Shown piece by piece: positions 1 through 64,000 of a stretch of 64,000 nt of DNA. Each line of letters opens with the position of its first letter. Positions within the stretch are counted from its first letter, which is position 1. The notes under the pieces were generated by a model. The model saw nothing but the letters and a program-made list of their open reading frames with translations. It did not search any database and was not told the DNA's origin. The translations under genes were made by a program, and so were the position numbers. The stretch comes from Ascoidea asiatica JCM 7603 (lineage: Eukaryota; Fungi; Ascomycota): assembly GCA_001600695.1 (NCBI GenBank), contig BCKQ01000004.1, forward strand, positions 951,489-1,015,488, given 5' to 3'.

Positions 1-1
1 T

Positions 2-607
2 AGATATGGTTTTAGTTCAGGAATAACTGGTTTAATGTATCTAGCATTTGGTGTTGGTTATTTATTTGGTTTTCCATTTTGGACAATATTAATTGGAAAG
101 GGTTTTAGAAAATTAACAGCCGAAAATGGTGGGGTTTCAAAACCTGAATTTAGATTACAATATCTTTATTGGTGTGGAATAATAAGTCCTTCTGCAGTTT
201 TATTATATGGATGGACCGTTGAATATAAAGTACATTGGATTGTTCCATGCATTGGTGCAGCTTTTTTTGCAACTTGTTTCATTAATGTCTTTCAATGTGT
301 TCAACCGTATTTAATTGATATGAATCCAAGATTTGCAGCTTCTTCTGTAGGTGCCTCAGCTGTTTTTAGATCTTTCTTCGGCTTTGCAATGCCAATGTTT
401 TCTCCATTTATGTTTAGTGGAATTGGTTATGGTTGGGGTTGCACAATTTTTGCATTTGTTGGTTTTGCTTTAGGTGTACCTTTCCCATTGTTTGTTTATA
501 AAAAAGGTGAAAATTTAAGAAATTGGGCCAATAAAAATATGGAAAAATCTCAGGCTAAAAGAGATGCTAAGAATTTAGCAAGATTAGAAAAACAAAGAAT
601 AAATTAG
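2..607 (+). CDS. MFS drug:H+ antiporter (DHA1 family), C-terminal part; runs off the window start
   Basis: The frame is open from nt 2 (RYGFSSGITGLM...). It carries DHA1-type motifs PEFRL, YGWT..KVHWIVPCIG, YLID..PRFAASS...RSFFGFAMPMF and GYGWG. Confidence 0.85.
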   Translation, partial: RYGFSSGITGLMYLAFGVGYLFGFPFWTILIGKGFRKLTAENGGVSKPEFRLQYLYWCGIISPSAVLLYGWTVEYKVHWIVPCIGAAFFATCFINVFQCVQPYLIDMNPRFAASSVGASAVFRSFFGFAMPMFSPFMFSGIGYGWGCTIFAFVGFALGVPFPLFVYKKGENLRNWANKNMEKSQAKRDAKNLARLEKQRIN

Positions 608-1094
608 TTTAAATTCATTCAACATTCTTTTTTCTCTTTTAATTTTTATCAGAAACTTCAATTTTCAATTTTTCAATTTTTTCTCATTTTCAATTTTTTT
701 TTGAATTTCACTTATCTTTCTACTTATTTTTTTCAAGGTCATTTATTTTTTTAGTTAATTCAACAAAAAAAAAAAGTTTCCATCAAAAAGTTTTGTATTT
801 TAGCTTTGCTCAGCATTTTAATCTTTTCATTATATTATCTATTATTTATTAAACATTATTCATCTTCATTATAGATTTTTGTATTTACAAAATAAACACT
901 TTTAATATGTAAGCTTCAAATCAAAAAGGCTTCGTAAAAATATAAGATAGTTAAAAAAACAACAGATATATTGGTATTTATGAGAGAAAATTTTAACAAA
1001 ATTGATTTGAAATTAAACTTGATAATGTAATGTATATTCTAATAAAAATTACAAAATTTTTTAAAATATTAAATGATCTTCTCATTTTGTTCAT

Positions 1095-1868
1095 TTAAGC
1101 AGCTTCTTCAAGCCCAGTCTCATTGTCACTTTCACCATTGATATACTCAATATTATCTTCTTTGATTTCTTGCACTATTTGATCATTTTTTTCATTACTT
1201 TCTAAAGAATCCTCTTCAGGATCTACATTCAACATCTCATTTCTTAAAGTCTTTTGTGATTTCAAAAGATTCAATCTACCTTCTAATAACAAAAATGATG
1301 ATAAAGCTTTCTTTTTTTTGGTTATTAAATTTTTAACACCCTGAATATTCTTTATTATATTATCAAAAAGAATTTTACTTTCTTCATCTTCATTTTGTTT
1401 TGAAAGTATATACCCCCCTTTGACTAGTAATAAGTTTTTAATCCAAAAGCATAAAATATTGTATGAGCTGTTGACTTTAGAAGTGGAATCATAATTTTCT
1501 TGGAGATAAGTAGATATAATTAAAAAAAGATTACTCAATCTTGAAGTTGAGTTCAAACTTTTCACTATTCTGAAAATAGTCAGATCTATTGGATATTTTA
1601 GAAAATTTTCATTTTTATTTTTGAATTTGTTACTTTTATTAGAAACACCCTGAAGATAATCAATATTGAGTAAATAATTGATTATCGGTATTTCAGTGAT
1701 AGAATGTTCTTCAAGATTATTGAGATACTGAGATGTTGATTCAATCAATTCTTCAGTTTGCAGTTCACCATTGTTTTCTTTTTTATTATTGTAAAGATTC
1801 TTTTTTAGTTTTTCTTTAGCCTCAAGGTTTGAACTAACCTTAGAAATAGGGGTTGCTTCTACTTCCAT
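1095..1868 (-). CDS. UTP5: Utp5-like protein with only the C-terminal Dip2/Utp12 domain (no WD40 repeats)
   Basis: FWIKNLLLVKGGYIL and FLLLEGRLNLL plus an acidic tail resemble the Utp5 C-terminus. RRPE and Reb1 sites lie upstream. Confidence 0.6.
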   Translation of the reverse strand: MEVEATPISKVSSNLEAKEKLKKNLYNNKKENNGELQTEELIESTSQYLNNLEEHSITEIPIINYLLNIDYLQGVSNKSNKFKNKNENFLKYPIDLTIFRIVKSLNSTSRLSNLFLIISTYLQENYDSTSKVNSSYNILCFWIKNLLLVKGGYILSKQNEDEESKILFDNIIKNIQGVKNLITKKKKALSSFLLLEGRLNLLKSQKTLRNEMLNVDPEEDSLESNEKNDQIVQEIKEDNIEYINGESDNETGLEEAA

Positions 1869-2014
1869 ATTTTCAAGTTTCTGATTAAATTTGAGAAATT
1901 CTAGATCAATAAGTATATTACTGAAATTTTTATACCAAATGATTTATTATTGTCTTATTTCAATTTACAAATTTGTTACTTCAAAAAAAAACTCAAAAAT
2001 AAATTTATTTTTCG

Positions 2015-2045
2015 AAATTTTTCAATTTTTCAAAACATTACCCGG
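2015..2045. promoter_or_regulatory. RRPE-like (TGAAAAATTT on - strand, 2015-2024) and Reb1-like (TTACCCGG, 2038-2045) elements upstream of the Utp5-like gene
   Basis: Direct motif matches about 150-175 bp upstream of the ATG at 1868. Confidence 0.55.
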
Positions 2046-2312
2046 ATGTTCCAAACATCTGTAAGAAAAGGTTTGGAATGCAGTGAGTAACATTATTTGG
2101 CAGGATAGTGCATAAATTTAAATTCACTGTAAAATTCATAAAATTATAATTCACAATCTACCCTTAGTTGATTATTAGCAAAATATTGATATTATTAAGG
2201 CCATATTTCTATATATTCTTATTTAAATTAAAATCAAAAGACCATGCTAAAAACTATTATACACAAAAAGCAAAAGAAGCAGCATCCAATAAGCTGTTTA
2301 TAAATAAAAGCA

Positions 2313-5300
2313 TCATATTGATTTCGAAAAACCAAAAGGAAGAGAAGAAGTTGAAAAAGAGGTTGAATTTGAGTTAGAGGCAATAGAATCATTCTCCGTT
2401 TTATCAGATAATATATCATGTAGAAAACTATTCTTTGAACGCTTTATCACGTCTGGTGTTTCTAAAGGATTCCTCAAATTAGTCAAGCTTCTTTTTCTTT
2501 TTTTCTGATGAGTAGGCTCCACGATTTCTATATCCGACTTGCTTTCTTCGGTACTATCCACAAGATCAATTATATTCTCATCATTGAAGCCATTGAGCAA
2601 ACTTTCATTGGATAATGCACTAAGCTTTTTGAATGAAACCTGATTTAATCTTTCCTTAGAGGGAGTATATTTTTTTTCCACCGAGAAACATTGAACAATT
2701 TTTTCATCCTTTGGCAAAATCTTAGGTGTAGGACTACGAGTTATAGTATTAGTATCAATATTGAATCTATCAAATTTATCAAATCTAGCAGAGCTATCAG
2801 ATATATCAGAGCTTTCAGAGATATCAGAGCTTTCATTGATCTCATCTAGTGAAATTATATTTGGATCACTTTTGCTATAATCATCTTCTGACTCAGAAAA
2901 TAAAGATTTAAGGCTAACTATATTTTGTCTATCAGACATCGGAGAAGGAATTAAAGTTCTATTTTGTTTAGTTTGCTTCTTCATAATTTCCTTCCTAATG
3001 TTACTATTCTGTTTCCTATTCTTTTCCAATGAAAAACTTTCTGGAAGATTAATTGTTCGATCTTTCCTCATTCTAAAATTGCATTGTAATTTATTAGTCA
3101 AAATTGTGAGTTGTTTCAGTTTTTCCTGAATTTTTTTGAATTTTTCATTATTTTTAAAGGAAGAGCAACTTTGAATCATATTTCTAAAATTGTCTATTTT
3201 GGGAACGATAGCTCCTAATAGTCCATCAAATTCCTCTAAATTTAACAAAACAAGTTTTTTTAGCAAATTCATGAATGGACCCAATGAATCTTCAAGTGTT
3301 TGAAGAAAACAAGAAAGATCTAAATCATCTGAATAAATTAACTCGACTAAAAATTTAGATAATCTCATCACCTGTCTATCAACCTCGATAAATAAATGCC
3401 TAGCTTCTTGTGAAGCTGAAAATCTTTCATTGTATTTTGAAGAGCTACTTTTTAAATCTAATACATCTTCGTCGACTAGAACTTCTTCAACAAATTCAAT
3501 TTCACTGCCAGTACTACTTTCGCTACTTTCGATATTTTTTTCATTAACCGTTGTTGACGCATTTTCATTATCAAAATCCTTATTTTTTTGGGTGATGCCA
3601 ATCTCACTGCCTAATTTGATATTATCTAGAAAATGCCTTCCATACCTAAAACTATTTTTAAGGTCATTTTTCTCAACTGGGCTTTTCAAAGGTGATTTAT
3701 TCTGAGATTTATCTTTGTTTTGAGTGCTATACCTTTGAGATTTCAAACTTTCTTTGTGGATTTCATTTTTAGCCTCCGTTATGATTTCTTGATCTTTTTT
3801 ATTCTGAGTTTTATTTTCACATTTAGGCAATAAATTCTTATCAAGAGGTTTTTGGGCTTCTGGGATCTTCTTAACAATCTTAGTGCCAAAAAAAGAATCA
3901 CTAGCGAGCCTCTTTTCAATTGAAGATATATAGTCATCGATTTTACACTTATATGAATTAACAACAAAATCTAGTGCTCTTGAAGTTTTCTTTTTCTCAG
4001 TTGAAGAAGACTTTTGCTCTTTGGAGGTAGACTCATTTATACTTTTTTTGTAACTTTCCGGTGAAGAAATTCCTGCTGAAGTAGCACAAAAACTTGTCAA
4101 TGGTGTATCACTTTTAAAGTCGGAAGAATCATAATCAAATATTTCTTTTTTCCCACTCTTAGGATCTGAATAAATATCACTATTTATAGCACTACATTCA
4201 CTTGAATTTCTCGTATAGTCTATAAAAGAATCCGTTGATGGTATATCGGATGTTATTTCACTTACTATTTTTTTGCTTTCCACTTTTTCGCTTCCACTTG
4301 AAATCTCTTTAGCCATTTCAGAGGAAAAAATATTTGAACTCATAGAGTGAGAAACTGTTGATTTTTCAATTTCTTTGTTTTTATCTGTCTGTGCTGTATC
4401 ATCTTCTTCATCATCAGAAAGGGAAAAAATATCAACTTTTGAAAGATCTTGAACTTTATATTGTCTTTTCCATTCTTCTGAATCATTACTTTTTAGAGGG
4501 AGCTTATTTGAATCAATTTTCATGTTAGAATTTGAATTATTAGGTATATTTTTTTCGTCTGCAGATTCAGAGTCTCTAGGAAGAAGTTCAAAATCATCAT
4601 CCTCGGAAGAGCTATCGAAATCAGAAAAGTCATCTATTGGAAATCTTGAATCATTATCACCTAGTAAATTCACTAAACCATGATCATCATCGAAATGAAA
4701 ATCCTTTATTAATTCTCTTGCATCTTTTACCGAACACCATTTTCCATTAATAATTTTACTTTTGTTTTTTTCTAAAGTCGCAATTTCAATGTCTTCTTTA
4801 GACTTGCTATTTGAATATTTTGAGTCGGTTCTAGAATAATTCTCATAAGAGTTGGACAAACTATAACCGATATAAATAGTTCGAAATTCTACTGAATTCA
4901 ATTTATCAAGGTAATATAAAACATTTTCAAGACGTAAATCATCATCGAAGTCCTTTTTGGAGCCAACGGAATTTAAATTTATTTCTAGAATGCTAATTGT
5001 CACAGCGCAATAAATCAATGCTTGGATATTAACATAGCCATCACTGAATCTTCTTGGAACATAAAAGGTTTGAGAAATTTTTCTTTGATCGACTTTGAAA
5101 GTATAAATATCACAAATATCTTTTATATTTATCGGTTTTCTCAAAATTGAATTTGACAGACTATCTGTTTTATTTCTTTGTAAAATTTCTCTTCTTGAAC
5201 TTCTTTGGGAATAATTTGGGTTAACTAAACCTCTTATTTTATTCAATTTTTCCGGAGTTAGTGAAAATTGATAAGGATATCCATGAAATTTTTTATAATC

Positions 5301-6719
5301 CCTTGATTTGATATCCCAATGTTTTAAAAATTTTAATTCATATTTTGAAACGAATAAATCATTATTTTGATAAAATTTCAGATCTTGAAAAAATAAGATT
5401 GGATTTAAAACTTTTGATAACCCATATATTACAGAAAATTTTCTCGCAATAACTAAAGGTATCCAAATTCCTCCACACAAAGTTTTATCATTACTTTCAT
5501 ATAATATACCATTCTGTTCTTTATAATTGTTCAAAAATAATCTTCTTAAATTTTTTCTTGCGGACTCACCTTTAAGATTCTCATAAACATCAAACAAATG
5601 ATTTAAGTTTATATAATTATCAGATACTTTTCTCAATATTCTTATTTGTTTATCATAATTCATATATACAAAATATTCAAAGAATTCAATACCACAATAA
5701 CTTGTTTTTGAGACTCTATTAAAGGATAATAGAGGTTTTAAGAGTTTAAAGATTTTAAATTTTTTTGATAAATTTCTTGCTATTGGTAATGGTAACCAAA
5801 TACCTTGAAAAAAAAATTGTAAATTTTTATCAAAATTTGAGTAAAATTGATATTTATTATTAATTAAATTTAAACATTCAATTTTTATTTGTTTTGAAAA
5901 TTTTTTTGATTCATTATGAGATAATAAAGATTTAAATCTAGATACATTAACCCAACTGCCAATTTTTTTCCTTGGATATAAATTTTTTAAACCATTGATT
6001 TGTAATAAATAACATTCATCATTTTCGAAAAGTATTGACTTTAATGGTACAGAATAATCACTCAAAGTTGGTTCTATTGAAAAATTAATTGGATAATCTT
6101 TCAAAATTGTTAAATTTTTTGTTTTAAATAAATTTGATTCATATAAAATCTGATGATTTTCTTTTCTTTTTGATTTATGATCTTTTTTAAAGCCTTCTCT
6201 ATAAAGACTTGAAGGAGAGAGAATATTGAAATCTTTCATGGTTTTATCATTTTCTAGATTACTATTTTTATATATATCATTTTCGTTAGTATAATCCGAA
6301 GATTTAATTTCAAATTCTTCAAAACCTTTATTTTTTTGCGTACTTTGTATATTTTTAATACTTTGAATATTTTGATTGTTTTGATTATTTTGTTGTTTGT
6401 TTTCAGTATTTCGAAAGTTTTTATTCTTTTTATTCTTTTCAAAATCTTTAGTATTTATCATCATATCTTTTCTTTTTGAAATTTTATTTTCTTTAACTGA
6501 TTTAAGATATCGACTAGGATTGTACTTTATAGTGATTTTGTGACTAATTTCATTTTTGCTGTTATTGCTATTACTATTGTTTTCATTATGATTAAAAGTT
6601 TGCTTATCCTTATTCTTATAATCTTTATTTCGATTAGCCTTCTTATTGCTGATGCTATCCTTTATCTTATCGTTATCATTTATAATTTCAAAAAAGTGAT
6701 CACAAGAAAACTGGACCAT
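2313..6719 (-). CDS. Large putative transcription factor with three tandem APSES/KilA-N domains and a long low-complexity C-terminus
   Basis: Three repeats of the Mbp1/Swi4-like pattern: RKKIGSWVNVS..FQGIWLPLPIARNLSKKFKIFKLLKPLLSF; RKVSDNYINL..GGIWIPLVIARKFSVIYGLSKVLNPILFF; RRFSDGYVNI..NGKWCSVKDARELIKDF. A KKRKR NLS-like motif lies near the C-terminus. Confidence 0.8.
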   Translation of the reverse strand: MVQFSCDHFFEIINDNDKIKDSISNKKANRNKDYKNKDKQTFNHNENNSNSNNSKNEISHKITIKYNPSRYLKSVKENKISKRKDMMINTKDFEKNKKNKNFRNTENKQQNNQNNQNIQSIKNIQSTQKNKGFEEFEIKSSDYTNENDIYKNSNLENDKTMKDFNILSPSSLYREGFKKDHKSKRKENHQILYESNLFKTKNLTILKDYPINFSIEPTLSDYSVPLKSILFENDECYLLQINGLKNLYPRKKIGSWVNVSRFKSLLSHNESKKFSKQIKIECLNLINNKYQFYSNFDKNLQFFFQGIWLPLPIARNLSKKFKIFKLLKPLLSFNRVSKTSYCGIEFFEYFVYMNYDKQIRILRKVSDNYINLNHLFDVYENLKGESARKNLRRLFLNNYKEQNGILYESNDKTLCGGIWIPLVIARKFSVIYGLSKVLNPILFFQDLKFYQNNDLFVSKYELKFLKHWDIKSRDYKKFHGYPYQFSLTPEKLNKIRGLVNPNYSQRSSRREILQRNKTDSLSNSILRKPINIKDICDIYTFKVDQRKISQTFYVPRRFSDGYVNIQALIYCAVTISILEINLNSVGSKKDFDDDLRLENVLYYLDKLNSVEFRTIYIGYSLSNSYENYSRTDSKYSNSKSKEDIEIATLEKNKSKIINGKWCSVKDARELIKDFHFDDDHGLVNLLGDNDSRFPIDDFSDFDSSSEDDDFELLPRDSESADEKNIPNNSNSNMKIDSNKLPLKSNDSEEWKRQYKVQDLSKVDIFSLSDDEEDDTAQTDKNKEIEKSTVSHSMSSNIFSSEMAKEISSGSEKVESKKIVSEITSDIPSTDSFIDYTRNSSECSAINSDIYSDPKSGKKEIFDYDSSDFKSDTPLTSFCATSAGISSPESYKKSINESTSKEQKSSSTEKKKTSRALDFVVNSYKCKIDDYISSIEKRLASDSFFGTKIVKKIPEAQKPLDKNLLPKCENKTQNKKDQEIITEAKNEIHKESLKSQRYSTQNKDKSQNKSPLKSPVEKNDLKNSFRYGRHFLDNIKLGSEIGITQKNKDFDNENASTTVNEKNIESSESSTGSEIEFVEEVLVDEDVLDLKSSSSKYNERFSASQEARHLFIEVDRQVMRLSKFLVELIYSDDLDLSCFLQTLEDSLGPFMNLLKKLVLLNLEEFDGLLGAIVPKIDNFRNMIQSCSSFKNNEKFKKIQEKLKQLTILTNKLQCNFRMRKDRTINLPESFSLEKNRKQNSNIRKEIMKKQTKQNRTLIPSPMSDRQNIVSLKSLFSESEDDYSKSDPNIISLDEINESSDISESSDISDSSARFDKFDRFNIDTNTITRSPTPKILPKDEKIVQCFSVEKKYTPSKERLNQVSFKKLSALSNESLLNGFNDENIIDLVDSTEESKSDIEIVEPTHQKKRKRSLTNLRNPLETPDVIKRSKNSFLHDILSDKTENDSIASNSNSTSFSTSSLPFGFSKSI

Positions 6720-7504
6720 ATTACACTATCTTTTAGAATAAAAATGTAACTTATTAGATAAATTATGAAGAAAAACTAGGCAATTGACTAGCCTTGAAAT
6801 AACTTTTAGTATGTTTAATTTACTTTATTGTATTGATATTCTTTTATTATTATTGTATTATTTTATCTTTGTTGATTTATGCTCAAAACAGTAATCATGA
6901 ATTTCAAATATATTTTTCCAGATAATCTGAATTTGTTAGTTTCCTTATTTCCAAAGTTTGTTTCCATTTAATCTATGCCACTGTTAACGCTACTTACTTT
7001 TTCTTTCGCGTTTCTCCTATGTTTTTGGTGTTTAGGGTAAAATCCGCAGGAATCCGGATAGGCATCATACCCAACGCTATTGCGTGCAGTACACTAACGC
7101 GAATTATTTAGCGTGCGTTTTTTTAGCCTTCGTTGCGTACAATTACTAAAAACAATATTAGCAACGCAATCTGCGTTAGCGCAGCACACGTTGCACCAAA
7201 AAGTAGTCGTGCAATGCAATAGTGCGAACGCATCGCACAACGCTTTCCTGTTCCAGAATAAATGCGCAGTGTCCCGTTATCAAGAGTATTGCGGCTAGTT
7301 TGAAAACTAGCCTCTGGTAACTAAAAATTCCAGCCGCAAGCGTGATATCCCTGCAAGAGCCAGCATTCTCACCAGCCATTGAATCTCGATTTGAAGTTTT
7401 TGGGTAAAATAAGCCATTTCACCGCCTTTGTAGCCACATTGAATCCAAAAAGGGACGCAAGGCGCATAAGTGTTGTTGTTTGTTGATGTTTTGTTTGTGG
7501 TTGC

Positions 7505-7570
7505 TTTCCTATTTGGGCCTTTTTCAGTTTGTGTAAACAGAGAAATACCAAATGCGGGAAAATGTAAACA
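7505..7570 (+). promoter_or_regulatory. CLB2-cluster-type Mcm1/Forkhead composite elements upstream of CDC5
   Basis: TTTCCTATTTGGG (from 7505) with GTAAACA (7533-7539), and TACCAAATGCGGGAAA (from 7546) with GTAAACA (7564-7570). CDC5 is a known Mcm1-Fkh2 target in S. cerevisiae. Confidence 0.65.
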
Positions 7571-8534
7571 CGTCTTGCTTACTTTCTTCTGAATTTGTTC
7601 ATTTCTATTCAAAATTTCATTTACTTTTATTAAAAGCAGAAAAATTCCATTTTCTCACAGTCAATTTCTGTCTTTTTGCAACTCTTTTAATCGATTTATT
7701 CGCCATTTCATCTTCAATTCTTGTTCATTTTCAGTGAAGTTTGATTAAATGCAATTCAATTTCATTCAATTCTGGTTTTCTTTTTTTTCAATTAACAGCA
7801 AATCACTGTCTTCAAGCTTTAATATTTTATTTCAAGTTAATATACTTTTTTTATCAAAACTATCACTTCAAAAGGGATTTATTTCACTTACTCATCTTTG
7901 ATTTTTATTCTACAATTCAAATAAATATTAGCTTTATTCTCTTTTTTTTTTTTGATTTTAACTCAAGTTACAATAACTGATCACTAATATCTAATAATTA
8001 ACAATTATCTCTATAATAATATCATCTATATTCACTTCAATGATAGTTATATAAGACTTAAGACTTTATCAAAACTTTTCTTATCATCTTCTTTTCTTAT
8101 CATATCTTTTATTTAATTATTTATTTATATCTTATACCAAAATTTTATTCTTAATACCAATTTATATCCAATTATATACCAGATTATTTTATATCCAATC
8201 TTATATCCAACTTTATATCTAATTTAATATCCAATATACTTTTTCTATATTATAAACTGTATCTTTATCTTCATCTGTACCTTACATAAATATCTATCTC
8301 TATTAAAATTAATATCATTTTGCTTTATCAAAAACTTCAATATTATTTTCATATTATTTATCTTTATTCATCAATCATTATCATTCAAAATCTTATTTCC
8401 CTAAAATTTCATACTTCAATCACTTTATTAGACTTTTCAGATATAATTCTCCATATTACCTAAATAATATTCAAGTTATATTTAATTTATATCCCAAACC
8501 TAAACCTAAATTTAATATTAAAACTTTTTCAACA

Positions 8535-10559
8535 ATGGGTCAGCCTTTACAAGTTATTGCTTCTCAAGATCTTAATGCAAGAACAAATTTAAGATCAAAT
8601 ATGATTAACCCAAATTTGAATAATAATATAAATCAAAATCTAAATTTACAACCTCAAGTTCAACAAAAACAACAAAAAAAGAAAAGAGAAAAATTATCTG
8701 CTTTATGTAAAACTCCTCCTTCTGTCATTAGAACAAGAGGTGGTAGAGATTATCAAAGAGGTTTATTTTTAGGTGAAGGTGGTTTTGCAAGATGTTTTCA
8801 AATTAAGGATGATAGTGGAAAAATTTATGCTGCAAAAACTGTTGCTAAAGTTTCAATCAAAAATGAAAAAACTAAAACAAAATTATTATCCGAAATTAAA
8901 ATTCATAAAAGTATGAATCATCCAAATGTTGTTCAATTCATAGACTGTTTTGAAGATAATGCTAATGTTTATATACTTTTGGAAATTTGTGCAAATGGTT
9001 CTTTGATGGATTTATTAAAAAAACGTAAAAGTTTAACTGAACCTGAAGTTAGATTTATGATTGTTCAAATTATTGGTGCAATTAAATATATGCATAGTAG
9101 AAGAGTTATTCATAGAGATATTAAGTTAGGTAATATATTCTTTGATTCTGAAATGAATTTAAAAATTGGTGATTTTGGTTTAGCTGCAGTTTTACCTCCA
9201 GGAAAATCAAGAAAATATACAATCTGTGGTACCCCAAATTATATTGCTCCAGAAGTTTTAACCGGTAAAGTTAAAGGTCATAGTTTTGAAGTTGATATTT
9301 GGTCAATTGGTATAATGATGTATGCTTTATTATTTGGTAAACCTCCTTTTCAATCAAAAGAAGTAGATAAAATTTATAAAAGAATTCAGAATACTGATTA
9401 TTCTTTTCCTTCAAATAAAATTGTCTCTGATGATGCTAAACAATTAATCTCAGATATTTTATCTTTAGATCCATTGAATAGACCTTCTTTAAATGATATT
9501 TTACATTATAAATGGTTTAAAGGACCATTCCCTAAAAAACTCGATCCTGAAATTTTGAATTCAATTCCATTTAGTTATTCAAACTTAAGTGCTGTGGATT
9601 CTGAGGCAAATTTTTATGGAGCTCAAGTTGCTTCTGGCCTACTAAATATTGCTCCAAAAAATCCAATAGAAATTTTAAAATCAGATTTAGAATCAGAACA
9701 GCCAAAGGCTATTTTACCACAATCTTTATCTCCAGGTGGTACTAGTAATAAATATAAAGAAATGGTTGTTGTAAATCCAACTGTTTCAAAAAGATTTACT
9801 GAAGAAAATCTAATGAATAACATGATGAAATCTCCAGCTAAAAAAATAAATTATAATTCAAAATATGATAAAAAATCAGATCAAATTTTAGCAAATGAAT
9901 GTTTTGAAACTCTTAATGGTATAAATATTGCTGAAAGACAAGTAAGAATGAGATCTAGTGTTCAAGAAAAAATAGTTATAAATTCCAAACCAATTTTAAT
10001 CAGTAAATGGGTAGATTACTCAAATAAGCATGGATTTTCTTATCAATTATCAACTAATGATATCGGAGTTTTATTCAACAATGGAAACTCAATTTTAAAA
10101 TTAGCTAATAATCAAGATTTTTGGTACATAATTGAAGATAGAATAAAAGGTTGGCTGGCTGATAGTTTCAAAAATGGTCAAGGTCCAGCTGAATTAAAAA
10201 GAGAACTAGAAATTGTTGATTTTTTTGCCAAATATATGAAAGCAAACCTTTGCAAAGTTTCAAATGAAGATAGTGTTAGAGATGAGGATGTTTGGTTAAG
10301 AAGATATAGTAGATATGAACCATATGTGATGTTCGAACTAAGTAATGGATCTTATCAATTTAACTTCAGAGATCATCATAAAATTTGTATATCTCATAAA
10401 GGTAAAATATTTACTTATATTTCCCCTGATAGAGTTGCCAATACTTTCCCATTAGTTGATTTATTAAAATATGGTGGAATACCGGGTCATAAAGACATTA
10501 ATTTTGAAGAAAAATATTTGTTAATGAAGCAAGCCTTAAAACAAAAAGCTGATATTTAA
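8535..10559 (+). CDS. CDC5: Polo-like kinase
   Basis: LGEGGFARC, HRDIKLGN, DFGLA and TICGTPNYIAPE kinase motifs; polo-box ISKWVDYSNKHGFSYQL and QFNFRDHHK. Confidence 0.97.
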   Translation: MGQPLQVIASQDLNARTNLRSNMINPNLNNNINQNLNLQPQVQQKQQKKKREKLSALCKTPPSVIRTRGGRDYQRGLFLGEGGFARCFQIKDDSGKIYAAKTVAKVSIKNEKTKTKLLSEIKIHKSMNHPNVVQFIDCFEDNANVYILLEICANGSLMDLLKKRKSLTEPEVRFMIVQIIGAIKYMHSRRVIHRDIKLGNIFFDSEMNLKIGDFGLAAVLPPGKSRKYTICGTPNYIAPEVLTGKVKGHSFEVDIWSIGIMMYALLFGKPPFQSKEVDKIYKRIQNTDYSFPSNKIVSDDAKQLISDILSLDPLNRPSLNDILHYKWFKGPFPKKLDPEILNSIPFSYSNLSAVDSEANFYGAQVASGLLNIAPKNPIEILKSDLESEQPKAILPQSLSPGGTSNKYKEMVVVNPTVSKRFTEENLMNNMMKSPAKKINYNSKYDKKSDQILANECFETLNGINIAERQVRMRSSVQEKIVINSKPILISKWVDYSNKHGFSYQLSTNDIGVLFNNGNSILKLANNQDFWYIIEDRIKGWLADSFKNGQGPAELKRELEIVDFFAKYMKANLCKVSNEDSVRDEDVWLRRYSRYEPYVMFELSNGSYQFNFRDHHKICISHKGKIFTYISPDRVANTFPLVDLLKYGGIPGHKDINFEEKYLLMKQALKQKADI

Positions 10560-10875
10560 GCAATGCAAATTAACTTGATATTTTTTTTTAATTTATGATT
10601 CTTTCGTTCTTTTAATGTTTTATATACTTCAATTCATTTCTTTTTTTTATTATCAATGCTCATAAAGTTTAATTTTGGGACGTTAATTTGAATTAGTTTT
10701 TTTTGTTTTGATTTTTAGATTTCAGTTTTTTTTTCATTTTTTTTCTTAATTTTTTTTTTTAATATTTTTCTCAATCGTTTTTATTTAATCTATATATTTT
10801 TTTCTTACTTTTAACATTTGAAAAATTCATATGTCAACAAAAATAAATTACATGCATTTATACTGTCACTACTCT

Positions 10876-12054
10876 TTACTTTGTTTTCTTTATTCTTCCA
10901 GCTCTTTCTAAATTATCATCTGTTAAATAATACGCAGGATAGTAATCATTATCAATATTCAAATCTTTTGAGTTTGAAGAGTCTGTATCAAATTTTGAAC
11001 TTAATTTTAAGTGATTCAAATATTTTACCAAATGGTTATTATCATTATTAATATTATTATTACTTTTTGATAAATATGGATTTTTAATTGTAGTATTATA
11101 ACCACCTAAAGAGGTATAGCCAATATCATATAAATTACAATAATTTATATTAAATTTTAATAAAAACCACCAAATTTGCGGTAAATTCCAATTTAAAATT
11201 GGATTAATTCTTAAAAAAGAAGGCCAATCATTATTTGTTAATTGAAATTTTTTTAAATCATTTGCATATGGATCAGTTTTTCTAATGCCAATAAATATTG
11301 ATTTTTTCAAATTTTTTTTTAAATCAAGATAAATTTTAAAACCTTTTTTTAATTCGATATTTTTAAAAGAATCTAAGTTTAATTTAAGTTTTAAATTTAA
11401 ATTCAAATTATTTTCATTTTCATTTTTATTATTATAATAATTATATTTATAAATTGAGTTGTTTATAAATTGGTCCATTTCTTTGAAATTATCTTCATAA
11501 TTTATGTAAACAATATCTATTTCTAAAGGTTTTTGATTATTATTTTGTTTATTATTATCATTTAAATAGATTAAAATTAAAATTAACATTACCAAGCAAT
11601 CTTTACCACCATTATAGGATATTGAAATTTGATCTAAATTATATTTTTCAAAAGTTTCGTCAATTATATTTAAAGTTTCATTGATTTTCATTCTTATGTT
11701 TTTCTCAAATTGTTTTACTTCCTCATTATATATTTCTTGATCTTCTTTATCTTCTTTATTTTCATTATTTATACTGTTTTCATTGAGATTTTGTATTTTT
11801 TGTTGATCTTCCTCAGTTAAGAAATCTTTTAGTTCTTTTGACAATCTTGGTATACTATACAGCTCACTCATATCTTGATTTTGTATGGCATTTTGTATAT
11901 CATTTTTTAAATTATTTTCATTGTTGACTTCTGTATTATTTTCAGTATAAATTTGATTGATTTTTTCTTTAGTCATATTAAGGTAATAAAAACAAAAAAT
12001 TGAAAGAATTGAAGTGAATAAAAAAAATTTGAATAAGTTTCTATTAATTATCAT
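10876..12054 (-). CDS. FAD1: FAD synthetase (FMN adenylyltransferase, PAPS-reductase fold)
   Basis: SYNGGKDC, IGIRKTDP, RINPILNW, LYDIGYTSLGG and ERAGR motifs. Confidence 0.92.
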   Translation of the reverse strand: MIINRNLFKFFLFTSILSIFCFYYLNMTKEKINQIYTENNTEVNNENNLKNDIQNAIQNQDMSELYSIPRLSKELKDFLTEEDQQKIQNLNENSINNENKEDKEDQEIYNEEVKQFEKNIRMKINETLNIIDETFEKYNLDQISISYNGGKDCLVMLILILIYLNDNNKQNNNQKPLEIDIVYINYEDNFKEMDQFINNSIYKYNYYNNKNENENNLNLNLKLKLNLDSFKNIELKKGFKIYLDLKKNLKKSIFIGIRKTDPYANDLKKFQLTNNDWPSFLRINPILNWNLPQIWWFLLKFNINYCNLYDIGYTSLGGYNTTIKNPYLSKSNNNINNDNNHLVKYLNHLKLSSKFDTDSSNSKDLNIDNDYYPAYYLTDDNLERAGRIKKTK

Positions 12055-12614
12055 TACCCTTGTAATATTTTGGCTAATAATTCTACTGTTTTAACTATTT
12101 TGTACCTGATTTCTTTCACTGCTTTGTCTGTTGGTGATTGTTCTTTTATAAGTGATTATAGATTCTCTTCTCTTCTTTAGGTGATGTGATTAAATAGTTG
12201 ATCTTCTTTTTCACTCGACTCTGCAACGCTTCAGCTGCGAAAGAAAAGGCGGGAAGGACCCGAAACCCCCGGGAAACTGCGAGAGGGGAGTTCGGGTCAC
12301 ATAAAAATTTGCGGGGCGGTAATATTTTGAAAAAAGAGACCGGGTTTGTGGATCTTCTTTATATATATATATGGAAAGAAAACCCGGAAAAGTGGTCTCT
12401 ACTGGTTTTTGTGTAAGGTTAAAAGGCCAAGGCTATAACCGAAACTAAAAGATGGTGGTTTTATTCTTTATTGTTTTTTATTATTGTTTATTTTTTATTC
12501 CACTTTTTATTGTCTTTTGTTTGAGCGTCAAGTTTAATAAGTAATTAATTTAAATAGAACAATTCACTTTTAGAAGTCAATTCAATTCAACTAAGTCAAT
12601 TCAAGCTCAATTCA

Positions 12615-13199
12615 ATGAAGGCAGTTGATATCAATCTTTATTCTAAAACAAAAGGTAATGCCGCTGATAATGGCAATAACAACAATGATTATGAAGGGAA
12701 TAATACATCTATTAAAGATCCAATAGAAAAATTTATAACTGTTTATATGAAGAAATATTTACCAAATCTTATATATTTAATTACTTTGTTATATTACAGG
12801 AGCATTAAAAAAGAATTCAGGTTAAATTTGAAGGTTAATTATTATTACTCAATCATAGATGAATTCATGAACAAAAATAAACTATTCACAATTTTCAATC
12901 TGATTATTTATTCGATTATTTTGATTCCACTTAATTTATATTCAATCAATTTAATCTTGGGCGCTTTAACTTATTCATTGAGTAACTTAAATCTTTTACT
13001 AAATGGATTTACATTTGTTTCTTCAATTCAATTATTTAATTGTTTTTGGTCTCAGATTTTAATTTTACCGTTGGATTTAATTGGAATTATTTATGGTGTT
13101 TTAGCTAGGTTTTTTCAAATTTTTGAAAATTATTATTATTTTGCTGTATTAACTTCATATTTACCTGGTTTCCATTATTATGCAAATTCAAAAAAATAA
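12615..13199 (+). CDS. Hydrophobic hairpin membrane protein, possibly a divergent promethin/LDAF1-like protein
   Basis: 194-aa ATG ORF. YYSIIDEFMNKNKLFTIFNLIIYSIILIPL aligns without gaps to YLDSIIQFITLHPIFNSLVILNLSVFLFPI of the neighbouring gene. Confidence 0.5.
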   Translation: MKAVDINLYSKTKGNAADNGNNNNDYEGNNTSIKDPIEKFITVYMKKYLPNLIYLITLLYYRSIKKEFRLNLKVNYYYSIIDEFMNKNKLFTIFNLIIYSIILIPLNLYSINLILGALTYSLSNLNLLLNGFTFVSSIQLFNCFWSQILILPLDLIGIIYGVLARFFQIFENYYYFAVLTSYLPGFHYYANSKK

Positions 13200-13408
13200 T
13201 GTATAAGATAATATATACTATATAATATAATATGATATATGATATATTTGAAGAAAAAGCAAAATGTGAAATGCATTATAAATAATATGTAATAAAATAA
13301 ATGTAAAGAGTAAAGTAGACTATAAAGTAGAAAGTATAATTAAAAATAAATAGCAATACAATAGGTGATTGAAGGGAGAAAAAAAATGCTAAAAAATGAA
13401 AGAAAAAT

Positions 13409-14245
13409 TCAAATTTTTGAAGCTTTATCTCTTTCATCAGTGAATAATGCTTCTAATGGGTTTCTCAATGACTTTCTCCAAGTTCTGTATCCATTATCAT
13501 TGATTTTTTTTTCTTTATTCTTAACACCAGCCTGTGTAATATTAGCGCCCGTACCTTTATTAACATTATTAATAATATTTCCATGATTTTGATCTTCAGT
13601 GCCATCATTACCATCAAGGTCACCATCATTATCAGTATTATTATCATCTTGTGGATAAAAGACTCTCAAAACAAAAGCATAAGTTGTAATAGTTAAGGAA
13701 GTTAAACAAGTAATAGAAAGAAAAATAAAAGGACCAAATAAACCAACACCAATTATTGAAAAATTAATAAAAACAAAATGAACAAAAAAAAGCAAACTAC
13801 CAATTGTAGAATTTAATAAAAATGATAAAATTATGAAAAAAAGTATGAAAATTGGAAATAAAAATACTGATAAATTTAATATCACTAAACTATTGAAAAT
13901 TGGATGTAAAGTAATAAATTGAATTATTGAATCTAAATATGGTATTTTTTTAAAAAATTCTTTGATATTTTTATGAAAGTTTTTGATTGATTGATCAATT
14001 AAAATTTGTAGTAGTTTTGTTAATATTGATTCTTCCTGAAAATCATCAGTTCCATTTGCATTTACATTATCTTTTCCATTGTTATTATTTGTATTATTAT
14101 TATTATTTCCATTAATATTTCCAATTCCATTGTCACCTCTATCTTTGGGAATGTAATTATTAGTTGTATTATATCCAGCTTGAACAGGAACATTCTGATT
14201 TCTTGAAGTTGGATTCCTAATTGAGTTTCTATTTCTATTACTCAT
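13409..14245 (-). CDS. Promethin/LDAF1/Ldo16-like lipid-droplet hairpin membrane protein
   Basis: An HP motif is followed by about 80 nearly uncharged hydrophobic residues with hairpin prolines, flanked by N/D-rich tails. Confidence 0.55.
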   Translation of the reverse strand: MSNRNRNSIRNPTSRNQNVPVQAGYNTTNNYIPKDRGDNGIGNINGNNNNNTNNNNGKDNVNANGTDDFQEESILTKLLQILIDQSIKNFHKNIKEFFKKIPYLDSIIQFITLHPIFNSLVILNLSVFLFPIFILFFIILSFLLNSTIGSLLFFVHFVFINFSIIGVGLFGPFIFLSITCLTSLTITTYAFVLRVFYPQDDNNTDNDGDLDGNDGTEDQNHGNIINNVNKGTGANITQAGVKNKEKKINDNGYRTWRKSLRNPLEALFTDERDKASKI

Positions 14246-14758
14246 TTTCAGTTCAAAATTGTTGTGAAGTATCTTTTTAAAGGAGAATGGAAATTGGTGG
14301 TCGAGCTGTATCAGCGCTTAGAAATCAATATATTTTTCACTTATTTATTGAATTTGGGAACTTTTAAGAGCACTTCAAAGTAAACAAAAAAGAAAATTAT
14401 CAAAAAGAGTATAAGAAGAAAGAAGAAAAAACAAAAGAAACAAGAAGAAAAGAAGAAGAAAAGACGCCAAAGTACAGAGCCAGAGTCGTTCCACAAATAT
14501 GGCGTCAAATACGCATAGAATCTTTGATGCTCCGAGAAGCGGGTTTGAAGCGGCATACGAGCCTCGACGATTGAGAAAATATAAAAAAAAGGGTCCTCAC
14601 CAAACTTAAAAACAAAAACTAGGAATAAGAATAGGAATAGAATAAAAAATAGAGTAAATATAAACTATGTAAGGCGACTGATTAACGTATAATCCGAATT
14701 TCAAAAAAGAGAACTAAATAAACTTTTTTGGCTTTAGACTTGAAAAGTTGGAAGAGAT

Positions 14759-17700
14759 CTATCCTCTTAAATACGTTAAATGCTCTTTATAATTTCTATT
14801 GCTCCAGTCGTTGAAACCTTCACCATCTACAACACTGTTCAAATCATATAAATAACTCAAATAATTTCCCCATATCTTCGAACTTTCACTTAATACCTTT
14901 GAGTTACCAACCATTAAAATACCATTACAACCTCTAGTGATCAACGAATTAAATCTATTTTCGTCATTTATGAATTTCATTTGATCTAAGTTGTTATCTT
15001 TGGTTAAAATTTCAGATTTCACCGTTGAAATAATAATAAATTCCTTATAATGATCTTGAAATGATTCCAATGTACCAATTTCAATTCCTTTGACTTTGTT
15101 TATTATAGAGTTTTCAAATTCATTCACATTATTATCTTCAAATAATACAACTCTTTGCTTTGATGATAATTGCTTGAACTCAGTACCTGTTAAATCTTCT
15201 TCATTCTTATTAGTGTCATCTTCTTTGTTGTTTTCCATAATTGAATATCTTCTATTATAAAACTCCTCATATAACTGTTTGGCAAGCTGCATTCTTTGTC
15301 CAGTATATAATGTGATTATTCCAATTTTTTCATTACTTATATTACAAACCTCATTAAGGAATTTAATTAAAATAGCAATTTTCTTTACTTCTTCTTTATT
15401 CTCATATGTTATTTGATTAATAAAAAAATTATCAACATTGTTAAATTTCTTTTTATAGTAAAATTCTCTTTCTTTATAATATTTATTATTTATTTGATCC
15501 CAAAATAAAACTGGAATTGAAATCTTAGGTATTAATCTTTTATTCAAATTAACTTTTTTAATAATTATATCATTATCTTCTTTAACAAATCCATGAATTA
15601 AATTTCCTTTGTAGAAAAAATTAGAAGGAAATTTAACTAATTTTGAATTCATTCTATATTGTTCATTCAATAACATTGAAGTACAATTTTTATTGATTAA
15701 TACTCGATTAAATAATGAATCACTTAAATTAACATAATCTTCAACATTATTATTATTGTTGACATATGGTCTTAATTGTTTGATATCTCCAACTAAAATC
15801 AATTTATTGCAATTTCTACTAATTGGCAATAATGATAATCCGTTTGATGTTTGATTTGCATCATCAATAATAATTGAATCAAATTTAATATCTTCCAATC
15901 TAGAGTCTAATGAAGAAAAACATGTTGTAAAAATAACATCAAATGAATTAAAAAATTCATCAATAAATTTTTTCAAAACTTTATTATTTCTTTCTTTGAC
16001 AACTTCATCTTTTTCAAATTTATCATTCAAATAAATTTCAATTAAATCTTTCTCATTGGAATTTAAAATTAAATTATGAAAACTAAATTCTCCAATCTTT
16101 CTATTGATATTATATTCTTCTTCTTTTAAAATTGGAACTAATCTACAGATTTTTAAATCTCCATTTAACTCATTCAAATCTAAACAAGCTTTATCAACAG
16201 ATGAACTTACTCCAGAACAATATAGTATTGGTTTAGAGTTTTTCTTAACTAAATTAGATATTATCGAAGAAATTGTAATCGTTTTACCGGTACCTGTATA
16301 TCCATTAATTATTGAAAATTTATTCTGATAAACAAAATCAATTACTTTCTTTTGTAAAAAATTACAGTTTTCTGGATATAGAATTTCATTCAATGTTTGA
16401 TCATTTGGTGTTATGGTTAGGGGATTGAATTCAAAATTTTCAAATTTTTTACCTAAAATCAAATTCATTAAATATTCTTTTAATTCAATTTCTTTTGTTG
16501 AAATTCTGAAAAGTGTAATAATAATTCTTGAAAATACTAAATTAAAAGGTAAAATATTGAAAGATTTGTTATTAGAAACATTAATAGGTAACTCAAAATC
16601 TTTTTTTTTATTATCATTTGAACTTTTCTTTTCCTCATTTTTACGAATGTTGTCTTTATCAAGAAAATGTAAATCATCATCATCATAATAATCATCATCT
16701 TCTTCATTTTTGCCTAACATTTTCAATGCTTCACTAACTAAAGCATAATCATCATCATCTTTACCATATGGATCAATTAAAAAAGTATTATAAATATTTC
16801 CATCTGAAGATTCATAACTATATTGTAAAATTGATAATTTTAATTCTGGGTTATAATCATTATTTGGTAAATCTTCAATAAAACAAAACATCAATTTATA
16901 TAAATCTGGTTTCCCATTATCATAGGAATATTTTAATGCAATGATTTGATCATTACTCAAATATGGCAAATTATAATTCGTATTCAATCTGACAACTGCA
17001 GTCAAATCATTTAAGTTGAATTTGATTGATTTATATGGAATAAAAGCTAAATTTTTAGAAAATTTATGATTTTTATTATTTGAAGGCATCATTAATTGAT
17101 AGACTTGTTCATTGTAGATTAAATTTGTATTATGAAATAAAAATTCATTGAAAGTATCATAATATGAATCGATTTCTGGGGCTACTAAATTCACATCTAA
17201 GTCAAAATTTGGGGCAGAAGGTGACAATAATTTTTGATTTCTACTCTTAATTTTATCCATATTATCATTTTTAGATACAGCATTTGAGGAAGCGCTTTCG
17301 GATGAATATAAATATTGATTAAAATGATCATCATCATTATGCCAAAAGACATAGTCATCATTTAAATTTTCATTATTTATATCAGAACTCTCATTATTCA
17401 AAGAATTGTTAATTAAATGATGATTATGAGACTTGGAACTATTATTTTTAAAATTACTTTCATAAAGAAAAATATCAGCCAAATTAATATTGTTTAGTTT
17501 ATTTAGAATTTTGAAATTGTTTTTTTTCAAAATAAAACTATTGATATAATTTTTGTTTAAAACAAGAGAAATAAACTGATCACTCTCAATTTCTTGATTA
17601 TTGAAATATTTTGATTTAATATTATGTAAACAAGAATCGTTTTGTTCATTATTACAAAAAAAGATTAATTTTTTATTATCATTAGTTAAATTTGCATCAT

Positions 17701-18934
17701 TGGTTAAAGTAAAATCAACTAATTCATTTGAGATTTTATTAATTAGAATGAAATTTAAATCATTTAAGTTTGAATTTGAACAAGATTCACATTTTATTAG
17801 TAATAAATTGATATTTGAATAATTTATCAAACTAAAAGAATTATGATTATTGAATTTCATATGAAGAAAAAAATGGGAAGAATTATTTAATGAATTACCT
17901 GAATTACAAAAGATTTTTTTACAATCATTACAATGAATCAAATAGTTTGAATTAAAATCATTACAATAAGAGCAATGAGAATTTAATAATTTTGTATTTG
18001 AAATTGTATTATTCAATTTACTTGAATCTAATTTTGAATCTGAATTAGAGTTTAAATTATTTGAATTGATTGAGAATTTATTCAATTTTTCTAAAATTGA
18101 AGAATTTTTGTTTTTTTTGAAAAAACTATTTCTTTTAGAAGAATTTGACCTTGATAATGAGTTTCTTTTCGCGTGATTTGAGTGATTTGAATTTGAGTTA
18201 TTTGAATTATTTGTATTATTATTTGCAAAAGAAGAAGGATTATAATTATTGAAATTATTACTTATAATTGGAGAACTTATTGGTACATTATTATTGGTAT
18301 TTTGAATGGCAGTATGGGTAATATTGTTATTATTTTGGGTATTATTTGGAATATTGTTTTGATAAGAAGAATTTCTATTATTATTTATTGAATTTCTTTT
18401 ATTGAAAGAAGCAGAAGTGTTTCTCTTATGGTATATACTACTTCTTCTACTTGAAGAGGAATCATTTGAATTATTATTATAAGAATTATTGTTATTATAA
18501 CTGTTGTTAGAAATGTTGTTGTTGTAGTTGTTATAGTTATTGTTATTATTATAGTTGTTATTGTTGTTGTTATTGTTATAGTTGTTGTAGCTATTGTTAT
18601 TGTTATTGTTATTGTTATTATAGTTATTATTGTTATTATTATAGTTATTGTTATTGTTATTGTTATTGTTATTGTTATTGTTATTGTTATTGTTATTGTT
18701 ATTATTATTATAATTGTTGTTATTATTGAAGGTATAATTAGACATTAATGGACTATTAACTCTTGAATTATTCATTAAATTGGTATTGATATTAGCATTG
18801 TTGTTTATATTATTATTTATATTATTATTCAAATCTAATTGAAGATTCAAATTAGTATAATCCAATTTTGAAAAACGTTTTGAATGACGTTTTTGATGAG
18901 TTGGTTTATTTGAAACATTAACTTCAGTTACCAT
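14759..18934 (-). CDS. Upf1/Ecm32-like SF1B helicase with Cys/His zinc domain, N-rich N-terminus and degenerate motifs
   Basis: The CH domain is HCSYC..IHCNDCKKIFCNS..SHFFLHMKFNNH..KCESC. Helicase motifs: GYTGTGKT, IIDDANQ, LVGDIKQLRP, EQYRM, IGIITLYTGQ, SFQDHYKEFIIIS, RFNSLITRG. Confidence 0.8.
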   Translation of the reverse strand: MVTEVNVSNKPTHQKRHSKRFSKLDYTNLNLQLDLNNNINNNINNNANINTNLMNNSRVNSPLMSNYTFNNNNNYNNNNNNNNNNNNNNNNNNNNNNYNNNNNNYNNNNNNNNNSYNNYNNNNNNNNYNNNNNYNNYNNNISNNSYNNNNSYNNNSNDSSSSRRSSIYHKRNTSASFNKRNSINNNRNSSYQNNIPNNTQNNNNITHTAIQNTNNNVPISSPIISNNFNNYNPSSFANNNTNNSNNSNSNHSNHAKRNSLSRSNSSKRNSFFKKNKNSSILEKLNKFSINSNNLNSNSDSKLDSSKLNNTISNTKLLNSHCSYCNDFNSNYLIHCNDCKKIFCNSGNSLNNSSHFFLHMKFNNHNSFSLINYSNINLLLIKCESCSNSNLNDLNFILINKISNELVDFTLTNDANLTNDNKKLIFFCNNEQNDSCLHNIKSKYFNNQEIESDQFISLVLNKNYINSFILKKNNFKILNKLNNINLADIFLYESNFKNNSSKSHNHHLINNSLNNESSDINNENLNDDYVFWHNDDDHFNQYLYSSESASSNAVSKNDNMDKIKSRNQKLLSPSAPNFDLDVNLVAPEIDSYYDTFNEFLFHNTNLIYNEQVYQLMMPSNNKNHKFSKNLAFIPYKSIKFNLNDLTAVVRLNTNYNLPYLSNDQIIALKYSYDNGKPDLYKLMFCFIEDLPNNDYNPELKLSILQYSYESSDGNIYNTFLIDPYGKDDDDYALVSEALKMLGKNEEDDDYYDDDDLHFLDKDNIRKNEEKKSSNDNKKKDFELPINVSNNKSFNILPFNLVFSRIIITLFRISTKEIELKEYLMNLILGKKFENFEFNPLTITPNDQTLNEILYPENCNFLQKKVIDFVYQNKFSIINGYTGTGKTITISSIISNLVKKNSKPILYCSGVSSSVDKACLDLNELNGDLKICRLVPILKEEEYNINRKIGEFSFHNLILNSNEKDLIEIYLNDKFEKDEVVKERNNKVLKKFIDEFFNSFDVIFTTCFSSLDSRLEDIKFDSIIIDDANQTSNGLSLLPISRNCNKLILVGDIKQLRPYVNNNNNVEDYVNLSDSLFNRVLINKNCTSMLLNEQYRMNSKLVKFPSNFFYKGNLIHGFVKEDNDIIIKKVNLNKRLIPKISIPVLFWDQINNKYYKEREFYYKKKFNNVDNFFINQITYENKEEVKKIAILIKFLNEVCNISNEKIGIITLYTGQRMQLAKQLYEEFYNRRYSIMENNKEDDTNKNEEDLTGTEFKQLSSKQRVVLFEDNNVNEFENSIINKVKGIEIGTLESFQDHYKEFIIISTVKSEILTKDNNLDQMKFINDENRFNSLITRGCNGILMVGNSKVLSESSKIWGNYLSYLYDLNSVVDGEGFNDWSNRNYKEHLTYLRG
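18460..18730. repeat. Coding (TTGTTA/TTA)n microsatellite encoding poly-Asn with interspersed Tyr
   Basis: Long runs of ttgtta are visible at 18540-18720. Confidence 0.85.
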
Positions 18935-20267
18935 TTTGAAGTGATATTGGAATACTATTATATTATCAATATATAAACATATGATTATATTATTATTATT
19001 AATATAATTGTAATTTTACTGGTAATGATCTAGAAAGATAACGAAGTGATATTCTATGATATAATACAATATAATAGATAATGAAGAAAAAGAGCTAATG
19101 TTAAAGAGCTTTTGGCTTAAATAATGAAGAACAATTAGGTCCATTAATTCGAGGTATGAATGAAGAAAAAAAATAAAAGAATGAATAGATGAAGTTAGTG
19201 GAAAAATAATTGGAAATAGAGAAAAAGAGCAAATAGAACAGCGCGACAGTTTATCAGCGGTCGAAGCAAAGTTAAGATTCAATTAACCGTAAACTTTACC
19301 AGTGAAAACGGCGAGTGGAAACGCGGCACCGTGCGTTACGCATCTCTGGTAAGTTTCAACCGCGCAACTTAATTTCAGGACACAATTACTGCAGGGGAAA
19401 AAGTGTTCTTGCATACTTTGGACACGTACCTGAGGGGCTTTGTCCGGAACATTTGTCCTGAAAACGCGGTATAGTCACGGGAAATAATCCGTCTTTAAAA
19501 CAGAATGCGTTGACGTGCTGTTCAAACGCGGAAAATTAATCCGGAAGGGGTGCCCTAATAAAAACCAGTGGTGTGGATGCTACTTTTACTTGGCTCGGCT
19601 GTCTCCTAGCAAAAGCAAGACCAAGAAATCACGTGATATTTATACAGCATTTCGGAATTATCGGGCTGACTAAGCTGCTAGCTAAACTTTTTTAATATCC
19701 GCTATCATAATCCGGCTTTAGCGGCGGAAATAGCTGCTTGCGGCGCGTGTGTGCGGTGTGTGGCTGCAGCTTGGTTGGACCAGTGTCATGGGGCTTTGGA
19801 ATTCTTTGTCACTTTTCACTTGGCTTTTCATGCTTTTGCTTTTTGCTTTTTCAGATTCTCGTCACTTTGATTGATTTCATATCATTCAATTTTATTTATT
19901 TTAATACAAGAATATATTTGAAAATATAAGAATATATTTAAGCATACATATGAAAATATATAAAAATAAAGAGAAAATATATAAAAATAAAGAGAAAATA
20001 TAAGTTTGGCTTGTATATTTCTTCCGTAATTTCCATTAGTCTTTATCATTTTCTACTAAGTTCCATCACTTCTCAGTCCTTTTCTTTAAGAAATATAAAT
20101 ATATCAAAGATACAATCAAGAAAATCAAAAAAAAATAGGAAAAAAACATATTCACTCATTAGTAACATTAACATTAGCATCAGCATATCAACATTGACGC
20201 ATTATTGAAATATTTATCTATTTAGATATTGAGTATCCGTTTTTATTAAATTTTCAATAAAAACAAA

Positions 20268-21590
20268 ATGACAACCTCAAATCAAGAATCTGATATAAAT
20301 TCATTTGAAGAATCAAAAGAAGCTAAAGAAGTTAAAAAATTAAGTGATTTAAAAAATATTAAAAATTCAAATTTAAGTTCAAAATCTACATCAAATTTAA
20401 TTCTTGAAATAATTACAAATTTTATTGAATTAAATTATAGAAATACTTGGTTAACTCCAGGTTTATTATATTTTTCAACTTTATCAATATATTTATTAAG
20501 TAATAATTATAATGATTCAAATCCCTTACATAAATTCATTTGTTTATCATATAATACACATGTTTATGATTTAAAAACAAATGGTATATTATATGATAAA
20601 GGTTATAAAGATTTATGTTTTATATTATTTTATATGATTTTTTTTACCTTTTTAAGACAATTTATTATGGAATTTGTTTTATATCCTTTAACTCTTTTAA
20701 ATTATTTTAAAAAACATATTGATGGTAAAAATGATAAAAAAAGATTAAGATTTATTGAACAATCATATTCTGTTTTTTATTATGCAATATCTTCTCCATT
20801 TGGTTTATATACAATGTATAATATGCCAATTTGGTATTTTAATACAACTGAATTTTATAAAACTTATCCACATTATACAAATCCATTTTATTTAAAATTA
20901 TTTTACCTTTTACAAGCTTCATTTTGGTCTCAACAAGCAACAATGCTTTTATTACAAGTTGAAAAACCAAGAAAAGATTTTAAAGAATTAGTATTTCATC
21001 ATATTGTAACAATGTTATTAATTTATTGTTCTTATACTTTTCATTTTACTTGGATTGGTGTTGCAATATATATCACCATGGATGTTTCTGATTTATTCTT
21101 AGCAACATCAAAAATTTTAAGTTATTTAGATTCAATTTTTGTTGGACCTTTTTTTGCAATATTTGCATCAGTTTGGATTTATACAAGACATTATTTAAAT
21201 TTAAAAATTTTATATAGTGTATTAACAGAATTTAGAACTGTTGGTCCATATGTTTTAAATTTTAAAACTGGTCAATATAAATGTATTATAAGTCAACCGA
21301 TTGTATTTTTTTTATTATCTTGTTTACAATTAGTTAATCTTTATTGGTGTTTTTTAATTTTAAGAATTGCTGTAAGATTCGTTTATAATGGTGAAGCAAA
21401 AGATGATAGAAGTGATGATGAAATAGAAAATGAAGAAATCAATAATAAAATTGAAGAAATTAATAATAAAAATGAAGATAATAATGATGATGGAAATTCA
21501 ATTAAAAAACTAAAAAGTAAAATAAATATTATTGATGGTAATACTAATGGTAATATTGTCAACTCACATGAACCAAAAAAAAATAAATAA
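20268..21590 (+). CDS. LAC1: Ceramide synthase (TLC domain), LAC1/LAG1 family, copy 1
   Basis: Lag1p motif RKDFKELVFHHIVTMLLIYCSYTFHFTWIGVAIYITMDVSDLFLATSK and C-terminal DDRSDDE. Confidence 0.9.
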   Translation: MTTSNQESDINSFEESKEAKEVKKLSDLKNIKNSNLSSKSTSNLILEIITNFIELNYRNTWLTPGLLYFSTLSIYLLSNNYNDSNPLHKFICLSYNTHVYDLKTNGILYDKGYKDLCFILFYMIFFTFLRQFIMEFVLYPLTLLNYFKKHIDGKNDKKRLRFIEQSYSVFYYAISSPFGLYTMYNMPIWYFNTTEFYKTYPHYTNPFYLKLFYLLQASFWSQQATMLLLQVEKPRKDFKELVFHHIVTMLLIYCSYTFHFTWIGVAIYITMDVSDLFLATSKILSYLDSIFVGPFFAIFASVWIYTRHYLNLKILYSVLTEFRTVGPYVLNFKTGQYKCIISQPIVFFLLSCLQLVNLYWCFLILRIAVRFVYNGEAKDDRSDDEIENEEINNKIEEINNKNEDNNDDGNSIKKLKSKINIIDGNTNGNIVNSHEPKKNK

Positions 21591-21759
21591 ATAATGAATG
21601 AGAAAATTAAATAAATAATTTATAAAAAAATTTACAAAATTTTCAAAAAGAGTTCACTAATCTTATTTAATTTATATAAACTATATTTTTGTTAAATCAT
21701 TTAGCTCTTACTTTTTAATATATAATAAACGAAATGAAGTATTTTGCTAATTATAATAT

Positions 21760-22190
21760 CATTTATGTTTATTCCAGTAGTAATATTAGAATTTTCAATA
21801 TAATTAGTGAAATCAATCAATCTCATAATATTTTTTGAATAAGTTAATCTTTTTGATCAATTATTTGAAATTGATATTGTGACTTACTTTGAAATGTTAC
21901 TGACTTTTTAAATTATCTTTATCATTATCTATGGTTATTGATATTTGATCTACTGTAGTAGAAGATGAATTTGGAACTGCGATCGAGGAAGAGTCTAAAT
22001 TGGAATTGAAGTTAGTATCATATTCATCATTCATTGCTTATTCTATTCTCTGATGCATTTCATCACAATTGTTCTTCATATTTCTCCTTTATGATTCATT
22101 CATTGCCTTTCAAACATCATCATCATCTTCTTTTAAAGCTTCTTTTGATTCATTGTTGAATGTTTTATATTTGTCAGTCTCAAAAAGGTA
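21760..22190 (-). pseudogene. Possible decayed ORF fragment with a UIM-like segment
   Basis: The minus-strand frame reads YLFETDKYKTFNNESKEALKEDDDDV*KAMNES*RR...AMNDEYDTNFNSNLDSSSIAVPNSSSTTVDQISI, which looks coding-like but has in-frame stops. Confidence 0.25.
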
Positions 22191-23303
22191 ATATTAAGGT
22201 CAAGTTACCCGTAACAGTTTAATTTCGACCACATACCTTTTAGGGTAGCTGTTGTTAAATGTGTTCATTGCATCTTAAGACATTGAGGTGCATATATTCT
22301 ATGTCCTAAAATGTAAATATAGTGCATGTTCTTTGTACATCGTGGACAAAGTCACGGCATAGAAGAAACCGAATAGCCATGCGTCCGGCACCGGATGCAC
22401 TGCCGTTTCCTGAGACACTGTCACCCTTCGCGGTTGTACGGGTAGCCACTCCGTGTGGAGTGTGGCTCGGTGAGGCCCTGAAGTTTAGCCACACCTGCCT
22501 TTTTTCTAAATTTATGTTCAAGCTTTTTCCTCTTTTGCAACATTCAGCAGCTTTCCAAACTGCCTTCAGGTCAAAAAATGATTGTAATCAAATTTATTTT
22601 TGTTGCTTTTTATTATTTTTATCAACTTATGGGCTTTTTTTTTGAACTAATAAGCTTAATTATTATTTTACAGTAGTTATTATTATTATTATTATTGTGA
22701 CAAGCTCAAAAAGACTCTCTTTTACCAAAAGACAGATAAAATGATAAGATGACCTTAAACCCAAAAAATGTACCTGGCTAATCCAACAATTTTATCACAG
22801 GTGTTCACACTTCTCAGGGTTTTTCAAATGTAGGCAAATTAATGATTAGTTTTTAAGTACTGGATGTAAAAATTATAGTCACTTTCACAAGCTTGACTTA
22901 ATATTTAATATTACCACTAATATTTATAAATGAATATCCTATTCTGATTCCTTTACTGATTATTTTTTTACATTTCTATGTTTCGTTTGATATAAATAAA
23001 GAGAAACTATTCTCACTAATTACATATTCTTTTTATATGTATAACTTATACTCCATTCTTTTATCAATTTTCTTTTTTCATTAATTATTAACTATTAATT
23101 ATTTATTATTTATCACTTATCATTTAATCATCATTTTTATTTATTTATTTTCACTTTATTATTTTCTCACTCTGGACATCACAAATATAATCAAATCACA
23201 GCCAAATTAAATCAAATCAAATTAAATTAAATCAAATTAAATTTAATCAAATCAAATCAAACACTTTTCACTCAATAACCTCTAATACTAATTAGTTTTT
23301 AAA

Positions 23304-24590
23304 ATGACAACACTAATAACTTCAATGACTTCAGTAATTTCAACAACTGCAACAACTTCATCAACACCGACGACTCCAAAGACTTCATCAACTTCATATT
23401 TAAAATTAAAAGAAATAAAAAAACTGAAACAAAATGAATTAAGTTCTAAATCCACTTTTCAATTATCTCATCAAATTTTTTTAAATTTAATTGAATTAAA
23501 TTATAGAAATACTTGGCTAGCACCAGGTATAATATATTTCTCAACTTTATTCACTTACATTTTAAGTAATAATTATAATGAATCAAATCCTTTACATAAA
23601 TTCCTTTTTTTATCTTATAATACAAATATTTATGATTCAAAAACTAAAAGTATATTATATGCTAAAGGTTATAAAGATTTGATTTTTATTTTTTTTCAAC
23701 TTATCCTTTTCACATTCTTAAGACAATTTCTTATGGAATTGTTTTTTGATCCATTAACTAATTTAAAATATTTAAAAAATCATGTTGGTGGAAAAAATAA
23801 TAAAAAAAAAATAAGATTTATCGAACAATCATATTCAATTTTTTATTATGGTTTATCTTCAATGTTTGGTTTATATACAATGTATAATATGCCAACTTGG
23901 TATTTTAATACAATTGAATTTTATAAAACTTATCCACATATTTTAAATCCATCTTATTTAAAATTATTTTACCTTTTACAAGCTTCATTTTGGTCTCATC
24001 AAGCACTTATATTAATCTTAGGTCTTGAAAAACCAAGAAAAGATTTTAATGAATTAGTTTTTCATCATATTGTTACTTTATCTTTAATTTATTTCTCATA
24101 TACCTTTCATTTCACTTGGGTTGGTGTTGCCATATTTATAACTATGGATACTTCTGATTTTTGTTTTTCAATTTCAAAAGTTTTAAGTTATTTAGATTCA
24201 ATTTTTGTTGGTCCATTTTTTGCATTTTTTGCTTTTACTTGGATTTATACAAGACATTATTTAAATTTAAAAATTATATATGGTGTATTAACAACATTTA
24301 AAACTGTTGGTCCATATGTATTAAATTTTAAAACTGGTCAATATAAATGTTTTATAAGTCAAGTTTTTTTCTTCTTCTTATTATCTTGTTTACAAGCAGT
24401 TAATCTTTATTGGTTATACTTAATTTATGGTGTTGCTGTTAAATTTGTATATGTAGGCCATGCAAAAGATGTTAGAAGTGATGAAGAAGATGAAGATGAG
24501 AATATAAATGAAAATGAAATTCAAATTAAACTTCAAGATAAACAAAAAAATGACCATAAAGAACAAATCATAAAGCCTAAAATGCAATAA
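23304..24590 (+). CDS. LAC1: Ceramide synthase (TLC domain), LAC1/LAG1 family, tandem copy 2
   Basis: RKDFNELVFHHIVTLSLIYFSYTFHFTWVGVAIFITMDTSD; closely similar to copy 1 along its whole length. Confidence 0.88.
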   Translation: MTTLITSMTSVISTTATTSSTPTTPKTSSTSYLKLKEIKKLKQNELSSKSTFQLSHQIFLNLIELNYRNTWLAPGIIYFSTLFTYILSNNYNESNPLHKFLFLSYNTNIYDSKTKSILYAKGYKDLIFIFFQLILFTFLRQFLMELFFDPLTNLKYLKNHVGGKNNKKKIRFIEQSYSIFYYGLSSMFGLYTMYNMPTWYFNTIEFYKTYPHILNPSYLKLFYLLQASFWSHQALILILGLEKPRKDFNELVFHHIVTLSLIYFSYTFHFTWVGVAIFITMDTSDFCFSISKVLSYLDSIFVGPFFAFFAFTWIYTRHYLNLKIIYGVLTTFKTVGPYVLNFKTGQYKCFISQVFFFFLLSCLQAVNLYWLYLIYGVAVKFVYVGHAKDVRSDEEDEDENINENEIQIKLQDKQKNDHKEQIIKPKMQ

Positions 24591-24870
24591 TAATGATAAT
24601 AATAATAATTATAATTTATCTCAACAACACCAATTTATGAACTTAAACTTAATCTAAATGATCCCTAACTAAAAATAATATCCACTTATCTGAACTTATC
24701 TTTGAATTTTATTTCTTCCCTTTTCTTTTTTCTTTGTTCTTCGAACAGCTTTAATAAGTTATTAGTCTTTACTTTTTAATAATTATAAACATAATGAAGT
24801 AAATTACTAGTCAATTTTATAATATATAAGGTATATATGATATAATAAAACTTTGATAGAAAAATCGCGA

Positions 24871-26523
24871 TTATTTTAGTAAATTTTTGAATAAAGTATC
24901 ATTATCTAAAATTTTTAATTGTTCTTTTGCATTTATAATCATTTCATCACTTATTTCAGGCAATGATTCAAATTGAGAATAAACTTGAATTAAAGGTAAT
25001 TTGATAATTTCATCATTCTTTGGAATATTTTCATTCGAATTTAAATAACTATAATAATATAAATTATTTGGTAAAAAATCGCCATTATCTCTTAAGAAAT
25101 TATCTCTAATCAAATTATCATTCTTTTCAATTGAATTAATTTTATCTAAAAATTCATTTATAATTAAATTTAGATTTTTTTGATTTTCAATTCTTCTCTT
25201 GATTTCTAAAATTAATAAAAAATAAGATTTTTTAAAATTTCTAAAAAAATTTATAATTTGTAAATGTGATGTAATTAAAGAATTTGATTTACTTAAAATT
25301 AAATTTTTTTCAAAATTTTCAAAACTTAGTTGAAACTTCTTTAAATTAAATTCAAGTTTATCCTTTAAAGTTATATTTATTAAGCTTTTTTTGATTTTTA
25401 TTTCTAATAGTTCAATTAATGCTAGATTTTTTTCATTTATTTTTGAAAAATTTATAATATTCATAATTTTATTATTTATTTCATTTAATTCAATTAAAAC
25501 ATTAGGAACTTCAATTGAATCATTTTTGATAATAACATATAATTCCATTAATTCAAAATCACTTATAATTTCATCTTTTACACGAAGAGTTTGAGCATTA
25601 TCATTTATTTCTTGAAATAAGTCATTAAGGATTATTTTTGATTTTCTATTTGAATTTAAATTTAAATTTGAATTTTTAAATTTTAGTTGAATGAATTTGA
25701 AACATTCTTTGGATTTATCATAATGATCTGTCAAAGATTCTAATAAATTTGCCATTTGATTTTCTAAATCAAAACAATCATTTAATAAATTATCTTCATT
25801 AATTTCTTGATGAATTTCTTGATTTATAATATTGAATTCATTTTCTAAAATTAATAAACTATTTGAAAATTCTTTAAAGTTTAAATTAATTTGATTGATT
25901 AGATAATATATATTGTCATCTTTGTTATCATTATTAAGATTTGTAAAATCATTAGAACTTATATCATTGAATAATTTTTCAAATTCTTTATAATTTGTTT
26001 CTAAATCGCTCAAGGCATTATCAAATGATAGAAAATTGAACAATGTTTCATAATTTGTATCATTTGCTTTTTTTATTTGAGTTTCTTTCCGGTATTTATT
26101 TTCTTTATTTTGTGAATCATTACTATTCATTAAGTGAACAGATTTAATTAAGTTCTTTGATACTTTTACTGATTTTAAATCAGTTATCAAATCTTCGAGA
26201 GAATTCTTTAAGAACTGAATAACTTTGAAATTTTCAGTCACTTTAAGTTTTACTTTTTTGTTGAATCTTAGATTAATTAGACTCATAATGATTCCTTCAA
26301 AGAATTCTTTCTGTTGTTTTAAGAAATTTATGAAAAAAACAATTTTCAGTATCTTTAGATTATTTGAATTAATCATATCTTTCAATGAATTTATTTGTTC
26401 ATTTGAATTCGAACATATTATCTTCGCAGTTGATAAATCTCTTCTTGAATCGATCAAAATTTGTAGTATTTCATCTTTTATGGATTCATTGGATAGATTA
26501 ATTGAGGTTGTATTCATGTCCAT
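24871..26523 (-). CDS. ATG17: Autophagy scaffold Atg17
   Basis: SRRDLSTAKIIC, LENQMANLLESLTDHYDK, YFLLILEIKRR and RDNFLRDNGDFLP match Atg17 signatures; coiled-coil composition. Confidence 0.85.
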   Translation of the reverse strand: MDMNTTSINLSNESIKDEILQILIDSRRDLSTAKIICSNSNEQINSLKDMINSNNLKILKIVFFINFLKQQKEFFEGIIMSLINLRFNKKVKLKVTENFKVIQFLKNSLEDLITDLKSVKVSKNLIKSVHLMNSNDSQNKENKYRKETQIKKANDTNYETLFNFLSFDNALSDLETNYKEFEKLFNDISSNDFTNLNNDNKDDNIYYLINQINLNFKEFSNSLLILENEFNIINQEIHQEINEDNLLNDCFDLENQMANLLESLTDHYDKSKECFKFIQLKFKNSNLNLNSNRKSKIILNDLFQEINDNAQTLRVKDEIISDFELMELYVIIKNDSIEVPNVLIELNEINNKIMNIINFSKINEKNLALIELLEIKIKKSLINITLKDKLEFNLKKFQLSFENFEKNLILSKSNSLITSHLQIINFFRNFKKSYFLLILEIKRRIENQKNLNLIINEFLDKINSIEKNDNLIRDNFLRDNGDFLPNNLYYYSYLNSNENIPKNDEIIKLPLIQVYSQFESLPEISDEMIINAKEQLKILDNDTLFKNLLK

Positions 26524-26945
26524 ATTCTTTATTCTTTTATCTAATATTATTATATTTCATTCTTTTGATGTTCTGATAGTCTCCTGGATATTGAATAGGA
26601 TTAAATAAAACCAAATAATTTCAATTTCAATTTAAAGTCCTTTGTTTCGATAAGCAAGCGATAAGAAATCGAAAACAAAGAAAGAAAAGAAGACCCATGA
26701 AAGTGGCGTCGTTATTGGATATTTAACACCACCCGCAGTTGTGGACTCGAAGTGGTTGGATAAGCGAAAAAAGTTCGAGCTCAAAAGAAAACAAATCAAA
26801 TTTACAGAGTTTCAGGAAGTGATTAAAGAATTGAAATAGAACAATAAGTAAAATGAATCAAAAGAATTGAAGAAAACAGGAAAAAGAAATAGTTGATATT
26901 CTGTTGGTGAACTGTATCTTTGAAGTGTTGGAGGGTTTTTAAGAA

Positions 26946-28844
26946 ATGATGAAGGTTCTTTGCGTAGCGGAAAAGAATACAATTTCAAAAGCAGTTGCAG
27001 GAATTCTTTCTGGAGGTCGAAGCAGAATGAGAAACACTAGTGTTAACACTGTGAAGAATTACGATTTTTCTTTTGATTTCAAAGATGGTAATGGGTCTGT
27101 AGATGTTACAATGACTGCTGTGAGTGGTCATTTATATCAAAATGATTTCTCTCCAAGATATTCCAATTGGCGAGAGGTGAATCCATCTGAGTTATTTGAA
27201 GCTCCAGTGATTGAGAAAGCTGGTGACACTAGAAGTAAAAACATTATAAAGAATCTAATGCAAGAGAGTCAAAGAGCTAATAAATTAATAATATGGACAG
27301 ATTGTGATAGGGAGGGTGAATATATTGGTTTTGAGATTCTAAAAGCAATTAAAACGAGTAATAATTATTTCAATTTAGATAATGTTGAACGAGCTCAATT
27401 TTCTCATCTTGAAAGAAATCATATTGTTAGAGCTGCAACAAATTTAATAAAATTAGATAAAAATGCAATTGATGCTGTAAGAACAAGAATGGAACTTGAT
27501 TTAAGAACAGGAGCTGCTTTTACAAGATTTTTATCAATGGGATTCCAAGATAAATTTAATGATATTAAACAAAGTAAAAAAATTATATCTTATGGTTCTT
27601 GTCAATTTCCAACTTTAGGTTTTGTTGTAAATAGATATAAAAGAGTTCAATCTTTTATTAAAGAAAAATTTTGGTTTTTAGATTTAACAATAAAAAATGG
27701 TACAAATTTACATTCTTTTACTTGGTCAAGAGGTCATATATTCGATAAATTATTTGTAACTCTAATTTTAGAAAATTGTATAAATGCAAAACAAGATGGG
27801 AAAATTACTAATGTAATCAAAAAACCAACTTTAAATAGAAAACCGTTACCTTTAACAACTGTTGAATTACAAAAAAAATGTGCAAAGCTTTTTAAATATG
27901 GTGCAAAAGAAACTTTACAAGCTGCAGAAAGTTTATATACAAAAGGTTTTATTTCATATCCAAGAACAGAAACTGATTCATTTCCAAAAAAAATGGATTT
28001 GAAAGAATTTATTAAAAAACAATATGAAAGTGATCAATGGGGTAATTATGCAAGAGAGTTACTTGAAAATAATAAATTTAATCAACCAAGACAAGGTAGA
28101 CATAATGATGAAGCGCATCCTCCAATTCATCCTGCAAATTTTGTTAATATTAATGCAACTAATACAGTTTTAAATGCTAAAGAACAAAAAATTTATGAAT
28201 ATGTTGTAAGACATTTTTTAGCATGCTGTTCAAATGATGCAATTGGAGATTTAACAACAATTGAATTAAAATGGGTAACAGAAACTTTCACTGCGAATGC
28301 ATTAGTTGTTAAAGAATTAAATTATTTAGAAATTTATACATATTCAAATTGGAGTTCAAGTGCTAACATTTTGCCAGATTATAAAATTGGTGATAATATA
28401 CCAATTTATAAATGTAATATTAAAGAAGGTATAACATCACCACCAAATTATCTAACAGAATCTGAATTAATTTCATTAATGGATCTTAATGGAATTGGCA
28501 CAGATGCAACAATTGCAGAACATATAGAAACTATATTAAAGAGAGAATATATAAGTAAAAAAAAAAAAAAAAATCAAACAATTTTATTACCAGAAGAAAT
28601 TGGAATGGCTTTAGTACAAGGATTTGAAAAAATAAATTTTAGTAATAATATGTGCTTATCAAAACCATTTTTAAGAAAAAATTTAGAAATTGAATTGAAA
28701 GAAATTTGTGAAGGTAAAAAAACAAAAGAAGAAGTTTTAGGTGAAATGATAAATTTATACAGGGAAGCATATCTTTTAAGTAATAGGAATAAAAATACAT
28801 TATTTCAAGCATATAAAGATGTTCAAGAAGAAAATAGAGCATGA
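26946..28844 (+). CDS. TOP3: DNA topoisomerase III (type IA)
   Basis: KVLCVAEK (Toprim), WTDCDREGE, SYGSCQFPTLGFVV, GFISYPRTET (catalytic Tyr) and GIGTDAT. Confidence 0.97.
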   Translation: MMKVLCVAEKNTISKAVAGILSGGRSRMRNTSVNTVKNYDFSFDFKDGNGSVDVTMTAVSGHLYQNDFSPRYSNWREVNPSELFEAPVIEKAGDTRSKNIIKNLMQESQRANKLIIWTDCDREGEYIGFEILKAIKTSNNYFNLDNVERAQFSHLERNHIVRAATNLIKLDKNAIDAVRTRMELDLRTGAAFTRFLSMGFQDKFNDIKQSKKIISYGSCQFPTLGFVVNRYKRVQSFIKEKFWFLDLTIKNGTNLHSFTWSRGHIFDKLFVTLILENCINAKQDGKITNVIKKPTLNRKPLPLTTVELQKKCAKLFKYGAKETLQAAESLYTKGFISYPRTETDSFPKKMDLKEFIKKQYESDQWGNYARELLENNKFNQPRQGRHNDEAHPPIHPANFVNINATNTVLNAKEQKIYEYVVRHFLACCSNDAIGDLTTIELKWVTETFTANALVVKELNYLEIYTYSNWSSSANILPDYKIGDNIPIYKCNIKEGITSPPNYLTESELISLMDLNGIGTDATIAEHIETILKREYISKKKKKNQTILLPEEIGMALVQGFEKINFSNNMCLSKPFLRKNLEIELKEICEGKKTKEEVLGEMINLYREAYLLSNRNKNTLFQAYKDVQEENRA

Positions 28845-28858
28845 AAGTAATAAAGTCA

Positions 28859-30289
28859 TTAAGCTATTAGATCTAAAAGATCTTCATAAACTTTTGAAAC
28901 TTCATATTTATAATCAGTTATATTATATTTATCTCTTAAATTAAAAATTATTGGTCTTGTAGTTTCTGCAATTGATCTTAATCTAATTTTTTCAGTATTT
29001 GAAAAACAATTAAATTTATCAATTAAAATTGTAAATTTATTATTTAAAGAATTTAATAATTTCAAAATTATTAATAAAGTTTCTTTATTAAAATTAAATC
29101 TATCATTAAAATTTAAATAATCAATTAATTCACCAGAAGCTTTTAATAAATATTGAGGTTGATTTAATTTTTTACTATCTTTAAGAATATTAAAATTTTT
29201 ATCAATAGATAACTCAATTGAATTGAAAATAAAATTAATTAATGAATTAAAATCTATTAATAAATCATTTAATGAATTATATGGTTCTATTGGTTTTTCA
29301 TATAGTTTTATAGTTTTATCCTCGTTTTTGCTCGTTTTATCATTATTATTGATTATATTTTCATTTGAAGTTAATTTTTTAGAAATTGGTGAAGATATTG
29401 AAGATTCAGTTTTAAAAGATTGAAAATATTTTCTTTGAATTATTGAGAATTTTTTATCAAATATATTTATTAATTTAATTTCTTGATCTCTAGTCAATTT
29501 TTTATTGCTTTTGTTTTCATTTTTGTTGTTATTATTGGTAGCATTGTCAGATATTTTTTTTTTAAATTTCAATAAAATTTCATCATATGAATTATTTTTA
29601 TTTTGAAACAGAAGATTAGTATCTATATTCAAAAAAGAATCACAAGGTTTGAATTCTTCTATTTCTTCAGGGTCAATATTTATTGGTTCGTTTTCTTTTT
29701 CTTGTTCTTGTTGTCCATTTGATATCTGAGGATTGATATTTTTATTTATTTTTGAATAATCTATGGAGATTTCTGAATCCATATCAATATCTGAATCTAA
29801 ATCTGATTCTAATGCTACTTGATTATCATCTTTTATGAAACTACCATATGTATCATTGAATTTCTTTAGATTATTGATACTATTATCTTTACTATCTTTT
29901 AAAAGATCTTCAAAGTCATCATCATCTTCATCGTCATCTTCATCATCATCATATTCGTTTTTGTCATTGTTAATGTGATCAGTACCATTAACAATATAAT
30001 CGCCGGAATCATCTAATTGAAATATTGTCTTCTTTTGAGAAGTGGGTCGATAATCATTATCAGATTTTTTATCATATTGACTTTCATCATCAGATAAATC
30101 TGGATTTAGATCTAAATTGAAATGTAAGTTGATCTTATCTTGAGTTGAATTATTTATAAAGAATCCCGAAGAAAGTTCTTCATTTGCCTTTGGGTGTAAT
30201 GGAGTTCCTGGAGTTGGAGGTATTTCTCTGGTGAGGATAATATTACTATTGTTGTTACTATTGCTATTATTGTTGTTATTGGGAATCAT
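28859..30289 (-). CDS. TFB6: TFIIH-associated Ssl2-binding protein Tfb6
   Basis: N-terminal PGTPLHPKANEEL..LNPDLSDDE and C-terminal TEKIRLRSIAETTR..YEVSKVYEDLLD resemble, from recall, S. cerevisiae Tfb6 (PNTPLH..PNEQL; TEAVR..RTR; IEVGTIYEGFID). Confidence 0.72.
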   Translation of the reverse strand: MIPNNNNNSNSNNNSNIILTREIPPTPGTPLHPKANEELSSGFFINNSTQDKINLHFNLDLNPDLSDDESQYDKKSDNDYRPTSQKKTIFQLDDSGDYIVNGTDHINNDKNEYDDDEDDDEDDDDFEDLLKDSKDNSINNLKKFNDTYGSFIKDDNQVALESDLDSDIDMDSEISIDYSKINKNINPQISNGQQEQEKENEPINIDPEEIEEFKPCDSFLNIDTNLLFQNKNNSYDEILLKFKKKISDNATNNNNKNENKSNKKLTRDQEIKLINIFDKKFSIIQRKYFQSFKTESSISSPISKKLTSNENIINNNDKTSKNEDKTIKLYEKPIEPYNSLNDLLIDFNSLINFIFNSIELSIDKNFNILKDSKKLNQPQYLLKASGELIDYLNFNDRFNFNKETLLIILKLLNSLNNKFTILIDKFNCFSNTEKIRLRSIAETTRPIIFNLRDKYNITDYKYEVSKVYEDLLDLIA

Positions 30290-30722
30290 TGTCAGTTATT
30301 GTTGATGAATGTTTGTTATTATTAAGGGGTTGGTTTTTAGTGTTTTATTTACTCGTATGAATAATAATTTCGAGAATGATTGTTTTGTTTACTCCATACC
30401 CATGAAAAGAAGCAAAAGAAGCAAAATAAGCAAAGCAAGAACCAAAACAACCCCAGGCACTTCCGCTGCAATGACCCCAGATCTTGATTCCGGTCATAAA
30501 TTGCCTTTTACAGCCTATTACGGAAAAGCAGTTCACTCATAAAGCTAATTACGGTCAGCTGACTGCCTGATTTGTCAGCCGCTGAGCAGAAAAGAGCAAT
30601 TGAATACAATCAGATCAAATAAATATAATCAATCTTTCATTATTCTTGAGATAATCATTTTGTTTTGATTTTATTTGTTTGTTTTCAATCATATTCCATG
30701 TAACTTATTGGAATTATTAGTT

Positions 30723-33236
30723 ATGTCAATAGCAACTCCTCATAATCCTTTCAAAGACATAGATGATAAAATAGATGATCCTGAATTAGAGGATGCTTTC
30801 ACCGAGGGAAGTAGTTCAGATTCAGATTATGATGACACTAATATAGGAAATTTAAATAATTCAAATCAAAGTCATTTAACTCCAATAACTACAATAGATT
30901 CAGATTTAAGTAAAGATCAAATTTTAAATCAAAATGAAGATCAAGATTTTGATAAATATAAAAATGATGGTTTACATTCAATTTTTAAAGAAAATGATTT
31001 TTCAAAATTAAATTTAAAAAAAGATCATTATTCACGTCCATTATGGATTGCAGGTAAACAAATCATTTTAGAAAGTTTTAGTCCATTAGCAGAACAAGCT
31101 CAAGATTTTTTAATAACAATTGCAGAACCTGTAAGTAGACCTGCTCATATTCATGAATATAGAATTACAACATATTCCTTATATGCCGCAGTTTCTGTTG
31201 GTTTAGAAACTTCAGATATATTATCTGTATTAGAAAGATTATCAAAAGTTCCATTATCCGAATCAACAATAAATTTTATTAAAATTTCAACAATTTCATA
31301 TGGTAAAATTAAATTAGTTCTTAAAGAAAATAGATATTATCTTGAAAGTTCTCAACCTGATATTATTCAAATGTTATTAAAAGATGCTGTAATTGGTACA
31401 ACTAGAATTCAAAATTCTGGTATTATTAATAAAACAAGTGATGGTATAATAAAAGATACAAAAAATACTTCTGATATTACTAATATTAATGATAAAGATA
31501 AAAATAAACAAGAAAATATTGATATTGAAAAAGAAAAAGAAATTGAAGAGGATACAGATGATTTATTTACTGCAATTGATGAAGATAAAGATGATGAAGA
31601 TTTAGATGCTGTACATTCCTTTGAAATTGAAAGAGAATCTGTTGAAAAAGTTAAAGAAAGATGTCAAGCTTTAAATTATCCTTTATTAGAAGAATATGAT
31701 TTCAAATTTGATACAAATAATCCTGATTTAGATATGGATTTACGTCCTTCAACAAAAGTTAGACCATATCAAGAAAAATCTTTAAGTAAAATGTTTGGTA
31801 ATGGTAGAGCAAGATCTGGAATTATAGTTTTACCATGTGGTGCAGGTAAAACTTTAGTTGGTATAACTGCCGCTTGTACTATAAGAAAATCAACAATTGT
31901 TTTATGTACATCTTCAGTTTCTGTAATGCAATGGAAAAATGAGTTTTTAAAATGGAGTACTATAAGTCCAGAATCTGTTGCAGTTTTTACATCAGATAAT
32001 AAAGAAATGTTCACAACAGAATCTGGGTTAATTGTTTCAACATATTCGATGATTTCAAAAACTAATAGTAGGTCTCATGATTCTCAAAAAGTTATTGATT
32101 TTTTAAAAGGTAGAGAATGGGGTTTTTTAATTTTAGATGAAGTTCATGTTGTACCTGCAATGATGTTCAGAAGAGTTATTACAACAATTTCTGCTCATGC
32201 AAAATTAGGTTTAACAGCAACTTTAGTTAGAGAAGATGATAAAATTAGTGATTTAAATTTTTTAATTGGACCAAAATTATATGAAGCAAATTGGATGGAA
32301 TTAGCTCAAAAAGGTCATATTGCTAAAGTTCAATGTGCAGAAGTTTGGTGTCCAATGACAGCAGAATTTTATTCAGAATATATTAATTCACCTGCGAGAA
32401 AAAAAATGTTATTATATATTATGAATCCAACAAAATTTCAAGCTGCACAATTTTTAATAAGTTATCATGAACAAAGAGGTGATAAAATTATTGTATTTTC
32501 TGATAATGTTTATGCATTAGTTGAATATGCTTTAAAATTAAATAGACCATTTATTTGTGGAGAAACTCCACAGCAAGAAAGAATGAAAATTCTAAAAAAT
32601 TTTCAATATAATGATCAAGTTAATACAATTTTTTTATCAAAAGTTGGTGATACATCAATTGATTTACCTGAAGCAACATGTTTGATTCAAATTTCATCAC
32701 ATTATGGATCAAGAAGACAAGAAGCTCAAAGATTAGGTCGTATTTTAAGAGCCAAAAGAAGAAATGATGAAGGTTTTAATGCATTTTTTTATTCATTAGT
32801 TTCAAAAGATACACAAGAAATGTATTATTCATCAAAAAGACAAGCATTTTTAGTAGATCAAGGTTATGCTTTCAAAGTTATTACACATTTAAATGGATTA
32901 GAAAATTTTCCAAGTTTAGCATATACATTACCTTCAGAAAGAAGAGAATTATTACAAAAAGTTTTATTAAAAGAAGAAAATGCAGCAAGTATTGAAGCAG
33001 GGGATGATGCAGATAATTTTGTTGGAAGAGGTACTAAGATGGCACCTGGTAAAAAAAGAAAATTTCAAGGTTCAAATTTTGGTAGAACTAAAGTTCAAAG
33101 AGCTACAGGTTCAATTGCAGGTTTTGCAGGTGGTGAAGATATGGCATATGTTGAATATTCTGGTAATAAAAATAAAGAATTAAGGGAACATAATCCACTT
33201 ATACAGAAATTGTATTATTCTAAAAAGAAGAAATAA
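30723..33236 (+). CDS. SSL2: TFIIH DNA translocase XPB/Ssl2/Rad25
   Basis: [29 protein letters not shown] and [11 protein letters not shown]. The first ATG is at 30723; the track starts at an upstream TTG. Confidence 0.97.
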
Positions 33237-34259
33237 ATGGTTTTGTATTACATTGGGCAATTTTTAAAAATACGGGGTTGTCATTATCAATATCTTGGTT
33301 GTATTTTTTTAGTTTTATCTCAGGTACAAGCCTCTTTTAAAAACTCTCGACATATATAAATTTTCAAGGGACAGAATGAAATAACTGATAATATAAGTTT
33401 CATATATTTTATATTCTCTTCTTATTTTTTATACACTTTATACACACTTTATACTATAATAATAATAATAATATTAACACTAACACAAAATGAAACTAAC
33501 GTTACTGTAGAGCAAAAACCGAGGTGAGATTTCCGGGCCCTCTTTAAATCGCAAAAATATGTTCCAAGAAACTGGCTTCGTTGGCTTAAATAGCTGAATA
33601 ATCAAAAAATTGATCAAAAAATTTAAATAAAAGAAGAAGAAACCAAAAAAAAAAAAAAGCAAGTAACCATAATTCAAATAATTTGCACCTCACCATTAAA
33701 GAAAAATTTAATTTGCACTGTTTTTGTAACTCCAATTCTCTGTTTTCAAGTTCTTATTCGCAATACTTTCATGATTTGTTCAATTATTGATGGTATTCTG
33801 GAGTGCCTTATTCGGATTATCTCCGCAACTCGTTTAGCGTCAAGCCGGTATTAACTCCGCATTCCGTTTCTGAAAAAAAAAGTCGAAATTTTCAGAAATT
33901 TTTGAATTTTACAAAAAGTTTTATAAAATTTACTGTGTTTTTTAGAAGAAACATGCTAAAACTTTTGGTGAGTTACAAGTCGAAATTGCTCGAATAAGAG
34001 CTGGAAAACAATCTCTGTTCATTCTTTTTTTTTCTGGTTTCTTCATTTTCTTATAAATTTTTCTTTGTTAATTGTTATCGTTATCTCCACCAAGCGGATT
34101 TAATCAAAATTCAAGACTTCTTTTTTTATTGCTAAATTTATATTAGAAATATAAAATAAATAAAAGATTTAATTTATATAAAGCATGAGAAATAGCTCTT
34201 TAATTTTTTAATCAAATCATGATTTTTTGATTATTATTAAAGATACAAAGTTTTTCAAA

Positions 34260-35822
34260 ATGAATCAAGAAGAAATTGTAATGAAAAAGGAAGATTTTTC
34301 AAATAATTTAACAATTGAAAATAATTATTCAAGTAATGAACAAAATCTGATTGAAAGAAATCAAGAAACTAATTTACAAGATGTTTATTTGCCAATTGAT
34401 TTAGAAAAAAATCTAGAAAATGATAATGATGATAATAATAATAATAATATTGTAAATAGTAGAGATTTAAAAAATGAGAAAATGAATGAATTTGAAGTAC
34501 CTGATGGAGGTTATGGTTGGTTTATAGTTTTAGCTTTTCATTTGATATCATTTTGTACTTGGGGTTGTAATAGTGGATTTGCAATTTTTTTAGCTTATTA
34601 TTTGAATAATGATATTTTCAAAAATTCTTCAAAATTAGATTTTGCTGCAATTGGTGGTTTAGCTTTTGGAGCAGGAGTAATTTTAGCACCTTTTATAACA
34701 TATCTTTCAACTAGATATGGTTTTAAAATTATTATTACAATTGGTTGTATAATTGAATTTATTGCAATGATGTTAGCTAGTTTTGCAAGTCATAATCATA
34801 TTTGGCAATTATATTTAACTCAAGGTCTTTTACAAGGTTATGGTTTAGCTTTTACTTATGTTCCTGCAAGTGTTATAATACCACAATGGTTTAAAAAAAG
34901 AAGAACTCTAGCAAATGGTCTTGCTGCAAGTGGTTCTGGTACTGGTGGTATATATTTTGCATTAACTGGTGGTAAAATTTTAGATACTTTAGGTGTTAGA
35001 TGGGCTCAAAGAATTCAAGCTATAGTTTGTTTTGCTTTAACTTTAATTGCAATTCTTTTGTTAAAAGATAGATCAAAAAAAATTAAACCTGAGATTAAAA
35101 TTATTGATAAACAAGTTTTATTCTCAAAATCTTTTTGGTTATCTATTTTTTGGGTATCTTCAACAATTCTTTCATATGTTGTTGTTCAATATAGTATTAG
35201 TGATTTTACTGAAATTTTAGGTTATTCAAATTATCAAGGTTCAATTTCTTCAACAATGATTGGTGTTGGAGCTTTATTTTTTAGACCATTCTTAGGTCAT
35301 CTTGGTGATATTTTTGGTTCAATTACAACTGGAATTTTTGTTTATTTAATATGTTCAATTTTATGTTTTACTTTATGGATTTTAGGTAAAAATTATGCAA
35401 GTGCTTTAATGCTTGGATTATTTGTTGGTGGTTTAATGGGATTTATATGGCCTGCTTTAGGTTCAATAATTCCTAGAGTTGTGGGTTTAAAAAAATTAAA
35501 TGTTGTATTTGGTATGGTTTGGTTATTTATTGGTGGTATTGGAATAATTTCACCTGTAATTGGAGTTGAATTAAAAGGTGCAGTCAATCAATCAAATAAT
35601 TTCATTAATCACAATGCTTATTTACATCCTGCAATTTTTGCTGGATCATTTTTTCTTGCAGCTTCTTTTTCTTTATTTGTTTTAAGAGCTTATGTAATTG
35701 CAAGAGAAACTTTAGCTGAAAAAGTTGTTGATTCAGATTTAGGTAATGAAGCATTTATCAAAGTTCCTTGGATTTTGATATTTAAAAATCTATTTACTAT
35801 CAAAACTTCATCATTAATTTAA
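34260..35822 (+). CDS. MFS monocarboxylate-porter family transporter (MCH2/ESBP6-like)
   Basis: PDGGYGW, IIPQWFKKRRTLANGLAASGSGTGG and about 12 hydrophobic segments; first ATG at 34260. Confidence 0.88.
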   Translation: MNQEEIVMKKEDFSNNLTIENNYSSNEQNLIERNQETNLQDVYLPIDLEKNLENDNDDNNNNNIVNSRDLKNEKMNEFEVPDGGYGWFIVLAFHLISFCTWGCNSGFAIFLAYYLNNDIFKNSSKLDFAAIGGLAFGAGVILAPFITYLSTRYGFKIIITIGCIIEFIAMMLASFASHNHIWQLYLTQGLLQGYGLAFTYVPASVIIPQWFKKRRTLANGLAASGSGTGGIYFALTGGKILDTLGVRWAQRIQAIVCFALTLIAILLLKDRSKKIKPEIKIIDKQVLFSKSFWLSIFWVSSTILSYVVVQYSISDFTEILGYSNYQGSISSTMIGVGALFFRPFLGHLGDIFGSITTGIFVYLICSILCFTLWILGKNYASALMLGLFVGGLMGFIWPALGSIIPRVVGLKKLNVVFGMVWLFIGGIGIISPVIGVELKGAVNQSNNFINHNAYLHPAIFAGSFFLAASFSLFVLRAYVIARETLAEKVVDSDLGNEAFIKVPWILIFKNLFTIKTSSLI

Positions 35823-38133
35823 TTCAAACATTTATATTCTTTAACATTCTTTGAAATGTTCTGTTTTTGGAGGTATTTTTCATACATAATATTTATATTC
35901 TTGAAATGGCTTTTAAACTCCTACCACTTTTATTACTAGTCACCTGACTGATATTTTTTATATGCCGAATTGTATGAAAATAATCTATTATTTGCCGAAA
36001 TTCGAAAATAAACAAACCCCCAAACTGCAGTGCTTTAGTAATAAATTCGTAGTAATTCATAACTATATCAAAGATTATAAGCAATTTACACTTATTTCTT
36101 CAGATCTGATTGAAAATCATACTTCTATAGAATAGGCATGTTTAAAAAAACAAACCAAAAATTTCAAAGCAATGAAAAAGAGCATTCAATGAAGAAAATT
36201 TCTAAAAAAATCAATGAAGAAAGAGTTCAATAATAAACAAAAAATAGTATAATAGATTAAATAATTTTATTTTGTTTAAAAATTTGCAATTTGTGAAATT
36301 TCAAAATAATTCGTAGAATCGCTAACAGTATCAACAGGTACTAATTTTAGTATCCCAAAACTTATTGGAAAAACATAAAATAATATAATTATTTTTGAGT
36401 CTTTTTAAAAGCATTAGTAGTTAATTGTCTAAAATTTTCAAAAATGTGAAGGTAGTAAGCCTAAAAGGTTGTTCTTTTTCTTTTCAATTTCTTAATCATA
36501 AACACAACGGAAGTATTGCTGTGGAATGAAAAATGTTCAAAATTGTTTTTCTACTTCAAAAAAAAAGGAAATTTTAATTAAATGAATCCATATTTTAAAA
36601 TTTTTTTTTCCTACTACTGATTTTAATCACTATTCAAGACCATCAGATATAATTTCAATCACAATTGAATCTTTCAGTTTCCATACCCATTGAGTGTTTT
36701 CCGATTTCATTGATTTTCATGAAAAAGAATTGAAAAAAAAATTAGATAAAAATCAATCGGTAAATATTTCAAAAAAAAACACAAATGAGTAACCAAAAAT
36801 TCAGTTAGAGTAAAGAAAAGTAAATTCACTGATATTTGTAATTCCCTTCAATGATATCGGATCTTTTGAAAGAGCCACTTATACACGCTGACATTTTCTT
36901 CTATAAATTCAAATATTTACATCTGTTGCAGAAATAACAAAAGGATGTTTTGTTGGGGACAATGAAAATATATCTGGAGAAGCCTTGAAAAAAAGAACCT
37001 TTTCTTATAATATCTGAGCTCATTTGAAGGAACTGACATGCTGATTTATCTCCTTTAATAAATAACTAGGATTATTTGTTAAAATTTTGTTAGTTTGATA
37101 TTTTGCTTAATTTCCACCCAATTAATTCCTTATTGACAATTTTCATTCCACAATAAGTTTTCTGAAAATCCAATTATTTCATATTTACTTAAAAACAGTA
37201 TATAGAAAAAAATAATAAAAAAAGATTAATCACATTTTACTTACTCTACTATAAAACATGTAAACAAAAATTTTTTCTCCAGTAATTTCACTGAGTGATT
37301 GATTCATTTGTAATAAACATTGTCTAATAATAATATTGAAATGCTGATAAGAGGAAGATTTAATGGAAAGAAATAGTGGTTCTGCGCGCTTTTTCTAGTC
37401 GAGTGTATTTTGAAATTGTGTGTATTTACGATTCCATGTCTATTGTTTTGTTTGTTTACAGTATTCCTGATTTGGCGGTTCTGAAGACGAGCAAATCCGG
37501 TTAGTGTTGACGCGTACGGAGACTGAGTTAATTGAATCCTGGTTTAGGAGTCATGGTTTGAAATTCATGGGTTGTTGAAGAAAGAAGATGAATTTTGGGT
37601 CTCTGGAACTAAAGAAGGTTTAAAATTATTAAAAATTATTAACTTAACCTGGTAAATTACTTTCAAAAAATATACAAATTTCATTTAAGCATTAAGTCAA
37701 ATTAAGCTAATTTCAATAATATTGTCAATTTATAAAAATTGGGAACAAGGAATAGAAATAATTAAAAAGAATCCAAAGAAATCAAAGGAATTAAAAGAAT
37801 TGGTTACTTTAGGATAATTGAAATTTCAAATAATAAATATTATTATTCAGACTGGTAACGTAATATTTTATTCAATAGATTCTCTATTAAATATTTAAAC
37901 AATACTTGTGATAATTAATTATCAATTGGTTATTTTTAAAGCTGACCTTGTTCTTTTATTCATTTACTTTAGTATATCTGTAACAAAATTTCACTTTAAA
38001 TTTTTAGTTTCTCAAAAAGATACAATTTTATTTTATTTCATAAATTATTATATTTTAAAAAATTACTCAATTTTTCAATCATTTAATAATCAGTTAATTT
38101 TAAATTTTCAAATAAATCAAATTTAAATTCAAG

Positions 38134-39924
38134 ATGAATTCTCAATTGAAAACTCCTCCTTCATCAAGTAAAAATATCTCATCAAAAAAAAATGAAGTTA
38201 ATGAAAGTGTTAAGGAATTAACCATCAATGATAATTATGATGATAATTATGATGAAAATGAAGTTTATTCTTCTTCAACTTCAATTTTATCTACAAAAGA
38301 ACAATCAAATCAAAATGATACTAGAAATAAATCATCAAATGATTATAATTACGATTATAAAAATGAAAATTATCAATCTCAATTAACTTCATTATCATTT
38401 AATGATTTCAAACAATACATTTTATTAAAGCTAAAATCTGGTAAAAGTAATTCAAAATATTATTCCTCAAAGTTTCTATCGTAAGTTTGAATTAATTTTT
38501 TTAACCATATTTAATTATTTTCCAATTCAATCACTAACTCTTTTAATTATTATTCCATTTCCAAATAGAATTGCATTCATTTTGGCTAAGAAATTCAAAA
38601 TCAATTATGTTGATACTGCAATTGCCTTTGCATACAACCATCCAATTATTGTCGTAAGTAATTATTATTTTTCTCTGTTCCCTCCTTAATTGTCTTGTTT
38701 GAAAAATACACTCAATTTACTTTTAGATTTCATGCTTGAAGGTTTTTATTTTATTTTTTCTTTTATTTTTTATGTTTTTTCATAGTTTTCTGATTCCTGG
38801 TTCGATTCTCACCTCAGCGCTTAATTTGATTATCTTCTTTTCTTTTTTTCTTCTTTTGTTTATTTATTTCTCTTGCATTACTACCCATTTCCCTTCTCTT
38901 CCTTTCTCTTATTTTCTTTCTTTTCCTTTATTTTATCTGAATTACTTATTTCTTGATTATTTTAGTACTTTTGTGCTTGTATCTCAATTTGAATGTTCGA
39001 ATCTATTAAAAATCAATCAATCAATCAATCAATTCATCCTTTTATTTATTTATTCATATATTAATTCATCAAATAGAAAATTTGTTATTCAACTCAACTG
39101 GTTTATCATTTTGTTTTTTTTTCAATTCAATTCAATTCAAATTCCAGTTTTTACTCTAGAATAAATCAATTGAAGAATCATTTACTAACATAAACATATT
39201 TCAAATTTATTAATAAATTAAATTAAAGACTTTCATTTTATCAACTTTATTCATAACTTCTCCAATTTTAATTCCTTTATCAATAATGGTTTTTATCAGC
39301 GCTTTTATCTCATTTGTTGTTTTCATGACTTCTTTATCTTTTTGGATTATTGCTGTATTCATTTTAATGCCTTTAATTTTATCTGTTACTGCTTTTTTAG
39401 TTTTATCATTTTTAGCTTTATCTACAGCTTATTCATTTTATATAACTTATTCTGATCCAGAATCAAAAGGTAGATCTTTTTTAAGAGATTTAGCTGATAG
39501 AATTCCTCCTTCTGTTGGTATTAGTCAAGTTTCCTCAAAACCAAAACCAAATCCAAAAGAAAATTCAAATCCTAATCCAAATCCAAATCTAAATCCAAAT
39601 CCAAATCCAAATCCAAATCCAAATCCAAATCCAAATCCAAATCCAAATCCAATTTCTGTTCCTACTCAAACTCAAAATCCAATTTCTTCTGAATCTAATT
39701 CTAAAAATCAATCACAATCACAACCTCAAACTCAACCTCAACCGATAATTTCTGATTCAGTTCCAACTGAAACTAAAAATCAACCTTCAACTACATCTTT
39801 AAATTCTTCAATTTCAAAGCCTGTAGTAGTTTTAACCAATACTTCTGAAAAACTTGCCACTGATTCTTTAAGTGAATTAAAAGCTGGTTTAAAACCTACT
39901 ACTGCTAATAAATCCAAAGTTTAA
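38134..39924 (+). CDS. Three-exon promethin/LDAF1/Ldo45-like lipid droplet protein (exons 38134-38480, 38569-38653, 39229-39924; 375 aa)
   Basis: Donors GTAAGT at 38481 and 38654; branch points CACTAAC (38532) and TACTAAC (39183); acceptors TAG (38568) and AAG (39228). The joined frame is open: ..KFLSIAFILAKKFKINYVDTAIAFAYNHPIIVTFILSTLFITSPILIPLSIMVF.. Confidence 0.8.
39567..39651 (+). repeat. Coding (AATCCA)n microsatellite encoding an (Asn-Pro)n linker
   Basis: About 14 near-perfect hexamer units are visible. Confidence 0.9.
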
Positions 39925-40385
39925 TTAATGTTTTCTTAGGGTTCTTCTAAAGTTTTTTTAAACTTTAATACAAAAAATTCAAATTTCATATTTGCTATAA
40001 CAATAAAGATACAATCTCATGTTTTTAAAAAAATAATGAGAAACAAAAAAAAACACCTGCTTTTTGATGTTTTTATCAACTTAAACCTTTTTTTATTTAA
40101 TTTTTTTTCATCTTTATATGTTTATATTTTTGGTGTTTAGGTGCTTTTTATTTTTGCTTATGATACTTTTTGGCTATTTAATAAAAAAAAAATGTGGTTT
40201 GGTTATCCTAATTTTGTTTATTGATTATTCTTATTTATTTCTATTCATTTTCATTTTTATTTCCTTACCTTTCTTTTTATGATTCTTATTATATTCGAAA
40301 AATATTTTCTATTTTAATAAATACATATACTCTACAAATATAATAATTAATTATCATAATCGAATCTTTAAATTAAATATTTAAA

Positions 40386-43300
40386 TTACATATCAAATAG
40401 ATCATTATATATATCTTGTTCACATGCTTCAATATCCGGTATTGATAATGCATAAATTTTTTCAAAATTAATTAAACTTAATGAATCAAAAAATGGTTTT
40501 AATGAACTTACATTTTCAATTTTTTTATATCCAAATAATGAGGGTTTTCTTAATTTATCAATCTCATCTTTTTCATTTATATCCGTTTCCATATTAATTT
40601 TTCTTATATCTTGTGTTGATAATCCAATTTTGAAAAAACTTAAATTTGAAATTCTATCAATTAATCCAAACATTGAATTATCACTTGTACTATAATCCGC
40701 TCCAATTATATCAGAAATAAAAATCCATTCATTAAGATTAAAATCTTCATAATTTAAACATAATAAAAGATCTAATAATTTACATGAACTTAATAAATTA
40801 TTCAAGTTAATTGAATTAAACTCTTCTTCTGTACAATCTAAAACACTTTGAAATGATTTATGTAATGATGTTATTATGAATGTCCAATATGATGTTAAAT
40901 GCGTTTCTGAAAATTTTAATAATATTGCTCTTAAACATAAAAAAATTTCTGCTTGTAATGTATCTGAAACAGAAGAAATATCTTGTAATTTACTCATTAA
41001 ATCTTTTAGAATTAAAATATAACTATCTTTTGGTGATATTATTATTAGATAAATAACTCTTTGAATTTTTAAAATTTTAGAATAAATTTCTGTTTCATTC
41101 CAACTAAATAAAGCTGTTGAACTTGCTCCATGTGATTGAATTTTTGAAACCAACTCTAACATTTTGTCTTTATCTGAAGATATCCAGTTTCTTATTATTT
41201 GATTCCATGAAATCGTTGAATTAACACTTATACTAAAAAAATTTGGATCAGAAAATATGTCATATATTGTTAATTTCCAGGTCTTGACACTTTGAGCAAC
41301 ACTACTTAAATCTACAATCAAATCAATCATATAAGAAGGTAAATTAGGAAAAGCCTTAGACTTAAGAGCAGGAGTAACTATATTTAAAATTATTGATGTT
41401 AAAGCAGTAGTAATCTTATCATTCTCTTGAATAATAATATATAGATGAGGTAAAATAGTTTGAATGGCTTTACAAACATCATCCTGTAATAATTCAGAGT
41501 TGGCTTTTGGGCTTCCAATCTTTTCGGTTATTGCCGAGGAAACACCTGAACTCAATGAAAAAGAACTGTTTTTATATGAGGTTGTAGTTGTTCCATTTGT
41601 TTTAATACTTTGAGGGGATAAAGGAGAAGTTGACATAGCTTCTTGAATAGCATTTGGTGAAATAGTTATTCTTGAAGACACATTTAATGAAAGAAGTTTT
41701 AAAAATAGATCAGATATTTCTCTTCTAACTCTTCTTTGCTCACCAAACTTAGATCTTGATAGCTTTTCTCCTAAAACCCCGTTAAACAGAAGTGCAAAGG
41801 GTAAAATATTCACATATAGAGTTGAACTATTATATATTTCTTTCAAAAAAGATATACTTTCCAACCAAATATCTTCAACTGCAGAATTTTCAAGTGATTT
41901 TAAATATTCAACCAAAAACTGGCAAAGGGTCTTTTCATTTAAGCTATCATTAACAGCTAATTGGATTGTCATTTTATATTTCGAAGGAACAATATCTGGG
42001 TTCAATTTTATATTAATTAAGTTGAAAATATTTGGAATTGTAAGCTGAGGTCTACCGCCATCTAAAACATGCAATATTTTAAATACTGATGATGCAAATA
42101 TATTATCTCTTACCATTAGGGTTTGAAGAATTTCCAAAGGTTGAAGCAGATATAGTTTTTCCAAAAGCTTTTTTGATCTGAATTTGATTTTGGAGACATG
42201 ATAGTTCATAGATTTGATTAGATTAATATCATTCTTAGAATTGTATTTATTTGAATAAGAATTCAAAGTTTTAGAATTAAAAAGCTGCCAGTGAGTCTTT
42301 TTTTCAGACCATGACCAAATCTCCATACATATCTTGGAAGCTTCTTGAAAACAATAAATAATCACTAACTTTTTATTTTCTTCAGCAGTCCTTGCCATTG
42401 GAGTTTCAACTGCAAAAACTCCTGATATAACGGTCCCGAAGAAGCCTGGATCATTACTTTGAGGTTTTGCAGTAACCATCTTCGCTTCACTTGAAGAAAT
42501 GTATATATGGGCAAAGGATAAGATGTCTTCTAGTGCATTCATCAATAAGGCTACAGAATCATCGAAATCATATCTTAATGAGGTTTTAGTTTTGTCGATT
42601 TTCGCTTTCTCATCTTCCTCACCAAAGCATTGTACCATTCCTTCAAATAGTTCTCTAATTTTGGCACAAATACACTCGGTTAATGGCGTTATAACTTGAG
42701 CAATTGAATCTCCAAAATAAGCTGTACTATCTGAAAGTAAACTAGACCAATGTTTAATAAGAATAGCATTATTTGTATACTTTAAACTGTAAATTAAATA
42801 AGGTAAAAAATTGATACTATCTGAGTTTTCAATTTCTTCCTGATTTCTCAGCAAAAGATATGAACTTGCATCTTCAACAGAAAACATATCGAGCCTTATT
42901 TTTTGGGTATAGGCAATTTTCAAGGAATAGGAAATAAGATTTAGAAAACTGACAAGAATATAATCAAAAACTGGACAACTTGAAGAAGAATTTAGTTTTT
43001 TGAAGTATTTGAATGATATTTTAAGCAAGAGAGGAGGTATCATATTAAAACTTTTTTCTTTTCCGTTTAACAAAATTTCCAATAATTTTAATGAGCATCT
43101 CAGTGCTTTGGTAAAAGAATCTGAAGTTGAATTGACTGTTAAAATATTTTTGTCAAGTTCTGTGGATAAAAAAGATATCAAAGTTGCAATAACTAAGTTT
43201 TTGTATGTTGAAATATCAAGTTTTTCACTTAGATTATCATCTAATATTTGAGATTGAAGTTCTTCATCTAAGACAGTTAATTCATTGCTAAATGTCGGAA

Positions 43301-46300
43301 TCATTAAAGAAGTGTTCACATTTAGCACATTAATAATTGTTTCTACTTGATAACAATATAAATCAATATCATCAATAAGAGTTAATTCTTTATCCACATA
43401 TTTTAAAAATTCGGTTTTTGCAAGTGGAACTGTAATCATTTTGTAAAATCTATTAGCTGATCCAGAATTGACAATTGAAAGAATTGCGTTAGAAGCTATC
43501 AAATAATCTGGGGAACCGCAATCTGTTAGATCATCTAAGACTAATTGTAAGGGTCTGGCTAAAATTATATCAGTAGTCACACTATTTCCAGTAAGGTTGG
43601 CAGTATGATTCCATAATACCGAAAAGGCAGTCAATCTATCTTGTCTATTGGATTTTATAAATAACAGAGAGAGGACAGACTCTATAGCATGAGCATCTAC
43701 ACCCAATTCCAAATTAAGAATATGTTTCACAGATTCTACTTGATATCTTCCAGAGCAATCAAGCATACAATTCCAAAGAAGTGAGATTAAAATTACTAAA
43801 AGCTCATTTTTTAACTTTAAAGAAATATTTTTTACAACTTCATTGAAAATATTTGCAAATCCAAAGGAAATAGAAACATAATTTAAATCTAAAATTGACT
43901 TTTTCTCTAATTTTGAAGGTTCTTTTGTTGAACTGATCGATAATCCGTATATCATTTCGCTTATGGAATTAATGTCAATCTCAGTTGACATTTCAAAATC
44001 ATCAATGGAATCATTTAAGACCTCTTCGATCGGATTACTTTCAATTAAACTATTTTCAGAAGATTTAGTGAGATTATCTAACCCTATTAATTCTTGTAAT
44101 AGTATATCATTAGTCCAAGCAGAAGAGTCAGAAGCTGTCATTGGAATTTTTTCTAATATGTCCGATAACAAGTCGCAATAATAATAACAAACATCCTTTC
44201 TAGCCCTTAAGCATTTCCAAACTAGAAGTGTTGATGCATTTGAAATCATTAGAGATAAATCAGAAGATGGTAATGGAGGAGAAATATCATCATTATCATT
44301 ATAGTTATAATTGTATTGGAATCCTAAAATTTCTGGATTGAACATTTCTAATTTAGATTCGTCATCATTCATTTTAGAATAGTAATGAGAAATTATGTTA
44401 AAAGATTCAATGGAAAATTGTTCAAATATTTCATCACTTGCTTTTATTAAATCTTTTTCAGTAAGGTTAGATTTTTGATTATTGAATAATTTATATAAAG
44501 ATTTATTATGAGCATGCTCAGCTGGTAAAAATGCTCTTTGTGGAATTAGACTTATTATTGTTTTAACTAAATTATACCATTCATAAATATCAAATGATTT
44601 ATTATCAGATAAAGAAACATTTTTGCTATTACAAACAATAGAAGTTGAAGGCTGATAAAGTTGCTTTTTTGTACTATTATTTTCTTTTTGAGATGAATTA
44701 TTTGCATCAGATATTAAAATATAATCATCATTATAAATCCTTTTCAATAATAATAAAAATAATGTTAAAGGTAAATGATGAATAATCATTTCTTCATCAG
44801 AAACATTAAAATGATTTAAACAAAATTGAACAGACTTAAGTCTATTAGTATTTATAAGTTTAAATAAATCTGACCATATATTAATTGGTTCGACATTATC
44901 AAAAAGAGCAGAAGCACTTTTCAATACTTCATTAAATTGTAAATCTTGAGTTGTATTTTCATTATTTATATCACCAATTGGAGAATTTAATTGTTCGTAA
45001 GTTTTTTCAACTGATATTAAACATGGTATAAAAATTTTTGGAATTATCAATGAACCAATTTCCCATTTATCCATAATTGCCAAACAAATTTTATAAGCTT
45101 GAATTTTTTGTTTATATAGAGGAATTGCAAATCTTTGATTATTTTCATTACCTTTAATCAATTTTAATAAACCGGAAATTAAATAATTCATACCAAATTT
45201 TTTAAAATAGTCAATTCTATTTTTTGTTTTTGCAGTGCCTGTTGGAGTTATTGGAGTTTGTAAATCATTTGATCCAGATTGTAAATTATTTTGTAATTTT
45301 GATAATGGTAATGAACTTCTCCTTGCCAGAAGAGAAGTATCTAAAGCTTCAGGGCCTAATAACCAATTCCATAATCTTCTATTTAGTGACATATCTTTTC
45401 TTAAAACAGTTGAAGAAGCAGCCATAATTAATTTCTCAACATCAGTTTTTAAAGCTAAATGTTGTAAAATATCAGACCTTAATTCTAATCTAGATACTAA
45501 AAGATCAAAAAAACCTCTTTGAACTAAAATATTTTCATCTCTTAGACCCTTAGAAAAAATTCTAATTAATAAACCAGTTTCTGGATTTATACATGCTCTA
45601 GCTTCTGCAGATAATGAATTTAAAATTTTATCTTTCATTATTTTATTTGAAGAAATATTAGATGAGTCTAGTTTCAACTTATCTTCTTTTATTGCCATTA
45701 ATGTTGGTGTCAGTATAGTCTTGATATCACTCGTATCTTTAGAATCTTTTGTATCTTTGGTGGTTGTTAATGGTGGATCATTAGATATTTTCATACTATT
45801 GAAATAAGGTAATCTTTTATTACACCATACTAGAGCACCTAATCTTCTATCTGGATTTGTTATAATTATTAGATAAATTGATTGCCAAAAGCAACAGTCA
45901 TCATTTAAATTTTTTTTTAAAGAATCAATTAAACCTAAAGCTTCATTAAAACATTCACTTGATTCATCATCAATTGCAGGTAATAAACTTGATAATAAAG
46001 CTTTTATCATAATTTTTAAATAATAAGGTTGAATTGTAATTATATAATTTTCAAATAATTCAATTATTGAAGGTTTAACAGAAATTGAAGCAAAAGAAAT
46101 TAAAGGTAGTAAACCTGGAATCCATATTGAAACTTGTTGAGAAAGTTTTTCAATACCAATTAAATTGAATATATAACTATAAAGTTCAATTGATTTTCTA
46201 TGAACACCACTTGGTAAATTTGGAGATAAACATTGAGCTAATTTTCTTGAAATTTCAAAAGAATATGAATTTGGAATCCATTTTTCTCTTGAATGAGCTT

Positions 46301-46517
46301 GTAAAGATTTTAATAATTTTCCTAAAAATGAAATATAATCTGCCCATTCAGTTGCAGAATCAAATATAGAAAGTGATTTATCTAAAGAAGCTAAATATTT
46401 TCTATCTTTTGAATCTAAATGAGCTTTATCCAATTCATCATCAGTTAATTTCACATGAGATCTAAAAGGAATTGATTTTAATATACTCTTTGATTTTTCA
46501 TTAGTAGAAGGCATCAT
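40386..46517 (-). CDS. DOP1: Dopey-family Golgi/endosome trafficking protein
   Basis: Dopey_N motifs EWADYISFLGKLLKSLQ, LAQCLSPNLPSGVHRK, LVQRGFFDLL and VLRKDMSLNRRLWNWLLGP. Confidence 0.95.
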   Translation of the reverse strand: MMPSTNEKSKSILKSIPFRSHVKLTDDELDKAHLDSKDRKYLASLDKSLSIFDSATEWADYISFLGKLLKSLQAHSREKWIPNSYSFEISRKLAQCLSPNLPSGVHRKSIELYSYIFNLIGIEKLSQQVSIWIPGLLPLISFASISVKPSIIELFENYIITIQPYYLKIMIKALLSSLLPAIDDESSECFNEALGLIDSLKKNLNDDCCFWQSIYLIIITNPDRRLGALVWCNKRLPYFNSMKISNDPPLTTTKDTKDSKDTSDIKTILTPTLMAIKEDKLKLDSSNISSNKIMKDKILNSLSAEARACINPETGLLIRIFSKGLRDENILVQRGFFDLLVSRLELRSDILQHLALKTDVEKLIMAASSTVLRKDMSLNRRLWNWLLGPEALDTSLLARRSSLPLSKLQNNLQSGSNDLQTPITPTGTAKTKNRIDYFKKFGMNYLISGLLKLIKGNENNQRFAIPLYKQKIQAYKICLAIMDKWEIGSLIIPKIFIPCLISVEKTYEQLNSPIGDINNENTTQDLQFNEVLKSASALFDNVEPINIWSDLFKLINTNRLKSVQFCLNHFNVSDEEMIIHHLPLTLFLLLLKRIYNDDYILISDANNSSQKENNSTKKQLYQPSTSIVCNSKNVSLSDNKSFDIYEWYNLVKTIISLIPQRAFLPAEHAHNKSLYKLFNNQKSNLTEKDLIKASDEIFEQFSIESFNIISHYYSKMNDDESKLEMFNPEILGFQYNYNYNDNDDISPPLPSSDLSLMISNASTLLVWKCLRARKDVCYYYCDLLSDILEKIPMTASDSSAWTNDILLQELIGLDNLTKSSENSLIESNPIEEVLNDSIDDFEMSTEIDINSISEMIYGLSISSTKEPSKLEKKSILDLNYVSISFGFANIFNEVVKNISLKLKNELLVILISLLWNCMLDCSGRYQVESVKHILNLELGVDAHAIESVLSLLFIKSNRQDRLTAFSVLWNHTANLTGNSVTTDIILARPLQLVLDDLTDCGSPDYLIASNAILSIVNSGSANRFYKMITVPLAKTEFLKYVDKELTLIDDIDLYCYQVETIINVLNVNTSLMIPTFSNELTVLDEELQSQILDDNLSEKLDISTYKNLVIATLISFLSTELDKNILTVNSTSDSFTKALRCSLKLLEILLNGKEKSFNMIPPLLLKISFKYFKKLNSSSSCPVFDYILVSFLNLISYSLKIAYTQKIRLDMFSVEDASSYLLLRNQEEIENSDSINFLPYLIYSLKYTNNAILIKHWSSLLSDSTAYFGDSIAQVITPLTECICAKIRELFEGMVQCFGEEDEKAKIDKTKTSLRYDFDDSVALLMNALEDILSFAHIYISSSEAKMVTAKPQSNDPGFFGTVISGVFAVETPMARTAEENKKLVIIYCFQEASKICMEIWSWSEKKTHWQLFNSKTLNSYSNKYNSKNDINLIKSMNYHVSKIKFRSKKLLEKLYLLQPLEILQTLMVRDNIFASSVFKILHVLDGGRPQLTIPNIFNLINIKLNPDIVPSKYKMTIQLAVNDSLNEKTLCQFLVEYLKSLENSAVEDIWLESISFLKEIYNSSTLYVNILPFALLFNGVLGEKLSRSKFGEQRRVRREISDLFLKLLSLNVSSRITISPNAIQEAMSTSPLSPQSIKTNGTTTTSYKNSSFSLSSGVSSAITEKIGSPKANSELLQDDVCKAIQTILPHLYIIIQENDKITTALTSIILNIVTPALKSKAFPNLPSYMIDLIVDLSSVAQSVKTWKLTIYDIFSDPNFFSISVNSTISWNQIIRNWISSDKDKMLELVSKIQSHGASSTALFSWNETEIYSKILKIQRVIYLIIISPKDSYILILKDLMSKLQDISSVSDTLQAEIFLCLRAILLKFSETHLTSYWTFIITSLHKSFQSVLDCTEEEFNSINLNNLLSSCKLLDLLLCLNYEDFNLNEWIFISDIIGADYSTSDNSMFGLIDRISNLSFFKIGLSTQDIRKINMETDINEKDEIDKLRKPSLFGYKKIENVSSLKPFFDSLSLINFEKIYALSIPDIEACEQDIYNDLFDM

Positions 46518-47012
46518 CTACAAGAAGTCATCTACAATATTCAATTCTTTAAACTAGTAATGATTCTTTAATTATGTATCTATCTATCAATTATATACCA
46601 ATTGTTTCTTCACCACTTCTTGACTTGATTCTATCTTTATTACTCGAATATCTTATCTTAAATCTATATATTTATCTATCTATCTATCTAACCTATGTAG
46701 ATCATCAACTATCATTATCAATTATCACTATCAATTACCATCACCATTAATAAACACCATGTCAAACAGTTCTCTTAACAATCACTCGACTGTTGGCTGT
46801 GAATAAAGTTCGCATTTTCGTTCTTTTTGCAGGACTCCAAATCCCGGATGTGGCTTATTCAGGCAAGCCTCTCAGATAGTGTAAACATACCAGCCACTAT
46901 ATTCCCAATTCGGATTTGATCTCAGTTTATACCCTTTTTATTGATATCTATTGAAATTTATTGACATTTATTGATATTTATACACTGAAATAATACAAAA
47001 TTACCATGATTA

Positions 47013-47972
47013 TTATGAATTTTCATAACAGATTTTATCAATGGTCTTGAAAATTTTCTTTAGATCATCTCTTGGTAATAAGAACCATTCAGTATGTAGT
47101 TTATATTCTTTACTATTAAGATCTTTTTTCAATCCACAATTTTCACAATATAAATTAACTCTACCATATTTCTCTCTTAAATTTTCATGAATTAAAACTT
47201 CTATTTTACTTAAATTCTTGGAGCAATAATAACCTTTAACTTGAGAATTATAATTTTTAAATTTCATTACATTTAAAAAATTTATATAATTTTTAGTATC
47301 TGAATCTTTCAGATTATTTGAATTATTTGAGTCATTAAAATTTAATAATTTGAAACTTTTATTTAAGAATTTCAAAGAAGTTTCAAATGATAAAGGTTCA
47401 ACAATTTTTAAATCTGTCTTACATTGATTTTCCCATTGTTTAATTCTTTTTTGTATAGTTTGAGTTGTTAAGCCAATTTTTAAAAGTATATGAAATTTTG
47501 GATTAAAACTTTCCCAATTTAAAGATTTTTTATTTTGAATTTGAATCCAATTTTCTTTATTTGGTTTTGAAGAAAGTAAATGTTTTAATGTATAGATATA
47601 AATGAATCCTTCTTGATTTGTATTTGTATTATCAGGTATAAAATTATTTGGTTTATGAGAAAGTTTTATATTATATTCTTGTTTTGTATATGTTGTGCTA
47701 GTAGTAGTACTCGTACTAGTATTTGTTCCGGTAGTTGAATTAATTTGAGAAAATTCTAATTTTTGAAGCTTTTGAGCAGCAGAATTCATTAATGAATTCT
47801 TCGAGAATTTTATCTTATTATCCACATTACTTATATTATTATTTAATTTCATTTTTGTTGATTGATTAAAATTTATATTTTGAGAATTATGATATCGACA
47901 ATAATTTCCATCTTGAACAGTTATTTTACATCGTTCATTTTTCTTAGTTATTCCATGACATTGAACAGACAT
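47013..47972 (-). CDS. T5orf172/MUG113 (GIY-YIG-like) domain protein with N-terminal C3H zinc finger
   Basis: QCHGITKKNERC..YCRYH; GFIYIY..LLKIGLT..IQKRIKQWENQC..KIEVLIHENL..CENCG..HTEWF. Confidence 0.82.
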   Translation of the reverse strand: MSVQCHGITKKNERCKITVQDGNYCRYHNSQNINFNQSTKMKLNNNISNVDNKIKFSKNSLMNSAAQKLQKLEFSQINSTTGTNTSTSTTTSTTYTKQEYNIKLSHKPNNFIPDNTNTNQEGFIYIYTLKHLLSSKPNKENWIQIQNKKSLNWESFNPKFHILLKIGLTTQTIQKRIKQWENQCKTDLKIVEPLSFETSLKFLNKSFKLLNFNDSNNSNNLKDSDTKNYINFLNVMKFKNYNSQVKGYYCSKNLSKIEVLIHENLREKYGRVNLYCENCGLKKDLNSKEYKLHTEWFLLPRDDLKKIFKTIDKICYENS

Positions 47973-48364
47973 TATTTATTTCAAAGATATTTCAATATAA
48001 ATCTTGATTCAAGGACAAAGTAAAATATAATGGAATATGAAAATCTAAATCTTATATATTTCTTGAAATATGAACATTTTCAAAAAGAATTATTTTTGAA
48101 TGTTTTTGAATTAATTAATATTTAAACTGGGTCGAGTCTTTTTTAGATTTCTACCGCTTTTAGCCTTATTTCATTTCATTTCATTTGTTTACCTTTTAAT
48201 AAAGAAATTAGAATAAGTTTATTAGAAAATTGGAAAGAATTAGCTACTGTAAACTGTAAAATATTGTCATGAGTCTTGAATATATTATATATTATATATT
48301 ATATATTATATGTTATATAAAGTTCTATGTACAAATATTTCAAAATTTCAAAAAATTGCTTTGA

Positions 48365-49177
48365 TTATTTTCGATTTGGTAATTTCTTTTGTTGATAACC
48401 TTTTGGAGGTTGAAATTCCCAAATATCCTTTTTTGAATCTAAATTTTTTGAATCTAAATCTGATTCAGGTGGTGGTGGTATATTTAATTTTGAATGAGCA
48501 ATAGTTGGTAAAGTTTTTGTGAATAAATTTTTCATTGGAAGTATAAAAATTCTTGTGAACCAAGGCATTAATAAAATTGAACAAAATGCTCTAATTGGAG
48601 CTAAAAAATTCATAATTGCAAAAGCTTTTGCACCTTCATTAATTATAATAATTTTTTCATCATTTGTAAAAGAATCTGAAATTGAACTTGAATTTATTGA
48701 TTTATTTATAATTTCATTACCTTTTTCAATCATTGATTCAGGTAATTGAAAATCTGGTAAATAATTATATTTATGAAATATATACCATAACCCAAATAAT
48801 GGTATAATTGCCGAGAGTTCATGTAATATTAAAAATCCAGTTATATGAGAAAATGGAGCTTGAATAAATCTATGAATATATTTTCTTAAGAATTTTGGAA
48901 ATTTTAAAAGAAATGGATCTTTTGGATTAAATTCTTTTGAAGTTGTTGTTGGTGATTTTGAATTCAATGTTGAATTTAATAATTTTGAATCAATTTTTGA
49001 TTTTGATAATTTATCAATACTTGAAGTTGAATAAAATCTTGGTGGAGTTTTTATTATTCCATGCGAAGTAATATCTCGATAGACATTTCCAGATCTGAAA
49101 TGAATCCCTATGGAATTTCTTATATTTATGCTTTTATTTACAAATCCAGTTCTCTTAAACAATGTTCTAAGTAACAT
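48365..49177 (-). CDS. MRX11: Mitochondrial MIOREX component (FLILHELTA family)
   Basis: PFSHITGFLILHELSAIIPL, with an R/K/S-rich presequence-like N-terminus. Confidence 0.85.
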   Translation of the reverse strand: MLLRTLFKRTGFVNKSINIRNSIGIHFRSGNVYRDITSHGIIKTPPRFYSTSSIDKLSKSKIDSKLLNSTLNSKSPTTTSKEFNPKDPFLLKFPKFLRKYIHRFIQAPFSHITGFLILHELSAIIPLFGLWYIFHKYNYLPDFQLPESMIEKGNEIINKSINSSSISDSFTNDEKIIIINEGAKAFAIMNFLAPIRAFCSILLMPWFTRIFILPMKNLFTKTLPTIAHSKLNIPPPPESDLDSKNLDSKKDIWEFQPPKGYQQKKLPNRK

Positions 49178-49526
49178 CTTTTCTTGATAATATATTCTAT
49201 TCTTCTATTGATCATTTGAATATTGATTATTTAATTACTTATTCAATTACTTAATAATCCTTTAACCACCTTTCATTCATTCATTCATTCATTTAATGAT
49301 CAATTGCAAATTAAAATCAAACTCGATTCAAAACCAGCACGGCGGATCTGATATTTTGTTTGTGTTTGCCGAGAAAAAAATCAAATTTTTCAAAAAGAAT
49401 CTGCGAATTTTGGGAATTGAAATATTTTGGCGTTGAAGCTGAAATTGAAGTTGAAGAGTGAAAGAAGAATCAGAAGTAGAAACTATTTGGAAAGAGATTA
49501 TAAAGTCAGAGCAAAGTTTATAGTAG

Positions 49527-50459
<933 letters not shown>

Positions 50460-50669
50460 CACAATAAATGCAATATTCTCTACAATTACCTTCTTTTTTG
50501 TAAGCACTTCCTGAGCGCGGCTTCTCATTGGCCAAAACTGCGCTCAGCTCCGAATATTTTTTATCGCTAGGAAAAAGATTGAAAATTTTGTAGAAATATT
50601 GATGAAAAGAATCCATTAATTAGAATATAGAAGAAATACATATATTATATTATATCATATAAAGCAATT

Positions 50670-51815
50670 ATGAGAATAGTGAGAACCATGTCAACAAAAA
50701 TAATGAAAGAAATAAACTTAGGAAAAACTGCAGATATGCATGTTCATCTAAGAGATGGAGAAATGATGAAATTAATTACTCCAACTATTAAACAAGGTGG
50801 AATATCAATAGCTTATATTATGCCAAATTTAGTACCTCCAATAACAACAATTGAAAAAGTAATTGAATATAAAAAAAATTTAGAACAAATTTCTCCAGAA
50901 ACAACATTTTTAATGACTTTTTATTTATCAAAAGATTTAACTCCAGAATTAATTCAAAAAGCTGCAGATTTAAAAGTAATTAAAGGTATAAAATGTTATC
51001 CAGCTGGTGTAACTACAAATTCAAGTAAAGGTGTTGATCCAAATGATTTTACTGCTTTCTATCCAATTTTTAAAGTTATGGAAAAAAATAATTTAATTTT
51101 AAACTTACATGGTGAAAAACCTTCAATTGAAAGTGAATTTAATAATAATAATAATGAAAATGAAAATGAAAATAATGATGATGAAATTCATGTATTGAAT
51201 GCAGAACCTAAATTTTTACCAGCTTTATTCAAATTACATAAAGATTTTCCAAATTTAAAAATTGTTTTAGAACATTGTACAACAAAAGCTGCAATTGATG
51301 CAATTTTAAAAATTAATAGTGATAATATTGCAGGTTCAATAACTGCTCATCATTTATATCTTACAATTGATAATTGGGCAGGAAATCCAATAAATTTTTG
51401 TAAACCAGTTGCAAAATTACCAATTGATAAAAGATCTTTAATTAAAGCTGCAATTTCTGGTAATTCTCATTTTTTTTTCGGTTCTGATTCTGCTCCACAT
51501 CCAATTTCAAATAAATCAAAACTTATGAATGTTTGTGCTGGAGTTTATACTCAATCTCATTCAATTAGTTATTTAGCAGAAATTTTTGATAAACAAAATT
51601 CTTTAGATAAATTAAAAGGTTTTGTTTCTGATTTTGGTAAAAAATTTTATAATATTAATGATAATGATATTATTTCAAAAAAAAATGTTATTTTATATAA
51701 ACAAGAAACTAAAATTCCAGAATTGATTAAAAATGATTTAATTGGTAATAAAGATTTAGTTGTAGCTCCATTTAAAGCAGGTGAAACATTAAATTGGTCT
51801 GTTAAATGGGAATAA
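50670..51815 (+). CDS. URA4: Dihydroorotase
   Basis: DMHVHLRDG, IMPNLVPP, KCYPAGVTTNS, LHGE, VLEHCTT and FGSDSAPH. Confidence 0.96.
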   Translation: MRIVRTMSTKIMKEINLGKTADMHVHLRDGEMMKLITPTIKQGGISIAYIMPNLVPPITTIEKVIEYKKNLEQISPETTFLMTFYLSKDLTPELIQKAADLKVIKGIKCYPAGVTTNSSKGVDPNDFTAFYPIFKVMEKNNLILNLHGEKPSIESEFNNNNNENENENNDDEIHVLNAEPKFLPALFKLHKDFPNLKIVLEHCTTKAAIDAILKINSDNIAGSITAHHLYLTIDNWAGNPINFCKPVAKLPIDKRSLIKAAISGNSHFFFGSDSAPHPISNKSKLMNVCAGVYTQSHSISYLAEIFDKQNSLDKLKGFVSDFGKKFYNINDNDIISKKNVILYKQETKIPELIKNDLIGNKDLVVAPFKAGETLNWSVKWE

Positions 51816-52722
51816 GTTAAAATTAATAAATTTATTTGTTTATTCAAGTATTCAAAAGTTATATAAATTCAAACGAAAGACAAAACCGAAAGTAGAAATC
51901 TAACACTTTTTTTTTTATATATTCAGCCGGATATCATTTATATAGTTTTTAAATATCTTATAGATCTTATTTACATGCTTTTAGTTTTTTTTTATTTTTA
52001 TTTTTTTCAAAAATTCAAATTTCATATTCAAACTTATATTCTTTTAGCTTCTTATTTTTCACATTTTTTAGATAATTTAATTAAATATATTCCTAATATT
52101 CATTTACCATATGCCAACACCCCGAAAAGAATCAAAAAATATTTGAGAAATTATTAATGAAAATAGAAGGATTTATTAGTAAAGTTCAAATGAGAAGAAA
52201 AAAAATTAATTAACTTTAACTAGAATATATTAAATTACAAAATAAGAATAAAATAATATAAGAACATAGGAATATAATAATATAATAATATAGTAATATA
52301 ATGATAATAATATAAGAATATAAGCATATAAGAAAATAAGCAAAAAAAAAGTAAACAACATTGAAAAAAATGAAATTATATATAAGTAAATAAAAAAGTA
52401 AAAATAATAATGCAAGTGAAATTATTATTAAATTGTACAATCATTTAATCATTTAATCATTTAGTCATTTAATCATTTAAAGATAAGAATAATAAAAACA
52501 TAAGCATACATGAAACAAAAATATAAAAGTTAATATAATGAGAAATAAAAGAAAGGTAACTATTTTAAGTTAAGTTAATTATAGTAGAGAAAAAAAAATG
52601 AAAATTAAAAACATTTTAAGCTGAATAACTGAATATATTGTAACACAGGTCAAAATAAAAATTAAAAGTAATAGACCAAAGATTAACTTATGTAATTAAA
52701 TGAATTGATTAAATATAAAGTT

Positions 52723-54882
52723 TTAGTTAAAGTTATTTGAGTTAACCATATTTGTAGTTTCTAGAACATCGTTCATATTATTTAAATTAAAATCAAGGTT
52801 TGAGAAAGGCCCTAAAAAGGGATTAGGATTATTATTATTATTTAAGTTATTATTACCATCGACATCATTAATATCATTATTGTTCTTATTATCATTATTG
52901 ATAGTATTGTCAGTATTATTATTTAATTGACCTTTTTCTTTAACAGGGATATTATCAGGAATATATAAATTTGGAGAATTCAATTCAGGTGAAGAATCAT
53001 TACTATTTAATAATAAATTACCTAAATTAAGTCTTATATTAGTTGTAGGATTATTAAAGTTATTATTAAAATTATTACTGATATTAGTATTTGAAGAAGA
53101 TGAAAGTTTTTTCAAAGCAGAAGAAATACTAGAACTATGATTATGAGAGAAATGATTATTGTTAGAATGAGAATGAGAATGAGAGTGATTATGATTATTA
53201 TGATTATTGTGATTGTTGTGACTGAAATTATGAGATTTTTTAGTTATATGACCATTTGATAAAGTTCTAATTAATTTTGGACCACTTGAATTATTATTTA
53301 AAAATAAGGAATTATTATTTAAATTTAAAGAAGATGGAGAAGAAGATAAAATTGGATAAGCTAAAGAATTTGTTGGAGAATTTATTTGATCAAAAGAAGA
53401 ATTTAAAGGAGATAAAACTTTATTTAAAGAAATATTTGATTGAGGAATTGTATTTATACTTGAAATACTATTAGCTTTTTTCATTTCATTAATATTGGTG
53501 GAGGTAGAGTTATTATTGTTATTATTATTGTTATTATTTTCAGATAATAATTGAAAATCATTTATAAATGGATTATTAAAACCATTTTCAATATCAGATA
53601 AAGAGAAATTACCATTTAAAGCTGCAGAAACTAATTCTGCACCAGTTGTATAAGGACCTTTAATATTAAATTCATTATCATTTATATAGTTATTGTTATT
53701 GTTATTGTTATTAATATTATTATTCAAGAACTCATTATTGTTTATATTATTTATATTATTTATATTATTCATATTATTCATATTATTCATATTATTAATG
53801 GGGTCTAAATTATTAAAGAAATTATTTGCGGATAAAGTATTAGTAAAATCTACTAAGTTCATATTATTCAAGTTGTTTAATTTGTTTAAATTATTAATGT
53901 TATTTAGGTTATTATTATTATTATTATTATTATTATATTGATTGATGATATTATTATCTTGATTAATTTGATTATTTATTGGTATATTTGGTATATTTGA
54001 AATATTTTGTAAATTTGAGATATTTGAAATATTTGAAATATTTGAAGAATTAGTTGAAGTTGAAGATTCTGGAGAAACAGTTGAAATTGGAATATTATTA
54101 AAATTTGTTGATTCAGATTTAATTATATCATTATTATTATTATTAGAAATATTACCATTTTCAGAAATTTTTTGTAAATGATTTGAGAATAAATTTGAAG
54201 AATTTTTAATTGAATTTATATCATTATTTATAAAATTAGTTGCAATTTTTATACCATTATCCCATTCAATTGGTAAATCTTTTAATAAATTTTTTTCATT
54301 AATAAGATATTGAATAATATTATTTATTGAATTTTTATTTTTTTTAAAAAAAATTAAATCATTATTTAAATCATTATTTATAATATTATTATTATTATTA
54401 TTATTACTATTGGTAATTGTATTTGAAGTTGATAATTTTGAAATAAAATTAATTAAATTTGATAAAGATTTAGTTAAAAGATCTAATCTTGTTTCTAATA
54501 ATTCTACATAACCTTGAGGATAATTTTTATCTTTTGATCTTTTTTTTTGAGTAAAAGTACAAATTTTATTATCAATTTTACATTTATTACAAGGTTTTTT
54601 ACCATCACATTTTGTTTTTTTAATTCTACATGAATCACAAGCTTTTCCAACTCTTTTCTTTTTTATATTTAAATTTAATATATTATTATTTTCTTTCATT
54701 TCTTTATTGTCTTTATTGTCTTTATTGTCTTTATTGTCTTGGATGTCATTGGTATCTTGAATATTTTTTATATCATTAATATTTTTATCATCATTTTCAT
54801 CTTTTATAATTATATTATCTTTATCTTTAATATTCTGATTCTGGATATCATTATTATTATTATCTTGTATATTATCAATCAT
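52723..54882 (-). CDS. FCR1: Zn(II)2Cys6 transcription factor, FCR1-like, Asn-rich
   Basis: KACDSCRIKKTKCDGKKPCNKCKIDNKIC followed by YPQGYVELLETRLDLLTKS, as in the Candida Fcr1 family (from recall). Confidence 0.75.
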   Translation of the reverse strand: MIDNIQDNNNNDIQNQNIKDKDNIIIKDENDDKNINDIKNIQDTNDIQDNKDNKDNKDNKEMKENNNILNLNIKKKRVGKACDSCRIKKTKCDGKKPCNKCKIDNKICTFTQKKRSKDKNYPQGYVELLETRLDLLTKSLSNLINFISKLSTSNTITNSNNNNNNNIINNDLNNDLIFFKKNKNSINNIIQYLINEKNLLKDLPIEWDNGIKIATNFINNDINSIKNSSNLFSNHLQKISENGNISNNNNNDIIKSESTNFNNIPISTVSPESSTSTNSSNISNISNISNLQNISNIPNIPINNQINQDNNIINQYNNNNNNNNNLNNINNLNKLNNLNNMNLVDFTNTLSANNFFNNLDPINNMNNMNNMNNINNINNINNNEFLNNNINNNNNNNNYINDNEFNIKGPYTTGAELVSAALNGNFSLSDIENGFNNPFINDFQLLSENNNNNNNNNNSTSTNINEMKKANSISSINTIPQSNISLNKVLSPLNSSFDQINSPTNSLAYPILSSSPSSLNLNNNSLFLNNNSSGPKLIRTLSNGHITKKSHNFSHNNHNNHNNHNHSHSHSHSNNNHFSHNHSSSISSALKKLSSSSNTNISNNFNNNFNNPTTNIRLNLGNLLLNSNDSSPELNSPNLYIPDNIPVKEKGQLNNNTDNTINNDNKNNNDINDVDGNNNLNNNNNPNPFLGPFSNLDFNLNNMNDVLETTNMVNSNNFN

Positions 54883-56345
54883 TTTATTATTGTATTATAA
54901 TAGAATATATTATTATATTAGAGGGAGATATTTAAATGAGAGTGAAAAATAGCGCTTCGGATCGGATAAAAGTATCGGGAATTAAAATATATTAAGAATA
55001 AGGAATATATTATATTATATATATTATATATATTTGATATGAATTAGAGTAAAGATGATGATGGATTAAATGAAATGAAGGATAATTATAAATATTTATA
55101 TAATCCTAAAAATTGGATAAATTTATAATACTTGAGAGTTATTGAAGATATTTATATTTATATTTATATTTATATAATATTAATTGACGCGGTTTAATAA
55201 TCTTTAATCAATAATGAATAACTTTGAATAACTTTGAATAATATTGAATAATAATGAATAAATGAGAAATAAAGGAAAATGGAATATGTGAAATAAGTAA
55301 AAAAAGTAAAATAAGTTAAAAAGAGAAATGAAATAATTTAGATATTTAGAGATATTGAAGTATTTTATATAATTTGTAATCTTTTTAGTAATCAGTGAAT
55401 AATTAGAGTATATAGGAAAAAGTAATATTAGTATTACTATTACTATTAGTATTAGTAAGATTTTAGCGGATATAAATGAATAAGGTTATTACAATATTAT
55501 AAGATTGTTTATATACTTTTTGTAATAGCAATAAATTAATAATATTTAGCTATTAAGTATTAAGAGATTGAAAGAGATTGAAATTCATTTATTGATAAAT
55601 GAATGGAAATATCAAAGGAATAAAGTACAGTTTATATATTATATTATACTGGTTAATTGAATGTAGTTGAAGTATTTCAATATTTCATTAAATTTCAATT
55701 GTCAAAGTATGAAAGTATGAAAGTGATTAATTTAAAGTAATCGTAACAAAAGCAGTAATTGGTTTATTAAGCTTAAGTTTAAACATAAGTTTATGAAGCA
55801 AATAAATAGTTTATAACAAGTTTATTCCACTACGAAAGCATTCTCTTTTTCTCTTTCTTTTCTTTTCTTTTCTTTTCTCTCTCTTTTCTGTTTCTGGTTC
55901 TGTTTCTGTTTCGATCATTTTTTATTTGTTAAGTTACTTATTTGTAGCCTTCTTTATTTCTTTGTATTTCTTCTTCTTCTTCTTCTTGTTCTTGTTCTTG
56001 TTCTTGTCTGCGGTGATAAATGAGATAGATCTATTCAGTACAGTCTTGAATGGTGAGTGTTGTAAAGAGCACAAAGACAGAGAAATGTGGCGTGTAAGCG
56101 TATATTGAAGCAGTGGGCCTCTTGAGGAACCTTTGGAACCAGAACGTGTGACTTACTCTTTCCTAAATCTCGCCGCGAGGAGCACGTCTTCAACCCGCAG
56201 GAACTAGTTACTCTATTGCGGTGGTCGGAATCGGTTTTTTTCATTTTCATTTTCCTTTTCATTTTCCATTTTCATTTTTTCAATTTTTCATTTTATTTTC
56301 GTTGCTTTCACAAACTTCATCGGTTCTTCGACGGTTCTGTTCTTT

Positions 56346-56404
56346 TCCGTGGAGTGCATTGCTGCTTTCAGGGCGGTCCCCAGGATGCCCTTCTGAACCA
56401 CGGA
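56346..56404. promoter_or_regulatory. Two inverted PDRE-like sites (TCCGTGGA 56346-56353; CCACGGA 56398-56404) in a CG-rich island upstream of the FCR1-like gene
   Basis: Match to the Pdr1/Pdr3 response element TCCG(C/T)GGA. Confidence 0.4.
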
Positions 56405-58354
56405 GCTATTTAGCACTTCCCGCTCGTGGGGTCTGCATGCAAACGCAGACCAGTTACGTAAGCACAGCGTCGAGCGCATTTTTTTTTCGGGAAAAGGTGT
56501 CTATTTTATACTTCCGGCACCACCTTCACCCTACAACACTCTCTATGTTTTAGTAACCGCTTGAGACAATTATACTCCATTTGTTTTATCTCCGCACCGC
56601 ACCATTGCCAGACTTACTTTTTTAGGAGTTTATCTAAATAGATAAATAGAAATTTCTCTTAAATGTTGAACATTTTTAAAATTTTGTAAAACAGTTTTAA
56701 ATTTATAAAATATTCTTTTAAAAGATATTGGTTAAATTTCTGGTCCCTTGTCTTGGCACATCTGTACTTCATTTGGGTTTTTTGTCTTTTGTCTTTTGGT
56801 CAGCTGGCCCATGTCGGATCACGGAAGACGGCCTTCCCAGTGATTGTAGTTCGAACGAAAAAAAAATATCTAATTATTACTAAGAAGATATCTAAATCAA
56901 ATTATAAACAATTGTTAATTAAAATATAAAATATATAAAAATTATATAAAAAATATGGGAAGTAAGTGCCCTATTAATAATAGTGGAAACTAGGAGCGGG
57001 TAACCCATCTTAAGAATAAATTTGTAAATTTAGTATGTGCAAGTTCACTTCCCATACTTAAGAAAAGAAATAAAATTAAGTATTGTTCTACAAGACACTA
57101 CGTCATTCTAGGAAGAAACACGAAGATTCCAGTACATTCGAGATGTACACAGAACTTGGAAGAAAGAATAAAAGGATTAACAATCACCAGGGAAATCTTT
57201 TGCACTCCCCACCACAAGTTGTTCCGCTATTCTTATTTTACGTTACTAATTTTACGTTGGTAATTTTACGGTGCTTCAGCTGTAGAGCATAGCAGAGCAT
57301 ACATTTTTCCACCGCTATTCACTCCCAACCGTTCAATTTAATTCTTTGTCAACGGTGCCTTCCGCATCGGACCTTCTTTCGGATCCAGCTTCAATATTTT
57401 TTTTTATTTCTATTATCTCCGCCCGCTGGTTGAAAGCGGTCCGCTCTTTTTGACCGCCTTTGACCACCTTTGATCTTGAGGTGTGACTCGAGATCCAAGA
57501 AACTGGCTTTGCTTTTTTCCTCTTACTGACCACATCAAGCAAACGAATCCAACACATGACTGAAAACTATTCAAAAAAATTAACGTTACTTGCTTATCTT
57601 TCTTTCAATAACTGAAAATAAATTAAAATAAATTAAAATAAAATAAAAGAACTCAAATGAGCATATTCGAATAATTATCAAAATAAAGTCATTAAATTAG
57701 TTCAAAAATTACATTTAAAACTAAAGTAAGACAAGTAAAACATAAACGTAAACAAAAAATAACTCTTAAATTATTAATTTCAAGTCATGGATATAATCAT
57801 GGATAATGTAAGTGTTTCTGATCAAGATAATTTATAGAAAAATAAAATAATCTCAACCTAATGATCTAAAACAATTTAAAAATTTATTCTAATTGGGTCT
57901 CTAGTGACATTATTATGAATAACTTTAAATAAAATCAGCTTTAACCCATTATAAAATGATTAGTATCTTGTAAGATGAAGAAAAAAAAAGGAAAAGAATT
58001 TAAAAAAAAAAAATAAAAAAAATAATTTAATTTCATCTCTCTTTTATATTGATCTAATTCTTTCATCTTTCATCTCAGGGTAACTTCTTCTTTATATTTT
58101 TATTTAGGTAAACTTACCTTGTAAAGCAACAAATTAAAACAGGAATTGAAACCACGTTTATGGTTCTTGTTTTATGATTACGTAATTTATTACTTTCAAT
58201 TAATATTGTTATTATTGATATTATTGATATTATTGATATTATTGACATATTTGAAATATAATTAATTTATTTTATTTCATTAAACAACTATAATTATTAA
58301 CATATTATTATCTTAAACATAATACAAATAATGTAATATATATAAACATACTCA

Positions 58355-58400
58355 TATCATAATCATAATCATAATCATAATCATAATCATACATATCATA
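58355..58400. repeat. (ATCATA)n microsatellite just upstream of SWD1
   Basis: Visible tandem hexamer run. Confidence 0.75.
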
Positions 58401-58419
58401 CTCATACAAATAATATATA

Positions 58420-59769
58420 ATGAACTTATCTTTATTAGATCCATTTGCAGTTGCAAAAGAATATCCAGAAAATTTAACATCAACATTACAATTTGGTAAT
58501 TCAATTTTTTTAAAATTTAATTATAATGGAAATTATTTAGCTTCTGGTTTAAATGATGGTCAAATAATTATATTTGATTTAGATACTTTAAAACCAATTT
58601 TAAATTTAAAAAAACATACTAAATTAATTCAATCAATTAATTGGTCTAAAAATAATAATTTTATTTTATCTTCTTCAATTGATAATAATTTAATACTTTG
58701 GAATTTAAATTTAAATTCAATTTTAAGATCTATAATTATAGATTCTTTCATTTGGGAATCTCAATTAAGTTCAATAAATCATTTTCATTTAATTGTTTCT
58801 AGTTTTGAAAATGATCCTTTATTTATAGATATTTCAAATAATTTAAATTTTAAAAAAATTAAATTTAATACTTTACCTTTATTATCTAATAATAATAATA
58901 ATTCAAGTAGTATATCTAATGAAAATAATAAACATTATACAATTGCTTTAACTTTTGCTTTTGATTCAAATATTATATTCTCTGGTACTTCAAAAGGTTA
59001 TTTAAATGTATTTCATATAATATATGATAATAATAATAAAAATCAAGTAAAAGAAATTAAACAAATATTTTCTCAAAAAATTACAAATTCAAATATTAAA
59101 AAAATTATAATTTCTTCAAATAATCAAAAATTATTTATAAATTCTTCTGATAGAATTTTAAGACAAATTAATTTAAATTATAAAAATAATTTAAAATTTT
59201 TTTTAAATGATTTAAATTTAATAAATTTTAAATTTATTATCATTCATAAATTTCAAGATATGGTAAATAAATTACAATGGAATTCAATTTCAATAAATTT
59301 TAATGGTGATTATTTAATTGCAACAACTCTTGGTTCAAATCATCATATATTCTTATGGGAAACTTTTAATGGTTCATTAATTAAAATCCTTGAAGGTCCA
59401 AAAGAAGAATTAAATATTGTTGATTTTAATTCTCTTAAAAATTTAGTTATTGCAAATGGTACAGATTCTGGTGTAATTTATATTTGGTCAATTTTAATAC
59501 CACAAAAATGGTCATCATTAGCACCAGATTTTATAGAAATTGATGAAAATATAATTTATGATGAAAAAGAAAATGAATTTGATATAATTCCAAATGAAGA
59601 ATTTCTTTTAAAAAGAGAAAATGATGAAGATGAATTTATTGATATTATTAATAAAGAAATTTATAATCCAAGAGGTTTCAAAAATGATACATATAATTCT
59701 TCATTTATAATTCCAATAAATTATGAAAAATCAATTAATCCTCCAAACTTTGATGATGATGATTCATAA
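58420..59769 (+). CDS. SWD1: COMPASS/Set1C WD40 subunit (RBBP5 homologue)
   Basis: MNLSLLDPFAVAKEYPE, KFQDMVNKLQW, GSLIKILEGPKEEL and QKWSSLAPDFIEIDENIIYDEKENEFD. Confidence 0.94.
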   Translation: MNLSLLDPFAVAKEYPENLTSTLQFGNSIFLKFNYNGNYLASGLNDGQIIIFDLDTLKPILNLKKHTKLIQSINWSKNNNFILSSSIDNNLILWNLNLNSILRSIIIDSFIWESQLSSINHFHLIVSSFENDPLFIDISNNLNFKKIKFNTLPLLSNNNNNSSSISNENNKHYTIALTFAFDSNIIFSGTSKGYLNVFHIIYDNNNKNQVKEIKQIFSQKITNSNIKKIIISSNNQKLFINSSDRILRQINLNYKNNLKFFLNDLNLINFKFIIIHKFQDMVNKLQWNSISINFNGDYLIATTLGSNHHIFLWETFNGSLIKILEGPKEELNIVDFNSLKNLVIANGTDSGVIYIWSILIPQKWSSLAPDFIEIDENIIYDEKENEFDIIPNEEFLLKRENDEDEFIDIINKEIYNPRGFKNDTYNSSFIIPINYEKSINPPNFDDDDS

Positions 59770-59963
59770 TTGTATTCTTCATTCTTTCATTCTTTCATTC
59801 TGCAATTCACTCACCATTTACTCAAACCATTTACTCAAATCATTTACTCAAACCATTTACTTTGTATAATATAATCTAATATAATAATATAACATAAATA
59901 TAACTTAAATATAATATAATACTTTAATAATCAATCAATAAATAAACAAATACTGCAAAGTGG

Positions 59964-59980
59964 CCACGTGTCCGGGTAAC
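59964..59980. promoter_or_regulatory. CACGTG (bHLH, Cbf1/Pho4-type) and CCGGGTAA (Reb1-like) sites upstream of SGM1
   Basis: ccacgtgtccgggtaac. Confidence 0.4.
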
Positions 59981-60247
59981 AGAACTGGCCTTATCTTAAG
60001 CCTTTGGCGGTTCTGTTTTTATTCCCACATACAAACACATCAACAATTTCAAAACAAATATCAATTTAAAGCTTTATTGAAATGAAGAGAAGAGAAGTGA
60101 AATGAAATGAAATGAATTGAGATTATTATCAAACTAAATAAAAGGAACTTGAATCAAAAACTAAAAGATATTTTTAATGATTGATTGATTAATTTATTGA
60201 TTGATTGTTCAAGTTTTCAGGAATTGAGGAAAAAAATAAAATCAAAA

Positions 60248-60298
60248 ATGTCAAATTTAAATGAAGAAAACTCAATAATTCAAAAAGATTTGGATAAC

Positions 60299-60333
<35 letters not shown>

Positions 60334-62111
60334 TAATAACAAAAGTAATTTGGTTTCTTCAAAAATTAATCAATTTGAAAAAATGACTGAAATATCTTTT
60401 AATGAAAATGATAAATTATTGAAAATAAACTCAAAAGATTCAAAGGAATCAAAAGATTCTTCTGAAACTATTGATAATACTCTCAATATTACAATTCAAC
60501 AAAATTCAATTGAGAAATTAAATACCGAAACAATATCCAATGAACAAAATGAACAAAATGAACAAAATGATAAAATAAATATAAATTCAAATAATAATGA
60601 AGATAATTATAATAATATTGAAACTAATAATGTTTCTGAAAATATTCTGTCAAAAATAAATTCAAATAATTCAATTAATGAATCTATAATTAATTCTAAA
60701 GATAATTTAAATAATATAAATTCATCTCAATTATCTAAATCTCCAATAATAAATAATAATGATTTAATAAATGAAAATCAAATTATTGAAAAATCTTTAT
60801 CTCCTTCAAAACCAATTAAAAAAAAATTATCAATGCAAGAAAGATTAGCATTAGCTGTTAATAAAAATAATAATAAAAAATTAAAATCAAAAAATAAAAA
60901 ATTAAAGAAAAAAAAAAATTCAAATTTACAAAATCAATTAATTAATAATTTATCTCAAAATATTGATAATATAAAAAATAATATTAATGATGACAAAAAT
61001 GATATTGAAAATGATTTATATTCTCCAAGATCTTCAATTTCTTCTTCAATTTATAGAAATTTATCAAGTGCTGATTTATTAGAATCTGATTCAAGAAAAT
61101 CTTCTATAGATATAAGTAGAGATAGATTTGATGATTATAATGATAATGATAATGATAAAGATAATGAAAATGATAATGATAATGATAATAAAAATATTAA
61201 GGAAAATGATCTGACAATAATTATATCTAATACATCTTCACAAGATTTTGAAATTGAATCAAATTCAGAATTAAATTCATCTCAATTTTTAAATAATGAA
61301 AACAATATCTCAAATATTCAATTACAATCAATAATAAATAATTTAAAAAATGAAATTTTATCTTTAAATGAAAAAAATGATTCACTTTCAAAAAAATTAT
61401 TAATATTATCATCTTCATCTTTATCTTCATCACAAGATTTAAATTCAATTTCAAATAATAATTTTATTGATAAAAAATTAAAAGAAAAAGATAAACAGAT
61501 TAATGAATTATTATCTGAAGGTCAAAAATTAACAATAAAAGAATTAAAATTAAATACAATTATAAAAAATTTAAGAAATAAAGAAGATGAATTTAATTCT
61601 ATAATAAATGAATTAAATTTAAAAATTTTTGAAAAAGATAAAAAAATTGAGGAATTTAATTTAAAATTTGAAAATTTTCAAAATAATGAAAAAAAATTAA
61701 AATCAGATATTGAATTTTTAAAAAAAATTGAAGAAAAATTTAATTATCTTGAAATTAATTATAATGAATTAAATTCAAGATTTACAGAATTAAAATCAAA
61801 AAATTTAGAAATTAAATTAAATAATGAAATTAAAATTAATAAATCAAATTATAAAAAAATTGAAAATTTAGATAAAATTATTAATGATTTAAATATTGAA
61901 AAACAAGTTTTAAATAATAGTTTTAAAAATGAAATAAATTCATTAAATAATGAAAATGAAAAATTAAGATTTAAATTAAAAACTGTAGAAGAAGAAAATA
62001 TAAATGAAATTACAAGATTAGAAAGTAAAATTGAAGAATTAAGAATTTTAAATGAAAATAATAATGATGAAAGTAAAAATAATGAAAATGGAAATAATTA
62101 TAATAATGATG

Positions 62112-62148
<37 letters not shown>

Positions 62149-63265
62149 TAAAAGTAAGGTGAATGGAATAAATTCAAATTATAATGAATTAAATAATAAA
62201 TATAATAAATTATTAAAAAATTTTGAATTAATAAGTAATCAATATAATGCAAGTAATGAAAATTTTTCAAGAATTGAAATTTCATTATCAAATAAACTTA
62301 ATAAATTTCAAGAAGAAATTAATAATAAAAATTTAATGAATTTAAAAAATTCTCAAATGATTAAAAAATTAAATGAAGAATTAAATTCAATAAAAATTAT
62401 AAATAATAAAAAAATGAATGAAAATGTTGAAAATTTAAAAGAAATTAATAAATTGAAAGAAAATTTAAAATTAAAAGAAGATGAAAATAAAATTTATGAA
62501 ATTAAATTGAAAGAATTAATTAGTAAAATAAATAGTAATGAAAGAATGAAATCTTTAGAAAATGAAAATGAAAATTTAAAAGAAAAATTAAATAAATTAG
62601 AAAAAAGTATAAATATTTCAAATTCATATCCTGTACCACCAATGATTCAACCAATTGGTAGACAATTTTCAAATTCAAGTTTCAATACGTATCATAATGA
62701 TTCATCATTTATGTCAAGTAGGAAAGGATCGTTTTCATTTAATGGAACTTTAGAAGAAAATGGAATTAATGGAACAAATGGAATAACTGGAATTCAAGAA
62801 GAAATAGATGATAATGATGATAGAGATACAATTAATGAACTTGGTGATAGTGCAAGTATATATGGTGGTGTAGTTACACCAACTCATAGTAATTTTAACT
62901 TTGGAGGTCCTGATAGAAGATCAAGTAGTAATTTAGCAGGACCAAGTAGTAGTAATATTCAATTAATTTCTAAATTAACAAATCAAATAAGGTCTTTAAA
63001 GACAGAATTATTAAATTCTAAAGAAGAATTAAATAAAACTAACAAAGAAAAAACAGAAGCTGGAAAAGAAATCTTAAGATTAATGAAAGATAATGAAGTT
63101 GTAAAAGATTTAAACTTAAATATGAAAGAATTAAATAAAAAATATCTTAGGACATTGGAAATTTTAGGTGAAAAAAGTGAGGAAGTGGACGAATTAAAAG
63201 CTGATATCTTAGATCTAAAGGAAATCATCAAAGAAACAACTTTGCTATATAGTCAAAGTAAATAA
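60248..63265 (+). CDS. SGM1: Golgin, TMF1/Sgm1 family coiled-coil protein
   Basis: KKLSMQERLALA; KEKDKQINELLSEGQKLTIKELKLNTIIKNLR (TMF_DNA_bd-like); IQLISKLTNQIRSL..TLEILGEKSEEVDELKADILDLK (TMF_TATA_bd-like). First ATG at 60248. Confidence 0.88.
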
Positions 63266-64000
63266 TTCAATAAATATTTTGCCATTTTTGCATAATCAGA
63301 ATAAATCAAATTGTCTTAAATGATTATTTTACACTTAAATCTTTCGCTGGATTTTCTTTAAACTTTTTACCGTCCCCGTTCCGCCCGCGGGACCCAAAAA
63401 CTTAAAGCTTTTAACATCAGTGCCAGTTAAATGAGAAATAAACACAAAATAAACATTACTTTAAGAATAGTAATCATTTTGAATGAAATATAAATCTTCT
63501 TAGATATTCTAATGTTTCAATGGTTCTGTAAGATGTTTATAGATAGCTGATGGTTTGATGGCTGATGTTGCTCAAGCAATACTTCTTCCTAGAACTCATT
63601 TGTTAATACTTGGATTTCAATCCATTAGAAATCCTACAAAAGAAAATATTTTTGTGAAAAAAAAAGAAATATATTGAAAAGGAACTAACTAGGAATATCT
63701 TAATGATAAAGATATAACAAGGAAGTATAAAGAAAGAAGAAGGAAGAAAGGCAAAGGTAGAAGGTTGAAATAAGTAATAAGAAGATAAAAAAGAGAAAAG
63801 AAAAAGAAGATATAAGATACTAAGAAATATACTAAAAATTGAAGAAAAATACTAAACTAAATAGGAAAGATACTAGTCTTAAAGGTATAAGCTATACCAA
63901 GCTAGACTAATCCAAACTAAAGTAAACTAAAAGTAGATAAGGAAATGAAGGATTTCCATGAATCTTGAATGAACTATACTAATGTTATAAATAAATTGAT

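What the first reader, a model, noticed from the sequence alone, without database searches (positions are those of the whole stretch)
4660..6050. Triple APSES/KilA-N domain protein: a candidate new transcription factor architecture
Seen: three copies of the APSES signature (R-x-x-x-D/S-x-W/Y-V/I-N ... G-x-W-x-P/S-x-x-x-A-R) at about aa 224-333 (nt 6050-5721), aa 335-443 (nt 5717-5390) and aa 536-687 (nt 5115-4660). Domains 1 and 2 abut with almost no linker. I see no ankyrin repeats in the roughly 780-aa low-complexity tail. Known: the characterised fungal APSES proteins (Mbp1, Swi4, Xbp1, Sok2/Phd1/Efg1, Bqt4) each carry one such domain, and the fold is related to viral KilA-N. Inference: either an internally duplicated Mbp1/Swi4-derived DNA-binding array that reads multi-site DNA without Swi6, or an independent capture of a viral KilA-N gene.
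Basis: partly seen in the sequence, partly recalled or inferred. Interest (0 to 1): 0.85.

Follow-up and report, generated by a model that had tools for sequence, protein, structure and literature searches.

The report
Triple-APSES protein family beside MBP1
This yeast gene encodes three fused copies of the DNA-binding fold of the cell-cycle regulator Mbp1, and belongs to an apparently undescribed family found in several yeast orders, including the laboratory yeast Komagataella (Pichia) phaffii, where it usually sits head-to-head with the MBP1 gene it probably came from.

Summary
ORF 6719-2313 (-, 1468 aa) carries three APSES/KilA-N folds at the stated coordinates. Evidence: profile-profile probability 99/99/96% against canonical APSES domains, a confident AlphaFold model (pLDDT 85, pTM 0.85), and structural matches to Mbp1 (domain 2 Z 13.6; an orthologue's domain 3 Z 11.0). 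There are no ankyrin repeats. The protein is not a one-off: 16 relatives occur in Ascoidea, Cyberlindnera, Wickerhamomyces, Komagataella and unnamed yeasts, and this genome has four paralogues (other scan readers noted those). In 6 of 10 relatives' loci the gene lies head-to-head with MBP1; Ascoidea has lost that link. This favours local duplication of the Mbp1 domain over fresh viral capture, though trees cannot decide it. The QxGxGxxQ wing that reads MCB/CGCG is absent from all 60 family domains, so it should not read MCB sites. Most relatives also carry a TFIIS-N (TND/LW)-like bundle (Z 11.8) and a conserved C-terminal motif; the window copy lacks the motif and its bundle could not be confirmed as a TND. 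No paper on the family was found. Function is inferred: a Swi6-independent DNA/chromatin tether for transcription factors.

The parts
2313..6719 (-). Single-exon ORF, 1468 aa, triple-APSES family member; orthologue of Ascoidea rubescens ASCRUDRAFT_9142
   Evidence: 63% identity over the domain region; same downstream neighbour gene
6051..6719 (-). N-terminal Asn/Lys-rich low-complexity leader (aa 1-223), absent from most relatives
5721..6050 (-). APSES domain 1 (aa 224-333); basic (net +12); conserved RxKIGSWVN, GxW and PLLxF; keeps only the second wing glutamine
5382..5720 (-). APSES domain 2 (aa 334-446), best conserved; Mbp1/Swi4-type Y-x-G-x-x-F-x-E start; wing changed to a conserved T-L-C-G-G-x-W
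   Evidence: (Z 13.6 to 1bm8)
5130..5381 (-). D2-D3 linker (aa 447-530) with conserved W468 and F-x-G-[FY]-P-x-x-F (aa 478-485); that part is ordered in the model, the rest is a variable insert
4659..5129 (-). APSES domain 3 (aa 531-687), divergent: long helix A, acidic family motif D-P-D...E-N-E-L-Y-Y, Ascoidea-specific insert of about 35 aa before the L-N-G-K-W wing
   Evidence: orthologue D3 Z 11.0 to Mbp1
3429..4658 (-). Ser/acidic low-complexity region (aa 688-1097), no ankyrin repeats
3054..3428 (-). Hydrophobic, probably helical segment (about aa 1098-1222) at the position where relatives carry a TFIIS-N (TND/LW)-like bundle; TND identity NOT confirmed for this copy (terminal Trp lost, no profile match)
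   Evidence: negative for this copy; positive for orthologue P0003
2313..3053 (-). Ser-rich C-terminal tail with a KKRKR basic cluster (possible nuclear localisation signal, inferred); the family's conserved C-terminal motif is absent here
7000..7260 (.). GC-richer upstream segment in the divergent promoter shared with CDC5; two ACGCGAA sites (7005-7011, 7097-7103), not significantly enriched locally; single-copy

Best explanation
This is a member of a conserved, apparently undescribed yeast family derived from the Mbp1/Swi4 (SBF/MBF) DNA-binding domain. Shown: three APSES folds, a single origin of the triplet, head-to-head linkage to MBP1 in six relatives, loss of the ankyrins, the Swi6-association tail and the MCB-reading wing, and a TND-like bundle in an orthologue. 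Inferred origin: a copy of the 5' part of MBP1 (or its Res ancestor) landed inverted beside the parent gene and triplicated internally, before Pichiales, Phaffomycetales and Ascoideales split; Ascoidea and one unnamed yeast then moved and multiplied it (3-4 paralogues). Inferred function: a nuclear, Swi6-independent DNA/chromatin tether. D1-D2-D3 form one rigid unit. The basic D1 and D2 contact DNA with a specificity other than CGCG. D3 is structural or binds proteins, as the Swi6 N-terminal and Bqt4 APSES domains do. The TND recruits acidic-helix motifs of transcription or chromatin factors. The window copy is a diverged paralogue that keeps the triplet but may have lost the recruiting modules.
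For: Fold. Family of 16 relatives with the same triplet; four paralogues in this genome. D1, D2 and D3 each form one starred clade. MBP1 is the divergent neighbour, 161-1453 bp away, in K. pastoris, C. jadinii, W. ciferrii and three unnamed yeasts. Domain profiles score Mbp1/Swi4 at 40-57, 26-34 and 22-38 bits, against phage KilA-N at 5-10, 2-6 and 8-21. The model fits Mbp1 (TM by target 0.74-0.76) better than any viral protein (at most 0.52). QxGxGxxQ occurs in 0 of 60 family domains and 8 of 8 Mbp1/Swi4 domains; in PCG2, Q89N abolishes MCB binding (PMC4333399), and D3 has N there in 15 of 20 members, D2 has G in 19 of 20. Median net charge is +4.5, +5 and +1 for D1, D2, D3. The orthologue's tail bundle ranks LW/TND domains first (Z 11.8, rmsd 2.0 over 88; IWS1 9.9; TFIIS 9.5), with many TND hits in Foldseek.
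Against: No experimental data, and no RNA run was listed. Domain trees do not resolve the backbone: AU tests reject neither Mbp1, StuA nor phage sisterhood (p 0.35-0.46), and the viral outgroup was only three phage sequences. The window copy is not next to MBP1 (MBP1 is on contig 5, the paralogues on 1, 2, 4 and 7). The TND is a helical bundle, for which Z under about 13 can reflect a common arrangement; no member hit Pfam Med26, and the window copy fails the TND profile. DNA binding rests only on fold and charge. Rigid packing rests on pTM from a 20-sequence alignment.
Confidence: 0.55

Rival explanations
1. A sequence-specific transcription factor whose three APSES domains all read DNA as an array, giving a long composite site.
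For: The RR-x-SD-G-x-x-N and G-x-W cores are conserved in all three domains. The domains pack as one unit. D1 and D2 are basic.
Against: D3 is near-neutral and its recognition-helix region is acidic. The Mbp1 base-reading wing is lost everywhere. Conservation of G-x-W and N is largely structural.
Confidence: 0.2
2. A non-DNA-binding scaffold: the APSES domains act as peptide-binding platforms, as in Bqt4 (Rap1, Lem2, Sad1) or the Swi6 N-terminus, and with the TND form a multi-adaptor protein.
For: Bqt4 and Swi6-N are the next structural hits after Mbp1. Loss of wing and 20-loop features explains why Swi6-N does not bind DNA (PMC4333399). Wing residues of D1 are not conserved.
Against: D1 and D2 keep a net positive charge like Mbp1's and conserved basic motifs. 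Two AT-hook-like GRP motifs in paralogue L015 point to DNA association.
Confidence: 0.15
3. Independent capture of a viral KilA-N gene, later triplicated.
For: The AU test does not reject joining the domains with phage KilA-N (p 0.35). The D3 profile scores 21 bits on one cyanophage KilA-N.
Against: Head-to-head position beside MBP1 in six genomes. Higher profile and structure similarity to Mbp1/Swi4. No viral relative in viral contigs, phages or PHROGs. Ordinary yeast genes surround the locus. Fungal SBF+APSES domains are reported as monophyletic (PMC4862756).
Confidence: 0.05
4. A dominant-negative or competing regulator of MBF/SBF, co-expressed with MBP1 from a shared bidirectional promoter and occupying G1/S promoters without Swi6.
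For: The divergent arrangement is conserved, down to 161 bp in K. pastoris. Some CGCG sites lie upstream of several members.
Against: It lacks the CGCG-reading residues. CGCG sites are absent from three of the six shared promoters and are not consistently enriched. Linkage is lost in Ascoidea.
Confidence: 0.05

Closest known systems
Mbp1/Swi4/PCG2 (SBF/MBF DNA-binding subunits)
   Same: APSES winged-helix fold (Z 13.6 for D2, 11.0 for an orthologue's D3); best profile scores for all three domains; Y-x-G...E start in D2 and L-x-P-L-L-x-F end in D1/D2; physical linkage to MBP1.
   Different: Three domains instead of one; no ankyrin repeats; no detectable Swi6-association C-terminus; QxGxGxxQ wing absent; TND-like bundle in most members.
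StuA/Sok2/Phd1/Efg1 APSES factors
   Same: APSES fold in a low-complexity protein without ankyrins.
   Different: Single, highly conserved domain; the family profiles score StuA-type domains about half as well as Mbp1/Swi4. This genome has four separate StuA-type genes.
Bqt4 and the Swi6 N-terminal domain (APSES folds used for protein binding or without DNA binding)
   Same: Structural matches (Z 9-11 and 6.6); precedent for a non-canonical wing.
   Different: Single domain; Bqt4 is membrane-anchored (own knowledge), and no such anchor was looked for or evident here.
TND/LW proteins (TFIIS, IWS1/Spn1, Set2, Elongin A, LEDGF/HRP2)
   Same: The orthologue's tail bundle matches LW/TND structures best and ends in a conserved Trp; a chromatin-binding module plus a TND resembles the LEDGF layout.
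   Different: No TND protein with APSES domains appears in the passages read from the TND review (PMC9987994), which counts four annotated TND proteins in yeasts; sequence similarity is at noise level; not confirmed in the window copy.
Chytrid multi-APSES protein KAJ3102828.1 (Phlyctochytrium planicorne, annotated 'swi6')
   Same: Several APSES domains in one chain (seven found) and no ankyrin hit.
   Different: Domains are near-canonical, dispersed by long linkers and do not group with D1-D3; an independent expansion.
Viral KilA-N / N1R-p28 proteins
   Same: Same superfamily fold.
   Different: Weaker sequence and structure matches; no viral protein with the triplet was found.

Membership tests
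APSES/KilA-N superfamily | Winged helix-turn-helix KilA-N fold in each of three segments | tested here: met
   D3 structure search done on orthologue P0003, window D3 by profile and secondary structure
APSES/KilA-N superfamily | Pfam PF04383 above the gathering cut-off | tested here: inconclusive
   Window D2 22.1 bits against 23.8; full protein no hit; orthologues P0003 and P0006 pass
APSES/KilA-N superfamily | DNA binding | not testable with these tools
   Only charge and motif inference
Mbp1/Swi4/Res (SBF/MBF subunit) | Single N-terminal APSES domain | tested here: not met
   Three domains
Mbp1/Swi4/Res (SBF/MBF subunit) | Central ankyrin repeats | tested here: not met
Mbp1/Swi4/Res (SBF/MBF subunit) | C-terminal Swi6-association domain | tested here: not met
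   Family C-terminal motif against Mbp1/Swi4 C-terminus: HHalign probability 7%, 13 columns; window copy lacks even that motif
Mbp1/Swi4/Res (SBF/MBF subunit) | Wing motif QxGxGxxQ that reads CGCG | tested here: not met
   0 of 60 family domains, 8 of 8 Mbp1/Swi4 (PMC4333399)
StuA/Sok2/Phd1/Efg1 | Closest similarity to the StuA-type domain | tested here: not met
   StuA rows form their own starred clade
Xbp1 or Bqt4 subfamilies | Orthology by phylogeny | not tested
   No Xbp1 or Bqt4 sequence was available from the tools for the tree
Viral KilA-N capture | Closest relatives viral, or viral genomic context | tested here: not met
   the tree alone is inconclusive
TND/LW domain (family level) | Five-helix bundle superposing on TFIIS/IWS1 TNDs | tested here: met
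   Orthologue P0003 aa ~519-615: pLDDT about 90, five helices, top VIA hit LW domain Z 11.8; helical-bundle caveat applies
TND/LW domain (window copy) | Detectable homology of aa 1098-1222 to the family TND | tested here: inconclusive
   Profile hits only 2-3 bits; HHalign probability 2%; terminal Trp missing; not folded

The most novel reading that the evidence does not exclude
An Mbp1-derived, Swi6-independent factor in which a rigid triple winged-helix unit with a new DNA specificity is coupled to a TFIIS-N-type module. It would be a sequence-directed recruiter of transcription-elongation or chromatin machinery, and a further yeast TND protein, born beside MBP1 and kept head-to-head with it across two yeast classes.
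Probability: 0.3. Interest if true: 0.8.

Novelty: new variant of a known kind. Interest (0 to 1): 0.65.

Why it matters
The APSES/SBF family is the textbook case of a virus-derived domain that took over fungal cell-cycle control. Its described subfamilies (SBF/MBF, StuA-type, Xbp1, Bqt4; PMC4862756) are treated as single-domain regulators. A further lineage with three fused, re-specialised domains, still sitting next to its likely parent gene, would be a traceable example of how a transcription factor escapes its complex and gains new specificity and a new effector module. The family is easy to miss because Pfam fails on most full-length members. It has one detected copy in K. phaffii (PAS_chr2-1_0507 / PP7435_Chr2-0786), so deletion, ChIP and pull-down tests are straightforward.

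Tried and rejected
Two alignment-based homologous-protein searches were swamped by low-complexity candidates and returned one self-hit each, so the true range of the family is under-sampled. Absence from Saccharomyces and Candida is only 'not found by one single-sequence phmmer search'. No RNA run was listed, so read laying was not used and expression is untested. Domain trees and AU tests could not identify the donor subfamily. Homology of the family's C-terminal motif to the Swi6-binding tail of Mbp1 was rejected. Sequence tests for the TND (Pfam, HHalign against this genome's Dst1/Iws1 and a third TND protein) were at noise level; only the fold search supports it. MCB/SCB enrichment in upstream regions was not consistent. 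The upstream GC-rich segment is single-copy, so not a mobile element by this test. The conserved F-x-G-[FY]-P resembles the FxGF part of TND-interacting motifs (PMC9987994), but it is ordered in the model and lacks a consistent acidic linker, so it is kept as a weak lead only. ESM Atlas searches gave only generic KilA-N clusters or nothing. Literature searches for the architecture and for seven locus tags found nothing relevant.
Full report
Observation. The finding lies in a single-exon ORF, 6719-2313 on the minus strand, 1468 aa. Domain 1 (aa 224-333) hits the solved Mbp1 DNA-binding domain by phmmer (E 1.4e-5). Domain 2 (aa 334-446) hits Pfam KilA-N (E 1.4e-4, just under the cut-off) and aligns over its full length with Mbp1. 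Domain 3 (aa 531-687) is weak on its own (KilA-N E 0.07, split by an insert). With family alignments, all three match a profile of canonical APSES domains at HHalign probability 99.1, 98.6 and 95.8%, far above reversed and column-shuffled controls. AlphaFold2 on aa 210-700 gives mean pLDDT 85 and pTM 0.85, with three repeats of the APSES strand/helix order. The top ten Foldseek hits are all Mbp1, PCG2, Bqt4 or Swi6-N, and domain 2 superposes on Mbp1 with Z 13.6. Domain 3 was folded without domains 1-2 in an orthologue that lacks the insert (P0003) and gave Z 11.0, rmsd 2.5 over 92 residues to Mbp1. There are no ankyrin repeats. The tail is mostly Ser/acidic, but aa 1098-1222 is as hydrophobic as a folded domain.

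It is a family. A search of 1.84 billion cluster representatives returned 16 proteins with the same N-terminal region, 15 full-length triplets and one fragment. Named members are from Ascoidea rubescens (63% identical; same downstream neighbour), Komagataella pastoris, K. phaffii (PAS_chr2-1_0507) and K. kurtzmanii, Cyberlindnera jadinii and fabianii, and Wickerhamomyces ciferrii. These span Ascoideales, Phaffomycetales and Pichiales. UniRef labels several only as 'HTH APSES-type domain-containing protein'. The window's genome (20.3 Mb, 71 contigs) has four paralogues at 26-33% identity, plus separate Mbp1, Swi4 and four StuA-type genes. Assembly GCA_000960405.1 has three. The closest named relative and the assembly size suggest Ascoidea asiatica (own recollection, not tested). 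If so, the three CTG codons (447, 521, 1201) may read Ser; none is at a conserved position. In a per-domain tree, D1, D2 and D3 each form one strongly supported clade, so the triplet arose once.

Origin. Of ten relatives whose upstream neighbour could be read, six lie head-to-head with a KilA-N plus ankyrin gene, 161 to 1453 bp apart. That neighbour is MBP1: 65-70% identity to this genome's Mbp1 domain against about 50% to Swi4. PSA1 lies on the other side in four of them; MBP1 and PSA1 are neighbours in S. cerevisiae (own knowledge). The other four loci (A. rubescens and the three paralogues of the unnamed assembly) and the four copies in this genome are not linked to MBP1, which fits relocation and expansion in that lineage. 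All three domain profiles score best on Mbp1/Swi4, lower on StuA-type domains and, with one partial exception for D3, lowest on phage KilA-N. The model fits Mbp1 better than any viral structure. No viral relative was found, and the window holds ordinary yeast genes. The trees themselves do not decide the donor: AU tests reject neither Mbp1, StuA nor phage sisterhood. So derivation from MBP1 or its Res ancestor rests on synteny and similarity; I put it at about 0.8.

How it likely works. In the PCG2-DNA structure the wing motif QxGxGxxQ reads CGCG, and Q89N abolishes binding (PMC4333399). That motif is in all eight Mbp1/Swi4 domains examined and in none of 60 family domains. At the Q89 position D1 is variable, D2 has Gly (19/20) and D3 has Asn (15/20). 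The protein should therefore not read MCB/SCB sites the Mbp1 way. D1 and D2 stay basic (median net +4.5 and +5; +12 and +5 in the window copy), while D3 is near neutral with a conserved acidic motif before helix B. The ankyrins and the Swi6-association tail are missing, so it is not an SBF/MBF subunit. Most relatives have a ~90-aa helical bundle in the tail, ending in a conserved Trp. In P0003 it folds at pLDDT about 90, and the best match among 48,161 PDB representatives is an LW/TND domain (Z 11.8), with IWS1, TFIIS, yeast LW, Elongin A, Set2, HRP2 and LEDGF also listed. TNDs bind acidic-helix motifs of elongation and chromatin factors (PMC9987994). The Z-score is within the range that helical bundles can reach by common arrangement, and sequence tests were at noise level, so this is probable rather than certain. 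The window copy has a hydrophobic segment at this position, but it does not match the family profile and lacks the Trp; it also lacks the family's C-terminal motif. My committed reading is a Swi6-independent nuclear tether: a rigid triple winged-helix unit binds DNA through D1/D2 with a new specificity, D3 is structural or protein-binding, and the TND recruits transcription machinery. Fold, family, synteny and motif loss are shown; DNA binding, nuclear role and recruitment are inferred. No RNA run was listed for this gene, but an intact 4.4-kb ORF with 62% identity to its orthologue over the domains argues that it is functional.

Comparison and novelty. It belongs to the APSES/KilA-N superfamily but fails the membership tests for Mbp1/Swi4 and StuA-type factors; Xbp1 and Bqt4 orthology could not be tested by tree. 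The survey of fungal SBF/APSES evolution lists SBF/MBF, APSES, Xbp1 and Bqt4 subfamilies, and my term searches in it found no tandem or multi-domain forms (PMC4862756). Searches for the architecture and for seven locus tags found nothing relevant; the library lacks most subscription journals. Multiplicity alone is not unique, since a chytrid protein has seven APSES domains, but those are canonical, dispersed and do not group with D1-D3. Other first-stage readers of this scan flagged the same stretch and what appear to be its paralogues, including a possible TFIIS-N module. These are not independent evidence; I had tested the TND before seeing that note, and took the LEDGF comparison from s1-621531.

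Verdict. A real, apparently undescribed variant of a known kind: a conserved triple-APSES family derived most likely from MBP1, with a probable TND in most members and a tractable orthologue in K. phaffii. Interest 0.65. The window copy itself is a diverged paralogue and is the less informative member for experiments.

Noticed in passing
P0017 / L047:5001-11267: Chytrid (Phlyctochytrium planicorne) protein KAJ3102828.1, annotated 'swi6', has seven near-canonical APSES domains and no ankyrin hit; the next gene has KilA-N plus HLH. An independent multi-APSES expansion.
   Followed up: partly
L013:2081-5413, L014:2948-5356, L015:2105-6370 (genome contigs 2, 1, 7): Three further triple-APSES paralogues, only 26-33% identical to each other and to the window copy. 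L015 has a clear TND-profile match and two AT-hook-like GRP motifs; L013 and L014 keep the family C-terminal motif.
   Followed up: partly
C-terminal ~60 aa of P0003, P0008-P0012, P0014, P0016, P0043, L013, L014: A conserved, unassigned C-terminal helical motif (K-[YF]-[RK]-x-x-x-x-F-E ... D-L ... R-[LI]) in most family members; absent from the window copy and the A. rubescens orthologue.
   Followed up: partly
window:7000-7260: GC-richer segment upstream of the gene that folds better than shuffles (z -3.0) and holds two ACGCGAA sites; single-copy in the genome.
   Followed up: partly
L013:6055-6208: 154-bp foldback (33-nt arms, 88% complementary, plus inner arms) upstream of the contig-2 paralogue.
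   Followed up: partly
window:1095-1868: 257-aa ORF matching only the C-terminal third of the 712-aa Utp12-family neighbour of the A. rubescens orthologue; it is the only match in this genome.
   Followed up: partly
window:20268-24590: Two tandem TLC-domain (LAG1/LAC1-type) genes on the same strand.
   Followed up: no
window:47013-47972: T5orf172/MUG113-domain ORF (319 aa), a nuclease-like domain also common in DNA viruses; 40 kb from the finding and not linked to it.
   Followed up: no
L020:2823-4088 and L021:2910-4148: Two nearly identical StuA-type APSES genes on contigs 8 and 18, suggesting a recent duplication or unmerged haplotypes.
   Followed up: no
window:8161-8234: Short degenerate 12-bp tandem repeat upstream of the CDC5-like polo kinase gene.
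   Followed up: no
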